A stretch of DNA of 64,000 nucleotides, from the NCBI GenBank assembly GCA_951406725.2, contig OX597823.1, positions 64,790,001-64,854,000 of the forward strand, in the 5' to 3' direction. The notes under the pieces were generated by a model. That model was given only the letters and a program-made list of their open reading frames with translations, was not told the DNA's origin and made no database searches. Of this stretch, positions 1-64,000 are shown piece by piece (positions within the stretch are counted from its first letter, which is position 1; each line of letters opens with the position of its first letter). The DNA comes from Octopus vulgaris (Eukaryota). The position numbers were made by a program, and so were the translations under genes.

Positions 1-629
1 ATGAAGGAATGAGTTGTCGTCTTCCTTCTGTTCCTGTAACTAACCAATGAAATCCATAACTAGGTCCATTGGTCATTCCTCTTCACCCATATCCACATTG
101 AGCTCTTTTCAGCAACATCAGACTATGGAAGAATGCATACATCATAAGTGCTGCACCATGAGATTGAACCAAGGTCTTGTAATATGAAAGCAAATTTCTG
201 ATGACATGGCCACATTAAATGTCCAGACTAAATGATCTTGCAATATTTAGTCTGGCATTCTTGTTCTGTGTTCAAATTCTGCCAAGGTTGACTTTACCGT
301 TCATCCTTTTGAGATCGATAAAATAAGTACTAGTTGACCACTGGAAATGATGTAATCGACTTAGCCCTGTCCCTGAAATTGCTGACCTTGTGCTAAAATT
401 TGTATGCCATATAGTGAGACTGAACCCGGAACCATGTCGTCGATAAGCAAGCTACTTGCCACACAGCCTGCACCTATTAAATACAAAAATAAAAATTATT
501 ATTGCATGATGAAGGCTGTTAAACCAGGTATCCTTGCCTCACACCCGCTGACTTTTTTGTTCTCTCTCTCTCTCTCACAATATATATAATTAACAAGCTT
601 ATATATGTATATGAATATATATGATATGT

Positions 630-755
630 ATGTGCTAAGAAGTTTGCTTCCCAACCACATAGTTCCGTGTTCAGTACCATTGTGTGACACCTTGGGAAAG
701 TGTCTTCTACTATAGCCTTGGGCTGACCAAAGCCTTGTGAGTGGATTTGGTAGAA
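630..755 (+). mobile_element. SINE family B (tRNA head + CORE-like 'ccttgggcaagtgtcttctac'), partial
   Basis: Matches other copies in the window (17083, 27348, 29038): cttcccaaccacat..gttcagt..accttggg..aagtgtcttctactatagcc..ccaaagccttgtgagtggatttggtaga. Confidence 0.8.
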
Positions 756-880
756 ACCTGAAGGATCACTGCAATAAGTGTGTGAATCTAAGAAAGGAAT
801 ATATTGAATAAAGTCATAATTAACAGATTTTGTATTTTCTTTTACCAAAAGCCAGGAAACTTCTCAGCATTCCCTTGTAT
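756..880 (+). mobile_element. mariner-derived MITE, 3' half
   Basis: Homologous to 36718-36845; translates as a mariner C-terminal remnant (CNKCVNLRKEYIE*) and ends in a TIR-like sequence plus TA. Confidence 0.6.
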
Positions 881-1074
881 ATAATCTTTATGTATATTTT
901 TAAAATATACATAAAAAGTTTTAAAGAAGTTATTATGTCAAATCATTTTCCTGTATTTTAACATTTCCACAGAGTGAGATAAGTCTTTAAAATTATGTCA
1001 GTATGGAAGGCAGATGTTAAACGATGATGATAGTGATGATAAGATAAAAGACAGAGTGAAGAAGCTGCTCCATC

Positions 1075-1900
1075 ATCATCATCATTATCATCATCATCAT
1101 CATCATCATCATCATTATTTAACGTCAGCTTTCCATGCTGGGGTGCGTTGGACTGTTTGACATTGGCGCTGGCTAGCAAGAATCAGTCCAAACTCTAACT
1201 GTCTGTTTCGGCATGGTTTCTATGACTAGATGCCCATTCTAGTGCCGACCACTTAACAGAGTGTGCTAAGTGCTTTGTGTGTGCCACTGGCATGGTTGCC
1301 TTTACACAGCACTGGTGTGAGTGTCTTAATGTAGCACTGGCATAGGTGCTATTTAAGTATTGAAGGCAGTGATTTTATTTAGCTTGATTTGTCTTATCAT
1401 GTACAGCAAATTGCCATGTCTCTCAGTCTTTTGTCATTTCCTCAGTGAGGTCCAAGTTCCGAAGATCCTTTCTCGCCACTTTGTCCCACATCTTCCTGTA
1501 TCTACCCCTTCCACAAGTAACCTCCACACACAAGGCGGTGATCTGGCAGAAACGTTAGCACACCGGACGAAATACTTAGCGGTATTTCGTCTACAGCTAT
1601 GTTCTGAGTTCAAATTCCGCCTAGGTCGACTTTGCCTTTCATCCTTTCAGGGTCGATTAAATAAGTACCAGTTATGCACTGGGGTTGATGTAATCAACTT
1701 AATCCGTTTTATCTGTCCTTGTCTGTCCCTCTGTGTTTATCCCCTTGTGGGCAATAAAGAAATAGGTATCCTCCACACTTGGAGCTTGGCACTTCTTTAT
1801 GCAGTTGTCCTCATCCACATGCATCACATAACCAAACCAACACATCTGATGCCTCTTATACCCTGTTTTCCTCTTAAATCACTTACACTCTGTTGTGCAT
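1075..1900 (-). mobile_element. RTE-clade LINE 3' fragment with (ATG)n tail, interrupted by a SINE
   Basis: Minus-strand translation RGRYRKMWDKVARKDLRNLDL near 1450-1510 (RTE C-terminal GRPRKTW-like motif); 3' UTR ends cagcatggaaagctgacgttaaa(tga)n. Confidence 0.7.
1532..1764 (+). mobile_element. SINE family A (tRNA-derived, octopus OK-like; Meta-like central domain)
   Basis: ggcggtga.ctggcagaaacgttagc..gttctgagttcaaattcc..tttgcctttcatcctttc.gggtcga..taaagaaata; TSD cctccacac at 1521-1529 and 1770-1778. Confidence 0.9.
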
Positions 1901-3154
1901 GCATGCAAAAATCAATAATAAATTCCTATTAAACAGATGGTGAAAGAAACAATTGAAAACTATTCATTTTTTATGTTACATGAACCTGGTTAACATTGCA
2001 TCAGTTTTTGTTTCTTTAAGCTTATTTAAAGCCCTTCATTTTAATTTGTTCATATTTGATTCAGAACCTCCCATCATAAATTTCTTTGAAATCTATTTTG
2101 CTTTTTACTAGTTAAGTCCCCAACAACAGCTTAATAATTTTTTTAAAAAAGCAGTATTTTACTAAATCTTACCAATTTGCTGGTCATCTTAAAAAATTAA
2201 TTAAAAATCATAGGTAGTGTATTGTATTAGATATATGGTCACAAATGTGCTAAGTGTATAGAATACAGAAACATCATTTTTTAAAAAGAATATAAAGAGA
2301 TTGTCATTTAATTTAATTTGTTTATATGTTCTTCTTTTTGTTCCCAATTGAGTAGTGGTGGTCGGTGTTGTATTATAGCTGGGTTATGAATAATTTAATG
2401 TCTTTTATAGAACATTTGCTTATTTATCTATTTGTTCGTTTATGAGTTTAACATTTTGACAGTGTTTCTTTGAAGTACTTTGTAAATCGTATCTGAAATA
2501 TTGAATGCACTTAATAGTTTTCTTACAGTTTCATACATTACAAATTCATAAGGGAGTTGTAGTATTGTTTACTCTAATTATTGAATTTCTTCACACTGGG
2601 AGATTTCTCTTGAAAGAACATCAGTCAATCTTTTTCTTGAATTATTTATTTATTCATTCATTCTATTTTTGTCTTAAATGTTATTCACGATAATTGATAT
2701 TGACTGATGGCGATGAGGAAGGGATATAATATTTTTAAAGACAATTCCATTTGAATACAAAACCGTATTTATGTTATTTACACATGGAGGAATTAAATGG
2801 CAAGAGACCAACTATCTGATGAATTGGAACAGAAAAACATTTGATTGAGGAAACAAAACACCATCATGTCTTTGTTCCTGATTTTGTTTATCTTTTATCT
2901 AAATTTGAGCAAATAAATGATCAAAGACATGCCACCTTAACCATCTTTTTGAGATAATTTCCAGGCCTACATTTGTCAAATTATTCCTTCCATTTTTCTG
3001 ACAGTAGGGTATAATTTCAGAGAAGGCAGTGAACAGTCAAACATGCAAGGTCATTGAGTTGAAAACCTTGTGGAAAGTGTTTCATTGCACTCTGAGTTCA
3101 AATTTGACTTTCATCATTTAAATGTTGATAAAATAAAAAAAACATAAAGCGTCG

Positions 3155-3415
3155 TGGAGGCGCATGGCTTAGTGGTTAGGGTGTCAGCACCATGATCATA
3201 AGATTGTGGTTTTGATTCCTGGACCGGGCAATGCATTGTGTTCTTGAGCAAAACACTTCATTTCACGTTGCTCCAGTCCACTCAGCTGGCAAAAATGAGT
3301 AACGCTGTGATGGACTGGCGTCCTGTCCAGCTGGGGAACACATACGCCATAGAAACTGGGAAACCAGGCCCATGAGCCTGGTTAGACTTTAAAAAGGGCA
3401 CCTTTATTTATTTTA
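3155..3415 (+). mobile_element. SINE family C (tRNA head, CORE/V-like body)
   Basis: A-box tggcttagtggtt, B-box-like ggttttgattcc, gatggactggcgtcctgtccag; near-identical to 10514-10770. Confidence 0.85.
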
Positions 3416-4230
3416 ATAAAGGGTCAGTACTGGGCAGTGCATTGGGGAAAGCTATTAGAGTGCTGAAAGACCTGCCTTGTAGCATCTGATCTGGTTCTTT
3501 GCCTTCTGATTTCAAATTACATACTCACACATTCACACATCCTCACACAATCTTCTTCAAGTTATAGCGGATATGCATGCATAACATCACCATATTTCTC
3601 TACATACAATGCACACCCCAACAACATACATATAATATACAACCTACACACACATGCCATACATACATTGCTTTCCAATCATGACACAGTACACACCATC
3701 ACCATACATAAACGCATAAAAAAAATGTTTGTAAACACATGCACACAACACACACACATTGTACCTACAAGGCAACATTACAGATATCTAGTCAACTTGC
3801 TCATACATTAACTCCCTTTTCTATGGCTCTTTTAGTTGTAAAATACCATATCTAACTTCTTCCACTTCTGTCTACTATTCACTTCAGAGAATGCTACTCA
3901 TCATAAGTTTCAAAGAAGTTATTATGTCTAATCATTTTCCTGTATTTTAACATTTCCACAGAGTGCGATAAATCTTTAAAATTATGTCAGCATGGAAGGC
4001 AGATGTTAAACAATGATGATAGTGATGATAAGATAAAAGACAGAATGAAATAGCTACTCCATAATCATCATCATCATCGTCATTATCCTCTTCCTCCTCC
4101 TCCTCCTCCTCCTCCTCCTCATCATCATCATCCTCCTCATCATCATCATCATCATCATCATGATCATCATCATAACCATCATTTAATGTCAGCTTTCCAT
4201 GCTGGGGTGGGTTGGACTGTTTGACATTGA

Positions 4231-4279
4231 ATTCCCACTGTCCCTATCTACTGTCTAGCAAAACCACAGCCAAGGGAAC
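4231..4279 (+). rRNA. 28S rRNA-derived fragment (49 nt, non-functional insertion)
   Basis: attcccactgtccctatctactgtctagcaaaaccacagccaagggaac matches the conserved LSU rRNA segment ATTCCCACTGTCCCTATCTACTATCTAGCGAAACCACAGCCAAGGGAAC (from memory) with two transitions. Confidence 0.85.
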
Positions 4280-4392
4280 AGTAGAGAAATACGAAGTTAC
4301 TTGCTGGTATTTGCATTTTTCTAATGACACCCCACCCCCCTAAATTACCATTTGTTTATATTTTGAAGTCTTTGTTCTGCTTCTGATTTCAG

Positions 4393-4549
4393 GTTGATCC
4401 AGTATATACTAATTTTGGTGAGGTCATAGTTGGCTGTACTGCTCTTAAAGATATACTTTTGTATAACCCAAAGAACTGTGACATACACTTCAAACTTTTG
4501 CTCAAACAAACAATGGATGGAATTGACTTACCATTTGAAAAATGCACAG
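4393..4549 (+). CDS. CFAP65: Internal coding exon of an ASH/Ig-like-domain ciliary protein, most likely cilia- and flagella-associated protein 65
   Basis: Pyrimidine-rich acceptor ttctgatttcag|G and donor CAG|gtaata; open frame VDPVYTNFGEVIVGCTALKDILLYNPKNCDIHFKLLLKQTMDGIDLPFEKCT with the FGxVxVG...LxN...C..F.L ASH pattern, resembling CFAP65 FGNVLVN..LVLLNDGNCTLYYRLYLEQ (recalled). Exon call is firmer than the gene name. Confidence 0.65.
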
Positions 4550-4689
4550 GTAATAATAGCTTTTCATTTCCTTCCTTTTATTTTTTCTGTCAATATGACC
4601 TCAGCAAATGAAACAATTCAACTGTAACAAGAAGAAAATTTTACAACATGTGTAAGCTAATACTGAAAAATTATGTTTGGAAATATCAC

Positions 4690-5050
4690 GTGGTTCCAGG
4701 TTCAGTCCTACTGTGTGGCACTTCGGGCAAGTGTCTTTTCTACTATATCGTCAGGCTGACCAAAGCCTTGCGTGTGGATTTGGTAGATGGAAACTGAAAG
4801 AAGTCTGTCGTATATGTGCTGTGTGTGTGTGTGAGTGTGTGTGTGTGTGTTTGTGCGTGTGTATGTATCTGTGTGTTTACACCCCTGTAATTTAGCAGTT
4901 TGGCAAAAGAGACCAATAGATTAAGTACCAGGCTTCAAAAAATAAAAGAAAGTAATGGGTTGATTCATTTGATTAAGTTTCCTGAAGGTGGTGCTCCAGC
5001 AGGGCCGCAGTCTGATAACTGAAACAATTAAAAGAATAAAAGTATAAAAG
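4690..5050 (+). mobile_element. SINE family B with internal (GT)n
   Basis: ggttcagtcc..gggcaagtgtc..ggaaactgaaag..ggtgctccagca.ggccgcagtc..actgaaacaa and aaagaata-type tail. Confidence 0.85.
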
Positions 5051-5464
5051 AATATATATATGAAGGTATATTTACATATTTCCCCAAGGCCAAACACATT
5101 ACGTGTAAGTTTGGAAATGAGCAACATTGCTCACATAGCAGTAGTGATGTTCACTCACTATCATCACATGATGTTAAATCAGAGGCACAACATATATACA
5201 CACACACACACGCACACACACACACCACACACACACACACCCATGCACGCACACACACCCACGCAGACACAATCATACTCTCTCACACACAACAGGTTTC
5301 TTTCCCTTTCCCTTGACCAAATCCACACACAAGGCTTTGGTCGGGATTATGGTAGAAGACATTGCTCATGATGCCATATAGAAGAATTAAACCAGACACC
5401 ACATGGCTGGGAAGGAAGCTTATTAACCTCTCGGTCACAGCCTTGTTTGTTCATCATGTGTTTA

Positions 5465-5506
<42 letters not shown>

Positions 5507-6519
5507 AGAGACAAACCGCTATTTAGTTATTCCTTCAATAGTGAAAGGATATTATCTATAATAGCAACATAGAAATTAATTCAATATCTTATAATTATTA
5601 TTCTAAAATTCTCATAACAAATGAAACATTAAATTGACTACGCACGTTTCATGACTATATATATATAATATATTGTGAATTTTGATTTAGTTGTGGTAAA
5701 TTGAAATTTTTTTTCCTGTTAGCTTGGAATTATTACATTCCCTAACTATAAATAATATATATCTATACATATATATATATATATATATACATATATGTAC
5801 ATGTGTGTGTAGTAAATCTTTAAATATCTTAGATGTAGAGATAATTTTGCATAGCATTTCATAACTAGGCTTTTGGTTGGCAATTTTCTTCATTTATTCT
5901 TACAGCCTGCCTTGAACTTTCATTTACCACTCTTGTCTGATATAAAGCATCAGATTAGATTTGAGCATCTTATTCTAAATGTGTTATGCATACAGGAACT
6001 GGCAGTCACAGAGCTTCATTCTCTTCCCACCCACATGCAACTTAGCATGTCTCTTGTTTGGTATTTCTGAAGCCAGCTGTTAAAACTATGAAGAACCATC
6101 TTTCCCAACTGCTTCCTTTCAGTATTCCAGCAGTCACCAACTGAACAGAACTTTTACATATAAAGTGATGTCCAATAATATAAGCCTTCTGGTTTTCCTG
6201 TACTGGAAACATTTCATTTCCAGTCTAAGGTTTATAATGCTCACACGGACACACACACTTACATACACACAAAGGAAATAGGTTCTTGAGTCATAGACCC
6301 TTTAGACTGGTTTCATAGAAACGTCTATAGGTTTGTTTACTAAATACTACGTGCTTGAATAAATTCTAGACAATAACACAACCCCAAATTTAATCAATTA
6401 AAAATTATTCTAAAACACCTTTCCATAAAAACCTAATTACCACCCAACTCAAATTCACATGCCCAAAAATTATTTTAACTCAATAGAGACTATATACAGT
6501 CTCAACAGAGACTATATAT

Positions 6520-6751
6520 AGGCAGCAAGCTGGTGGAAACATTAGCACACTGGGTTAAATGCTAAGCGGTATTTCATCTGCCGTTACGTTCTGAGTTCAA
6601 ATTCTGCCGAGGTCAACTTTGCGTTTCATCCTTTCAGGGTTGATAAATTAAGTACCAGTCACATACTTGAGTCGATATAATCAACTTAATCTGTTTGTCT
6701 GTCCTTGTTTGTCCCCTCTATGTTTAGCCCCTTGTGGGCAATAAAGAAATA
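6520..6751 (+). mobile_element. SINE family A
   Basis: Full-length copy; TSD agagactatatatag at 6507-6521 and 6752-6766. Confidence 0.9.
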
Positions 6752-6849
6752 AGAGACTATATATAGACAAAACTAACTCCACTGCATTGTAGTCTGATGA
6801 TGGCTAAGCTGGTTGAAACTTCAAAGTTGCTGTCAGCAACATTCTGGTC

Positions 6850-7283
6850 ATCAACAAACTGAAGCCAGCAATTCACACCAGATGCCAAAGTCTATTGCTG
6901 AAGAAAATTTCATTGTTGCATGACAATGCACACCCACACACTGCTGTCAGACCATTGAAACCATTAACCAGTTGGGCTTTGAGGTGCTGGAACACCCTGC
7001 CTACAGCCCAGGTCTTGCCCCTTCCTTGGACCATTCAATTATGGTTTATGAGATCGTTGATTTCCTACAGATGAAGATGTGAAGGAAGTGGTGCATAAAT
7101 GGTTGCATGGCCAACTGGAAACTTTTGTCTTGGAGGGAATATGTAAGCTTATGGACCACTAGACCAAGTGCATTGAAAAGGAAGGGGATTATATAGAAAA
7201 ATGATGTACTTATTTATCCACTGCTTTTGTGTAAATATATTGAAAAAACAAGAGTGCATATAATTTTTGACTCCCCTCATGTA
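6850..7283 (+). mobile_element. mariner transposase pseudogene, 3' half with TIR
   Basis: KLKPAIHTRCQSLLLKKISLLHDNAHPHTA and EVLEHPAYSPGLAPS (mariner HDNA and YSPDLAP motifs); ends taatttttgactcccctca. Confidence 0.85.
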
Positions 7284-7545
7284 TGTATGTATATATATAT
7301 ATATATATATAAAATTAGAAAAAACGCCTTTTATCAATTATAAAATACTAAATATTAAGTAAATTGCAAAAAAAAAATAAAAACGTATATAATTGGTGTG
7401 AAATTTGATTTAGTATTTCTAAATTGAAATTTTTCCCTGAAAGTTTGGAATAATATTCCCTCAAATAATTATGTACACACACACACACACACACATACAC
7501 ACACACACACAAAAAACTGTTAATTTCACTCAGACATATGGTATA

Positions 7546-7607
<62 letters not shown>

Positions 7608-7654
7608 TATATATATATGCCGTGCGGAATTCTGCTATGCAGAATTGCCATGCT

Positions 7655-7840
7655 AGCAAAATGCTTATATAATGCATTTCATCTGTTTTTATATTTTGAG
7701 TTCAAATTTTTCTGAGGTTGACTTTGCTTTTCATCCTTCTGGGGTTGATAAGATAAGTACCAGTTGAGGACAGGGGGTCAATACAATTGACTTATCCCCA
7801 GCCCTGAAATTTGCTAACCTTGTACCAAAATTTGAAACCA
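7655..7840 (+). mobile_element. SINE family A, alternative-tail subfamily
   Basis: gagttcaaatt..ctttcatccttctggggttgata..taagtaccag..ccctgaaatttgc..ccttgtaccaaaatttgaaacc. Confidence 0.7.
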
Positions 7841-8201
7841 GATGATATAAATCTGATTCAACTGAGAAAAAGACCGAATGTGTATCACAGACCTGGTTTT
7901 CTGCAAACTCACCATGCACAACTAATGCCAAAACCAGAGCTAAAATCCCACCACCTCCATACCATATAACACCACACTAAAACCAAGCCAAACCAAACCA
8001 AATCAATCACACAACATCCTACAGTACACCGTTATCAGTAGCTACTTTATGATGTTTTCATAGTTGATCATTATTTCAGGTCAATACGAAAATATTTAGT
8101 TAGCCAATTTGATATCAATTTATCTACTCCTTATAACGAGTAAACAATCACATAGGGTTATGCCAGCTGGAAATTGGAGAAATCTTGCATGCTTCAGCTT
8201 T

Positions 8202-8291
<90 letters not shown>

Positions 8292-8317
8292 CACCACCAC
8301 CACCACTACTGCTGCTG

Positions 8318-8376
<59 letters not shown>

Positions 8377-8425
8377 GATCTTTCCCTCACTGTATGTCTT
8401 TCTTTCCCTGATCTTTTCCCCTTTC

Positions 8426-8471
<46 letters not shown>

Positions 8472-8890
8472 TTTCTCTCTTACCTTTAAATGAGTACTTT
8501 CCATTTTGCAACAATACGCACATGCAGAGACGATATACATGCATACACATACACTTACACACACACACGTACATGCATACATATAGGCATACATATACGC
8601 ATGCAAATCTATTGATTCAAGCAGATGTTCCCTGTTTATCGGATTGAGCTCACCACCGATGACCATGATGATGACAGCGACAACCACCACCACCACCACC
8701 ACCACCACAACCACCACCACCACCACAACCACCACCACCACCACCACCACCACCACCACCACCACCACCACCACCACCACCAGCACCACCACCACCAGCA
8801 GCAGCACCAGCACCACTACCACTGCCACCGCTGCCACCACCACCACCACAAGCCCCCAAAAACCACCACCACCACACCACCACCACAACC

Positions 8891-8921
<31 letters not shown>

Positions 8922-8940
8922 CCACCACTACCACTACTAC
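8202..8940. repeat. Compound microsatellite cluster (CTA)n/(CCA)n/(CT)n
   Basis: Directly visible trinucleotide and dinucleotide runs; they explain the poly-T/H/Y/V ORFs. Confidence 0.95.
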
Positions 8941-9284
8941 TGTAAACTTGCGTTCCTTTATCTGATGCTTTACATGCTGTATCGAAACTTTTAGTGTGTC
9001 GTGTTTGTATTCATTATCGATTGATCCAGCAATGGACAATACCTGAGTATGTCATCAAATGTGGCAAGCATTCAATGTTGCAAATGCACAAATATTATTT
9101 CAGATGAGTGAAATTTACACCCCAAAATCTCTCCCACCAGCCGTCACCTCCAGTTGCACTCGTCTCCTGCCCCCCACCCGACCCTTCTCCTATATGGGCA
9201 TTATACAATTTCTGCCATTTCTAACCCATTTTTGTCTTTAAAAGGACAAAAAAACTGTTGCAGATGAAAGAGACTGAGAAAAAA

Positions 9285-9317
<33 letters not shown>

Positions 9318-9907
9318 AAGAGAGATAGAGAGATAGATAGATAGATCGACAGAGAGAGAGAGAGAAACATTAATGAGCATAACTATAGTGAAATAGTTGG
9401 AAATCGCTGTATGTTAATATCACTTGAGAAGAGAGAAAATTCTGAATGTTGGGACGTTTTGTGCAAATCCTTTTCATGAAAGAATGGGAGGTTATAAACT
9501 ACGAGAAAATGTCTTTCTGCCATAGAAAATTAACATACCTCCATTTCGTTTCCCCAGCTCGCTTAATTGATATTTGCCAACCGGCACTGATGTCGACTGC
9601 TATTTGCTATTATTCTTCTGAAAAATCTTAGTGATTATGCTTCATAAATGATAATGATGAGAAATTAAAAAAAAAAAAAGAGAGAAAATGTTTGCATGTG
9701 TGTGTGTGTGTGAGAGAGAGAGAGAAAGAGAGAGTGTGTGTGTATGTGTGTGTATGTGTGCATGTTATATATATATATATATAGAGAGAGGACGTCAAAC
9801 AATGATGATGATGATGATGATATATGTGTGTATATGTATATATACATATATACATACATATATATATATATATATACAAACACACACATATATGTATATA
9901 TACATAC

Positions 9908-9940
<33 letters not shown>

Positions 9941-10035
9941 ACATATATTATACAGATGTATTATGTATATTATATGAATATTCTCTCTCAGTATGTACAA
10001 ATATGTGTGGTTTATACAAATATATGTATACATAC

Positions 10036-10074
<39 letters not shown>

Positions 10075-10445
10075 TATATACACAGAAACACATTGGTTGT
10101 ATATGCATCATCATTACTCTTATTATCCCCTTCCACTTCTCCTTCATCATCATCATCATCATCATTATCAGTGTCATCTGTGTTATTGCTGTCATTTTCA
10201 TTATTGTTGTTGTTATTGTAGTCATCACTGTCGTCGTTGTTGTTGTCATCATCAACATCGTCATCATCAGTAGTAAGATCTAATGTCTGCTTTTTCATTC
10301 TGGAGTAGTTTTGTTTGAGACAGAGTTATATGGTTGCACGCCGTTCCTGTTACCAACCATTTCAGTTACTGCTTATCACATTCAATGATATGGTGTACTT
10401 ATTCCCAAACCAGAACGCATGTGATTATATGTTGTGTGGAGGCTC

Positions 10446-10477
<32 letters not shown>

Positions 10478-10513
10478 TGTGCATGTGTATGTATGTATAT
10501 GTATATATATCTT

Positions 10514-10770
10514 GGGGAGGCGCGTGGCTTAGTGGTTATGATGTCAGCATCATGATCGTAAGATTGTGGTTTCGATTCCTGGACCGGGTAACACGTGTTC
10601 TTGAGCAAAACACTTCATTTCACATTGCTCCAGACCACTCAGCTGGCAGAAATTAGTAATACTGTGATGGACTGGCATCCCGTCCAGCTGGGGAACACAT
10701 ACGCCATTGGAATGGGGAAACCGGGCCCATGAGCCTGACTAGGCTTTAAAAGAGCGCATTTATTTTATTA
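10514..10770 (+). mobile_element. SINE family C
   Basis: ggaggcgcgtggcttagtggtt..ggtttcgattcctggaccggg..gatggactggcatcccgtccag..ggctttaaaagagcgca. Confidence 0.85.
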
Positions 10771-11022
10771 TATATATCTTAATTACAACTGTCCGTGAAA
10801 CTCTGAGTAGCAGTTTTTTGTGATGTTTTTGTGATGTTTTTGAAGCTTTAGTAATAAACCATATTGCTCTCCCTTCAGTATTCGAGTACTAATTAAGGTT
10901 TAGAAAGTAGGCATTAAATGCTGTATCCAAACCATGTTTCAGGGTAAGTCCCAGGTAGTGTGCCTGTGGGGTATATTCACCACTTATGGCTACCAGGGAT
11001 CATCAGTAATACTGAGCACTCA

Positions 11023-11441
11023 AAATGGTGGTGAGCTGGCAGAATCATTAGCATGCCGGGCGAAATGCTTAGCGGTATTTTGTTTGCCATTATGTTCTGA
11101 GTTCAAATTCCACCAAGGACGACTTTGCCTTTCATCCTTTCGGGGTTGATAAATTAAGTACCAGTTACGCACTGGGGTCGATGTAATCGACTTAATCCTT
11201 TTGTCTGTCCTTGTTTGTCCTCTCTGTGTTTAGCCCCTTGTGGGTAGTAAAGAAATAGGTATTTCGTCTGCTGTTACATTCTGAGTTCAAATTCCGCTGA
11301 GGATGACTTTGACTTTCATCATTTTGGGGTCGATAAATTAAGTACCAGTTATTAACTGGGGTCGATGTAATCGACTTAACGCCTTTGTCTGTCCTTGTTT
11401 GTCCCCTCTATGTTTAGCTCCTTGCAGGCTATAAAGAAATA
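11023..11441 (+). mobile_element. SINE family A dimer (full monomer + 5'-shortened monomer)
   Basis: One 18-bp TSD agtaatactg(a/t)gcactca at 11005-11022 and 11442-11459 flanks both monomers. Confidence 0.9.
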
Positions 11442-11590
11442 AGTAATACTGTGCACTCATTGTTGGATCTACATCTAGAATTCCGGGGTACACTATAACA
11501 TGTATCTAAACTGCTAGAATCTCTCAATACCACCATTTAGCTTAAAGTGAAATTGAAATGTAAATCTGGGAACTCATAAGCATTTTGTGT

Positions 11591-11944
11591 CACCTGAGGA
11601 GGCTCTTTTGCACTGGATGTTGCATTTGATGTGATTTGATCATTCTATGCCCCCTAGGGAGCAGTGCAATGTGAAACCTATTTCTTTACTACCCACAAGG
11701 GGTTAAACACAGAGGGGACAATCAAAGACAGACAAACGGATTAAGTCGATTATATCGGCCCCAGTGCGTAACTGGTGCTTAGTTTATCGACCACGAAAGG
11801 ATGAAAGGCAAAGTCGACCTTGGCGGAATTTGAACTTAGAACGTAGCGGCAGACGAAATACTGCTAAGCATTTCGCCCGGCGTGCTAACCATTCTGCCAG
11901 CTCGCCGCCTTAATGTGTAATGTGAAACCGAAATAACTGTTGTG
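11591..11944 (+). ncRNA. Degenerate type I hammerhead ribozyme split by a SINE insertion
   Basis: cac-CTGAGGA-gg..ttgcactg..cagtgcaa..cc [SINE] GAAAT-aact-GTT-gtg after removing the SINE and one TSD copy. Confidence 0.5.
11679..11912 (-). mobile_element. SINE family A
   Basis: Near-consensus reverse copy; 15-bp TSD gtg(c/t)aatgtgaaacc at 11664-11678 and 11915-11929. Confidence 0.9.
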
Positions 11945-12703
11945 CTAATAAACGCTTTTTGTTACACTTCGTCTTCCGTACTAAGCTTTAACACACACAC
12001 GCACGCACGCACACACATACACATACACACGCACATGCACACACACACACACATACACAGACAGACATATATATATATATATAATGGACTCTCCTGTCAT
12101 TAGATGATGTATGAGGGTTCTACAATTTCTTGCTGAACAACCACACACTTGATTTGTTCATAGTGATCAAATATTTATGTTCACATGACCTCACTCCCTC
12201 CATCAAATCGACATTAGCTGTTCACATGCACAACGTGTTACCTGTCAGATGATGAAATGATTTCAGAGCAATGTGAAATGAAGTGTTTTTGCTTAAGAAC
12301 ACACTGCAATGCCCAGTCTGGGAATTGAATCCATGATCTCGTAATCATAAGTGCAACACCCTAACACCCTACTAAGCCACCCTACTAAGCCACGTTCCAC
12401 TTACTCCATTTTGTTCTTCTGACATCTTAGAAGAACAGAATGAAGTGAGTGGAGCAAAAACAACACAAAGAGAAACGACAAGTGTCACTGAAGAGGTCAC
12501 AGATGTGTGATGAAAGATTTCCAGGCAATGGACATGAGTTAAAATAATAAAGTAAGAATAGTAATAAATAAGTGAGGAAAAAAATATATAGTGCATGTGT
12601 TTATTGGGCAAAACGAAAAAAAAATGACCATCCCGAAATACAACAATATCTGTTTCAATACATGATTTCACATCAAGAATCTTCCAAAACAAATTGGCAA
12701 ATG

Positions 12704-12743
<40 letters not shown>

Positions 12744-12819
12744 GTATGTATATGCACATATAATGTGCATGTTTAGTAATATTACAATCATGAAATTAGC
12801 ATTAACTTATTCCACTCTT

Positions 12820-12889
12820 TCTTGTGGAACCCCCAGGAAACGTTTTGCAGAACCCTAGGGTTCCAGGTAACCCTGGTTGAGAAACGCTG
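12820..12889. mobile_element. hAT (Charlie-like) MITE end
   Basis: Palindromic gaaccctagggttc and terminal gttgagaaacgctg (reverse complement cagcgtttctcaac). Confidence 0.5.
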
Positions 12890-13585
12890 CTCTAAAGGAT
12901 AGTGCAGCTATGCATTTACATGCAGTTAAATAAATGTCTGGTTACAACATGACTAGTTGTTTTGCATCCATGAAAACACTTAACTTTATAGACAACTCAT
13001 CAGTCTCCAATGGTGGACATATAACCTCACCTCCTCCTCCTCCTTCTCCTCTCCTCCTTCTCCTCCTCCTCTCCACCTCTGCCTCCTCTCCTCCTCCTCC
13101 ACATGATCTCTATACTAATTATTTATCCCCTGACCACCATTTTCTTTACTGTTTGTTTCCTCCCAATATAATCCAAGAAAAAGCAATGTCTGGAAGCCTC
13201 ACAGTATAAGCGCACACTTTTGATGTACGTTTGATGAAGTGCCAGTCTAATATCTAAAAACCACAAACATTAGATAAACTTTCACAACTCAAATGTTTTG
13301 CATAAACTGGTGTTGCAAGCGGAGTTGGTGCAGAAACAATTGCAACAAATTATTAAAGATGTGTTAAAGAATTTGTTTGTCCTCTTGGTGATTTGATTAA
13401 AATTTACTCTTCGCCAAAGTCATACAGCAGGGTTACAATTGTGAAAGCAGGATTTTCTACACTTGAAGAACTTTGGAATTGGTCTGGAATCCAACAATGT
13501 TGATAGCTTAGAACTCGGATTGATTGCTTCTCTGGAAATATCTTACCTTTATAACTTACTAGGAACTACAATATATATATATGTA

Positions 13586-13737
13586 TGGCGTTAGGAAGGG
13601 CATCCAGCCGTAGAAACAATGCCAAATCTGACTGGGCCTGATGAAGCCCTCCGGCTTCACAGACCCCAGTTAAACCGTCCAACCCATGCTAGCATGGAAA
13701 ACGGATGCTAAATGATGATGATGATGATGATGATGAT
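13586..13737 (+). mobile_element. RTE LINE 3' UTR end with (ATG)n tail
   Basis: ggcgttaggaagggcatccagcc..aacccatgctagcatggaaaacgga..(tga)n, shared with other copies. Confidence 0.8.
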
Positions 13738-14094
13738 ATATTATATTGTGTGTACATATACATAAAGAGTGAGGGAAAGTGAGAAAGAGGGTGAGAGAGA
13801 GAGAATGGGAGAGAGAGAGAGAAGGAGAGAGAAAGATATCAGTTGGTTGGGATCACGTCAACCATGGTTCAATAGCTTTCAGCAGATGACTGCCTGAGGA
13901 ACATTAATAAATTAGTAAATTAATGAATTAATAATAATCCATTCTTCCAATAAAGTATCAGAACAATTTTGAAAAGATAATAGGTGCTTCACTACTCCAA
14001 TCCTAGAAGTACATAAGTTACATAGAGCATGCAGTAAATATACAACAAAGCTAGTAGATTGAGCGGGGCCACCTACTTGAAAGGTTTTGTGATT

Positions 14095-14322
14095 TGTCTG
14101 CCATCCTACTTACTAAGACTTGTTTTTGCTAGTTTAACTCTAAGGCCCTGCAATTCTAGACCTTGCTTCCATACCTGGAACTTCTCTAGATTAAGATCAT
14201 CAGTATAGAGGGCTCCCAGAGGAAGCCTATCTTCTGTTATTACCTGGAAGACTATGATGATCAACAGGGAGCTGAGCACTGATCCTTGGGGAACCTCTAC
14301 TTGTTACCTGAATTCTTTGCTT
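14095..14322 (-). mobile_element. RTE LINE reverse transcriptase fragment
   Basis: Minus-strand translation VPQGSVLSSLLIIIV..ALYTDDL..EKFQVWKQGLELQGLRVKLAKT (RT QG and YADD motifs). Confidence 0.8.
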
Positions 14323-14494
14323 TACTAATTGCCAAGATACATACATACATACATATCGTACTCTAGGGTATGATATGTATATGAATTTAACACTGAAGGG
14401 ATGCACCTGATTGATTTTGAAATTTGCTTTCCCAAATTATTTATATTAATCATACAATTAGTTCTACCACTAGAACTTCTTATATATGTTAGAA

Positions 14495-15572
14495 ATGGAT
14501 CTTTCGGGTAGGATTGAGAAGATAGAGTGGAACTCATCTTGAAGGATATACCCATTCCAAACAGGAAGGAATATACACAGGACCAAATTAACCAGCTAAA
14601 AAAACTTTATAAATAAGTAAAATGGAAGGCTCACTACTACAATAACAACAATCCTAATAAGAATAATACTAACATGGAAGATATAGACTATATAAAGGGA
14701 AACTTCAAATCTTGGCAGGAACCTCCCAATAATGGAATTATACAGAACTTTGAGGAGAAAATATGGAATATTGTGCAAAATATCAAATTCAAAAATTACC
14801 CTAACAGACACAACAAACATCTCAGCAACTTAGCTAGAAAAATAGAAATATTAAAGAACCAGGATGGAGTTACAGTGCAATCTGATAAGACCAGGAATTT
14901 ATATAGACTGGATACACCACTTTATGATAAATTACTAGAAAAGGAAATAATGAAAAAATATAAGGTAGTTAATAAAAATTATCTAAATAATATTAACATA
15001 ATTTTTAAAAAATCATGGTTAAATATGGTATTGAAAATAGAATTGAACCATATATCCTGATGCATCCAAGAATAATGATTAAACACCATAAGGATAATTT
15101 TTACTCAAACCCCCAAGTAAGATTAATATGCCCAAGCAAGTCAGATACAGGTAGACTTAGCAAATTAATATTAGATAAATATTTAGGTAAATTAAATAAG
15201 TTAGTTAACCTTAAACTCCAAATTGATATAGAGATTTATTATTCATCTGTAAATGAAGTGGCTTTAAATAAGAGAAAAGTAAATATATCATTTGAAGAAG
15301 TAAAAGTAGTGTTGGCTGTGAGTAAGTCCATTATAAAATATAAAGATAAACTATGGGCAAGAAAAAACACTAGAGATTGTTTTGATATACCCATGGGTGC
15401 CCCAGATTCAGCCGAGGTTACCAATCTTGTAGGTTTATATCTCTTATCTAAACTAGAAATAGAATTTACGAATATAGAGGGTGGTCTTTATAGTGACAAC
15501 CTACTACTTATAACTCGGAAGTGTGCTAATAGGTCATTAGAATGCCTTAAGAAGAAAATATACAAGTTCTAA
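14495..15572 (+). pseudogene. Penelope-like element reverse transcriptase, frameshifted and 3'-truncated
   Basis: LKDIPIPNRKEY..KWKA N-terminus, SDKTRNLY, IKHHKDNFYSNPQVRLICPSKSDTG, IDIEIYYSSV, FDIPMGAPDSAEVTNLVGLYLL, GLYSDN (decayed YxDD); ORFs 14674-15060 and 15015-15572. Confidence 0.85.
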
Positions 15573-16639
15573 GGTACGATACGTAGATGCATGTAACGCT
15601 GAAGGGTTGCAACTGATTGATTTCGAAATTTGTTTTCCTAAATCATATATATATATGAAATATGAAAAACAAATGGACTGTATGCATGAGGGTGCGCATG
15701 TTTGTGACTTGATTTTGCATGGTAGTTTTAAGTCCTTGTCTCTGTCTCATAAGCAGTATAATTTATTTCCAATATTGCTTACAAGATATATATAAGTGTG
15801 TGTATGTGTGTATGTACACAAACACACAACACACACACACATGCATTTATCTTTGTATGGTTTGGTCTGGAGTGGGTGCTGTATTATTGATCTTTGCAGA
15901 TCCTCTAAGCCTGGAAATGTATAGCTTTGAGAGAGGGCAGAATCATTATGTTGAGCAAAAATTGTCTGTTAGTATTTCGTTATGATTAAAACCTTTGAAG
16001 ACAGAACCCCAAAAGTCTGGTGCCTAATGACTAATGCCAGTAAAAGAGTAAAACAATAGTGACCTGCCTTCATTATCGACTTAGAATCTTCTGCTCTATA
16101 GCCCATTTACGAAAGCCTGTGACATACTAAATCATTTATCATAATAAAATATACCCTGTCAGTTATATCTGATACATAAAATGAAATTATTATAGTAATT
16201 CTGTGCATAATCACTGATAATGAAATTGGGAAACTGAATTATTTGATTAAATGTGTCTTCTTGAATTAGATTTAGCTACCAGTTACAGCAATGTTTGATA
16301 TAACTGATAAAAAAGAAAAACTGAGAATTTATCTTGTGTATTCTTCATTAGTTAATCTGGGAAGGTCAGTAAATGGCAGAATTGGTTGAGTGTTAGATGA
16401 TGATGTGTTGTGCTAAAATATTACATTTCGTTGCATTGCCATTTCAAATTTTCCTATAGCTAATTTTGTTTTCCAACGTTTGAGAAAAGGATAGTTTCTT
16501 TGCTCTACAATGTGTGTTCAAATCTGAGTTTGGGTAGATTTTGTCAAGCACAAACACACACACACACACTCACCCTCTCTCTCTCTAAATACATATTTAT
16601 ATGCACACATAAATTGCAATCGATCAACATCAATGGAAT

Positions 16640-16915
16640 TTGTAGCTGTGATACCAGTGCCGGTGGCACGTAAGAGAACCATCCAAATGTGGCCGTAGCC
16701 AGCGCCGCCGTCACTGGCCTCCATGCCTGTGGCACGTAAAAAACACCCACTACACTCACAGAGTGGTTGGTGTTAGGAAGGGCATCCAGCTGTAGAAACA
16801 CTGCCAGATCAGACTGGGCCTGGTGCAGCCTTCTGGCTTCCCAGACCCCAGTTAAACCATCCAACCCATGCTAGCATGGAAAGCAGACATTAAACGATGA
16901 TGATGATGATGATGA
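16640..16915 (+). mobile_element. RTE LINE 3' UTR end
   Basis: Two gtgcc.gtggcacgtaa units, then ttaggaagggcatccagctgtag..catgctagcatggaaagc..(gat)n. Confidence 0.8.
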
Positions 16916-16977
16916 TTTATATATACATAGACACACATATACATACATACATACATACATATGTGTATATAAATATA

Positions 16978-17008
<31 letters not shown>

Positions 17009-17082
17009 CAATCATCATCATTTAAAGTCCGCCTTTCATGCTAGCATGACTGGGACAATATATATATACATATATATATATA

Positions 17083-17430
17083 TAGGCACAGGAGTCGCAG
17101 TGTGGTAAGTAGCTTGCTTACCACCCACATGGTTCTGGATTCAGAACCATTGTGTGGAACCTTGGGCAAGTGTCTTCTACTATAGTCTCAGGCCAACCAA
17201 AGCCTTGTGAGTGGGGTTGGTAGACGGAAACTGAAAGAAGCCCATCGTATATATATATATATATGTGCGTCTGTATATGTTTGTATGTGTGTGTTTGTTC
17301 CCCCAACATTACTTGACAACTGATGCTGGTGTGTTTACATAACCGTAATTTAGTGGTTTGGCAAAAGGGACTGACAAAATAAGTACTAGGCTTACAAAGA
17401 ATAAGTTCTGGGGTTGATTTACTTGACTAC
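17083..17430 (+). mobile_element. SINE family B, 3'-truncated
   Basis: ggcacaggagtcgcagtgtggtaagtagcttgcttacc.. through aataagttctggggttgattt. Confidence 0.85.
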
Positions 17431-17761
17431 ACTATATATATAGTACACTATATACAGTACACTATATATAGTGTACTGTTCTGTGATGGTAAGATCAACA
17501 AAAAAGTTCTCCATCTGGTGAGAGATTTTTAGTCTGTTATGCCATGTGGCCAGTGCCTGAAGATTGTACTAGGATACCAGACATGTTAAAAAATACTGTG
17601 TGGGATGTTCTCAGCACATGAAACTAATAATAGCATGTAAAGCATTATATTGTGTTTATGAAATGATATATGTATATGTATATGCATGTATATATACATA
17701 ATATATACTGTTACTCTTTTACTCTTTTACTTGTTTCAGTCATTTGACTGCGGCCATGCTG

Positions 17762-17792
<31 letters not shown>

Positions 17793-17811
17793 ATGCATGC
17801 ATGTATGTATA

Positions 17812-17842
<31 letters not shown>

Positions 17843-18925
17843 TGAGTGTAGGCTCAAAACTTAAAAGACGCTCAAAACGTAAAATACACCAAGTGTTAGT
17901 AAACAAGTTGGTTTGAAATTAGTGCCTTATCTGATTTGAGAGTCCCTAACAATATGTGACTAAATTTAGTGCTATGTTAATTAATTATACTTTCTTATCT
18001 GGATAAATGATAATATGCAAATTCAAAATCTCATTACATTCTTGTCAAAATAATGAAAAGCCACATTTCAATTGTGTCTTTTTTTTTTCAATTTTTGAGT
18101 TTCATTCATTTATTTATTTGTTTTTTTTTTTGGCTCATGGAGAAAATAATTTGCACACCTCATAAGATTTTTGTGGATATAAACCATTAAAATTCAGATG
18201 AGGCCATTGATAGTGTTATCCCATAACCAGATCATTGGAATTTGGATCATGTTAGTATAATGTTGACTTCTTAGAGATTATAATCCTGTCTTTTTTTTTT
18301 TAGCAAAAAAATCAATTTAATTTATTTTTGAAACACATTCATAATGGGAAAAAAGAAAACATGACAGGTGCAATATAACTATTGATGTTGTTGTTGGCGG
18401 TGTTTATGTTGTTATTTGATCTGTGGTGATCAAGCAGATCTATGATCAAAGGTATTTTCTTTGTGACCATTCCCTTTATTTTTTTAATTTTCCAGATGTA
18501 GTGTGAACATAATGTTTCTATTGTTTGAAGATGGTAGGAAGTGTGTGATATGAAGGAAATTTGATTTCACACTTCTATTTCTAGTTGGTTGAGTGATTGC
18601 ACATTGTCTTCTTCTGATTTAACTCAATGGGGTAACAACAACATTAGACAGATGCCATTTAATGAATGGTACCCCAGTCACAAGCATATATGATAGCATG
18701 GTAGAAATACTCTGACTCTTATAGAATGCACACTGGCTCAGATGTGATGCTGTGGTTAGAAAGCTTGTTTCCCAACCACATGGCTTCAGGTTCAGTCTTA
18801 CTGCATGGCATCTTGTGCAAGTGCCTTCTGCTATAACCCCAAGCTGACCAAAGCCTTGTGAGTAGATTTGATAGATGGAAACTGCGAGAAGCTTGTCAGT
18901 GTATGTATGCACAAACGCACACACA

Positions 18926-18961
<36 letters not shown>

Positions 18962-19311
18962 GTGTATATCTGTGTACAACCACCATGCAATGAGAAATGC
19001 TTTTCTTGGACTATTCTTTTCTCTCTCTCTGAACTTTTTCTTCTTTCTGCTTTCTGTTGAACAGCCATGCTCAAAATGTCACAGCCCATCTTCTTTACCA
19101 TCTTGTATTTTCTCTGAAATTCATTCTAATATATTCACAGTGTGTCCTTTTGACTTTCGTTGTTTTTTTCTTATTTTCTTGTTTTTGTTTTTATCTTTGA
19201 TTTGCCCTTCATCTTTTCAGGGTTGATGAAATAAGCACCAGTTATGCACTGGTGTCGATGTAATTGACTTGCCCCTCTCCCAAGATTTCAGGTCGTGGGC
19301 CTATAATATAA

Positions 19312-19475
<164 letters not shown>

Positions 19476-20385
19476 TTTTACTCTATGTTGAGTCAACTGC
19501 AGTATCCTACTAGTGTGATGAAAATTAAAGAGAACTGGCAGGATTTGATCTCAAGAACAGAGGGCTATGACAATAAATACTGTAAGGCATTTAGCTTCAC
19601 ATTCACAAATTATTTCTAAGCTATTCAGAAATGTATAATTGAAATGGTTGAATGGATAGGATATTAGACTAACCACTACATAGTTGGACACTTCTGTTCA
19701 TTTATTTTCTTTTTGGCGTAGGGGTTAAATTCCGTGCCACCATTTATATTTTTGTCTTTGCATGAAAATGCTTAATATTATTAGCTGCACTTCATTTAGG
19801 CTTGATGTTGGGATATATGCATTTACATGTTCCCATAACCCGCATCAGAATATCATCTGTAAAGCTGTGACGATAATGTTCTCTGCATAAGAATTATTCA
19901 CCCCTCTGCTTCAGGCCATGAAACTATAGATAAATACTGGTCTTTTATAAAGACATTTTTGTTATATGTCTATTGGGGTTAGATGGGGAGAATAATGTAA
20001 ATAAATAGAAAATTCCCTCCCTTTTATGATGATGAAACATAAAAGGAATTCCATTGCTTTGTGATTAGAAACATCTGTATCCCAGAACTTTGTTACTTTT
20101 TCTTCCTCGAATACGTTTTGTTGTTGGACTATAAGCATAGCCTTTTCTCTCTCACCTTAACCTTCACAGCTTCAGCTCTCAGAACAAATCATCTGGTATT
20201 CAAACACTGAATTACAAAGTATTGATTTGTATCTCTAGATATTTTCATGAAACCTGCTGAATGGATGGATATTAGATAAACATATAATTAGGTTGCAAGG
20301 AACGATGTTGTTTGCTGGGAAAATGCAGAAACATAAGATATTATGCAAGAGTAAACAAAAACATGTCAGAAAGATATTTATACAT

Positions 20386-20425
<40 letters not shown>

Positions 20426-20603
20426 GCATGTGTGTGTATGTGTGTGTGTGTATAATATTCATACATTTATTAATAAACTTATAGATCTGAGTGCACATAT
20501 ACATATACCTATTTGTATGCATACATCATCATCTTTTTAACCCCCACTTCTCCATACTTGTATTGGATGGGCATACGTACATATATAAGTATGTGTGTGT
20601 ATG

Positions 20604-20642
<39 letters not shown>

Positions 20643-20859
20643 ATATATATATGTTATATATATGTTATATATATATGTTATACATATATATATGTATATA
20701 TATAACATATATATGTATACATGTATATATACCAGTATGCAAGGCAGATGTTAAATGATGATGATGATGGTATGTGTGTGTGTATGTGTGTAAATATACA
20801 CACATATATGTGCATACATATGCACACACTCACAAACACACACACACGCACACACACAC

Positions 20860-20900
<41 letters not shown>

Positions 20901-21364
20901 TACATAACTTTACTTTTCTCAGGGCAAATGGCATTATTAATTCTGACAAAATCCATGGAAAAGAGGGGGCTTGATAGTGAAATTGTCAGAGTGGAAGACA
21001 ACCAACAAACGAACCAACCAACCAGCCCACCCACCAAAACCAACCAACCAACCAACCCAGACACTCAAACACACACCCACCAACCAACCAACCATTCAAC
21101 AAATTAAAAATACCTCGACATTGCTTCTACCTACTCTAACAAATCTTGATGCATACTAGAAAACTTTATAGTCAATATTCACACTGTGAACATGTCTAAA
21201 GACATGGAAAAATGGTAGCCTTGACTGATTTTTACCTTTTAAATACTCTTAATAAACTAAAGAATCAAATAAGTAAAATTTCTGATATAGAATACTGAAT
21301 ATGATAGAAAATATATCAATTCAGGCTACACACACACACACACACACGCACACATACACACACA

Positions 21365-21430
<66 letters not shown>

Positions 21431-21858
21431 CACACACACATGCATACACACATATGCATACACATACATGCACAAACTCATACACTCAAATATATATATA
21501 ATTGTAATTTTCACTTCTACTGTTTTTGAAATCAGCACATGTTTTCAATGGTTCTTCTTATAACTTGATGAGGTCAGTTGAGTTTAACCCTAGGCATGGT
21601 AAGAGCCACCAATGAGAATTAAGATGCTCTGCATCAAAATTTGAAATAACCACTGATATGGCTATATCTGCGCCTGTAAAGAACTTGTCTCCCTTGTCAG
21701 CTTATTAAGATACTGCTCCTGTGGCTAATGAGTCGATTTGACTCTTATTTCTAGCAATACTGATACCACGTATTGTACTCTCTGCCACTTTAGTGACGTC
21801 TATAAATATATACATATATATATATATATATACACGTATACGTATATATATATGAAGA

Positions 21859-21908
<50 letters not shown>

Positions 21909-22406
21909 CATGTTTGTCAGGCAGTTTTGGCTTCTAAACCAAAATTGTTTGATGAACCAGAATGTGGAACTCTGAGTAACAGTTTTTGTGATGCCTTTGC
22001 AGCTTCGATAATTAAGTATATTACTCTACTATCGGTATTCGAGTACTATTTTTTCTACCCTGTGTCACATGTATGTGCTTACTCTGGCACATATACATAC
22101 AGACAGACATATATGTGTGTGTGTGTGTGTGTGAATGCAATTAGTACAATTGGGTTTTAGGAAGGGTATCAAAGCGTAGAAACAGTGCCAAAACAGACAC
22201 AGAAGTCTGGTGCAATCTTCTGCCTGGCTAGCTCCTATCAAATCGTCCAGTCCATGCCACCATAGAAGGCAGATGTTAAACGATGATGATGAGGATGATG
22301 ATGATGATGACAATGATGATGATGATGATGATGATGAGGATGATGATGATGATGACAATGATGATCATGATCATGATGATCATGACGATAATATACATAT
22401 GTATTT

Positions 22407-22440
<34 letters not shown>

Positions 22441-22714
22441 GTATGATGTTTGTATGCATGTATGATGTTTGTATGTATGTGGGTGTGATTTAAAACCCCA
22501 TCCGGTAGTGGGATGCAGTTATGGCAATTCCAAGGATTTGATACTTCACATAGTAGTACCTGTTAGGGTTTTGGCTATGGGTTAACTAGCATGTAAACCA
22601 CTGGGAATGAAGGACTCATAATTCTCTCTAGAATATTCTTCTAGGAGAAGTTAAACTCATTTGAAAAATAAATCCTGAAGTACAGTAATTTTATAGTTGT
22701 CTTAACCTCTTTGT

Positions 22715-23050
22715 TGAAGGCACAGGGCTCAGTTGTTAGAATGTCAGGCTCACAAACATAAAGCAGTGAGTTTGATTCCTGGACCAGGCTGTGTGTTATG
22801 GTCTTGAGCAAGACGCTTTATTTTGCATTGCTCCAGTTCACTCAGCTGTAGAAATGATTTGCAATGTCACTGGTGCCAAGTTGTATTGACCTTTGCCTTT
22901 CCCCTGGATAACACTGGTGGTGTGGAGAGAAGAATCTGGTATGCATGGGCGACTGCTGGTCTTCCAAAATCAACCCTGCCAGGACTTGTAACTCGGTGGG
23001 TAACTTTCTAGTATGTGCAATCCCGTGGTCATTCATGACCGAAGGGTTCT
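22715..23050 (+). mobile_element. SINE family C-related, different 3' half
   Basis: tRNA-like head gagtttgattcctggacc, cttgagcaagac..ttgctccagttcactcagctg. Confidence 0.65.
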
Positions 23051-23212
23051 GTATTTATGCTTTTGTATTACTGGGTTATAGGTTGTATGCACTGAAATGT
23101 GACATCAATGCCATGCAAAAGTTTACTCACTCAAAACAATTTCTCATATAGGAACTTTCTGGACCTTCATAACATTTGCACCAATTTACTGAAATTCAGA
23201 AGTGGTTTTACT

Positions 23213-23450
23213 TGGTTAGGGTGTTGAACTCATGATCGTAAGATTGTGGTTTCAGTTCCTGGACTGGGTGGTGCATTGTATTCTTGAGCAAAACACTTCT
23301 TTTTATGTTACTTCACTCCACTCAGCTGGCAAAAATGAGTAACCCTGCGATGGACCGGCGTCATGTCCAGGTGGGGAATATACATGCCATGAAACTGGGA
23401 AACAGGCCCCTTATGAGTTGGTATGACTTGAGCAAGTAACTTTACCTTTA
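23213..23450 (+). mobile_element. SINE family C
   Basis: ggttagggtg..catgatcgtaagattgtggtttc..gcgatggaccggcgtc. Confidence 0.75.
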
Positions 23451-23469
23451 TGAGTTGACTTCTACCACC

Positions 23470-24032
23470 ATGTTTGTATGTATGCATGTATGTATGTGTG
23501 TATGTATGTGTATGTGTTTATGTATATGTGTATGTATATGTATATGTATGTATGTGTGTGTGTATGTAGGTTTCTATGTATGTATGTATGCATGCATGTA
23601 TGTGTGTGTATGTATGTGTGTATGTATGTATGTATGTATGTATATGTGTGTGTATGTATATATGTATATGTATGTATGTGTGTATGTATGTATGCATGTG
23701 TGTATGTATGTGCCTATGTATGTATGTATACATGTATGTATGTATGTATGTGTGTGTATGTATGTATACATGTATGTATGGGTGTATGTATGTATGTGTG
23801 TATGTATGTATGTATGTGTGTGTATGTATGTATGTGTGTATTATATATGTATGTACATATGTATGTACATATGTATGTATATACGTATATATGTATGTAT
23901 GCACATACGTATGTAATGTATGTATGTAAGTATATATGTATGTATGTATCTACATATGTATGTATGTATGTATGTACATATCTACATATGTATGTAAGTA
24001 AGTATATAAGCATGTATGTGTGTGTGTGTGTG
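23470..24032. repeat. Degenerate (TATG/TG)n low-complexity tract
   Basis: About 560 bp of alternating purine-pyrimidine repeats. Confidence 0.95.
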
Positions 24033-24255
24033 CAAGATTTCAAGATGTCAAAGAAATCCAAGAGAATGCAATGAGGCAGTTGCTCACTATCCCCAAAAAG
24101 AAGTTCCACGAATGCTTGCATCAAGGGAAACAACTTCGGATAAACTGTGTGGCTTCTGAAGGAAACCACTCCAAAGGAAATGAAATCCTGGATATCTGTT
24201 GTAGCTTTCTTTTTATAGCACCAGTCATGATACTTTTTGACTAAAGACCTCATAT
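24033..24255 (+). mobile_element. mariner transposase C-terminus with 3' TIR
   Basis: RFQDVKEIQENAMRQLLTIPKKKFHECLHQGKQLRINCVASEGNHSKG fits mariner C-termini; ends ctttttgactaaagacctcata. Confidence 0.8.
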
Positions 24256-24586
24256 ATGTATCTGTGCGTATGTCAGTATGATTGTGTTTATATAATACAG
24301 GAGAGATTGGATTCAAGGGATTTAGTAGAACTCACAGTAAGCTTGCCAGTTGAGAAACAGGCTATCAGATGACAAGAGAATTTTATTTACAACGTAATTT
24401 AACAGAGTGATGCAACTGAATATGCAGGATGTACTAACAGTGATGCTTCCATTCTTGAGAACAGCAACAAGTATATCAATAAGCAAAAAACCAGATGTGA
24501 GAGGCAAATAATTTTCATATTTCTATAGATGTTACAACCGTTTGACAATTTGCTCCAATTGACATCATTCACTTTAATGCATTCAT

Positions 24587-24627
<41 letters not shown>

Positions 24628-24637
24628 TGTGTGTGTA

Positions 24638-24681
<44 letters not shown>

Positions 24682-25349
24682 TTGAGAGAGAGAGAGAGAG
24701 TGAGGAGAGAGAGAGAGAAAGAGAGGTAGGGACAGACATAGATATATATATGTGTAGACATGGTCTAATGTATGAAATTATTAGTAACTCATAACTATAA
24801 CTAAATACACACAGACACACACACCTTATATATATGTACAAACATCATATACATATATTTATGCATATTTATATGCACTCAAACATTATACAGTACAATC
24901 ATATAGTAATACTATGATGCACAGAAGAAAGAAAATTTATTTTCAGACTGCATTCTGGATGGACTTCACATGCCTCTAGTGTACAGAAAAAACCCCCATC
25001 ATTTGCCTCTAATCCTTGCCTGGTTTTCAAGACTGTTTTTATATTTTTATTCTACACGTTATTGAAAGTGCAGAGCTAGCAGGAGATTTGCTGAGAAGGA
25101 AATGAGAATAAACTACTCTCTTTTGGGGCTCAGTACTTTTACATGTGAAGCGCAGAATGTAAACATTCACATACACACATATATGCACACATACAAATAC
25201 ACGCAAACACTCACAGACACTTGTATATGCAGATATGAAGGACTTCATTCAGTTTCCAAATTCACTAACAGGCCATTGGTCAACTAAAGGTAACAGAAAG
25301 GGAAAAATATGCCCTAGATACTGTACGAGGACTGAATCTGAAATCACAT

Positions 25350-25424
<75 letters not shown>

Positions 25425-26247
25425 ACACATAGCAGAGAGAGAGAAAGAAAGATAGAGACTGACATATATATATATATACACATATATATATATATATGTA
25501 TTTATGTATATGTATATGTATCTATCTCAGTATGTACTTATACATACATACACACACATGTTATATATACATACGTATGTATATATGTATGTGAAAATAT
25601 GAGATAACAGACACACACACACACACACACGTCCCTATATACATACACACACACGCACACTTAATATATATCATTAATAACTGCATCTAAGTTTTTGGAT
25701 TTTGTTTTTATTTGTTTTGTTTTTTCTCTGCAATAATGTTTTACAAATGGCTGCCTTTCTTTTGAGAATCACCATTCAGAGCAAATAATTGACAAATGAT
25801 GTATAACTAAAGATACTTACCATTAACAAAAACATAATGTGAAAGAAAAAAAAAAAACGAATAAAGATCATAGAAAGTTTAAACACATCTCTACTAAATC
25901 CAGTATTTATTTCATTTGGAAAATAAACATACAACATCCTGATAATTCATTGCCAACTGGCTGTGTTTCTATAATTGTAATTTCAAAAGAATTCTCTCCA
26001 ATACACACATTTTTTTTTTTTTATCCATTCCTTTTAGTCTTACTTTATTTTATTCTTTTATTCTGTTGTTCATTCATTCTTGTTTGTTTTATGTGTGTAT
26101 TTCATTTTCTCTCTACTGCAAAACTAAATTTGTATCGGCAAGATTTTTCAGTATGACCAATATGTTAATTTTTTTTTTTTTTGTGATCAGCGATAACTAA
26201 AATCAATAGTGATATATTTTTTAAAGAAATCTGAATTTTTAGTGACA

Positions 26248-27005
26248 TAGGCACAGGCATGGCTATGTGGTAAGTAGATTGCTTCCCAACCCAACCACAT
26301 GGTTCCGGGTTCAGTCCCACTGTGTGACACCGTGGTCAAGTTTCTTCTTCCATAGTAGATGGAAACTGAATGTGTCTCCTTGTTTAACACCCGTTGTATA
26401 TATATCTATATATGTAAAGCTGAAGTTGTCTGTGTATGGCAGGATTGGTAGCCTTCAACTACACTATCTTCTCCGACACCCTGCGGTGCAAGTTGACCAA
26501 AATTGAGAGTATGATAGAAGAAGGCTTGCTCTTCATTCCGTAGAAGAAAAAATTCAAATTGAACCATGTTAACACCAAAAATTATTTACATGAAAGGTAT
26601 TTTTTACGATTTTTTTACTGCTGTGTCGCCATTTTTTGGTGTATTTCAACCAGAAAAATGTTCACTTAAAGAGAATAACAAGCTACATAATGCAAAATTT
26701 TTACTTTTCAAAAATTTCAATTCTAAAGTGTCAAAACAAACCCGAGCAACGCCGGGCGATACTGCTAGTATATATATAAAAGTGTGTGTGTGTTTGTGTC
26801 TGTTTGTCCCACACCACTGCTTGACAATCAGCGTTGGTTTGTTTATGTCTTTGTAACTCAGCAGCTCAAGAAAAGAGACCAATAGAATGAGTACCAGGCT
26901 TTAAAAAAATAATTTTTTGGTTTGATTCATTAGACTAAAAATTCTTCAAAGTAGTGCGCGAGCATGACCACAGTCTAATGACTGAAACAAATAAAATAAA
27001 AGAAA
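26248..27005 (+). mobile_element. SINE family B interrupted by a Helitron
   Basis: Head at 26248-26370; body resumes after 26770 (ttgacaatc..gagaccaatagaatgagtaccaggc..gactgaaacaa). Confidence 0.75.
26405..26768 (+). mobile_element. Non-autonomous Helitron
   Basis: 5' A|TC start, subterminal GC hairpin cccgagcaacgccggg (26741-26756), CTAG|T end, no TSD. Confidence 0.85.
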
Positions 27006-27347
27006 AAATAATAGCCATGGTAAGAGGTGCAAGAGGCAGCATCCATGACTTCAATAACCTTTCTAGGGTGCACTTTTCACAGAAGAATTTAATTAAAGAA
27101 GGAAAGGAAGAACACTTGATGCTTTCTGGGGTCCCTGAGACAGGTGAGGTAAGGAGAGAGGAAGTTAATCACAAGTTCGTTTCCTGACCTGAAATTTTGC
27201 AGCAGAGTATAGTTTAGAAAAGGCATCCATAGGCCAGGTGGTGGTGTTAAACAAGGAGACACATTATGTCTACCTCTCATGAACAAGTATATCCATTTTA
27301 TAGGCTTTCATTCAATTTACGTCAAGCCAATATCACTCCTATGCAAA

Positions 27348-27575
27348 ATGGAGTGGCTGTGTGGTAAGTAGCTTGCTTACCAACCACATGGTTCTGGGTT
27401 TGGTTCCACTGCGTGGTACTTTGGGCAAGTGTTTTTACTATAGCCTTGGGCTAACCAAAGCCTTATGAGTGGATTTGGTAGATGGAAACTGAAAGAAGCC
27501 TGTCGTATATATGTATATATATGTGTGTGTGTGTGTATGTTTGTGTGTCTGTGTTTGTCCCCCAACATCGCTTTT
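27348..27575 (+). mobile_element. SINE family B, 5' half
   Basis: ggagtggctgtgtggtaagtagcttgcttaccaaccacatggttc..ggaaactgaaagaagcc. Confidence 0.85.
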
Positions 27576-27764
27576 GAAGACACACACACACATGTGTGCT
27601 TTATATCAACTTCATGTTGGGTGCACAGTTTTTTAAAAATCAAAGTGGTGTGTATAACACAAAGGCTTGAGAGATATTGCTTTTGATGTTCTATAAATCA
27701 TTATTATAATTTTTGTTAAACCTCTCTGTTATAACATAACTTCTGATCTGATTCTCAATTCTTC

Positions 27765-27798
<34 letters not shown>

Positions 27799-27863
27799 TC
27801 CCTTCTTGTAAGTATGCAGTCATATATGTGTGCATGTATGTATGTTTGTATATGTGCATGCAT

Positions 27864-27910
<47 letters not shown>

Positions 27911-28009
27911 TGTGTGCATGTGTGTGTATGTGTGTGTGTATATACTAACATATTTCTCAGCACTCATTAAAGACATTAGAGCAAAATTATGAATCTCTAG
28001 TCTATCCAC

Positions 28010-28460
28010 ATCTCTCTCTGTCTCCCTCTCTCTCATCTGTTTTCCTTTGTATGATTCTGCTTGCAGACACAATAATATGATAGCAGTATTATCTGTCTGT
28101 CTGACACCTGTATGTCTGTACGTCTGTATGTCTGTATGTGTGTATGAATGTACATGGACACAGATTTCTCAACGGAATTGTTAACAACATTTAATAAACT
28201 TATTATGATAAAACTTCTGAAAATATGTAATTTCTTAGTTTCAAAAGTGTTTGCTGTAAGATTTCTGTAAATGTTTTTAATGATCATATTGAGAAATTTA
28301 TGTGAATTTATAATCTAATATGCATACATTCGTACATTCTTAGAGACAAAAGCAGCAGACAGATAATATTGTTATCATATCAAAAATACTGTATCTGCAT
28401 GTATGTTTATGTGTTTATGTCATATAAAGACAAAGTGTGAGAGAAAGGAAAGAGAGAGAG
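28010..28460. repeat. Old imperfect foldback centred near 28230
   Basis: Arm pairs atatgatagcagtattatctgtctg / cagacagataatattgttatcatat, atttctcaa / ttgagaaat, aacattta / taaatgtt, (CT)n / (GA)n. Confidence 0.7.
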
Positions 28461-29037
28461 AAGGAGAGAGGAGGGGGAAAGAGAGAAAGAAAGGGAAAGA
28501 GGGGAGAGGGAGAGAGAGAGGATAGACGGAAGAAAATGGAAATTCACACTTTCTTCTTCCAATGTTGTAATAAGCTATTTCTTTAAAAAGATCTGTTTAT
28601 CCCTACACCTCTTTTTGTCTCTCTCTCCCTCTCTATCTAACACCGTCTTTACCTTGACTTCTTACCCAGTGCACAGTTACCCTAGGTGATTCACAGGTAA
28701 TATCCTCTACAGTTTCATCTATTCAGTCATTTCAGGAAAATAGTTGAATGATTATTTTCTTACAGATATTTCTATATTCCTTGAGGACTCCACGAACTAA
28801 ATTCACTCTTTAGAGACAATATATCACAATAAGATGATGTTAACGACTTATATGTATTTTGATTTATTAAATTCTTTTTTTATTTCAGTAATGTTTTGCC
28901 TTCTATTACTTCATTCTTTCTTTACATATATAGCAATATATATATATATATTTATATTTTATAAATATATATTAATATATATTTATATAAAATATATATT
29001 GATAATAAATATATATTAATATATATTTTATATTAAT

Positions 29038-29199
29038 AGGCATAGGAGTAGCTGTATGGTAAGTAGCTTGCTTACCAACCACATGGTTCCGGGTTCAGTC
29101 CCATTGCATGGCACCTTGGGCAAGTGTCTTCTACTATTGCCTTGGGCTGACCAAAGCTTTGTGAGTGGATTTGGTAGATGGAAACTGGAAGAAGCCTGT

Positions 29200-29235
<36 letters not shown>

Positions 29236-29410
29236 TGTATGTGTGTGTCTGTGTTTATGTCCCCGTAACTTAGCGGTTCGGCAAAAGAGACCGATAGAAT
29301 AACTACTAAGCTTAGAAAGAATAAGTCCTGGGGTCGGTTTGCTCGACTAAAGACGGTGCTTCAGCATAGCCACAGTCAAATGACTGAAACATGTAAAAGA
29401 GTAAAAGAGA
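29038..29410 (+). mobile_element. SINE family B, near full length
   Basis: Head through the gtaaaagagtaaaagag tandem tail. Confidence 0.9.
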
Positions 29411-29679
29411 TTGCAAAATATTACGTATTCCTGGCATAAAACAATGGGTCATGCAATAGTATTTAAAGAACGAGCATTTAAACGCTGATGATGGTGATAA
29501 TGATGATGATGTTTGGAAATGGGGAAAGTGGATAACAATTTGAAATTTCAAAAAGTATTATGAAGATTATGCTTTGATAATGTTTAATATCAATGCAAAT
29601 GTTATTAAAAATGTAATATTCTTCTTTAATGGTAATATTAATGATGCCAATTGTGATCCGTTCATCGATCTGTCTTCTC

Positions 29680-30090
29680 CCCACTACTGTTTCTGGGAGA
29701 GTCATGGGGGTAGAGTCCTCAGGCACCTCTTCTGTAGGGTTCCATCAGAACTGGCCGGCATTAGACTTTCTGGCTGGATTGCCAAGCATGACCAGTTGAG
29801 AATATGGATGTTATCCAACCATCTCATTCTTCATCCACCCCAACTTGAAAATTCTTTCCTGTGATATTATTAGCCATGTCCAAAGTACTGGAGCTGTGAC
29901 CTCTTAATGCAGGGAAGCTGTGGCTTGACCTGGAGAGACTTCCTGATCTCCAAGTTATGCATATAGCATTACTCCTGAGATTCTCCGAGGGAACCCAATT
30001 TCAACCATTTCTATTTGCTATCATACTTCTTTGGTCATTACCCACATTGAAAACCATAGGTCAGGATAGGTACAAAAACCAAATGGAAGA
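29680..30090 (-). mobile_element. RTE LINE ORF C-terminal fragment
   Basis: Minus-strand WVMTKEV..EIGFPRRISGVML..EIRKSLQVKPQLPCIKRSQLQYFGH (RTE post-RT motifs), with stops. Confidence 0.75.
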
Positions 30091-30567
30091 GAATGAGTTT
30101 GACTTCCCTTTAACGGTAATAATTTCCTTTTTCAATATTTTATTTCACTCAGTAGTAAAGGTAACACTCATGATACTTTAAAGGGCTTCCAAAGCTTATG
30201 GGTGAGAGGGAGGGGAGAAAGGTATGTCTCAATGTTTGCAACAGAGAGGACACCAACATATGCAGAATTATATTCACCAACTTATCCAAAAGAGTTGCAG
30301 GAGACTCTGCAACTTATATTCACCAACTTATCCAGAAGAATTGCAGGAGATTCTGAAGGCATCTGGAGTCTGTGGTCAAAGCCAATGGCAATTTCATTGA
30401 ATAAATCTACTCTTTAGTATTTCAAGATATTTTTATGTAATTTTTGGTAAATATATCTATTAAAATGAGATGTCAGTGTTATTTTCATTTTTGAATAATT
30501 TAGACGACAATTTATTTACTGCACCCTGTATATACATGTATGTATATATATATAACTATAACATCTT

Positions 30568-30781
30568 AAGACGGCGAGCTGGCAGAAACATTAGCGTGCC
30601 GGGCGAAATGCTTAGTGGTATTTAAACTGTTGTTACGTTCTGAGTTCAAATTCCACCGAGGTTGACTTATAAATAAAGTGCCAGTTTCACACTGGGGTCG
30701 ATGTAATCGACTTAATCCCTTTGTCTGTCCTTGTTTGTTCCTTCTTATGTTTAGCCCTTTGTGGTGGGCAGTAAAGAAATA
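30568..30781 (+). mobile_element. SINE family A with internal deletion
   Basis: 20-bp TSD atatataactataacatctt on both sides. Confidence 0.9.
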
Positions 30782-31426
30782 TATATAACTATAACATCTT
30801 CATATAATTTTTCTTGTGTGGAAAATAGTATCAGCTGGTTGCAACTCCTTGCTAAACAGTCTTTAATACAGATTTCCTTCTCCCAAATCGATGGTCTTCA
30901 TTACTTCTGGTGAGCACATTCTACCCTTGACTATATTGTATGGCTTGAATTCCTCCACCCTTTGATGGGTTTTGTCTTTCATTCCACTGAGTTTCCAAAA
31001 CTCACCCACCTCACCGAGCAAGGTTTAGTTTGCTTTCAGAAATCTGGAATAATGACTGGATTTCTCATAACTATTGACAGTGCATTGTACATTTTAACAG
31101 GAAACAGATCGTTTTCCTCATCTTCCTCTTGTGTCTCCTATTACCCAGAACTATCCTGAAGTATTGCATTAGATTTCTCCATCGTGTTAATAGTGATTGA
31201 CAGGCTGTATTTAAAGGGATTCTTATTAGAAAAGCTGTATGAAATGCTTTGCCTCACAGGTTTCAAAACTGCAGTTGATTAATTATATGGGAGAGATATG
31301 TTAGAGTGTCAGAAATGATGCATTGTGCTGTTTATTCTGACTCTTTCTGGGTTCAAATCTTGTTAAGGTCAACTTTGCTTTTTTTCATCATTTTGAGATT
31401 AATAAAAAAAATATTACCAATCACAG

Positions 31427-31478
<52 letters not shown>

Positions 31479-31519
31479 ATATTTATGTATATACATATAC
31501 ACATTTCTATATTCTTTTC

Positions 31520-31911
31520 TTTTATTCCTTTACTTGTTTCAGTCATTTGACTGTGGCCATGCTAGAGCACCACCTTTAGTCGAACAAATCGCCCCCAGGA
31601 CTTATTCGTTATATGCCTAGTATTTATTCTATCAGTCTCCTTTGCCAAACTGCTAAGTTACAGGGATGAAAACACACCAACATCGGTTGTAAAGCGGTGG
31701 GGGGGGGGACAAACAAAGACACACACACACACACACATGCACACACATATACGATGGGCTTCTTTCAGTTTCCCTCTACCAAATCAGCTCATAAATCTTT
31801 GGTCGGCCCGAGGCTATAGTAGAAGATACTTGCCCAAAGTGCTACGCAATGGGACTGAACCTGGAACCATGTGGTTCGTAAGCAAGCTACTTACCACACA
31901 ACCATGTTGCA

Positions 31912-31915
<4 letters not shown>
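31520..31915 (-). mobile_element. SINE family B, full length
   Basis: Reverse complement of family B from tail (tacttgtttcagtcatttgactg) to head (gctacttaccacac). Confidence 0.9.
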
Positions 31916-31951
<36 letters not shown>

Positions 31952-32794
31952 TATATATAGATATAGATATATCATCATAATCATCATTGTTTTAACATCC
32001 GCTTTTCCATACATGCATGCATCAGATAAAATTTCTTGAGGCAGATTTTCTGCCTTCCTGTCACTAACCCTCACCTGTTACAAAGCAAGGTAATATTTAT
32101 CCCCGGCTTGGTAAGCCTTCATGGCCAATTAGAATCAAGTGATATTGCTTATGATGATGATGATGATGGTGATTATTGAAAGTGATCACCCAATGTGAAA
32201 TCTCTCAAGGCACAGTGAGTTGAATGTAAGGGAAGTGATATAGAGGACTGGACAGGGTGACTGGGCAGAAAGTTCATGAGAAAATCAAAGGAGAGAGGGC
32301 AGAGGTAATAAAGTGTGTGGTGAGCATGGCTGAAGAAATCATGCTTGAGATAACCCTCTAACCCATGCTGGTATAAAAAAATGAATGTTAAACATATACA
32401 TAAACAAATAAACAAAATGATAATAAATAGTATCAGCCCTTTATACCAACCAACTCCCATGTCTCCTTAATCTTTCAATCTTGCCACACTCATCTTTCTC
32501 TTATCCTCATTATCTTTTCCTTGCCATCCCTCGACTGAAGCAAAGCCTTTTAAATAACACTTCTATTGATTAAATTTTACATATCTCCATCTAGTATCCA
32601 CATTTACATTAAAGATCTTGAAATGACTTTAACTTTGACAATATTTGACAATATTCTCTTTGATCACTGAAGGCGAGCATGATTTTCTTATGGCGAAAAC
32701 AAGAAATCAAAAAAAAACAAAAAAAAACGAATAAACCAAACCAAAGGAAAAAAAAATCAATGAATTTTCAATTGATAATCAAATCAAATGGTAT

Positions 32795-32795
32795 G

Positions 32796-32856
<61 letters not shown>

Positions 32857-32902
32857 TAATAATAATAATAAATATCATAATAATAATTATGATAATGATA
32901 AA

Positions 32903-32964
<62 letters not shown>

Positions 32965-32982
32965 ATGATAAGAATAATAATC
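32795..32982. repeat. (AAT)n microsatellite
   Basis: Visible run. Confidence 0.95.
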
Positions 32983-33405
32983 AGTAAATGCAATACGGTG
33001 AATCGGAATCAAAGACATTATTAATATTCAGCTTTAATCCTTTTACGCATAGATTGAAAGCAATTCCACGGAATAATTAGAAGTTCTGCCTAATAACTCA
33101 ACTTACGTAATTTCATTCAACAGCTGATGAAATAGATTCCTATATGGTTCCTCAATCTGGCTCTGCAAGAAATAGCAACCTAATGACTCTCAAAAGATAG
33201 CCTGCCATCTCAAAAGGAAAGATATATTTGATAATATATATGTATATATTTTTCATTTTTATGTCTGTGTGGGTATGAAGTTTGCTCCTAACAACGTGGA
33301 TTTGGGTTCTAATTTACTTTGTGACACCTTCAGAAAGTGTCTTTGACTGTAGCCTCAGGCTGGCCAATGTCTTGTGAGTGAAGTTAGTTGGTAGAAACTG
33401 AATGT

Positions 33406-34060
33406 AAGGCAGCGAGCTGGCAGAAATGTTAGCACGCTGGGTGAAATGCTTAATGGTCTGCCGCTACTTTCTGAGTTCAAATTCCACCGAGGTTGCCTTT
33501 GCCTTTCATCCTTTCAGGGTTGATTGAATAAGTACCAGTTATGCACTGGAGTCGATATAATTGACTTAACCCCTTTGTCTGTCCTTCTTTGTCCCCTCTA
33601 TGTTTAGTCCCTTGTGGGCAATAAAGAAATAGGAAACTATATGTAAGGCGGTGAGCTGGCAGAAACATTAGCACGCAAGGCGAAATGCTTAGCGGTATTT
33701 CATCTGCCGTTACGTTCTGAGTTAAAATTCCGCTGGGGTCGACTTTGTCTTTCATCCCTCCGGGGTCGATGAATTAAGTACCAGTTACGCACTGGAGTCG
33801 ATGTAATTGACTTAATAGCTATGTCTGTCCTTGTTTGTCCCCTCTATGTTTAACCCCCTGTGGGTAATAAAGATATAGGTATTTCATCTGCCGCTACATT
33901 CTGAGTTCAAACTCTGCCGAAGTCGACTTTACCCTTCATGCTTTCGGGGTCGATTAAATAGTACCAATTATGCACTGTAATCGATATAATTGACTTAATT
34001 CATTTGTCTGTCCATGTTTGTCCCCTCTGTGTGTAGCCCCTTCTGGGCAGTAAAGAAATA
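33406..34060 (+). mobile_element. Three tandem SINE family A monomers nested in a family B SINE
   Basis: Monomers start near 33406, 33644 and 33878; the target motif gaaact..atg recurs before, between and after them. Confidence 0.85.
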
Positions 34061-34327
34061 GGAAACTGCATGGAAGCCTGTCATTTACATGTATCTTTTA
34101 TCTTTTACTTTTTATAATTTACTTGTTTCAGTCATTAGACTGTGGCCATGCTGGGGCAGTGCCTGAAGAATTTTAGTTGAAAGAATCAACTCCAGTACTT
34201 ACTTTTTAAATTCTGGTACTTAATCTATTGGTTTCTTTTACGGAAATACCAAGTTAAAAGGATGTTAATACACCAACATCAGTTGTCAAGTGTTGACAGA
34301 AGACAAATAGACACAAAGACACACACG

Positions 34328-34371
<44 letters not shown>

Positions 34372-34464
34372 CATACAGACGCCATGATAGATCGTTAGCC
34401 ACTACACACATTTTTTTCTTTCCTTTTTTTTCTCTCTTTGTTTCTCTCCTTGTTTTCTGTGTCC

Positions 34465-34500
34465 CTTTCTGTAGAAGAGCTTAGGCTCGAAATGTTAAAG
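34465..34500 (+). ncRNA. Minimal hammerhead-like motif, variant core
   Basis: cttt-CTGTAGAA-gagc-ttag-gctc-GAAAT-GTT-aaag; stems I and II pair, core deviates from CUGANGA. Confidence 0.45.
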
Positions 34501-34844
34501 ACTTTTTCTATTCCTGAGTGTTATACTAATACATCTGTTTGTTTTGTACACCACCTCTCTTCATCTTTTGTAGTTTTTATACATACACACACGCACACAC
34601 ACACACACACACACATATATATACATAGATATATACGTACATGTATTTATATGAATGTATGTATTTATATGAATGTATGTATATATGCATGTATGTATGT
34701 ATCCTAATTATGGTTATGGTTCTAAAAGCAAACAAATGAATATCTATAATCTGATGACATATAGCTACATTTATTTGACATCCATTGCACAGACAGCAAT
34801 ATCTATATTGCTAGCAATACATTCCTATCAATGATATATATGTG

Positions 34845-34875
<31 letters not shown>

Positions 34876-34899
34876 TTGTGTACAAAAGTCAGTGTACAA

Positions 34900-35265
34900 T
34901 ATGCTGGTGTCATGTAACTAGCCCCCATGCTGGTGACATGTAAAATACGCCTTTCATGTATTGGGCCTCATGGTCATAACGACAAATGGCTGAGACCTCT
35001 GGTAATATGCCATGCTTGGAGGCCCATCAAGCCAAGTGAAACTGTAGTTGTGGCAAATACTGGTGTCACACAACTGGCATCTGTGCCAGGGGCACATAAA
35101 AGCACCTGTTACATGCTTAGAGTGGTTAGCATTAGAAAGGGCATCCAGCCATAGAAAGCCATGCCAAATTAGACTGGAACCTGGTGCAGCTCCCCGGCTG
35201 GGCAGCTCTGATCAACCTGTCCAACCCATGCCAGCATGGACTATAGAGATTAAATGATGATGATA

Positions 35266-35298
<33 letters not shown>
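34900..35298 (+). mobile_element. RTE LINE 3' UTR end
   Basis: ggcacataaaagcacc..agaaagggcatccagcc..aacccatgccagcatgg..(gat)n. Confidence 0.75.
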
Positions 35299-35301
<3 letters not shown>

Positions 35302-35439
35302 TGTATGTATGTCTTTATATATATATATAATTTAGAATTACACAAAAAACAAAAGCAAAACACAGGAACAGGTCAGGGAGCAACAACTCAGGTATGTTAG
35401 TTTGAGGCTTGACTGCTCTCAAAAATTAAGTATATAAAC

Positions 35440-35626
35440 AGGAAAAGTAATCCAGAATCCTTGTCCGGTACTGGATTGATCTCAAAATCTAATCAGCTTG
35501 TGCCACTCTCGAGGTCAAACATCCTTGAAAGTTTCATCTGAATCCATCTTGAGATATCTTTGTCCATGGACAAACAAACAAACACAACTGAAAACAATAC
35601 CTCCACTTTTGCGAAGGCGGAAGTAA
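35440..35626 (+). mobile_element. Non-autonomous Helentron/HINE-like element
   Basis: aagtttcatctgaatcc, (acaa)n tract, terminal hairpin aaaacaatacctcc..ggcggaagtaat typical of these elements. Confidence 0.55.
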
Positions 35627-35921
35627 TAATACCACTTTGCATCATATTATTAAAGTAATGCCGAGCCTTTATGTCAACCATTTCTTCATAGGCAATGAGC
35701 GAACTTTCAGAGAGAAGTGCTAGATAGATTCCTGCCAAACGATAATGGCTAGTTATAATTTTCTAGATTGTTTTCCTTTCTTTATTGTTTACTCTCATTT
35801 AATATTATTTGAATTGTAGAATCACAATCAACTTAGATGGACTGGACTAGTTTTGAAATTACAGTTCATGAGTTAATTATGAAAGAATTTATGATTTATT
35901 TTTTTCATTTTTCTCTCAATT

Positions 35922-36049
<128 letters not shown>

Positions 36050-36235
36050 GAAAGAAGCATTTCTACCCATCTTACATAGCACTTTCCTTGGATAATGGAA
36101 CTGCAACTGTAACATCCAACATATATTTATATTTTTATGCTCTTGTTTCCTTTTATAATTCCTATATCTCTCGCTTTCCAAAATAACTTCTTATACAGAA
36201 CTCTACTATTTTCGTCTATTTAACTCTCTCATATC

Positions 36236-36283
36236 GTCTCTGATGGAGGAATATCTCTCATATTCCTGAAACACCTGTAAAAC
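36236..36283 (+). ncRNA. Degenerate type I hammerhead ribozyme
   Basis: gtct-CTGATGG-aggaatat-ctctc-atattcct-GAAAC-acct-GTA-aaac: perfect 8-bp stem II, one core and one stem I mismatch. Confidence 0.6.
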
Positions 36284-36369
36284 TAGCTTTCTCTTAATAA
36301 ATGTCCTAGAAATTTCACACTGTCTTGGCTTTGTTGTCTAATTTTATTTAACACAGACAGAGACAGACA

Positions 36370-36404
<35 letters not shown>

Positions 36405-36626
36405 AGATTCAATGTATCTCATATTAAAAAAAACACCATCGTTTAATGAAACTTTCTCTGCCCCTATTTCCATATCTTTCACTCTATCTCACCCAAAATG
36501 TATTTTGAACATATTTAATGCTTCTGTTTTATTTGAACTTGGTTAAAGTACTGTAGCTGTACATCAATGATATGTGTGTATGTTTATAGATAGATAGACA
36601 GAGAGAATTTACGTACGTATATTTAT

Positions 36627-36845
36627 TTAAGAAGTGCTAAAAAGTTCCTAGCTTTAAAAATTTTGTGAAAGGCCTAGCTGGAGGCCCAACCTTCCGAGTT
36701 CTTTTACAGGGCTTAGAAAACCTGAAGGACCTCTGCAATAGGTGTGTGAATCTGCAAGGGGAATATGTTGAATAAAACCATAATTAACTGCTTCTTCTGT
36801 ATTTTCTTTCACCCAAAGCCAGGAACTTTTCAATACACCCTCATA
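36627..36845 (+). mobile_element. mariner-derived MITE
   Basis: TIR pair gtgctaaaaagttcctagcttt / aaagccaggaactttcaatacac; homologous to 756-880. Confidence 0.7.
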
Positions 36846-36882
36846 TATATGTGCACATACATACAAACATCTATAAACACAT

Positions 36883-36919
<37 letters not shown>

Positions 36920-37122
36920 CACACATATATATCATTGATAGGAATGTATTGCTAGCAATATAGATATTGCTGTCTGTGCAATGGATGTCAAATAAATGTA
37001 GCTATATGTCATCAGATTATAGATATTCATTTGTTTGCTTTTAGAACCATAACCACAATTAGGATACATACATGCATGCATATATACATACATTCATATA
37101 AATGCATGTACGTATATATCTA

Positions 37123-37159
<37 letters not shown>

Positions 37160-37611
37160 GTGTATGTATATATGTATGTATAAATTTATATGTATATCTC
37201 TATATATAAATATATATATATATTTACATACATCTATAATATACATGTATATATGTATATATATGTGTGTATGTATGTGTATGTATATGTATATATATAT
37301 AAAATATACACACATGTACATATATACAGAGACACTGACACACATGCACACAGACACACGGACAGATTATAAATATTCATTTGTTTGCTTTTAGAACCAC
37401 AACCACAATTAGGATACATACATACATGTATATATACATACATTCATATAAATACATGTACGTATATATATCTATGTATATATGTGTGTGTGTGCACGTG
37501 TGTGTCTATGTATATATGTATGTATAAATTTATATGTATATATATATACATACATCTATAATATACATGTATATATGTATATATATATGTGTGTATGTAT
37601 GTATGTGTATG

Positions 37612-37668
<57 letters not shown>

Positions 37669-38190
37669 ATACATAAAATATATACACATATACATACAGA
37701 GACACTGACACACATGCACACAGACACACAGACATATACACACACATTCGTATTATACTACCATTTACCTATGTAGTCAGTATTATAAGTTTATATTACA
37801 TTACTGAGTTTGTTGTACTTATTGTGGAACGTTGGTAAGCACTAGAAAGTAATTTATTCTTTTCAGTGATGCCAAATCCAATACAGGACTAAAATCATGT
37901 GCAGAAAATGAGAGTACTAATGGAGTGTGTGATTAAATTTGAATGAATATGTCCCCACACTATCACCACTACTGCCACCACCACCATCACCACCACTACC
38001 ACCACCGCCACCGCTGCCGCCACTGCTAACAACATAATCATTTGTTTTTATGTCCACTTTCCATTATGTCATGGGTTGGATGTGTTGTGATAGTCTGAGT
38101 CATCTATTACTAATGTATTACTTAGCTTTATTTCTACAGCTGCATGCCCTTTCTATTTTCAACACTGAGAGGTGTATACATCATCATCAT

Positions 38191-38223
<33 letters not shown>

Positions 38224-38225
<2 letters not shown>

Positions 38226-38580
38226 AAAATAAACAAGGTTTTGGTCAGTTGGCATCTGAACTACACTACCTCATGTTCCTAAGATTCATATCTACATCTT
38301 TATCTGTATAAGATGTTATTATTTGATTTGAGAACTTTATATTATTGGAAAACCTATATAAAATTAGCTGAAGATTACTCGCTATCTTAAATCTGCTGTA
38401 ATATTTACAGCTTTTAATAAAATGTTGTAGTATGAAACAATTGTACTAAATTACCGGATTCATTCTTGTTGCTTGTTTTTCATTATAATCACCCCGCATA
38501 TTTTTATGGGTAAAACCATAAAAAATTCTGGTGCATCTAAATTAAGTGCCATATTCATTTGAATCTAAATTGTTGCTGGA

Positions 38581-38583
<3 letters not shown>
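38224..38583 (+). mobile_element. Penelope-type pLTR/3'-end fragment flanked by (TA)n
   Basis: Homologous to 54330-54605 (ttataatcacccc, ggtgcatctaa.tta.gt.ccatattca); contains a hammerhead. Confidence 0.7.
38362..38451 (+). ncRNA. Type I hammerhead ribozyme
   Basis: ttag-CTGAAGA-ttact..agtat-GAAAC-aatt-GTA-ctaa; both core boxes intact, palindromic stem III acaattgt, base of stem II mismatched. Confidence 0.75.
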
Positions 38584-38639
<56 letters not shown>

Positions 38640-38886
38640 TCATCATCATCATCATCATCGTTTAACGGACGCTAAACGATGATGATGATGATGATGATAT
38701 ATATATATATACACATATATATATGAGTGTGTGTATATATATACATACAATTATAGTTATGGTATATTCTGTTAAGAACCTAGTAGAGTAGATTTTCCCC
38801 TGTAGTACTATAATGCTTAGTTCCAGGTTTGCATTTCGGCTTCTGAAATTTGTGAAGAAATAATTGAAATATATATATATATACAC

Positions 38887-38927
<41 letters not shown>

Positions 38928-40086
38928 CGTATGTGTCCAAGTGTTAGTATGTATATGGATGTATATGTGAAGGACCATGCATGTGTACATAAGGGCTGGT
39001 TCTTAAAGGTCAGCTAAAGACAATTGCATATGTAACCAACCATGAAGAACTAATCAACAGTACAAAGAAATCAAATGCCAATCCCTTTAAAATAACAAGC
39101 ATTTTAACTGTAGCAGAATCACCATTCCATTACATCTACACATTCAAATTAGTCTGCCAATGACCCTTCAGCAACAACACATTTTGATAAATTTAGAGGC
39201 TACTACTAACTTCAGGTCATGACAGAGAGGATGCTCTTGAAGCCAAGAATTTGAACTTACGGAAACAATATTTACATATTGCCCGAGGAAAAATAACTAG
39301 ATCTCATGATGCAGGGAAACGGTTGCTTAATCAAGTACCAGCACACCTGGTGAACTATGTTGCATAGAAACAATTATAGTGATTGAAAATATATGTCCAA
39401 CTGTACTCCTTGTTGACTGAAAACTTTTTCACTTATATATGTTTGTGTGTGTGTGAGTGTGTGTGTGTGTGTGTTTAGAAGGTTGTTTGTTATGATGGGT
39501 CAGAGGGTGACCCTTGGCTTTGCACCTATAAAACACTTAGCTGAGCATATGTGTATATATATACATGTGTGTCGAGATATACATGTCTACATCTTTATTG
39601 GTGTGCATTTGCGCTTTTTATAGGTGTATGTATATATTAATGGGAATTTGTGTATACCTGAATGCAAACATGTGTTTATATGTTTACGTGTGTGTGTATG
39701 TGTATGTATGTGCATTTATGTATTTACTTATGTGGATACACGTATATTTACGTATACGTGCATATATTTATGTATATTTATGTACACATGTATACGTATA
39801 CATGTGTGTACATAATCTGAACTCACGACTGTTAAAAAGATAAAGGATTAAGCTGGGTCTTGATCAGCTTGGCAAAGGGGTCTGATGTTGAAAAACTCAA
39901 TGTGTGTATATTTATGTACACACATGTGTACCTGCATACGAGTTCCTATACACACACAGATATATATGTATGTGTTCGTCCATATGTGTGTGTATGTGCA
40001 TGTATCTAGTTGTATGTATATGCCCATATACTTGGATGTGCATGAGTAAGTGTGTATGTATAAGTGCATATATATCTATATACAGA

Positions 40087-40317
40087 AGGCGGTGAGCTGG
40101 CAGAAACGTTAGAACGCCGGGCAAAATGCGTAGCCGTATTTCGTCTGCTGTTACGTTCTGAGTTCAAATTCCGCCGAGATCGACTTTGCCTTTCATCCTT
40201 TTGGGGTCGATAAATAAAGTACCAGTTACGCACTGGGGTCGATTTAATCGACTTAATCCCTTTGTCTGTCCTTGTTTGTCCTCTCTATGTTTAGCCCCTT
40301 GTGGGCAGTAAAGGAAT
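40087..40317 (+). mobile_element. SINE family A
   Basis: Near-consensus copy; TSD atatatatctatataca. Confidence 0.9.
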
Positions 40318-40636
40318 ATATATCTATATACATATACATATATCTGAGTATGTATATGTGCGTCTAAGCACGAATACAAAAAAAATTTTCATCTAAGTAT
40401 TATCTTCCTTTCAGCTTCTACTTCCTTTTCTTTCTCTTAACAGTTACAACAGTGAAGGCTCATTAAATCATTTTCTCTAAACTGGAATGTATAATTTTCA
40501 TGTTCATATTTGAATTTTTCACATTTCAATTTTTCTCTGTATTTTTCTCATTGCCAAAGTTGACGGACTTATAGCGATATGTAAAACTGAATCAGAAAAT
40601 CTCTAGATAGACTTTATATTTTTTATATTTATTTAT

Positions 40637-40676
40637 GTACCCAAAGAGACCCAGAATGGGTTGAAATATGTCATAC
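40637..40676 (+). ncRNA. Decayed minimal type I hammerhead
   Basis: gtac-CCAAAGA-gaccc-agaat-gggtt-GAAAT-at-GTC-atac; all deviations from the canonical motif are transitions. Confidence 0.5.
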
Positions 40677-40783
40677 TAAATAAAACCTTTTACTCGTTCC
40701 ATCCATCTATTTTATTAATAATACATATATTTATATATATATATATATATATACATACATATATATATATATATATGTATATA

Positions 40784-40836
<53 letters not shown>

Positions 40837-40929
40837 TGTGTGTGTGCATAAAGATAGAGATATATATTGAGAGAGGGAGAAAAGAGAGAGAGAGAGAGAA
40901 AGAGAGAAAGAGAGAGAAATAGATAGAAA

Positions 40930-41128
40930 TACAGGCCTGAAATTTGGGGGAGGGGGACTAGTTGATTACATTGACTCCAGCATTCAACTTGTACTTATTT
41001 CATTGACCTGGAAATGATGAAGGGCAAAGTCGCCCTTAGCAGAATTTGAACTCAGAATGTAGTGGCAGATGAAATGCTACTAAGTATCTCATCCAGCATG
41101 CTACCAATTCTGCCAGCTTGCCGACTTA
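40930..41128 (-). mobile_element. SINE family A, alternative-tail subfamily
   Basis: Reverse copy: ggcaaagtcg..aatttgaactcagaa..ttctgccagct. Confidence 0.75.
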
Positions 41129-41789
41129 ATAACAACAACAACAACAACAACAATAATAAAGTAATGATAATAATGGCAGCAACACCAACAACAGTTATAG
41201 AAATGAAAGCCCATGAAAAAGTGGTTCTTAAGGAACCTTTGTATGCAAACCAAAAGGGAAATTAATTGCAAACAAATCCTCTTCGAACCATACTTTAGTA
41301 TCATAAAACATAACTGTCAATAATCTCTCTGAGAAATAAAGAAAACAAAAGGACAGAATGGTTATGGCTGGAATATGTAGGTCTGTACTATCGGCCACAA
41401 CCATATGTGATGAATGGTTTTATTCAAAGAATAAAAGTGTTGACACACTTCAGTTTATATTTCTCATCAGATTCATACTGAAACTGGCTGATATCAGCTT
41501 AGAATATCTGGGTAGTGTTTTTACTAGCATAACCAGTAAAGGAAAATATATCTTTTACTGATGAGCTCATTACGAGATTGAAACATTCTTGGAGTTGTCT
41601 CCCATTTATATCACATTTTGTGAAAAATAATATCATTGTTTACAGTTTTTCAAAGGGCTAATCATTATGGTGAGATTGATGTAGAGATATTTGAGCAACT
41701 AGCACTGAACTAATATAATTTTTTGTTTCTTTTTTTCATTAAAAGGTACAAAAATATCTTATACTTTTTGCTTATGTTTACATTTACAT

Positions 41790-42000
41790 TCTTTTCTACT
41801 ATAGGCACAAGACCCAACATTTTTGGGGAGGGTTCCAGTCAATTATGTCGACCCCAGTAAGCAATTGGTACTTAATTTATTGACCCCGAAAGAATGAAAG
41901 GCAAAGTCGACCTTGGCAGAGTTTGGACTCAGAACGTAAAGACATGAAATACTACTAAACATTTTGCCTAATGTACTAACGTTTCTGCCAGCTCACCACT
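41790..42000 (-). mobile_element. SINE family A, alternative-tail subfamily
   Basis: Reverse copy: ggtacttaatttattgaccccgaaag..ggcaaagtcgacc..gtttctgccagctcacc. Confidence 0.8.
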
Positions 42001-43364
42001 TTGTTTACATATACACTGGCAAAAGATATATTGTAAAGTGGTTGGTGTTAGGAAAGGAATCCAATGGCAAAACCATGCTGAAACAGCAGTCATCTGGCTT
42101 GCCAGTCATCTGGCTTGCCAGCTCCTGCGAAAATGTCCGAACCATGTCAGCATGGAAGACAGATGTTAAATGACGATGATGATGATTTTGATTTTAATGT
42201 TGATGATAAATGACAGGCATTCATATAATTTCCATCTGTCCCATTCCACTCATCCAACTTTGGAAGAAACTACTTGCTCAATAAATTCTGCACAGTAAAT
42301 TCAAACCTGGAACACGTAATAAACCAAACTTCCTAACCACACAGCTATTCTTGCACTCCTATATAAGTACTGGAGTAATTATTGAACTAGAATCTGTTTA
42401 GTGACTAATGTTGTTATCCTGTTTTTCAGCACCAAATAATTATTTCTAGTTTGTTTTATAATGCGCCATGTATTATATATATATATATATATATATATTA
42501 ACTCTAAGTTAAAATGTAATCTTTTTAAAATGGTAAAAGTGAAGATAAAAGAATATATTTTGAATTGTGAATGCAATTTTATTTAATTTTATTCTCTTTT
42601 TTTTCTGTCTCAAATCTTGACTTTCTTGTTAATACATTTTTATCTCTACAGATAAATCAGAATATATCACTTGATGCCATTCTTTAAATAAATTATGATT
42701 TAATTAGTTATTTTACAAAGGATAAATAAAGATAAATAAAAAAAAAAAAAAGAATAACAAAAATACTTTCTGATTAAGTTAAGACATTTGAAAATTAGCA
42801 TAAGACAATTTAAAATTTTCTACTACATAAAATATTAGCATTCAGGTTTTTGTGATTTTCTTTTCGCTATTTATTATTATTTCGAGGGAGAAGATTAAGT
42901 TAGTATTTGTATTATTGCAAATATTTTATCAAAGCTATAAAACAAACAAACAAACAAACAAACAAATGAATAAATGAATAAAAACTTTCTCTTCTGAGTT
43001 GCACAGTCTTTAATGGGGAGATGGGTGTGGTTAGGTTTCTTTTAAATTCATTACACCAAAGTAACCGGTATAACTAACAGAATTTGTTTTTAATAAACCA
43101 AATTATCTCTGGTTGTCATTTTCACTCAACAAACCTGTCAAACAAAATATATTCTATTAATGTTTCAGTCTTCTGTCTTTCTCTTCATTATCTATGTTAT
43201 ATGTTAATTCTATACTTACGTACTGGGATGTATTTATCTAACATTATATACAGAGAAAAAGCTTAGTTTACAGATTACTACATATAACTAAGTGAATGTG
43301 CAAACATAAACATACACACACATATATACATATGAATGTATGTATTTTTTGTCTTCATCGTTCA

Positions 43365-43810
43365 CTCGCTTCAGTCATTGGACTGTGGCCATGCTGGAGT
43401 ACCACCTTGAAGGGTTTTAGCTGAATGAGTGAAATCCAGTACTTATATATATGTTTTTTATTTTAAAGCCTGGTATTGATTCTATCAGTTTCTAATGATG
43501 AACATCTAATTTACAGGAACATAAACAAACTAACACCGATTGTCAAGTGGGGGATGGGAGATAAACATAGACATGCACACAAACATACACATATATATAT
43601 ATAATGACACATATACACACATATGGATGCACGCATATGTACTACTTGCTTCTGTCAGTTTCTGTTTACTAAATTTGTTCAGAAGGCTTTGGTTGTCCTG
43701 AGTCTGTAACAGAAAAAAAAAAAAACTATTGTCCAAGGTACCATGCTGTGAGACTGAACCTGGAATTATGTGGTTAGGAAGGAAACTTCTTACCGCACAA
43801 CTATGCCTTT
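43365..43810 (-). mobile_element. SINE family B, diverged
   Basis: cagtcatt.gactgtggccatgctggag..gactgaacctgga..cttcttaccgcac. Confidence 0.75.
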
Positions 43811-43979
43811 GCATATGTACACAAATGTACAAATTTATATTTTTTAATTGGTAAAATTAAGGACAAAAATTGTATATACTTGTGTATTGAGTTCAATTTC
43901 TCTGCACATATAATATATAGTCATTTAAGAATCCATAAACCAGAAAAAATAGGCACTTGTATATTTGTCAATAACATGA

Positions 43980-44272
43980 GTATATTACCCAAAGTATACA
44001 GTATTATAGATCCATTTCAGCTGATCTTACCAATTGGTTTTGCATTGAGTATTAAACGACTAGATATTAGATAATAGTGTGGTCATCTATAACCATATGG
44101 TCTTCGGAGATGACAGGTATGGAAAAAAATATTAAGACCATTCCTGCCATCTCTGAAGACCTCATGGTTTTAGATAACTACCCTCTTATCTACTATCTAG
44201 TTATTCCTAGTGTGAAACTGACTGGCAAAATCAGTTGAAATGGGTCTATAATACTATATACCTTAAGATATA
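43980..44272. repeat. Imperfect ~290-bp palindrome (foldback/MITE-like)
   Basis: agtattatagatccatttcagctgat / atcagttgaaatgggtctataatact; gtcttcggagatgacagg / cctgccatctctgaagac; ~15-nt loop near 44125-44137. Confidence 0.85.
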
Positions 44273-44284
44273 TATATGTATGTA

Positions 44285-44315
<31 letters not shown>

Positions 44316-44892
44316 GTATATACACTTACGTACATATACATATATATGTGTGTGTATGTATATATATGTGTATAAATGCATACATATGTGTGTGTGTGCA
44401 TCTGTGTGTATATATACCTTATTGTTTGTTTAACGTGATTTCTCATGCTAACATAACTTAGACAGAAATTAATTTAGGGCCTGAATTTTATGGGTGGGTG
44501 CCCTTTTTGTTGCCAACCCTTACCTGTTACTCATGTAAATTTTTATTCCATGGGCCTTTGACAGCACACAGTGATGTGTTATAAGGTCATCAAAAACTGC
44601 CAACGTAAGTACCACTTCACATACCAGGTTGAGGTTGAGTTGATGGTATATGGCCACCTTGAGAATAAGCAACTCCTATATCATAAGAAGAAGATGGATA
44701 TCTTCCAGATTACAAAATCCAATGAAATGCCTGAATGGATTGGATTGGACTGGATTACCTATGTTCAGTCCACTTCAGGACAAAGGCTTCCACATTTTTC
44801 TGTCCATGAACCTAGATCTGATGTGAAGACCATGAATTTGAACTTCAGATCTTACTAGTTTGATGAACCCTACTCTGCCACACTGGCTTGAA

Positions 44893-45070
44893 AGAGGAGC
44901 AAGCTGGCAGAAATGTTAGCATATCAGGAAAATGCTTAGTGGTGTTTCATCCATTCTTATGTTCTGAGTTCAAATTCTGCTGAGGTCGACTTTGCCTTTT
45001 ATCCTTTCAGGGTTGATTAAATAAGTATCAGTTGAGCACTGGGGTTGATGTAATCGATTTAACTACCCCT
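44893..45070 (+). mobile_element. SINE family A, 3'-truncated
   Basis: agctggcagaaatgttagc..gttctgagttcaaattc..gtcgactttgcc. Confidence 0.8.
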
Positions 45071-46769
45071 TGGTAAGAGCATATAAATTGCCTGAATAGA
45101 AATCATCCCACTTTCTAATTCAATACTGGGCTGGTCAGTGTCTGTCTTATGAAAAAAAAAAAAAACCCAAGACCAATGAGGTTGGAAAAGCTTAGTTTAA
45201 GCAAAAATTTCAGGGCTTTAATGCCAGAAATGTTGTGGGAATGGTTTCACTTATTTTAGATTACATTATTTAATATGGGTTTTACAATTTTAAAAGTGTG
45301 TTTTGAGAGAAATTTGACTGCTATTTCTAACTGTTTAAGTGACTCCATTTATCAGCTTATAGATTAAATGTTAGTACTGATAGTTGAATTCTTGCTGGCC
45401 TGAGATAAAATATTTAAATGGCTTCTCTTCATTACATCCAGTGCTTTTGGCTGACTTAAACATAACAACACTGTGCTTGATGCTTCACTTCTATTATTCA
45501 GCATAGTGATATGATATCTATTTATAGCTAAGTGGACTTAGACCAACACAGTTAACTTGTCTTTGACAGAAATATCAGTGTCAATGGTGCAGTATGATGT
45601 GTCAGCAATTTGATAAATAATCTAACTGTACACTAAGAACCACCTACCTAGAAGAGTCTACATATTACAAGCTAGAGTATACTAATCCAAATATATATAA
45701 GTGCACTGAAGTTGTAACGATATGGTAAAACTAAAAGATTTACGATACATTCTTGTATAATGAAATACAATTATTGAAAGATTTATTACATTCTGAGTGT
45801 AATATAACTTAGCACAATAAACTTACAGTATCAGTATGTGTCCATATAGTTTGTTTTATTCCCAAATATATTTTGATATGTAACAAATCCATTGGACAAA
45901 TTCTGTTGGTAGCTGTAATTAAATCAGTTTGCTATTGAACAAGTAAACAATGTTTTGTAGTTCATTCTGAAACTGAATCTGGTTTTATTTCTGTCCTGCC
46001 TTATTTTTTACTGTAATGAATGTATGAATGTGTGAATTCTACAAGATCTCTGTGATTTATAGACTGTAAACTTTAATACTGGTGAATGTTGTTTACCTAA
46101 TTTATTTGAGATGTAAATATATATGTTTCATGTTAGAAAAATAACTGAAAATGCATGGCTCATCATTAATTGGATCATGAGAATACCACTAAAGCAGGGG
46201 TAAACTATAGATGGTGGGCAACTGAGGTGACTTTGGTGGACATCAGCTCAATTGTTAAAAATTTTAAAGCAGTGCATTCTTGATTACGCCTCTTCACTTG
46301 ACACCAATCCTTTTATGACCAGCGAGGATATATATGTCCATATCTTAAGACGGCACTTTATGCATCATCATCCTCATTCCCATCATCATCATCATCATCA
46401 TCATCACCATGTGATGGTTATTGTCAAACTACATGGTGTATAGCAGTGGGGTGTGGAAATATTTAGGGAGCCCAAACATTTTGGTAACACGTCATGCCAT
46501 CCAGCACACTTTCAAATGATGCATACATGCATATGTACAAACGTACATACATACATTCATACATACATATATGCACATATATATATTTATAATAAATAAT
46601 AAATAATATAATATATATATACATGCATATATGGGTACAGGATGTCACCAATGGTGCAAATAACATGAAATATGTAAACAATGAGAAAAAATGGAAAACA
46701 GGACAAATTAACACTGAAAAGGGACCCTTCATCAATTGTCAGCTGTCATTAGAATGAATCACCCTCAGT

Positions 46770-47060
46770 ACCTTTTTTTTAAAGCCTGGTACTTATTTTA
46801 TTAGTCGCTTTTTGTCAAACCGCTAAGTTCTGGAATGCAAACAGACCAACACTGTCATGCAGTAGTGGGTGACAAACAAAGGCACAAAGACACACACACA
46901 CAACAAGTTTCTCTAAGTTTTTGTCACCCAAATCCACTCACAAAGCTTTGGTCAAGCCGAGGCTATAGCTGTAGTGGAAGACACTTGTCCAAGGTGCCAT
47001 GCAGTGGGACTGAACCTGGAGGCACGCGTTTGGGAAGCAAGCTTCTAACCACACAGCCAC
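46770..47060 (-). mobile_element. SINE family B
   Basis: aagcctggtacttatt..agacacttgtccaaggtgccatgcagtgggactgaacc. Confidence 0.8.
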
Positions 47061-47289
47061 ACAAATATATTTATATGTGTGCAACATGGTGGTGGTGGTT
47101 GAGGCCGACCCCTGCTTGCAATATATATCGGATGTAGATCTCATTGAATAATCAGCTGGAGGAGGTGACCTCCTGTGGTTAAAAATGGTAGTAACATCAG
47201 CCATGTTGAAGTGGCGATAAACATTACTTCCCAGTATAGTTACTACTTTCATCACTTATAGAGATTTCCTAACTACCTACTTCAATTTA

Positions 47290-47369
<80 letters not shown>

Positions 47370-48019
47370 TACATGTATATATATATATATACATGTATAT
47401 ATATATATGTATCTGTGTGTATGTATTTTTATATGTATGTACGTATATGTGTATATATCTGTGTGTGTGTGTATATGTGTGTATTTATGTATGTATCTAT
47501 GTCCATTTATATGTATGTATATTATGTATATATCGATGGCTTAATGTATTGTGTATTCAGTGTAAAGATTTGAAATAAATGACTATGAGGTGTAGTAAAA
47601 TACAGCTGTTGTCCTCAAGAGTACCGCATAAACAAAGAATAAAAAGCAACAAGGTGAACTATGGAATACAATTCCAGAAAATAGTAATGGAAGAACTACG
47701 TTAACAAGATATAAAACTTTTTGTTTTATATTGTGTTATGGTGTTTTAAAGCCATAAAATAGTGTGTTCATTGCTGTGGCTCTTCCTACAACTGTTATGC
47801 CAGTTCTTGCATGTGGTTGCAAAGCACAAGTTGCACAGTAAACAGTGCTTGACTGTAGTACTAGATGAAATCACAAAAGTATGAGAGAGCGGCAATACAT
47901 TGTAAGGACTAAACAAAATATACCTTGGGCTTCGGTATGATTTGAGTGAGGTTTGGTAACTTTTTTAATCGTGTTAACCTAGCGTGGAGTGGTAAAAAAA
48001 ACAAAAAAACTTAAGTTAC

Positions 48020-48365
48020 CTTCTTGAATCATGCAGATTTATAAGGGCCAATTTCCTGGTTTCATGGTGTATATATTCCCCACCTGGATAGGATGCCAGG
48101 CCATCACAGGATTACTCACTTTTGCTAGCTAAGTGTACTGGAGTGACTTGAACGATGTGAAATAAAGGGTTTTGGTCAAGAATTCCCAAATAGCTTGATG
48201 GAAGTACTGTGTCAGGGATCAAGTTGTGAATGTGTGGCAAAAGACTTTGATACCTTTATCATCATCATCATCATCATCATTTAGCACCCAGTCCAGGAAT
48301 TGAAACCACAGTCTTACAATCATGAGTCCAACACCCTAACCACTAAGCCATGCACCTAACCACTA
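48020..48365 (-). mobile_element. SINE family C containing a templated insertion
   Basis: ccaggaattgaaaccacagtcttacaatcatga..ccctaaccactaagccatgc; foreign block at 48182-48289. Confidence 0.75.
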
Positions 48366-49103
48366 AGTAACATGTAGTGGCTTCCTCATTGGCTCATACA
48401 TTCATAGTATGTAAACATAAAGCTGAAGGGGTGTGATTTCAAGGATATTTGCCTGGTGTTTCTGACAGATCAAGTTACCATTATCCAATATGGTATCAAC
48501 AAAAAAAAACAGTAAACGAAATAGAACAATCTAGAAAGAAAGACAAGCAACATTCCCAAATAGAGTCATGGCCTAAAATATAAACTTTTAATAGGTAGAT
48601 GGAAGTACAGTGCCAGGTATCAAGTTGTGGATGTGTGGCAAATACTTTGATACCTTCATCATTATCATCATTTAGCATCCACTTTCCATGCTGGCATGGG
48701 CTAGACAGTTTGACTGGAACTGGTAAGTCTGATTTGGCTTGGTTTCTTCAGCCAGATGCCCTTTCAAATGCCAACCACTCCAAGAGTGTAGTGGGTGCTT
48801 TTATGTGTTACCAGCACGGGTACCTTTCACATGTCCCCAGTACCAGCCATGGCTGTGATCTCACTTGGCTAAACAAATCTTCTCAAGCATTATATATAAT
48901 TTATTTATTACAAAGTAATAATGAAACAAAGTGAATACAACAGTGTAAAACATTGTGTTCTAGGTTATATAATCGTTCTTAGATCATAGATCTATCATAA
49001 TCTTACAGGGTCAATAGGCTGAAGCTTATCCTAATGCCTATAAGTTATTAGCTACCAAGAATACAATATTATTTTCCGAATGGGATACCAAACCATCTCA
49101 GAA

Positions 49104-49321
49104 TTAACCTTTCAGTATTCAGATCACTCTGTCAAATTTATTCACATTGTTTTGAATTAATTATGCATTATCTTGTAGCTTTGATATTTCTCTGATGTGA
49201 TTGTTTATTTTTAGAATGACATTGTAGGGAAGGTGGGAAAGGCTGGATCTAGTTGGTTTGCTTGTAAAACAGGTAGAATATCTTGATCAGGAAATGGTCA
49301 CTTTAAATGATAAATGGTTAA
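49104..49321. mobile_element. piggyBac-type MITE
   Basis: TTAA at both ends with degenerate TIRs ttaacctttcagtatt / aatgataaatggttaa. Confidence 0.5.
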
Positions 49322-49337
49322 GCCCCAGCTGTTACTT

Positions 49338-49553
49338 ATTTCTTTATTGCCCACAAGGGGCTAAACATAGAGGGGACAAACAAAAGGATTAAGTCAATTA
49401 GATTAACCCCCAGCGCGTAACTAGGACTTAATTTATCAACCCTGAAAGGATAAGTTGATCCTGGTGGAATTTGGACTCAGAATGTAACGGCAGACGAAAT
49501 ACCGCTAAGCATTTCGCCCAGCCTGCTAATGTTTTTGCCAGCTCGCCACCTTA
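49338..49553 (-). mobile_element. SINE family A
   Basis: 18-bp TSD aagccccagctgttactt on both sides. Confidence 0.9.
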
Positions 49554-51113
49554 AAGCCCCAGCTGTTACTTGTACACATAGAAGAGTGAGCTGGAGCAGT
49601 GTAAAATGAAACTGTTCTGCTCTGGAGCAAAATGTGCTGCCTGATCAAGGAACTGAAAGCATGACCTCATCATCATGAATCAAGCTCTAGGCCATGCACT
49701 TTTACTATTCTTACTTTGATGTATTTTTAAAAAATTATTATTTTTTTGCCTTGGGCCCTAAACTCATAATGGAATCATAGAGAACTACTATTGTTTTTAT
49801 GCTCCATTTCATAATTATTTTAAGTTTGCATTTTGATGCTGTGTCCATTAAATGTATTAACATTAGCTTTAGTCTATTATACTGATAAGCACCAAAAGAT
49901 ATATCTGAAAAGATAAATCATCAGAAGCCAAACTAGTAGAGTTTTTTTAATTTCATTTTTAGTTTTTTAATGTACCATAAAGATGAAAAATAAAAAAATC
50001 TTAAGAAACAGGAAGAACACACGGGAAACATAAACTACGTATTTTCAAAAACTTTTTTTCTTCATCTCACAAGAGTAAATTCTTTGAATAAGATGAATAT
50101 GATCTTCAAAAAATGAACTACTTTCCCTAAAAAATTAGATTATATATATATTATGTGGTTGTTGACATTTATGGTTCTTAATACGTATTCAGTTTTGAAC
50201 TTAGAACCATTATGTGAGTTTAGAAAGCACTTTATTTGGAAAGAGGATGAGAGAGAAGGTGGAGGGAGTGATGGCTATAGACGTAAAATGAAGCAATAGT
50301 TGATATAATTTGAAGCGATAAAGCTAACATTTTGTTTAAATGAAAGATCATTGGACCTACCTGAGAGTCATTTTAGTGGTTATGTCATCTGCTGGAAACA
50401 ACAGCTGAATTACCCTCACATCATATTCTCAATCTTAAAAAAAGCACAAATTAGGCAGTGCTGAGTTGGATATGTACAAAAAATGAGATTGTCGCAACTG
50501 GAATGGGGTGCTTTAGATCTTAGGTCTACTTGAATTGGGTTGGTTTTGGAGTTAAATAAAATAAACTACAACAAAAACAAGGGCAACAGTTATAAAAACA
50601 ACAATATTGGAGGGAGAGTTGACAGAACTAGGTTTTAGCATTCTATGATCTACTCCAGATAGAGGAAAACTGATGACAACCCACCCAATTATATACACGT
50701 GTACACACATACTCACACATGCACAAACACATATTCCTACATTTATGTATACATACATATATGAATATATGTACCTTTGTATGTGTGTGTATGTATATAT
50801 ATATATATATATATTCTCTTTTACTCTTTTACTCTTTTACTTGTTTCAGTCATTTGACTGCGGCCATGCTGGGGAACCGCCTTTAGTCGAGCAAATCAAC
50901 GCCGGGACTTATTCTTTGTAAGCCCAGTACTTATTCTAGCATCATTGGCAATTTTCTTTCACCGTCTTCCCTTCTTTTTTTTATATTTTTGATGAAGAGC
51001 TCTGCTCAAAAAGTGAAATCCTCTTTCTTTTCTTTCCTTTCCTGAGCATCCAATAACAGTACTTGTTCCACATCCTCGTGTTGTTTTTCTTGCTTGTTCT
51101 TGTTTGGATTGAT

Positions 51114-51145
<32 letters not shown>

Positions 51146-51214
51146 CATAAATAATAAATATTATTGTTAATCAGTAATAATGATATAAGTAGCTAGCAGC
51201 TGCAAATCATTAGT

Positions 51215-51927
51215 TGACATCTGCTCTTCTCCCCATTCTCGTGAACTCATTTCATCCATTAGGGATAGACTTGTGATGGGTGACGAAAGATGGATCTTCT
51301 ATCGAAATGTTAAACGTAACCAGTGACTTGGTAAAAGGGAAAAAGCTCAACCACAACCGGGAAGGGAACTTCATGGGAAAAAGGTTCTTCTCTCTATCTG
51401 GTAGGATTGCAAAGGAGTAATTCACTTTGAATTGTTGGACCTAATGCAACAATCAATGCTCAAGTCTACTGTCAGCAATTAGAGTGTTTGAACCAAGCTT
51501 TGAAGAAAAAAAGACCAGCTTTAGTGAATCAAAAAGGAGTGATGTTTCATCAGGACAATGCATGACCCCACACTGCAAAGATCCCATCACAGAAGATCAA
51601 AGAGCTTGGTTGGGAAAAAATTCCTCATCTACCTTATTCTCCTGACCTCGATCCTTCAGACTACCATTTGTTTCGTAGTTTACAGAATCATTTGGGGGAC
51701 ATAACTTTCGCAAGCCAGGTAGAGATTGAAACTGACATTTCAGAGTTCTTTGCTTTGAAACCAAAAGAGTTTTAGATTGTTGGGACTAAAAAACTTGTAA
51801 ATAGATGGAAGGAAGTCATAGATAATCAGGGAAAGTACATTGATGATAAAATTTCAATTAAATATAACATTTGATCACTTGTTTTCTTTATTCAAAATTC
51901 GGACAGAACTTATGGGATGACCTGATA
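51215..51927 (+). mobile_element. mariner (DD34D-type) transposase pseudogene with 3' TIR
   Basis: DRLVMGDERWIFY, LHGKKVLLSIW*DCKGVIHFELL, FHQDNA*PHTA, PYSPDLDPSDYHLFRSLQNHL; TIR cagaacttatgggatgacctga followed by TA. Confidence 0.9.
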
Positions 51928-51933
51928 TGTGAG

Positions 51934-51978
<45 letters not shown>

Positions 51979-52084
51979 GGCAAATCAAAAATGAAAATAA
52001 AAGCAGAACAACAAAAGTCAATAGGACATACACAATGAATGTATTAGGTTGATGCTTAATACAAAATAGAAAAAAGAGTTTGCT

Positions 52085-52117
52085 GCAATATTTCAAGCAT
52101 AGCTCTTCATCAGAAAG
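52085..52117 (-). ncRNA. Decayed minimal hammerhead motif
   Basis: Reverse complement cttt-CTGATGAA-gagc-tat-gctt-GAAAT-att; same architecture as 54728-54762, stem I broken. Confidence 0.45.
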
Positions 52118-52299
52118 TGAAAAAGTCGAGAGAGAAGGAAAGCATGTGTGTGGTGAAATGGTGATGACGTGGAGGTGTAGGGAGGAGTGATGGAGGGGAA
52201 GTAAAAGAAAGAGTAGAGTAAGGAAGAAGAAGGGAAGAAGAAAAAGAGAAGTGAAGTGAAGTGAAGTGAAAGCCTTGTGGATGATGTGTATATATATTC

Positions 52300-52930
52300 T
52301 TTTATCATTTTACTTGTTTTAAGGCAGTGAGCTGGCAGAAATGTTAGCACACCAGGCGAAATGCTTAGTGGTATTTTGTCTGTCTTTACATTCTGAGTTC
52401 AAATTCCACCGAAGTTGACATTGCCTTTCATCCTTTCGGGGTCGATAAATTAAGTACTAGTTGTGTACTGGGGGTTGATCTAATTGACTGGCCCCCTCCC
52501 CCAAAATTTTGGGTCTTGTGCCAAGAGTAGAAAAGATTATTCTACTTGTTTCAGTCATTTGACTGCAACCATGCTGGAGCACTGCTTTAGTCAAACAAAT
52601 TGACTGCAGGATTTATTCTTTGTAAGCCTAGTACTTATTCTGTTGGACTCTTTTGCCAAACCACTAAGTTACGGAGACATAAACACACCAGCATTGGTTG
52701 TCAAGCAATGTTGGGGGGCCAAACACAAATACACAAACATACACACACACGCACACACACATGAATGTTTATATACGATGGGCTTCTTTCAGTTTCCATC
52801 AGCTATGTCCACTCACAGGGCTTTGATTGGCCTGAGGCTATAGAAGACACTTGCCTAGGGTGTTACGCAGCAGGACTGAACCTGGAACCATGTGGCCAGT
52901 AAGCAAGCTACTTACCACACAGCTACTCTT
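52300..52930 (-). mobile_element. SINE family B with a family A copy (52321-52535, + strand) nested in its tail
   Basis: TSD att(t/c)tacttgttt flanks the nested copy. Confidence 0.85.
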
Positions 52931-53301
52931 GATAAGGAGAATGGAAATTTTTTCACATTCATAAATTTTATTTAACAGTTATTAATTACTCTACAAAACA
53001 TATGCAATCCTGAACAAGACACAGAGAATTATCCAATGAGAGAAGTTAGCAGTGCCTAACAACTGATTGTTAGCTCAAGTACTACATACAGACCATTGTG
53101 GTTAGCTGGCATCTGAAACCAATTTGAGAGAAAATATGGTACGCATCAGGATAATATCTCCCTTTAAACTCATTTTTAAAATATATATATATATATTTTA
53201 ATATATATATATATATATATTTAATATATATATATATATATGTATATTTTAATATATATATATATATATATACGAGAATGAAGCAACAAGAATGGATAGG
53301 T

Positions 53302-53392
53302 TTTTAGTACAATCGTTTCATACAAGGACAGGTTTTATTAAAAGTTGCAAAAATTACAGCATATAAACGTGTCCCGTACTCATCAGCTAAAA
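53302..53392 (-). ncRNA. Type I hammerhead ribozyme (left arm)
   Basis: ttttag-CTGATGA-gtacgggaca..tgtccttgtat-GAAAC-gatt-GTA-ctaaaa; 6-bp stem I, long stem II, intact core. Confidence 0.8.
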
Positions 53393-53889
53393 TACATGTG
53401 AGTTCTCTAGACATCCTAGTGGTTGAGGCTATACTCATGAAGTAATGTAGATAATTAAGTAACATAAACAGATTTCAAAAGTTCATTAAAGTTCTTTAAA
53501 GATGATGTACAGTCTTATCACAGAATTTTAAAAAAAGTCTTAATAGCATCACAGAGAAGGTGACCCAATCCATAGTGCACATATGAATTTCCAGAGATAT
53601 GATGAGGGATTACATACTCACAGAAGGCAAATTTATCCATTGTTAATTACAACGAGGTGGGTTTCAATTCCTGCTTATTAGCATTACAGAGAGGGTGAAT
53701 TAATCCTTTTGTATAGATGCACAATTTCCAATGGTGTAGGTGTAAATTTCAAGGAATTTCATATTCACAGGCGATAAATTTATCAATGGTTGAACACAAT
53801 GAGGTAGGTATCAATTCTTGCTATATGATTAGGTATTTGCCACATTAATCACATTACTGCTATTTACAAGAGGCTGTAGCTATAGAGAA

Positions 53890-54603
53890 ATAGCTACAGC
53901 CTCTTGTAAATAGCAGTAATGTGATTAATGTGGCAAATACCTAATCATATAGCAAGAATTGATACCTACCTCATTGTGTTCAACCATTGATAAATTTATC
54001 GCCTGTGAATATGAAATTCCTTGGAAATTTACACCTACACCATTGGAAATTGTGCATCTATACAAAGGATTAATTCACCCTCTCTGTAATGCTAATAAGC
54101 AGGAATTGAAACCCACCTCGTTGTAATTAACAATGGATAAATTTGCCTTCTGTGAGTATGTAATCCCTCATCATATCTCTGGAAATTCATATGTGCACTA
54201 TGGATTGGGTCACTTCTCTGTGATGCTATTAAGACTTTTAAAATTCTGTGATAAGACTGTACATCATCTTTAAAGAACTTAATGAACTTTTGAAATCTGT
54301 TTATGTTACTTAATTATCTACATTACTTCATGAGTATAGCTCAACCACTAGGATGTCTAGAGAACTCACATGTATTTTAGCTGATGAGTCGGACACGTTT
54401 ATATGCTGTAATTTTGCAACTTTAATAAAACCTGTCCTTGTATGAAACGATTGTACTAAACCTATCCATTCTGTTGCTTCATTCTCGCTTATAATCACCC
54501 ACATTACTGTATTGTTAAATCAGTATAGTTTTTTTTGGTGCATCTAAGTTAGGTACCATATTCAAGTAAATTCATTTAAATTAACTTGAATCTTTATTGC
54601 TTT

Positions 54604-54605
<2 letters not shown>
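53890..54605 (+). mobile_element. Penelope-type 3' end/pLTR followed by (TA)n
   Basis: Hammerhead plus a tail homologous to 38340-38583; no ORF. Confidence 0.7.
54375..54460 (+). ncRNA. Type I hammerhead ribozyme (right arm)
   Basis: ttttag-CTGATGA-gtcggaca..tgtccttgtat-GAAAC-gatt-GTA-ctaaa. Confidence 0.75.
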
Positions 54606-54644
<39 letters not shown>

Positions 54645-54727
54645 GCATTCAAAATGTGACCGCGTGTGTACCGTTGGCGATTTTTTTTTCCTCCATCTTC
54701 CCTTTTTTGGATCTTTCCTTTTCCTAT

Positions 54728-54762
54728 GTTTCTGACGAAGAGCTCCGCTCGAAACATTAAAC
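54728..54762 (+). ncRNA. Minimal type I hammerhead motif
   Basis: gttt-CTGACGAA-gagc-tcc-gctc-GAAAC-ATT-aaac; stem III ACGT appears mutated to ACAT. Confidence 0.65.
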
Positions 54763-54875
54763 CCTTATTCTTTCCTTCTTTCCTGAGCGTCCAATAATAC
54801 TATACTTGTTCCACGTCCTCGTGTTGTTGTGTTTTCCCTTTGTGTTTTCATGTTTGGATTAACTATATATATATA

Positions 54876-55372
54876 CTAGCAGTATCGCCTGGCGTTGCTC
54901 GGGTTTGTAAGGGAAATAACTATATAAGCATTTTTAGAGAGTTACTTCCCTTATAGATGCCAATTCGGGCTTTCTTAGCCATTTCTGTCTTGGTGTCTTC
55001 AAGCCATGAAGTCATTGTTCTAAAAGAACGCTGGTCTCCTTGACAACGCTTTACGACGTTGATTTCCTTACACTCCCTTCCCCACAGCTTCACGAGGGAG
55101 GGAAGAAGGGGGAGAAGCAAACAGGTGCAGGTGTGACCATGGACGCCAACTCCGCCGCTATCGACACACGAAAAATTATGCATTAAAATGGAATAAAAAA
55201 TGATGTTAAATTATTTTTAAAATTGTAGACTCATCGTAGATGCGCACTAATACTCAGACGGGCTCGATATGAATCACGACTATAAGATACCCGAATTTGG
55301 TTAAACTGCACCACAAAATGTGGGAGTAGTTAGGAATCTAAATCGAAGGGGACAGACACTCCCACAACTACA

Positions 55373-55385
<13 letters not shown>
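54876..55385 (-). mobile_element. Non-autonomous Helitron
   Basis: Reverse 3' end aaacccgagcaacgccaggcgatactgctag|t, nearly identical to 26738-26768; 5' end merges into (TA)n. Confidence 0.8.
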
Positions 55386-55433
<48 letters not shown>

Positions 55434-55442
55434 GTATATGTA

Positions 55443-55502
<60 letters not shown>

Positions 55503-55516
55503 TATATATATGTATG

Positions 55517-55557
<41 letters not shown>

Positions 55558-55601
55558 GTGTATATATATATATATGTATATATATATGTATATGTGTATA
55601 A

Positions 55602-55641
<40 letters not shown>

Positions 55642-56267
55642 GACAAAAAGTGGTTAAATAAATCCAAGTGAATGCTTGTTTAAGCACTCTGTGGAAATAG
55701 AAAACCTGGCTAACTAAATTGCCTTGGTATTATTATGGCAATTTTTGTATGCTGTTATTCTTTTCTTGTGACAGGCACAGTTTATATATCTGATGCAGAA
55801 CACCAGTTAAATTTGGTGCATATATCACAGAGTATATTAGAAAAAAACATAGAGAATGAAAATGCATTATCAATAATTTATTTATCTTACACATGTTTCG
55901 ATTAGCTTGGCACAATGTAAGTGCAGCACATTGCAGTATGCATATTCAATCAATTCTTCATTTGATTAATGAAATTGCCGAAGATAGAGAGCATGTAGCT
56001 TTCAGAATGCTTCTGCTAAATTTTGTATGCATTGAGATATTGTGGAAGGGGTTTATAAACAATAAATCCCAGACTACTGTCTCCATTTTATTGTCCAGTA
56101 TTCATGTCATGAGTAAGGAGAGGTATCTTTATCAAAGGTTCTTAGTTTAATGACTGCATGTAGTTGTATGTATCTTGTCAAGATAGAATTGTAACTTAAT
56201 CTGTGATGTTAAGTGCAACTTAATTAATAGTATTATTGGACGCTCAGGAAAGAAGGAAAGAATGAGG

Positions 56268-56302
56268 GTTTAATGTTTCGAGCGGAGCTCTTCGTCAGAA
56301 TC
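56268..56302 (-). ncRNA. Minimal hammerhead motif, inverted local copy of 54728-54762
   Basis: Reverse complement gatt-CTGACGAA-gagctccgctc-GAAAC-ATT-aaac; shares the ACAT variant. Confidence 0.6.
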
Positions 56303-56530
56303 ATAGGAAAATGAAAGATCCAAAGAAGGGAAGATGGAGGGAAAAAAAAATCACCAACGGTACACACGCGGTCACATTTTGAATGCATATAAATATATAT
56401 ATATATATTAAAATATATATATATATATATATTAAAATATATATATATATATATATTAAAATGTATATATATATATTAAAATATATATATATATATTTTA
56501 AAAATGAGTTTAAAGGGAGATATTATCCTG

Positions 56531-56808
56531 TTGTGATCGCTAGTCTTAACTCATCGTAAAGTCAATACCACCATGACTGATATCCAATCTACGGTGGAGA
56601 AGGCTAGCCACTGGATTTGGTTAAAAAGAGACGATGAGTGATGGCTAGAAGTATATTGAGTTCTTCATAACCAGGTGATCTAGGAAGCGGGGCCTCATAT
56701 CAGTGAGGGGGGCCGGTGCGCATTGATGCCGTTGAGAGGTAGGCCCCGAAACGGCGCACATTCTCTTCTGATGACTGGTAGCACTTGCATGTGCAAGTTG
56801 TTTGCAAG

Positions 56809-56810
<2 letters not shown>
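56531..56810 (+). mobile_element. HERO-like (restriction-like endonuclease) LINE 3' end
   Basis: TMTDIQSTVEKASHWIWLKRDDE resembles the AE(K/R)ASxWLWLKR C-terminus of HERO elements (recalled); GC-rich 3' UTR, then (TA)n. Confidence 0.6.
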
Positions 56811-56849
<39 letters not shown>

Positions 56850-57249
56850 TCAGTGGCAACTCCGACACTCGGCCTGTCAGGGCTTAGCCCAAGTATAAAT
56901 TTAGTAGAGTGAACATGAATTTGCAAGCTGATTTAATTTCTGCCAAAACTGACTTTGAGTATGTCATTGCAGCTAATAACTCAGGCTCCTTTTATTGAGC
57001 CTGGCCACAGTTCATTTACTTTTGTTCAGCATCTGGTAGTAGTCTTAGAGGTGCCCTGTGTCAAAACATATCATTTGTAGCAGACATTCTCTCCACATCA
57101 TTCACACACACACCTGACTGGGGCTCAGAAGTTATAGCCTAAGTTATTATCTATTATTGTAAAAATTAAAAGTAATTCAAATTCAATGTTTTCTTGTACC
57201 AATAAATTTCTATAGAGATTAGGATTTAAATTCCAATCTATGAAAAGTT

Positions 57250-57803
57250 TCCGTTTGCTGTGCTTGAGAAGACCTATTGAGTCAAGTAAAATCGAAATCA
57301 AAATGAAAATCGCAGTTGTGTTCAGTGCCAGTGCCACCTGACGGGCATCCATGCAGGTGGCACATAATAAGCACCATTCAAGTGTGGGTCGATGCCAGTG
57401 CTGCCTGACTGGCTCCGCATGCTGCTGGTATGTAAAGAGCACCATCCGAATGTGGTCGATGCCAGTGCCTCCCGACTGGCTCCTCTGCTGGTGGCATGTA
57501 AAAAGCACCATCTGAATGTGGTCGATGCCAATTCCTCCCTGACTGACTCCTGTACTGGTGGCTTGTGAAAAGTACCATCTGAACATGGTCGATGCTAGTG
57601 CTGTCTGACTAGCTCCCATGCCAGTGATTCATAAAAAGCACCCACTACACTCTTAAAGTGGTTGGTGTTAGGAAGGGCATCCAGCTGTAGAAACCTTGCC
57701 AGATAAGATTGGTGCCTAGTGCAGCCTACTGGTGTTGCCAGTCCTCAGTCAAACCATCCAACCTATACCCACATGGAAAACGGATGATAAATGATGATGA
57801 TGA
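57250..57803 (+). mobile_element. RTE LINE 3' UTR with five tandem 66-67-bp units
   Basis: Units start at 57326, 57393, 57460, 57526 and 57593, followed by ttaggaagggcatccagctgtag..(tga)n. Confidence 0.85.
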
Positions 57804-58177
57804 ATAAAAAATTATCCAGCTACTTGGGCTAATACGAATGAGCCTAGTAGGTGTAAAAGACTAACTGGCATCTCTTGTCAAGAGTGCAGGCGACAGTCAG
57901 ATCATTGATGTTTGTTGTACACTCCGCTGTCATTATTTGATTGCTGTTACTCTGTATGTCTGTGTGTAAAGATTAGTTGTGTTTTGTAGGGTTGCTTTAT
58001 TTTAACTCTTAACTTAAAAATGGAGAAAGACATAGTGCTAGATATTAAAAACACAAAAAGCCATTTGGATCTAGAAATAAAGCAAGCAGTAAAACATGAA
58101 ATTCTTTGAGCAGGCATGTGTCTTATACAAAAGCTGTGATGAGCCCGAGGGATGCTGATGACCTGGAGTCACTTCTG

Positions 58178-58214
<37 letters not shown>

Positions 58215-58216
<2 letters not shown>

Positions 58217-59156
58217 GAGCTGGGCATAAGTCCGTTATTCTGTTAATTGTTAATTAAACAAAGTTAACATTTTCATTAACGGTTTAACTTTTAAGCTGAC
58301 TTTGAAAATCATTACTGAACTAATTAACTTCCGTTACATTTAGCTTCTGTTAACCCCAAAATTTTATAAAAACCGGTAAATGTTTAAAACTTTCAATTGT
58401 TTGCAGATTGTCTTAACATATTTAATAATGTACGTGTCATTCTTTCAGCCTTTTTTAGGCTCTTTAAAATTTAAAACTATAAAATCAGCATTTTTTAACT
58501 CTAAATCAATAAAAAAAAAAAACTATAGTTTTTGGGTTCTAAAGCCCTCAAAATGCCAAAAACGCTGATTTTATAGTTTTGGCACCTTTCACCCTTTAGT
58601 TTTTAAACTGGCCCAAATCTGTTGTATCTAATTCCTCTGTGAAATCTTTTTAAAAGATAAATAATTCACGTTAGTGAATTCTAGTAGTTTTGAGATAATG
58701 TGAGGTTTTTTCTCCCAGAAAGCACAGAACTGAGAGAAAAGCAAAATTAACTGAGGTTTATGTCAACAGTGAAAATATTGACTTCCATAAAGTGGAAAAA
58801 ATAAATGGAAGGAAAAAAGTTGGTAAATATTTCGGTGTAAACGCAAATTGCTGTTACGTGGTAACAGGGCATTCTAGAAATAGCAGCCAATTCTTTCCTT
58901 TTCTAGAAGGGGAACCGTTTATGCATGATTTCGATGTCACATTCGTTGAAAGTATGTAAAATAACCTGGGGAAAAAAAAACCCGTGAAACAAAACTCCCT
59001 TGGTGAGAAACTTTGAGGTCCCCACCACCACTCCCATCTTTCTTTTCCATTACATTTTCAAAGAATTAATGGATTAATGATTAACGCAGTTAACTTTTTG
59101 GTTAATAGATTAATGATTAATGAAGTTAACTTTTCAATTAACAGTGTCCACCTGTG
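58215..59156. mobile_element. Non-autonomous TIR DNA transposon (hAT/P-like)
   Basis: Ends cagagctgggca / tgtccacctgtg (9/12 match), clustered gttaac/ttaac subterminal motifs at both ends, internal 17-bp inverted repeat aaaactataaaatcagc / gctgattttatagtttt. Confidence 0.5.
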
Positions 59157-60963
59157 TGTGTATGTGTGTGTGTGTGTATATATATATAGGAGCTACTGCA
59201 ATGATTTTGAATATGTCTTCTAATTCAGGACTGGCCCAGAGTGAAACAACAACATTTATGTCCATGGACCCAGGGTCATTGTAAAGTAGGTGTCTTTGCA
59301 ACTGAGAGACAGCAGCAAAGGGGACAACATATGATGTATTGATGCTGTATTGAATAACTTGACATCAAACACTCCATTACTTTGATTGTGTTTTTCCTGT
59401 CTATCCATTTGATAATGAACATTAGATACTGGATAAGGGATAGTGGATGCTCATATGTCTAGCATATGCTCACACACGACTACATATAAGTAATGCTAAT
59501 AATATTGATTTTAAATTTTAATATCTATGAATTGGTCACATTCGGTTCAGTCATGTTTTCAACTAAAATAAGACATCAATGGGAAAATATATAAAAGAAA
59601 ATGCTAAGTTAATATTGAAACCAAATATCAAAAGACAAGCATTGAATGATGCCTGTCTATGGACAGAGACGAAAGTGTAGAAAAATAGAAAAAGGAAATG
59701 TAAAACAAAAAAAAGAACTTGATGCCAGAATTGAACATCTCATAGAAATGATATAGTGTTATGATTAAGTGTTTCCACAGAAGTTGCTATGACTACAAGC
59801 TGATTCATATTTTTTTGTTAGCTATAGTTCTTAAAATATTTAATATTTCATTACATAATCAAATTTGAAGAAGAAACTTTGATAATGTTAAAGTGTAAAA
59901 GCATAAATTGTGATTACAACCAAAAGGGATGATAGTCATAATTATCTGGTTGGCCAAGGTTGGGTTAATTTGGTACAATCAGGAGATTTTTGGTGAGGGA
60001 CAATCCATTAATTAATGGTATTGTGTGTGAAGTACTGTTGTTTGTGGACGGTGTGGTAGAGGTGATCTTAACTTCCCAGACACTGAATTATACTTTAGCA
60101 AAGTAGCATTATATTTCATACTAACTTCAGCTATACGTAAAGCAGTTTATGTATAACTACTGAGATTTTTCTGTCTAATACTGAAATGTCATCAAATATT
60201 CTAGATGACTCTGTTATTATATGAAGTGTATGAGAATGACTAATGGCAGATCGCCAAGTTGGCAAGGAACCAGAGATCAGTGGCTTGTAACCTTCACACT
60301 TTTCTCTGTTCATGGCATGACACTTAGCATCGAACAGTCCAATTTACAGTCATAAGTAATTACCATAACAGCAATAGTTATATCATGTGGCTGTGGCATA
60401 GATATTTCATTCTCAGTCACATAGTCTATGTCAGCTGTGAGAAACTTGTTGTTTACTCAGGTCAATGGGCTTATGATTAAAGATGTTCTAACCATGATCC
60501 TTTGATCTATTGCTTTAAGCATAGGGTGTCTAGGCCATAAAACAGTGGAAAGGCATGCAATTGTCTTCATTTTCTTCAGCCAGCCACTACTGAGATGCCT
60601 CTCATCACACCATGCTTGAAATTCCTATCCTCCATTATCTTTTGCAGGTCCTTGATCACATGTTATGTATTCCTGCCAATAATAGCATCAATGTCATTGA
60701 GAAGGGCATACATAACATCTTAAATGGCATATCAAATGTAATATACAGCAACAGTCTACTTGGCTGTAAATAATTTGTTATTGTTTAGATTTAAGTCTGC
60801 TGCATCCGACTGGACCTCTGATCAATGGCATTTCACGTTATGGCCATGCCATCCTTTTTTCTAAGCACTGTGTGTCTACAATGTAAAACTGTGGATGAAT
60901 AACCAGCCTATATGCCATCTGCCAAGAACAGCCCTAAACTGATTACAGAAGCAAGCATTCATC

Positions 60964-61414
60964 GGGCGAGTGAGCTGGCAGAAACGTTAGGTATGCCGGG
61001 TGAAATGCTTAGTGGTATTTTGTCTGTCATTACGTTCTGAGTTCAAATTCTGCTGAGGTCGACTTTGCCTTTCATCCTTTTGGGGTCGATTAAATAAGTA
61101 CCAGTTACACACCCGGGTCGATATATTAGACTTAATCCCTTTGTCTGTTCTTGTTTGTCCCCTCTGTGTGTAGCTCCTTGTGGGCAGTAAAGAAATAAGA
61201 AATGTTAGCACACCGGGTGAAATGCTTAGTGGTATTTCGTCTGCCGCTATGTTCTGAGTTCAAATTCCGCCAAGGTCGACTTTGCCTTTCATCCTTTCAG
61301 GGTCAATAAATTAAGTACCAGTTACGCATTGGGGTCGATGTAATTGACTTAATCCGTTTGTCTGTTCTTGTTTGTCCCTTTTATGTTTAGCCCCTTGTGA
61401 ACAATAAAGAAATA
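60964..61414 (+). mobile_element. SINE family A dimer
   Basis: One 17-bp TSD agaagcaagcattcatc flanks two monomers. Confidence 0.9.
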
Positions 61415-63259
61415 AGAAGCAAGCATTCATCAAAGAAATTGCTTTGATCTGATGGCATGAGGAAGAGTTACTTTTACTGGTTTGTGGTAGCATTGGTATC
61501 TAACCTCAAGTAAAACCACTAAATCTATAATCAAAGGTGTTTTAGCCATGACTATTTCACTAATTATTTTTTTTAGACACATATGATTATCTAGGACAAA
61601 ATTATCAAATTTTTCCTTTTTTACTAAGATGGTAGGTGGCTGTGATCGAAGGGGATTTTGTTGCTATTTCTAGAACATTGAACAGCCATGTAAAAACTTT
61701 CAAAGGCTTGGTTGTACATAACATGACAGGATAGAGCCTAACATTGTGGCACCCATTGTAAGATCTATTACAGTTAAGCCTACATGTGTTATTTTGTAGT
61801 GATGATTTAAATAACCACAGGGCTACAAATATACTGGCATGGTATCTTGTATGAAAGTTGTGTCCCAAATGCTTCAAGGCATGAAAGCTGTGACAAAGAT
61901 GGATCCATTTGTGGTAAAATTAGTTTGCATAGTTGTATAGTATCCTGTAAAGATGAGTGTGCACTGTTTCCTGCAATGGAAACAGCTGTGATATGGTTAA
62001 AAGCACTTGTATGTAGAAATTTGCCATAATTGTGTCAGGGGAGAAGCAATTTCTGTCTGCCTTATATTGTCCAGTTTTCTTTGCTATAAATTGGTATTGC
62101 AAGATAAAATCAGCAACAACACAATAAAACCGTGGGCTAATTGACTCCACTTCTCCAAGCTAACATTGCTTCGATATATAACACCTTGACTGATGTCTTC
62201 AACCTTACCTCCAAGTTTCATTTGACTTTGACTGCTGTCAGTACTTTATGTAGGAAGCATTTGGCATATTTGCAGAGGTGATATGTTACTGTGGGTTAGT
62301 GTATTTGTTGATTGAAACATTGATTTTGTGTATATTATTTTTAACACTTTTTTTAACAATTTCTGCTTGGAGAGAGAAGGAGAGAGAGAGAGAGAGAGAG
62401 AGAGAAGAGAGGTGCAGGCAAATAGAGAAAGGTTCGAAGTAGATGTTGTTGAACGTGTATTTAATATTTGAGTTTTGGTTGCTTTAGGCTACTACAGTAT
62501 ATTCCGACGATAGCAAAGATAATTTAACAAAACTGAGATTTTTTTTCTTTTCCCATATTTTCATGCAGGAATTATGTATAATATTATATATATGTTATTT
62601 TTCACATTTCTCTTGTGTGTAGGTAATAGTTTTACTACATTAGTTCACATGGCTCACTCAATCAAACTTTTCTTGATGTTATAGCAACATGAAAACCAAC
62701 AAAATAAATATGTAAATGATTTTTATTCTACATAGTCAAATGTGATCGGAGAACAGAATATAATTGCAAGACAGCATTGCCTGAAATAGAATACTAAGCA
62801 TATTCAAAGACCTAGTCTTCTGTGAAATTCCAGGTGTACAACGGAAACTGATATTAATAATGATTTTTAACAAAGACACAAGAACCGAAATTTGATGATA
62901 GGGGTTTAGTAAATTATATGAATCCCAGTAATTTATTGGTGTCATATATCATCAATATTGGAGGGATGAAAGGCAAAAATGGCCTCAGCAGGAATTGTTT
63001 TCAGAACATGAAGAGGTAAAACAAATACTACAAGCGATTTTTTTCTGATTCTATAATGATTCTTTCGCTTTTCTAATAATTGTTTCTAAGATGGGCAGAA
63101 AACCTGAAATCTAGGGGAAGGAGTTAGTTGATGAAATCAACTCCAATTACTGATTGGCACTTTATTTCATTGATCCCAGTAGGAAAAAAGGCAAAGGTGA
63201 CCTCACCTTGATTTGAACTTAGAACAAAATTAATCATAACCCAACTAAGTTGATGGACT

Positions 63260-63556
63260 CCCTTGCTGAAACTGACAGATGATGGATCTACAATTTCTTG
63301 CTGAACAACCTGTGTAGATGATTTGTTTATAGGGATCAAAAGTTTGTGCTGTACATTAGTTCACTCCTGCCATCAAATTCACTCTGCTTGTACAGGTGCA
63401 CAATGTGCCTCATGGCAGATGTTGATGATCGATCACAAAGCAATGTGAAGTGGAGTGTTTTGCTCAAGAACACAGCACACCATGAGTTCCTGGGATCAAC
63501 GCCATGATCTTGCAGCCATGAGTGCAATACCTTAATCACTATGTCACACACCTCCA
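63260..63556 (-). mobile_element. SINE family C-related
   Basis: gcaatgtgaagtggagtgttttgctcaagaacac..gagtgcaataccttaatcact; homologous to 12080-12395. Confidence 0.65.
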
Positions 63557-64000
63557 ATGCAACCACATTAGTACTAGTAGTGGTGGTGGTGGTGGTGGTG
63601 GTAGTAGTAGTGGTAGTGGTGGTGGTGGTGGCAGTGGTAGTGGTATGGTGGTGGTGGTGGTGGTGGTAACAGCAGTGAGGTGGAGGAGGAGGAAAGGATG
63701 GAGAAAACTCAGAGAACCATGCAGTATCTGTTGAAAAGGAGTCAAAAGTATTAACCATCTTGTAAGTGAATGCAGTAAGCTAGTACAAAAAAAAAGAGAA
63801 AAGAAGTGAAAGTGCAGATATTGTGTTTTAAAAGAGAGCCTTAGGATGTTAGCTGAGTTTGTGGCTCCGAAGTGATAGAAAAGTGATATGGACCATACCC
63901 AAAGGCTGTAATGGTGAGCAATAATCTCAGGATTTTATGGTAAGTCTCTATAAAGACTGACCATACTCTGGAAGTAAGGAAACCAGATATGATTGTTGAG

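Follow-up and report, generated by a model that had tools for sequence, protein, structure and literature searches.

The locus studied here raises the question of what has placed two nearly identical arms head to head, each with a hammerhead ribozyme motif, in the genome of Octopus vulgaris: a genuine insertion, and if so of what kind, or a product of sequencing and assembly. The features of the palindrome and its surroundings in the window (the whole stretch of 64,000 nucleotides of contig OX597823.1 that was analysed) are collected in Table 1. Our preferred reading, to which we give a probability of roughly 0.7, is that the palindrome is a real and recent insertion of an abundant Penelope-like element into a TA microsatellite, with an inverted copy that probably arose by fold-back. 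An earlier note on the same DNA had described a young, 5′-truncated Penelope-type insertion with an inverted copy, and that much holds; the fold-back step that it added is the likeliest route, and one that we infer. Judged by analogy with insertions of a shape that has already been published, the locus is likely to be an ordinary product of Penelope-like retrotransposition.

Table 1. The palindromic insertion, its hammerhead motifs, its target and related sequences in the window
Feature	Position	Strand	Remarks
Left arm	53273..53883	-	611 bp; inverted, 5′-truncated, tail-less copy of the element's 3′ region
Spacer	53884..53889	.	6 nt; 53888-53889 family sequence, 53884-53887 unaligned by family contigs
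Right arm	53890..54487	+	598 bp as assembled; sense, 5′-truncated copy of the element's 3′ region; distal half with likely deletion errors
One-sided tail	54488..54605	+	118 nt; family contigs have one extra C at 54497
Type I hammerhead motif, left	53302..53392	-	predicted cut after GUA at 53308
Type I hammerhead motif, right	54375..54461	+	predicted cut after 54455
Left flank	53144..53272	+	older host repeat, 5′ part; terminates in an interrupted (TA)n, the insertion target
Right flank	54606..54875	+	(TA)n and 3′ part of the same host repeat
Empty paralogue of host repeat	56227..56533	-	flanks contiguous, without the insertion
Older family relative	38391..38583	+	decayed hammerhead and tail between (TA)n tracts

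The geometry given in the earlier note, two arms about a 6-nt spacer without substitutions, is borne out by global alignment of one arm against the other, which contains 12 indel events (15 bases in total) and 0 substitutions. The right arm is the shorter in 11 of the 12 events and the left arm in 1, and 11 of the 12 are changes in the length of runs of 2–7 identical bases. As had also been described, both arms carry ttttag-CTGATGA...GAAAC-gatt-GTA-ctaaa, the left arm on the minus and the right arm on the plus strand. Within each arm there is an internal tandem duplication of ~140 nt with 69% identity (53539–53822 and, in mirror image, 53951–54168).

The insertion site can be read from the second copy of the host repeat (56227–56533), in which the sequences of both flanks join across an interrupted TA tract. 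The left flank (53144–53271) matches positions 56533–56413 of this empty paralogue at 93% and the right flank (54606–54803) matches positions 56429–56227 at 95%; positions 54674–54875 of the right flank also match 50945–51125 at 75%. Since the flanks are contiguous in the empty paralogue, the palindrome represents an insertion whose target was the TA tract of an older repeat. (TA)n is found on both sides of the insertion, with the right tract starting at 54606, and a target-site duplication is unreadable inside it. The host repeat is probably a second, older Penelope-derived family. The probable host intron of the earlier note is unconfirmed: none of the 150 ORFs scanned (the longest of the 175 in the 64-kb window that are not of low complexity) reaches the Pfam cut-off, and the six weak matches among them all lie below it. 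The decayed sequence at 51240–51900 (+), which we take to resemble the end of a mariner transposase, contains ORFs that were scanned without a Pfam match.

The tail adjoins the right arm only and is followed by (TA)n, in agreement with the earlier note; the related sequence near 38 kb, placed there at 38480–38583, is wider than claimed and extends over 38391–38625. Identity between 54401–54644 and this older relative is 73%, spanning the hammerhead, the tail and the TA run, and the relative has no inverted copy. Beside it, at 38638–38697, a short fold-back with (CAT)n-CGTTTA arms and an 8-nt spacer lies between (TA)n runs.

The stretch or part of it is present in 20 of 24 public sequencing runs listed (9 studies), the best DNA run among the 20 may be the source sample of the assembly, and contigs from four runs were aligned to the locus. 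Exact-match contigs of run X13 have word depths of 4,237, 7,100 and 11,722, compared with ~8–31 for the shallowest listed, where word depth is not a copy count. Summed contig depth peaks near the hammerhead end, and these depths suggest a family that is abundant and 5′-truncated. Contigs from three of the four runs align up to 53888 and then continue upstream of the centre in a single orientation, which implies that the element extends past the centre and that both arms are 5′-truncated. From the break of the contigs at 53888 it follows that the right arm exceeds the left by 2 nt at its 5′ end and that four of the spacer bases are non-family sequence. The joint between arm and tail is found in contigs of all four runs; one X5 contig passes from the tail into (TA)n, and a second, which derives from a diverged relative, is tail-less and ends in (TA)n a few bases from the position of the left junction. 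No centre-spanning contig is present among the records listed from the four runs (1,130 more exist beyond the listing); the X1 bin on the centre has a summed depth of 18.6 versus 8,226 and 20,542 alongside, a value that could suit a junction contig of single copy. In run X20, which has a second organism label, 0.43 of the sampled words are present; the family may also occur in a second species. A>G differences are seen in X2 and X5, two runs that were taken as RNA by guess only, no RNA run being listed among those that contain the stretch; they are uninformative on editing, since they occur in single contigs of depth <3 and one of them is also found in a DNA run.

The same contigs bear on the indels, which the earlier note had suspected to be long-read error. 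This suspicion is supported: the contigs restore missing letters, and a nanopore effect of this kind, in which bases are missed in inverted duplications, is published (PMC7229812). X2 record 17 is identical to the left arm over 53273–53528 (256 nt) and X5 record 27 is gap-free against it over 53355–53602, while X5 record 30 is identical to the right arm, without gaps, over 53888–54109 and X2 record 22 is gap-free against it over 53888–54205. Contigs on the right side insert letters at 54235, 54471 and 54497, the last of which lies in the tail, outside the palindrome. Because the family contigs agree with the left arm in the 10 distal indel events and with the right arm in the 2 proximal ones, the indels are likely to be assembly errors. 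By this comparison the differences between the arms are likely run-length errors of the assembly, and the two arms are in truth probably identical, or close to it.

Both arms carry the same minority allele at the mirrored positions 53627 and 54146, where the other letter accounts for 30,963 of 36,965 and 43,397 of 43,397 of the depth in X1 contigs, and the 5′ ends of the two arms differ by only 2 nt after 600. The shared minority allele and the proximity of the 5′ ends argue for one template for both arms. In the mechanism that we favour, a protein with GIY-YIG endonuclease and reverse transcriptase activity, supplied in cis or in trans, would nick the (TA)n tract; reverse transcription would begin at the end of the tail and stop ~720 nt in, the cause of the stop being supposed. 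About four non-family bases would then be added, and the cDNA end would snap back and copy the strand just made. Copying would finish at the tail boundary and the product would join the left flank, in a junction that is observed and by a chemistry that is conjectural. The two hammerheads would be passengers of the 3′ end of the element. Fold-back is favoured since it is the simplest account of the equal arm lengths.

Alternatively, the two arms may be separate products of two-sided target-primed reverse transcription, in which synthesis is primed from a bottom-strand nick at the tail end and from a top-strand nick at an internal site, the two cDNAs both run to the end of a single broken RNA, and their ends are then joined, a few bases being added. 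This route gives the most direct and simplest account of the one-sided tail, it accounts for the shared allele if one RNA was copied twice, and both outer junctions show the polarity of primed cDNA starts. It is further supported by the Anolis Poseidon protein, which cuts and extends both strands in vitro and whose two start sites of reverse transcription define the tail (PMC11167929). However, the two cDNAs would have to stop ≤2 nt apart at a point where family contigs run through unbroken, and end-to-end annealing predicts an overlap at the TAGCTA palindrome, which the centre does not show. We therefore regard two-sided priming as unlikely, though it is the strongest of the rival readings.

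The possibility of an artefact, raised in the earlier note, takes the form of a fold-back long read, or of a mis-join of two host-repeat paralogues, built from a simple insertion. The indel-only differences, with the second arm biased toward deletion, speak for it, the shared minority allele would be equally expected, no contig listed crosses the centre, and fold-back reads make up ~0.55–0.6% of nanopore genomic reads (PMC12338684). Yet the same missed bases occur in true inverted duplications (PMC7229812), and a fold-back read, by the definition in PMC12338684, would re-enter the same flank via the tail. The left arm instead breaks off at the tail boundary and passes into the flank on the other side, and together the flanks rebuild the empty paralogue; since this departure at the tail boundary is unlike that of a fold-back read, we rate an artefact as low in probability.

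RNA-level self-priming from an antisense template, a route suggested for rotifer Penelope elements and argued for head-to-head junction palindromes (PMC3846280), is very improbable here, as it predicts a centre fixed by the RNA end, whereas the observed one falls within uninterrupted family sequence and includes four non-family bases. The long inverted repeats and the TA flanks would also suit a MITE or a fold-back DNA transposon that targets TA and has terminal inverted repeats of 600 bp, but this is scarcely credible, and indeed largely refuted, because the family contigs are non-palindromic, lack fixed symmetric ends in common and continue both past the centre on its upstream side and into a tail at one end only, with depth skewed toward the 3′ end, and because the 38-kb relative has no inverted copy. 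A tandem retrozyme was rejected, as the units are head to head and no go-back joint is found among the contigs listed from the four runs, which can attest presence but not absence.

The remaining question is whether the two motifs of this probable fold-back insertion act as ribozymes. The type I core (CUGANGA, GAAA and UH with helices I–III) is present and predicts a ribozyme. In the left motif, the core CUGAUGA (53386–53380) and GAAA (53319–53316) are accompanied by a helix I of 6 bp and a domain II of 60 nt that an extended helix II closes. The helix III octamer is fully self-complementary when G-U pairs are allowed, so that helix III has 2 bp in a monomer and 8 bp in a dimer (−5.8 kcal/mol). 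The right motif as assembled is two bases short at the base of helix II and does not satisfy the descriptor, leaving the left copy as the sole match on both strands of the 64-kb window; none of 2000 arms simulated with matching dinucleotide composition fitted this descriptor, which was written post hoc, after the motif had been seen. The family variants listed within the motif (53314, 53326 and 53333) keep the pairing and none is in the core; as all three are transitions, they lend weak support to the pairing. The common family variant at 53314 turns the helix III octamer into a perfect palindrome, as in the 38-kb copy.

Other observations on the motifs are less favourable to cleavage at this locus. 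Rfam at gathering scores gave no match in the 64-kb window, and the 33 matches obtained around the locus at E up to 10, all below gathering, include no hammerhead and are mostly hairpin models on the centre. When folded without constraints, the motifs do not adopt the hammerhead structure at minimum energy, and their folds have no greater stability than those of shuffled sequences (z-scores −0.38 and −0.21), and pair 10.1–11.1 is G-U instead of the conserved G-C. Related metazoan hammerheads cut poorly, only as dimers or with the help of a protein (PMC4209133; PMC11167929), and both ribozymes here would likely cut only as dimers. Whichever strand is read, the ribozyme sits downstream of its own antisense copy. 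In the predicted fold of a read-through RNA, all 75 motif nucleotides on the plus strand and 75 of 79 on the minus strand pair with the opposite arm, so that the ribozymes are likely inert at the locus; the model predicts that both would be locked in a 600-bp duplex within read-through RNA. The earlier description of two divergent ribozymes thus overstated their function. The host repeat has a short hammerhead-like motif of its own at 54732–54757 (+), with CTGACGA, a 12-nt domain II, GAAAC and TTA, and decayed look-alikes of it are found at 56298 (−), 52113 (−), 41558 (+) and 50945–51125.

An inverted 5′-truncated copy together with a one-sided tail is usual for Penelope-like elements (PMC8557442; PMC3846280), and the traits of endonuclease-positive Penelope elements found here are the inverted 5′-truncated copy, the one-ended tail and a terminal type I hammerhead motif. 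The Hydra clade, as described in PMC8557442, shares the (TA)n target and likewise has a type I hammerhead close to the 3′ end, with a short helix III that begins with AC and, in many cases, the GUA cut site. Penelope-13_HM likewise has a 5′-truncated copy in inverted orientation joined to its 5′ end, bears hammerheads on both strands and targets (TA)n (PMC8557442). The (TA)n preference is seen at this locus, in the 38-kb relative and at two X5 contig ends; it is also a preference of Naiads and hence not diagnostic for the Hydra clade. Unlike Hydra-clade elements, the octopus family has no ORF linked to it, its non-coding 3′ region measures at least 720 nt and holds the internal 140-nt duplication, and its domain II is 60 nt versus ~10–25 nt in the Hydra motifs listed. 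Three short motifs of the octopus family are absent from the available part of the PMC8557442 supplement, and the 3′ end of the octopus Hydra element listed in PMC8557442 is unlike that of this family when the two are compared by eye. The left motif resembles Hydra-clade hammerheads by eye, which we take as a lead, and membership of that clade is a lead of the same kind, drawn from the likeness of the motifs. Naiads differ in having an N-terminal endonuclease and no canonical hammerhead, in contrast to the full motif here, and, by eye, three published Naiad consensus sequences from octopus look unrelated at their 3′ ends.

Head-to-head inverted truncated copies are also described for Adineta Pen2a_Av, Drosophila Penelope and Anolis Poseidon, whose units further resemble the octopus insertion in having a one-ended tail, an AT-rich target and a hammerhead upstream of the tail (PMC3846280, PMC11167929). 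Their tail, however, is 30–40 nt long and includes the ORF start (PMC3846280, PMC11167929), whereas the octopus tail of 118 nt is 3–4 times as long and contains no evident ORF; the octopus insertion also has neither an ORF nor a direct pseudo-LTR pair, and the window contains no full-length copy in which direct pseudo-LTRs in partial tandem might be seen. Compared with metazoan Penelope hammerheads, the octopus motif shares the long helix II and a self-complementary helix III suited to dimers but has G-U in place of G-C at 10.1–11.1, its domain II is much longer, and the two motifs lie ~1 kb apart (PMC4209133); dual hammerheads on opposite strands occur 100–700 bp apart in Schistosoma (PMC4209133). 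Non-LTR retrozymes are similarly non-coding, Penelope-derived and equipped with a type I hammerhead, but their units are head-to-tail tandems, in contrast to the head-to-head arrangement here (bioRxiv 10.64898/2026.07.22.740005).

Coding searches gave no link between the family and a Penelope reverse transcriptase or endonuclease in the arm frames by Pfam, word index or phmmer. No Pfam match at the cut-off was obtained in nine arm frames, and for one arm frame a word-index search among longer proteins returned no homologue. The phmmer match of that frame, to one bacterial repeat protein (22–24% identity), was taken as chance, and its faint by-eye likeness to the start of a GIY-YIG domain is unsupported. 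Two metagenome pattern scans gave 0 and 0 matches; a viral pattern scan returned 52 loci, none of which has blastn similarity to the element, and these were likewise dismissed as chance. Elsewhere in the window, at 14490–15572 (+), is a frameshifted and truncated remnant of a Penelope-type reverse transcriptase with 30–34% identity to two database proteins. Within it, positions 14617–15572 include KWK and DKT motifs that resemble the RWK and DKT of Hydra-clade reverse transcriptases, a clade whose C-terminal endonuclease lacks CCHH and has a CxCX5C linker; these positions are not joined to the palindrome family. The remnant indicates that Penelope-type elements occur in this genome. The assignment of the palindrome family as Penelope-like is likely by analogy of architecture, namely hammerhead, tail, TA target, truncation and inverted copy.

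The family was not found in the literature searched; Repbase and the supplement of PMC13282606, which lie outside that search, may hold it. We put forward tentatively, as a possibility with the odds against it, that it is an undescribed, still active and very abundant non-autonomous Penelope-like element (or one with a long 3′ UTR), whose hammerhead, with a domain II of 60 nt, escapes standard searches and whose tail, at 118 nt, is unusually long.

As a single locus, the palindrome is of small import and provides a clean example of a known insertion shape. With an empty paralogue, an allele common to both arms and a linker of 4 nt, it is a tidy case from which to judge the still unsettled formation of inverted copies by Penelope elements. 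Hammerheads with a long domain II, such as the one described here, can escape Rfam and descriptors written for short loops. If the locus is transcribed, the near-perfect 600-bp hairpin would be a strong substrate for editing or for Dicer. If the family is young, abundant and undescribed, its palindromic insertions could decide between fold-back and two-sided priming and, if it is still active, it would continue to seed the octopus genome with perfect 600-bp hairpins for RNA editing and/or small-RNA silencing.
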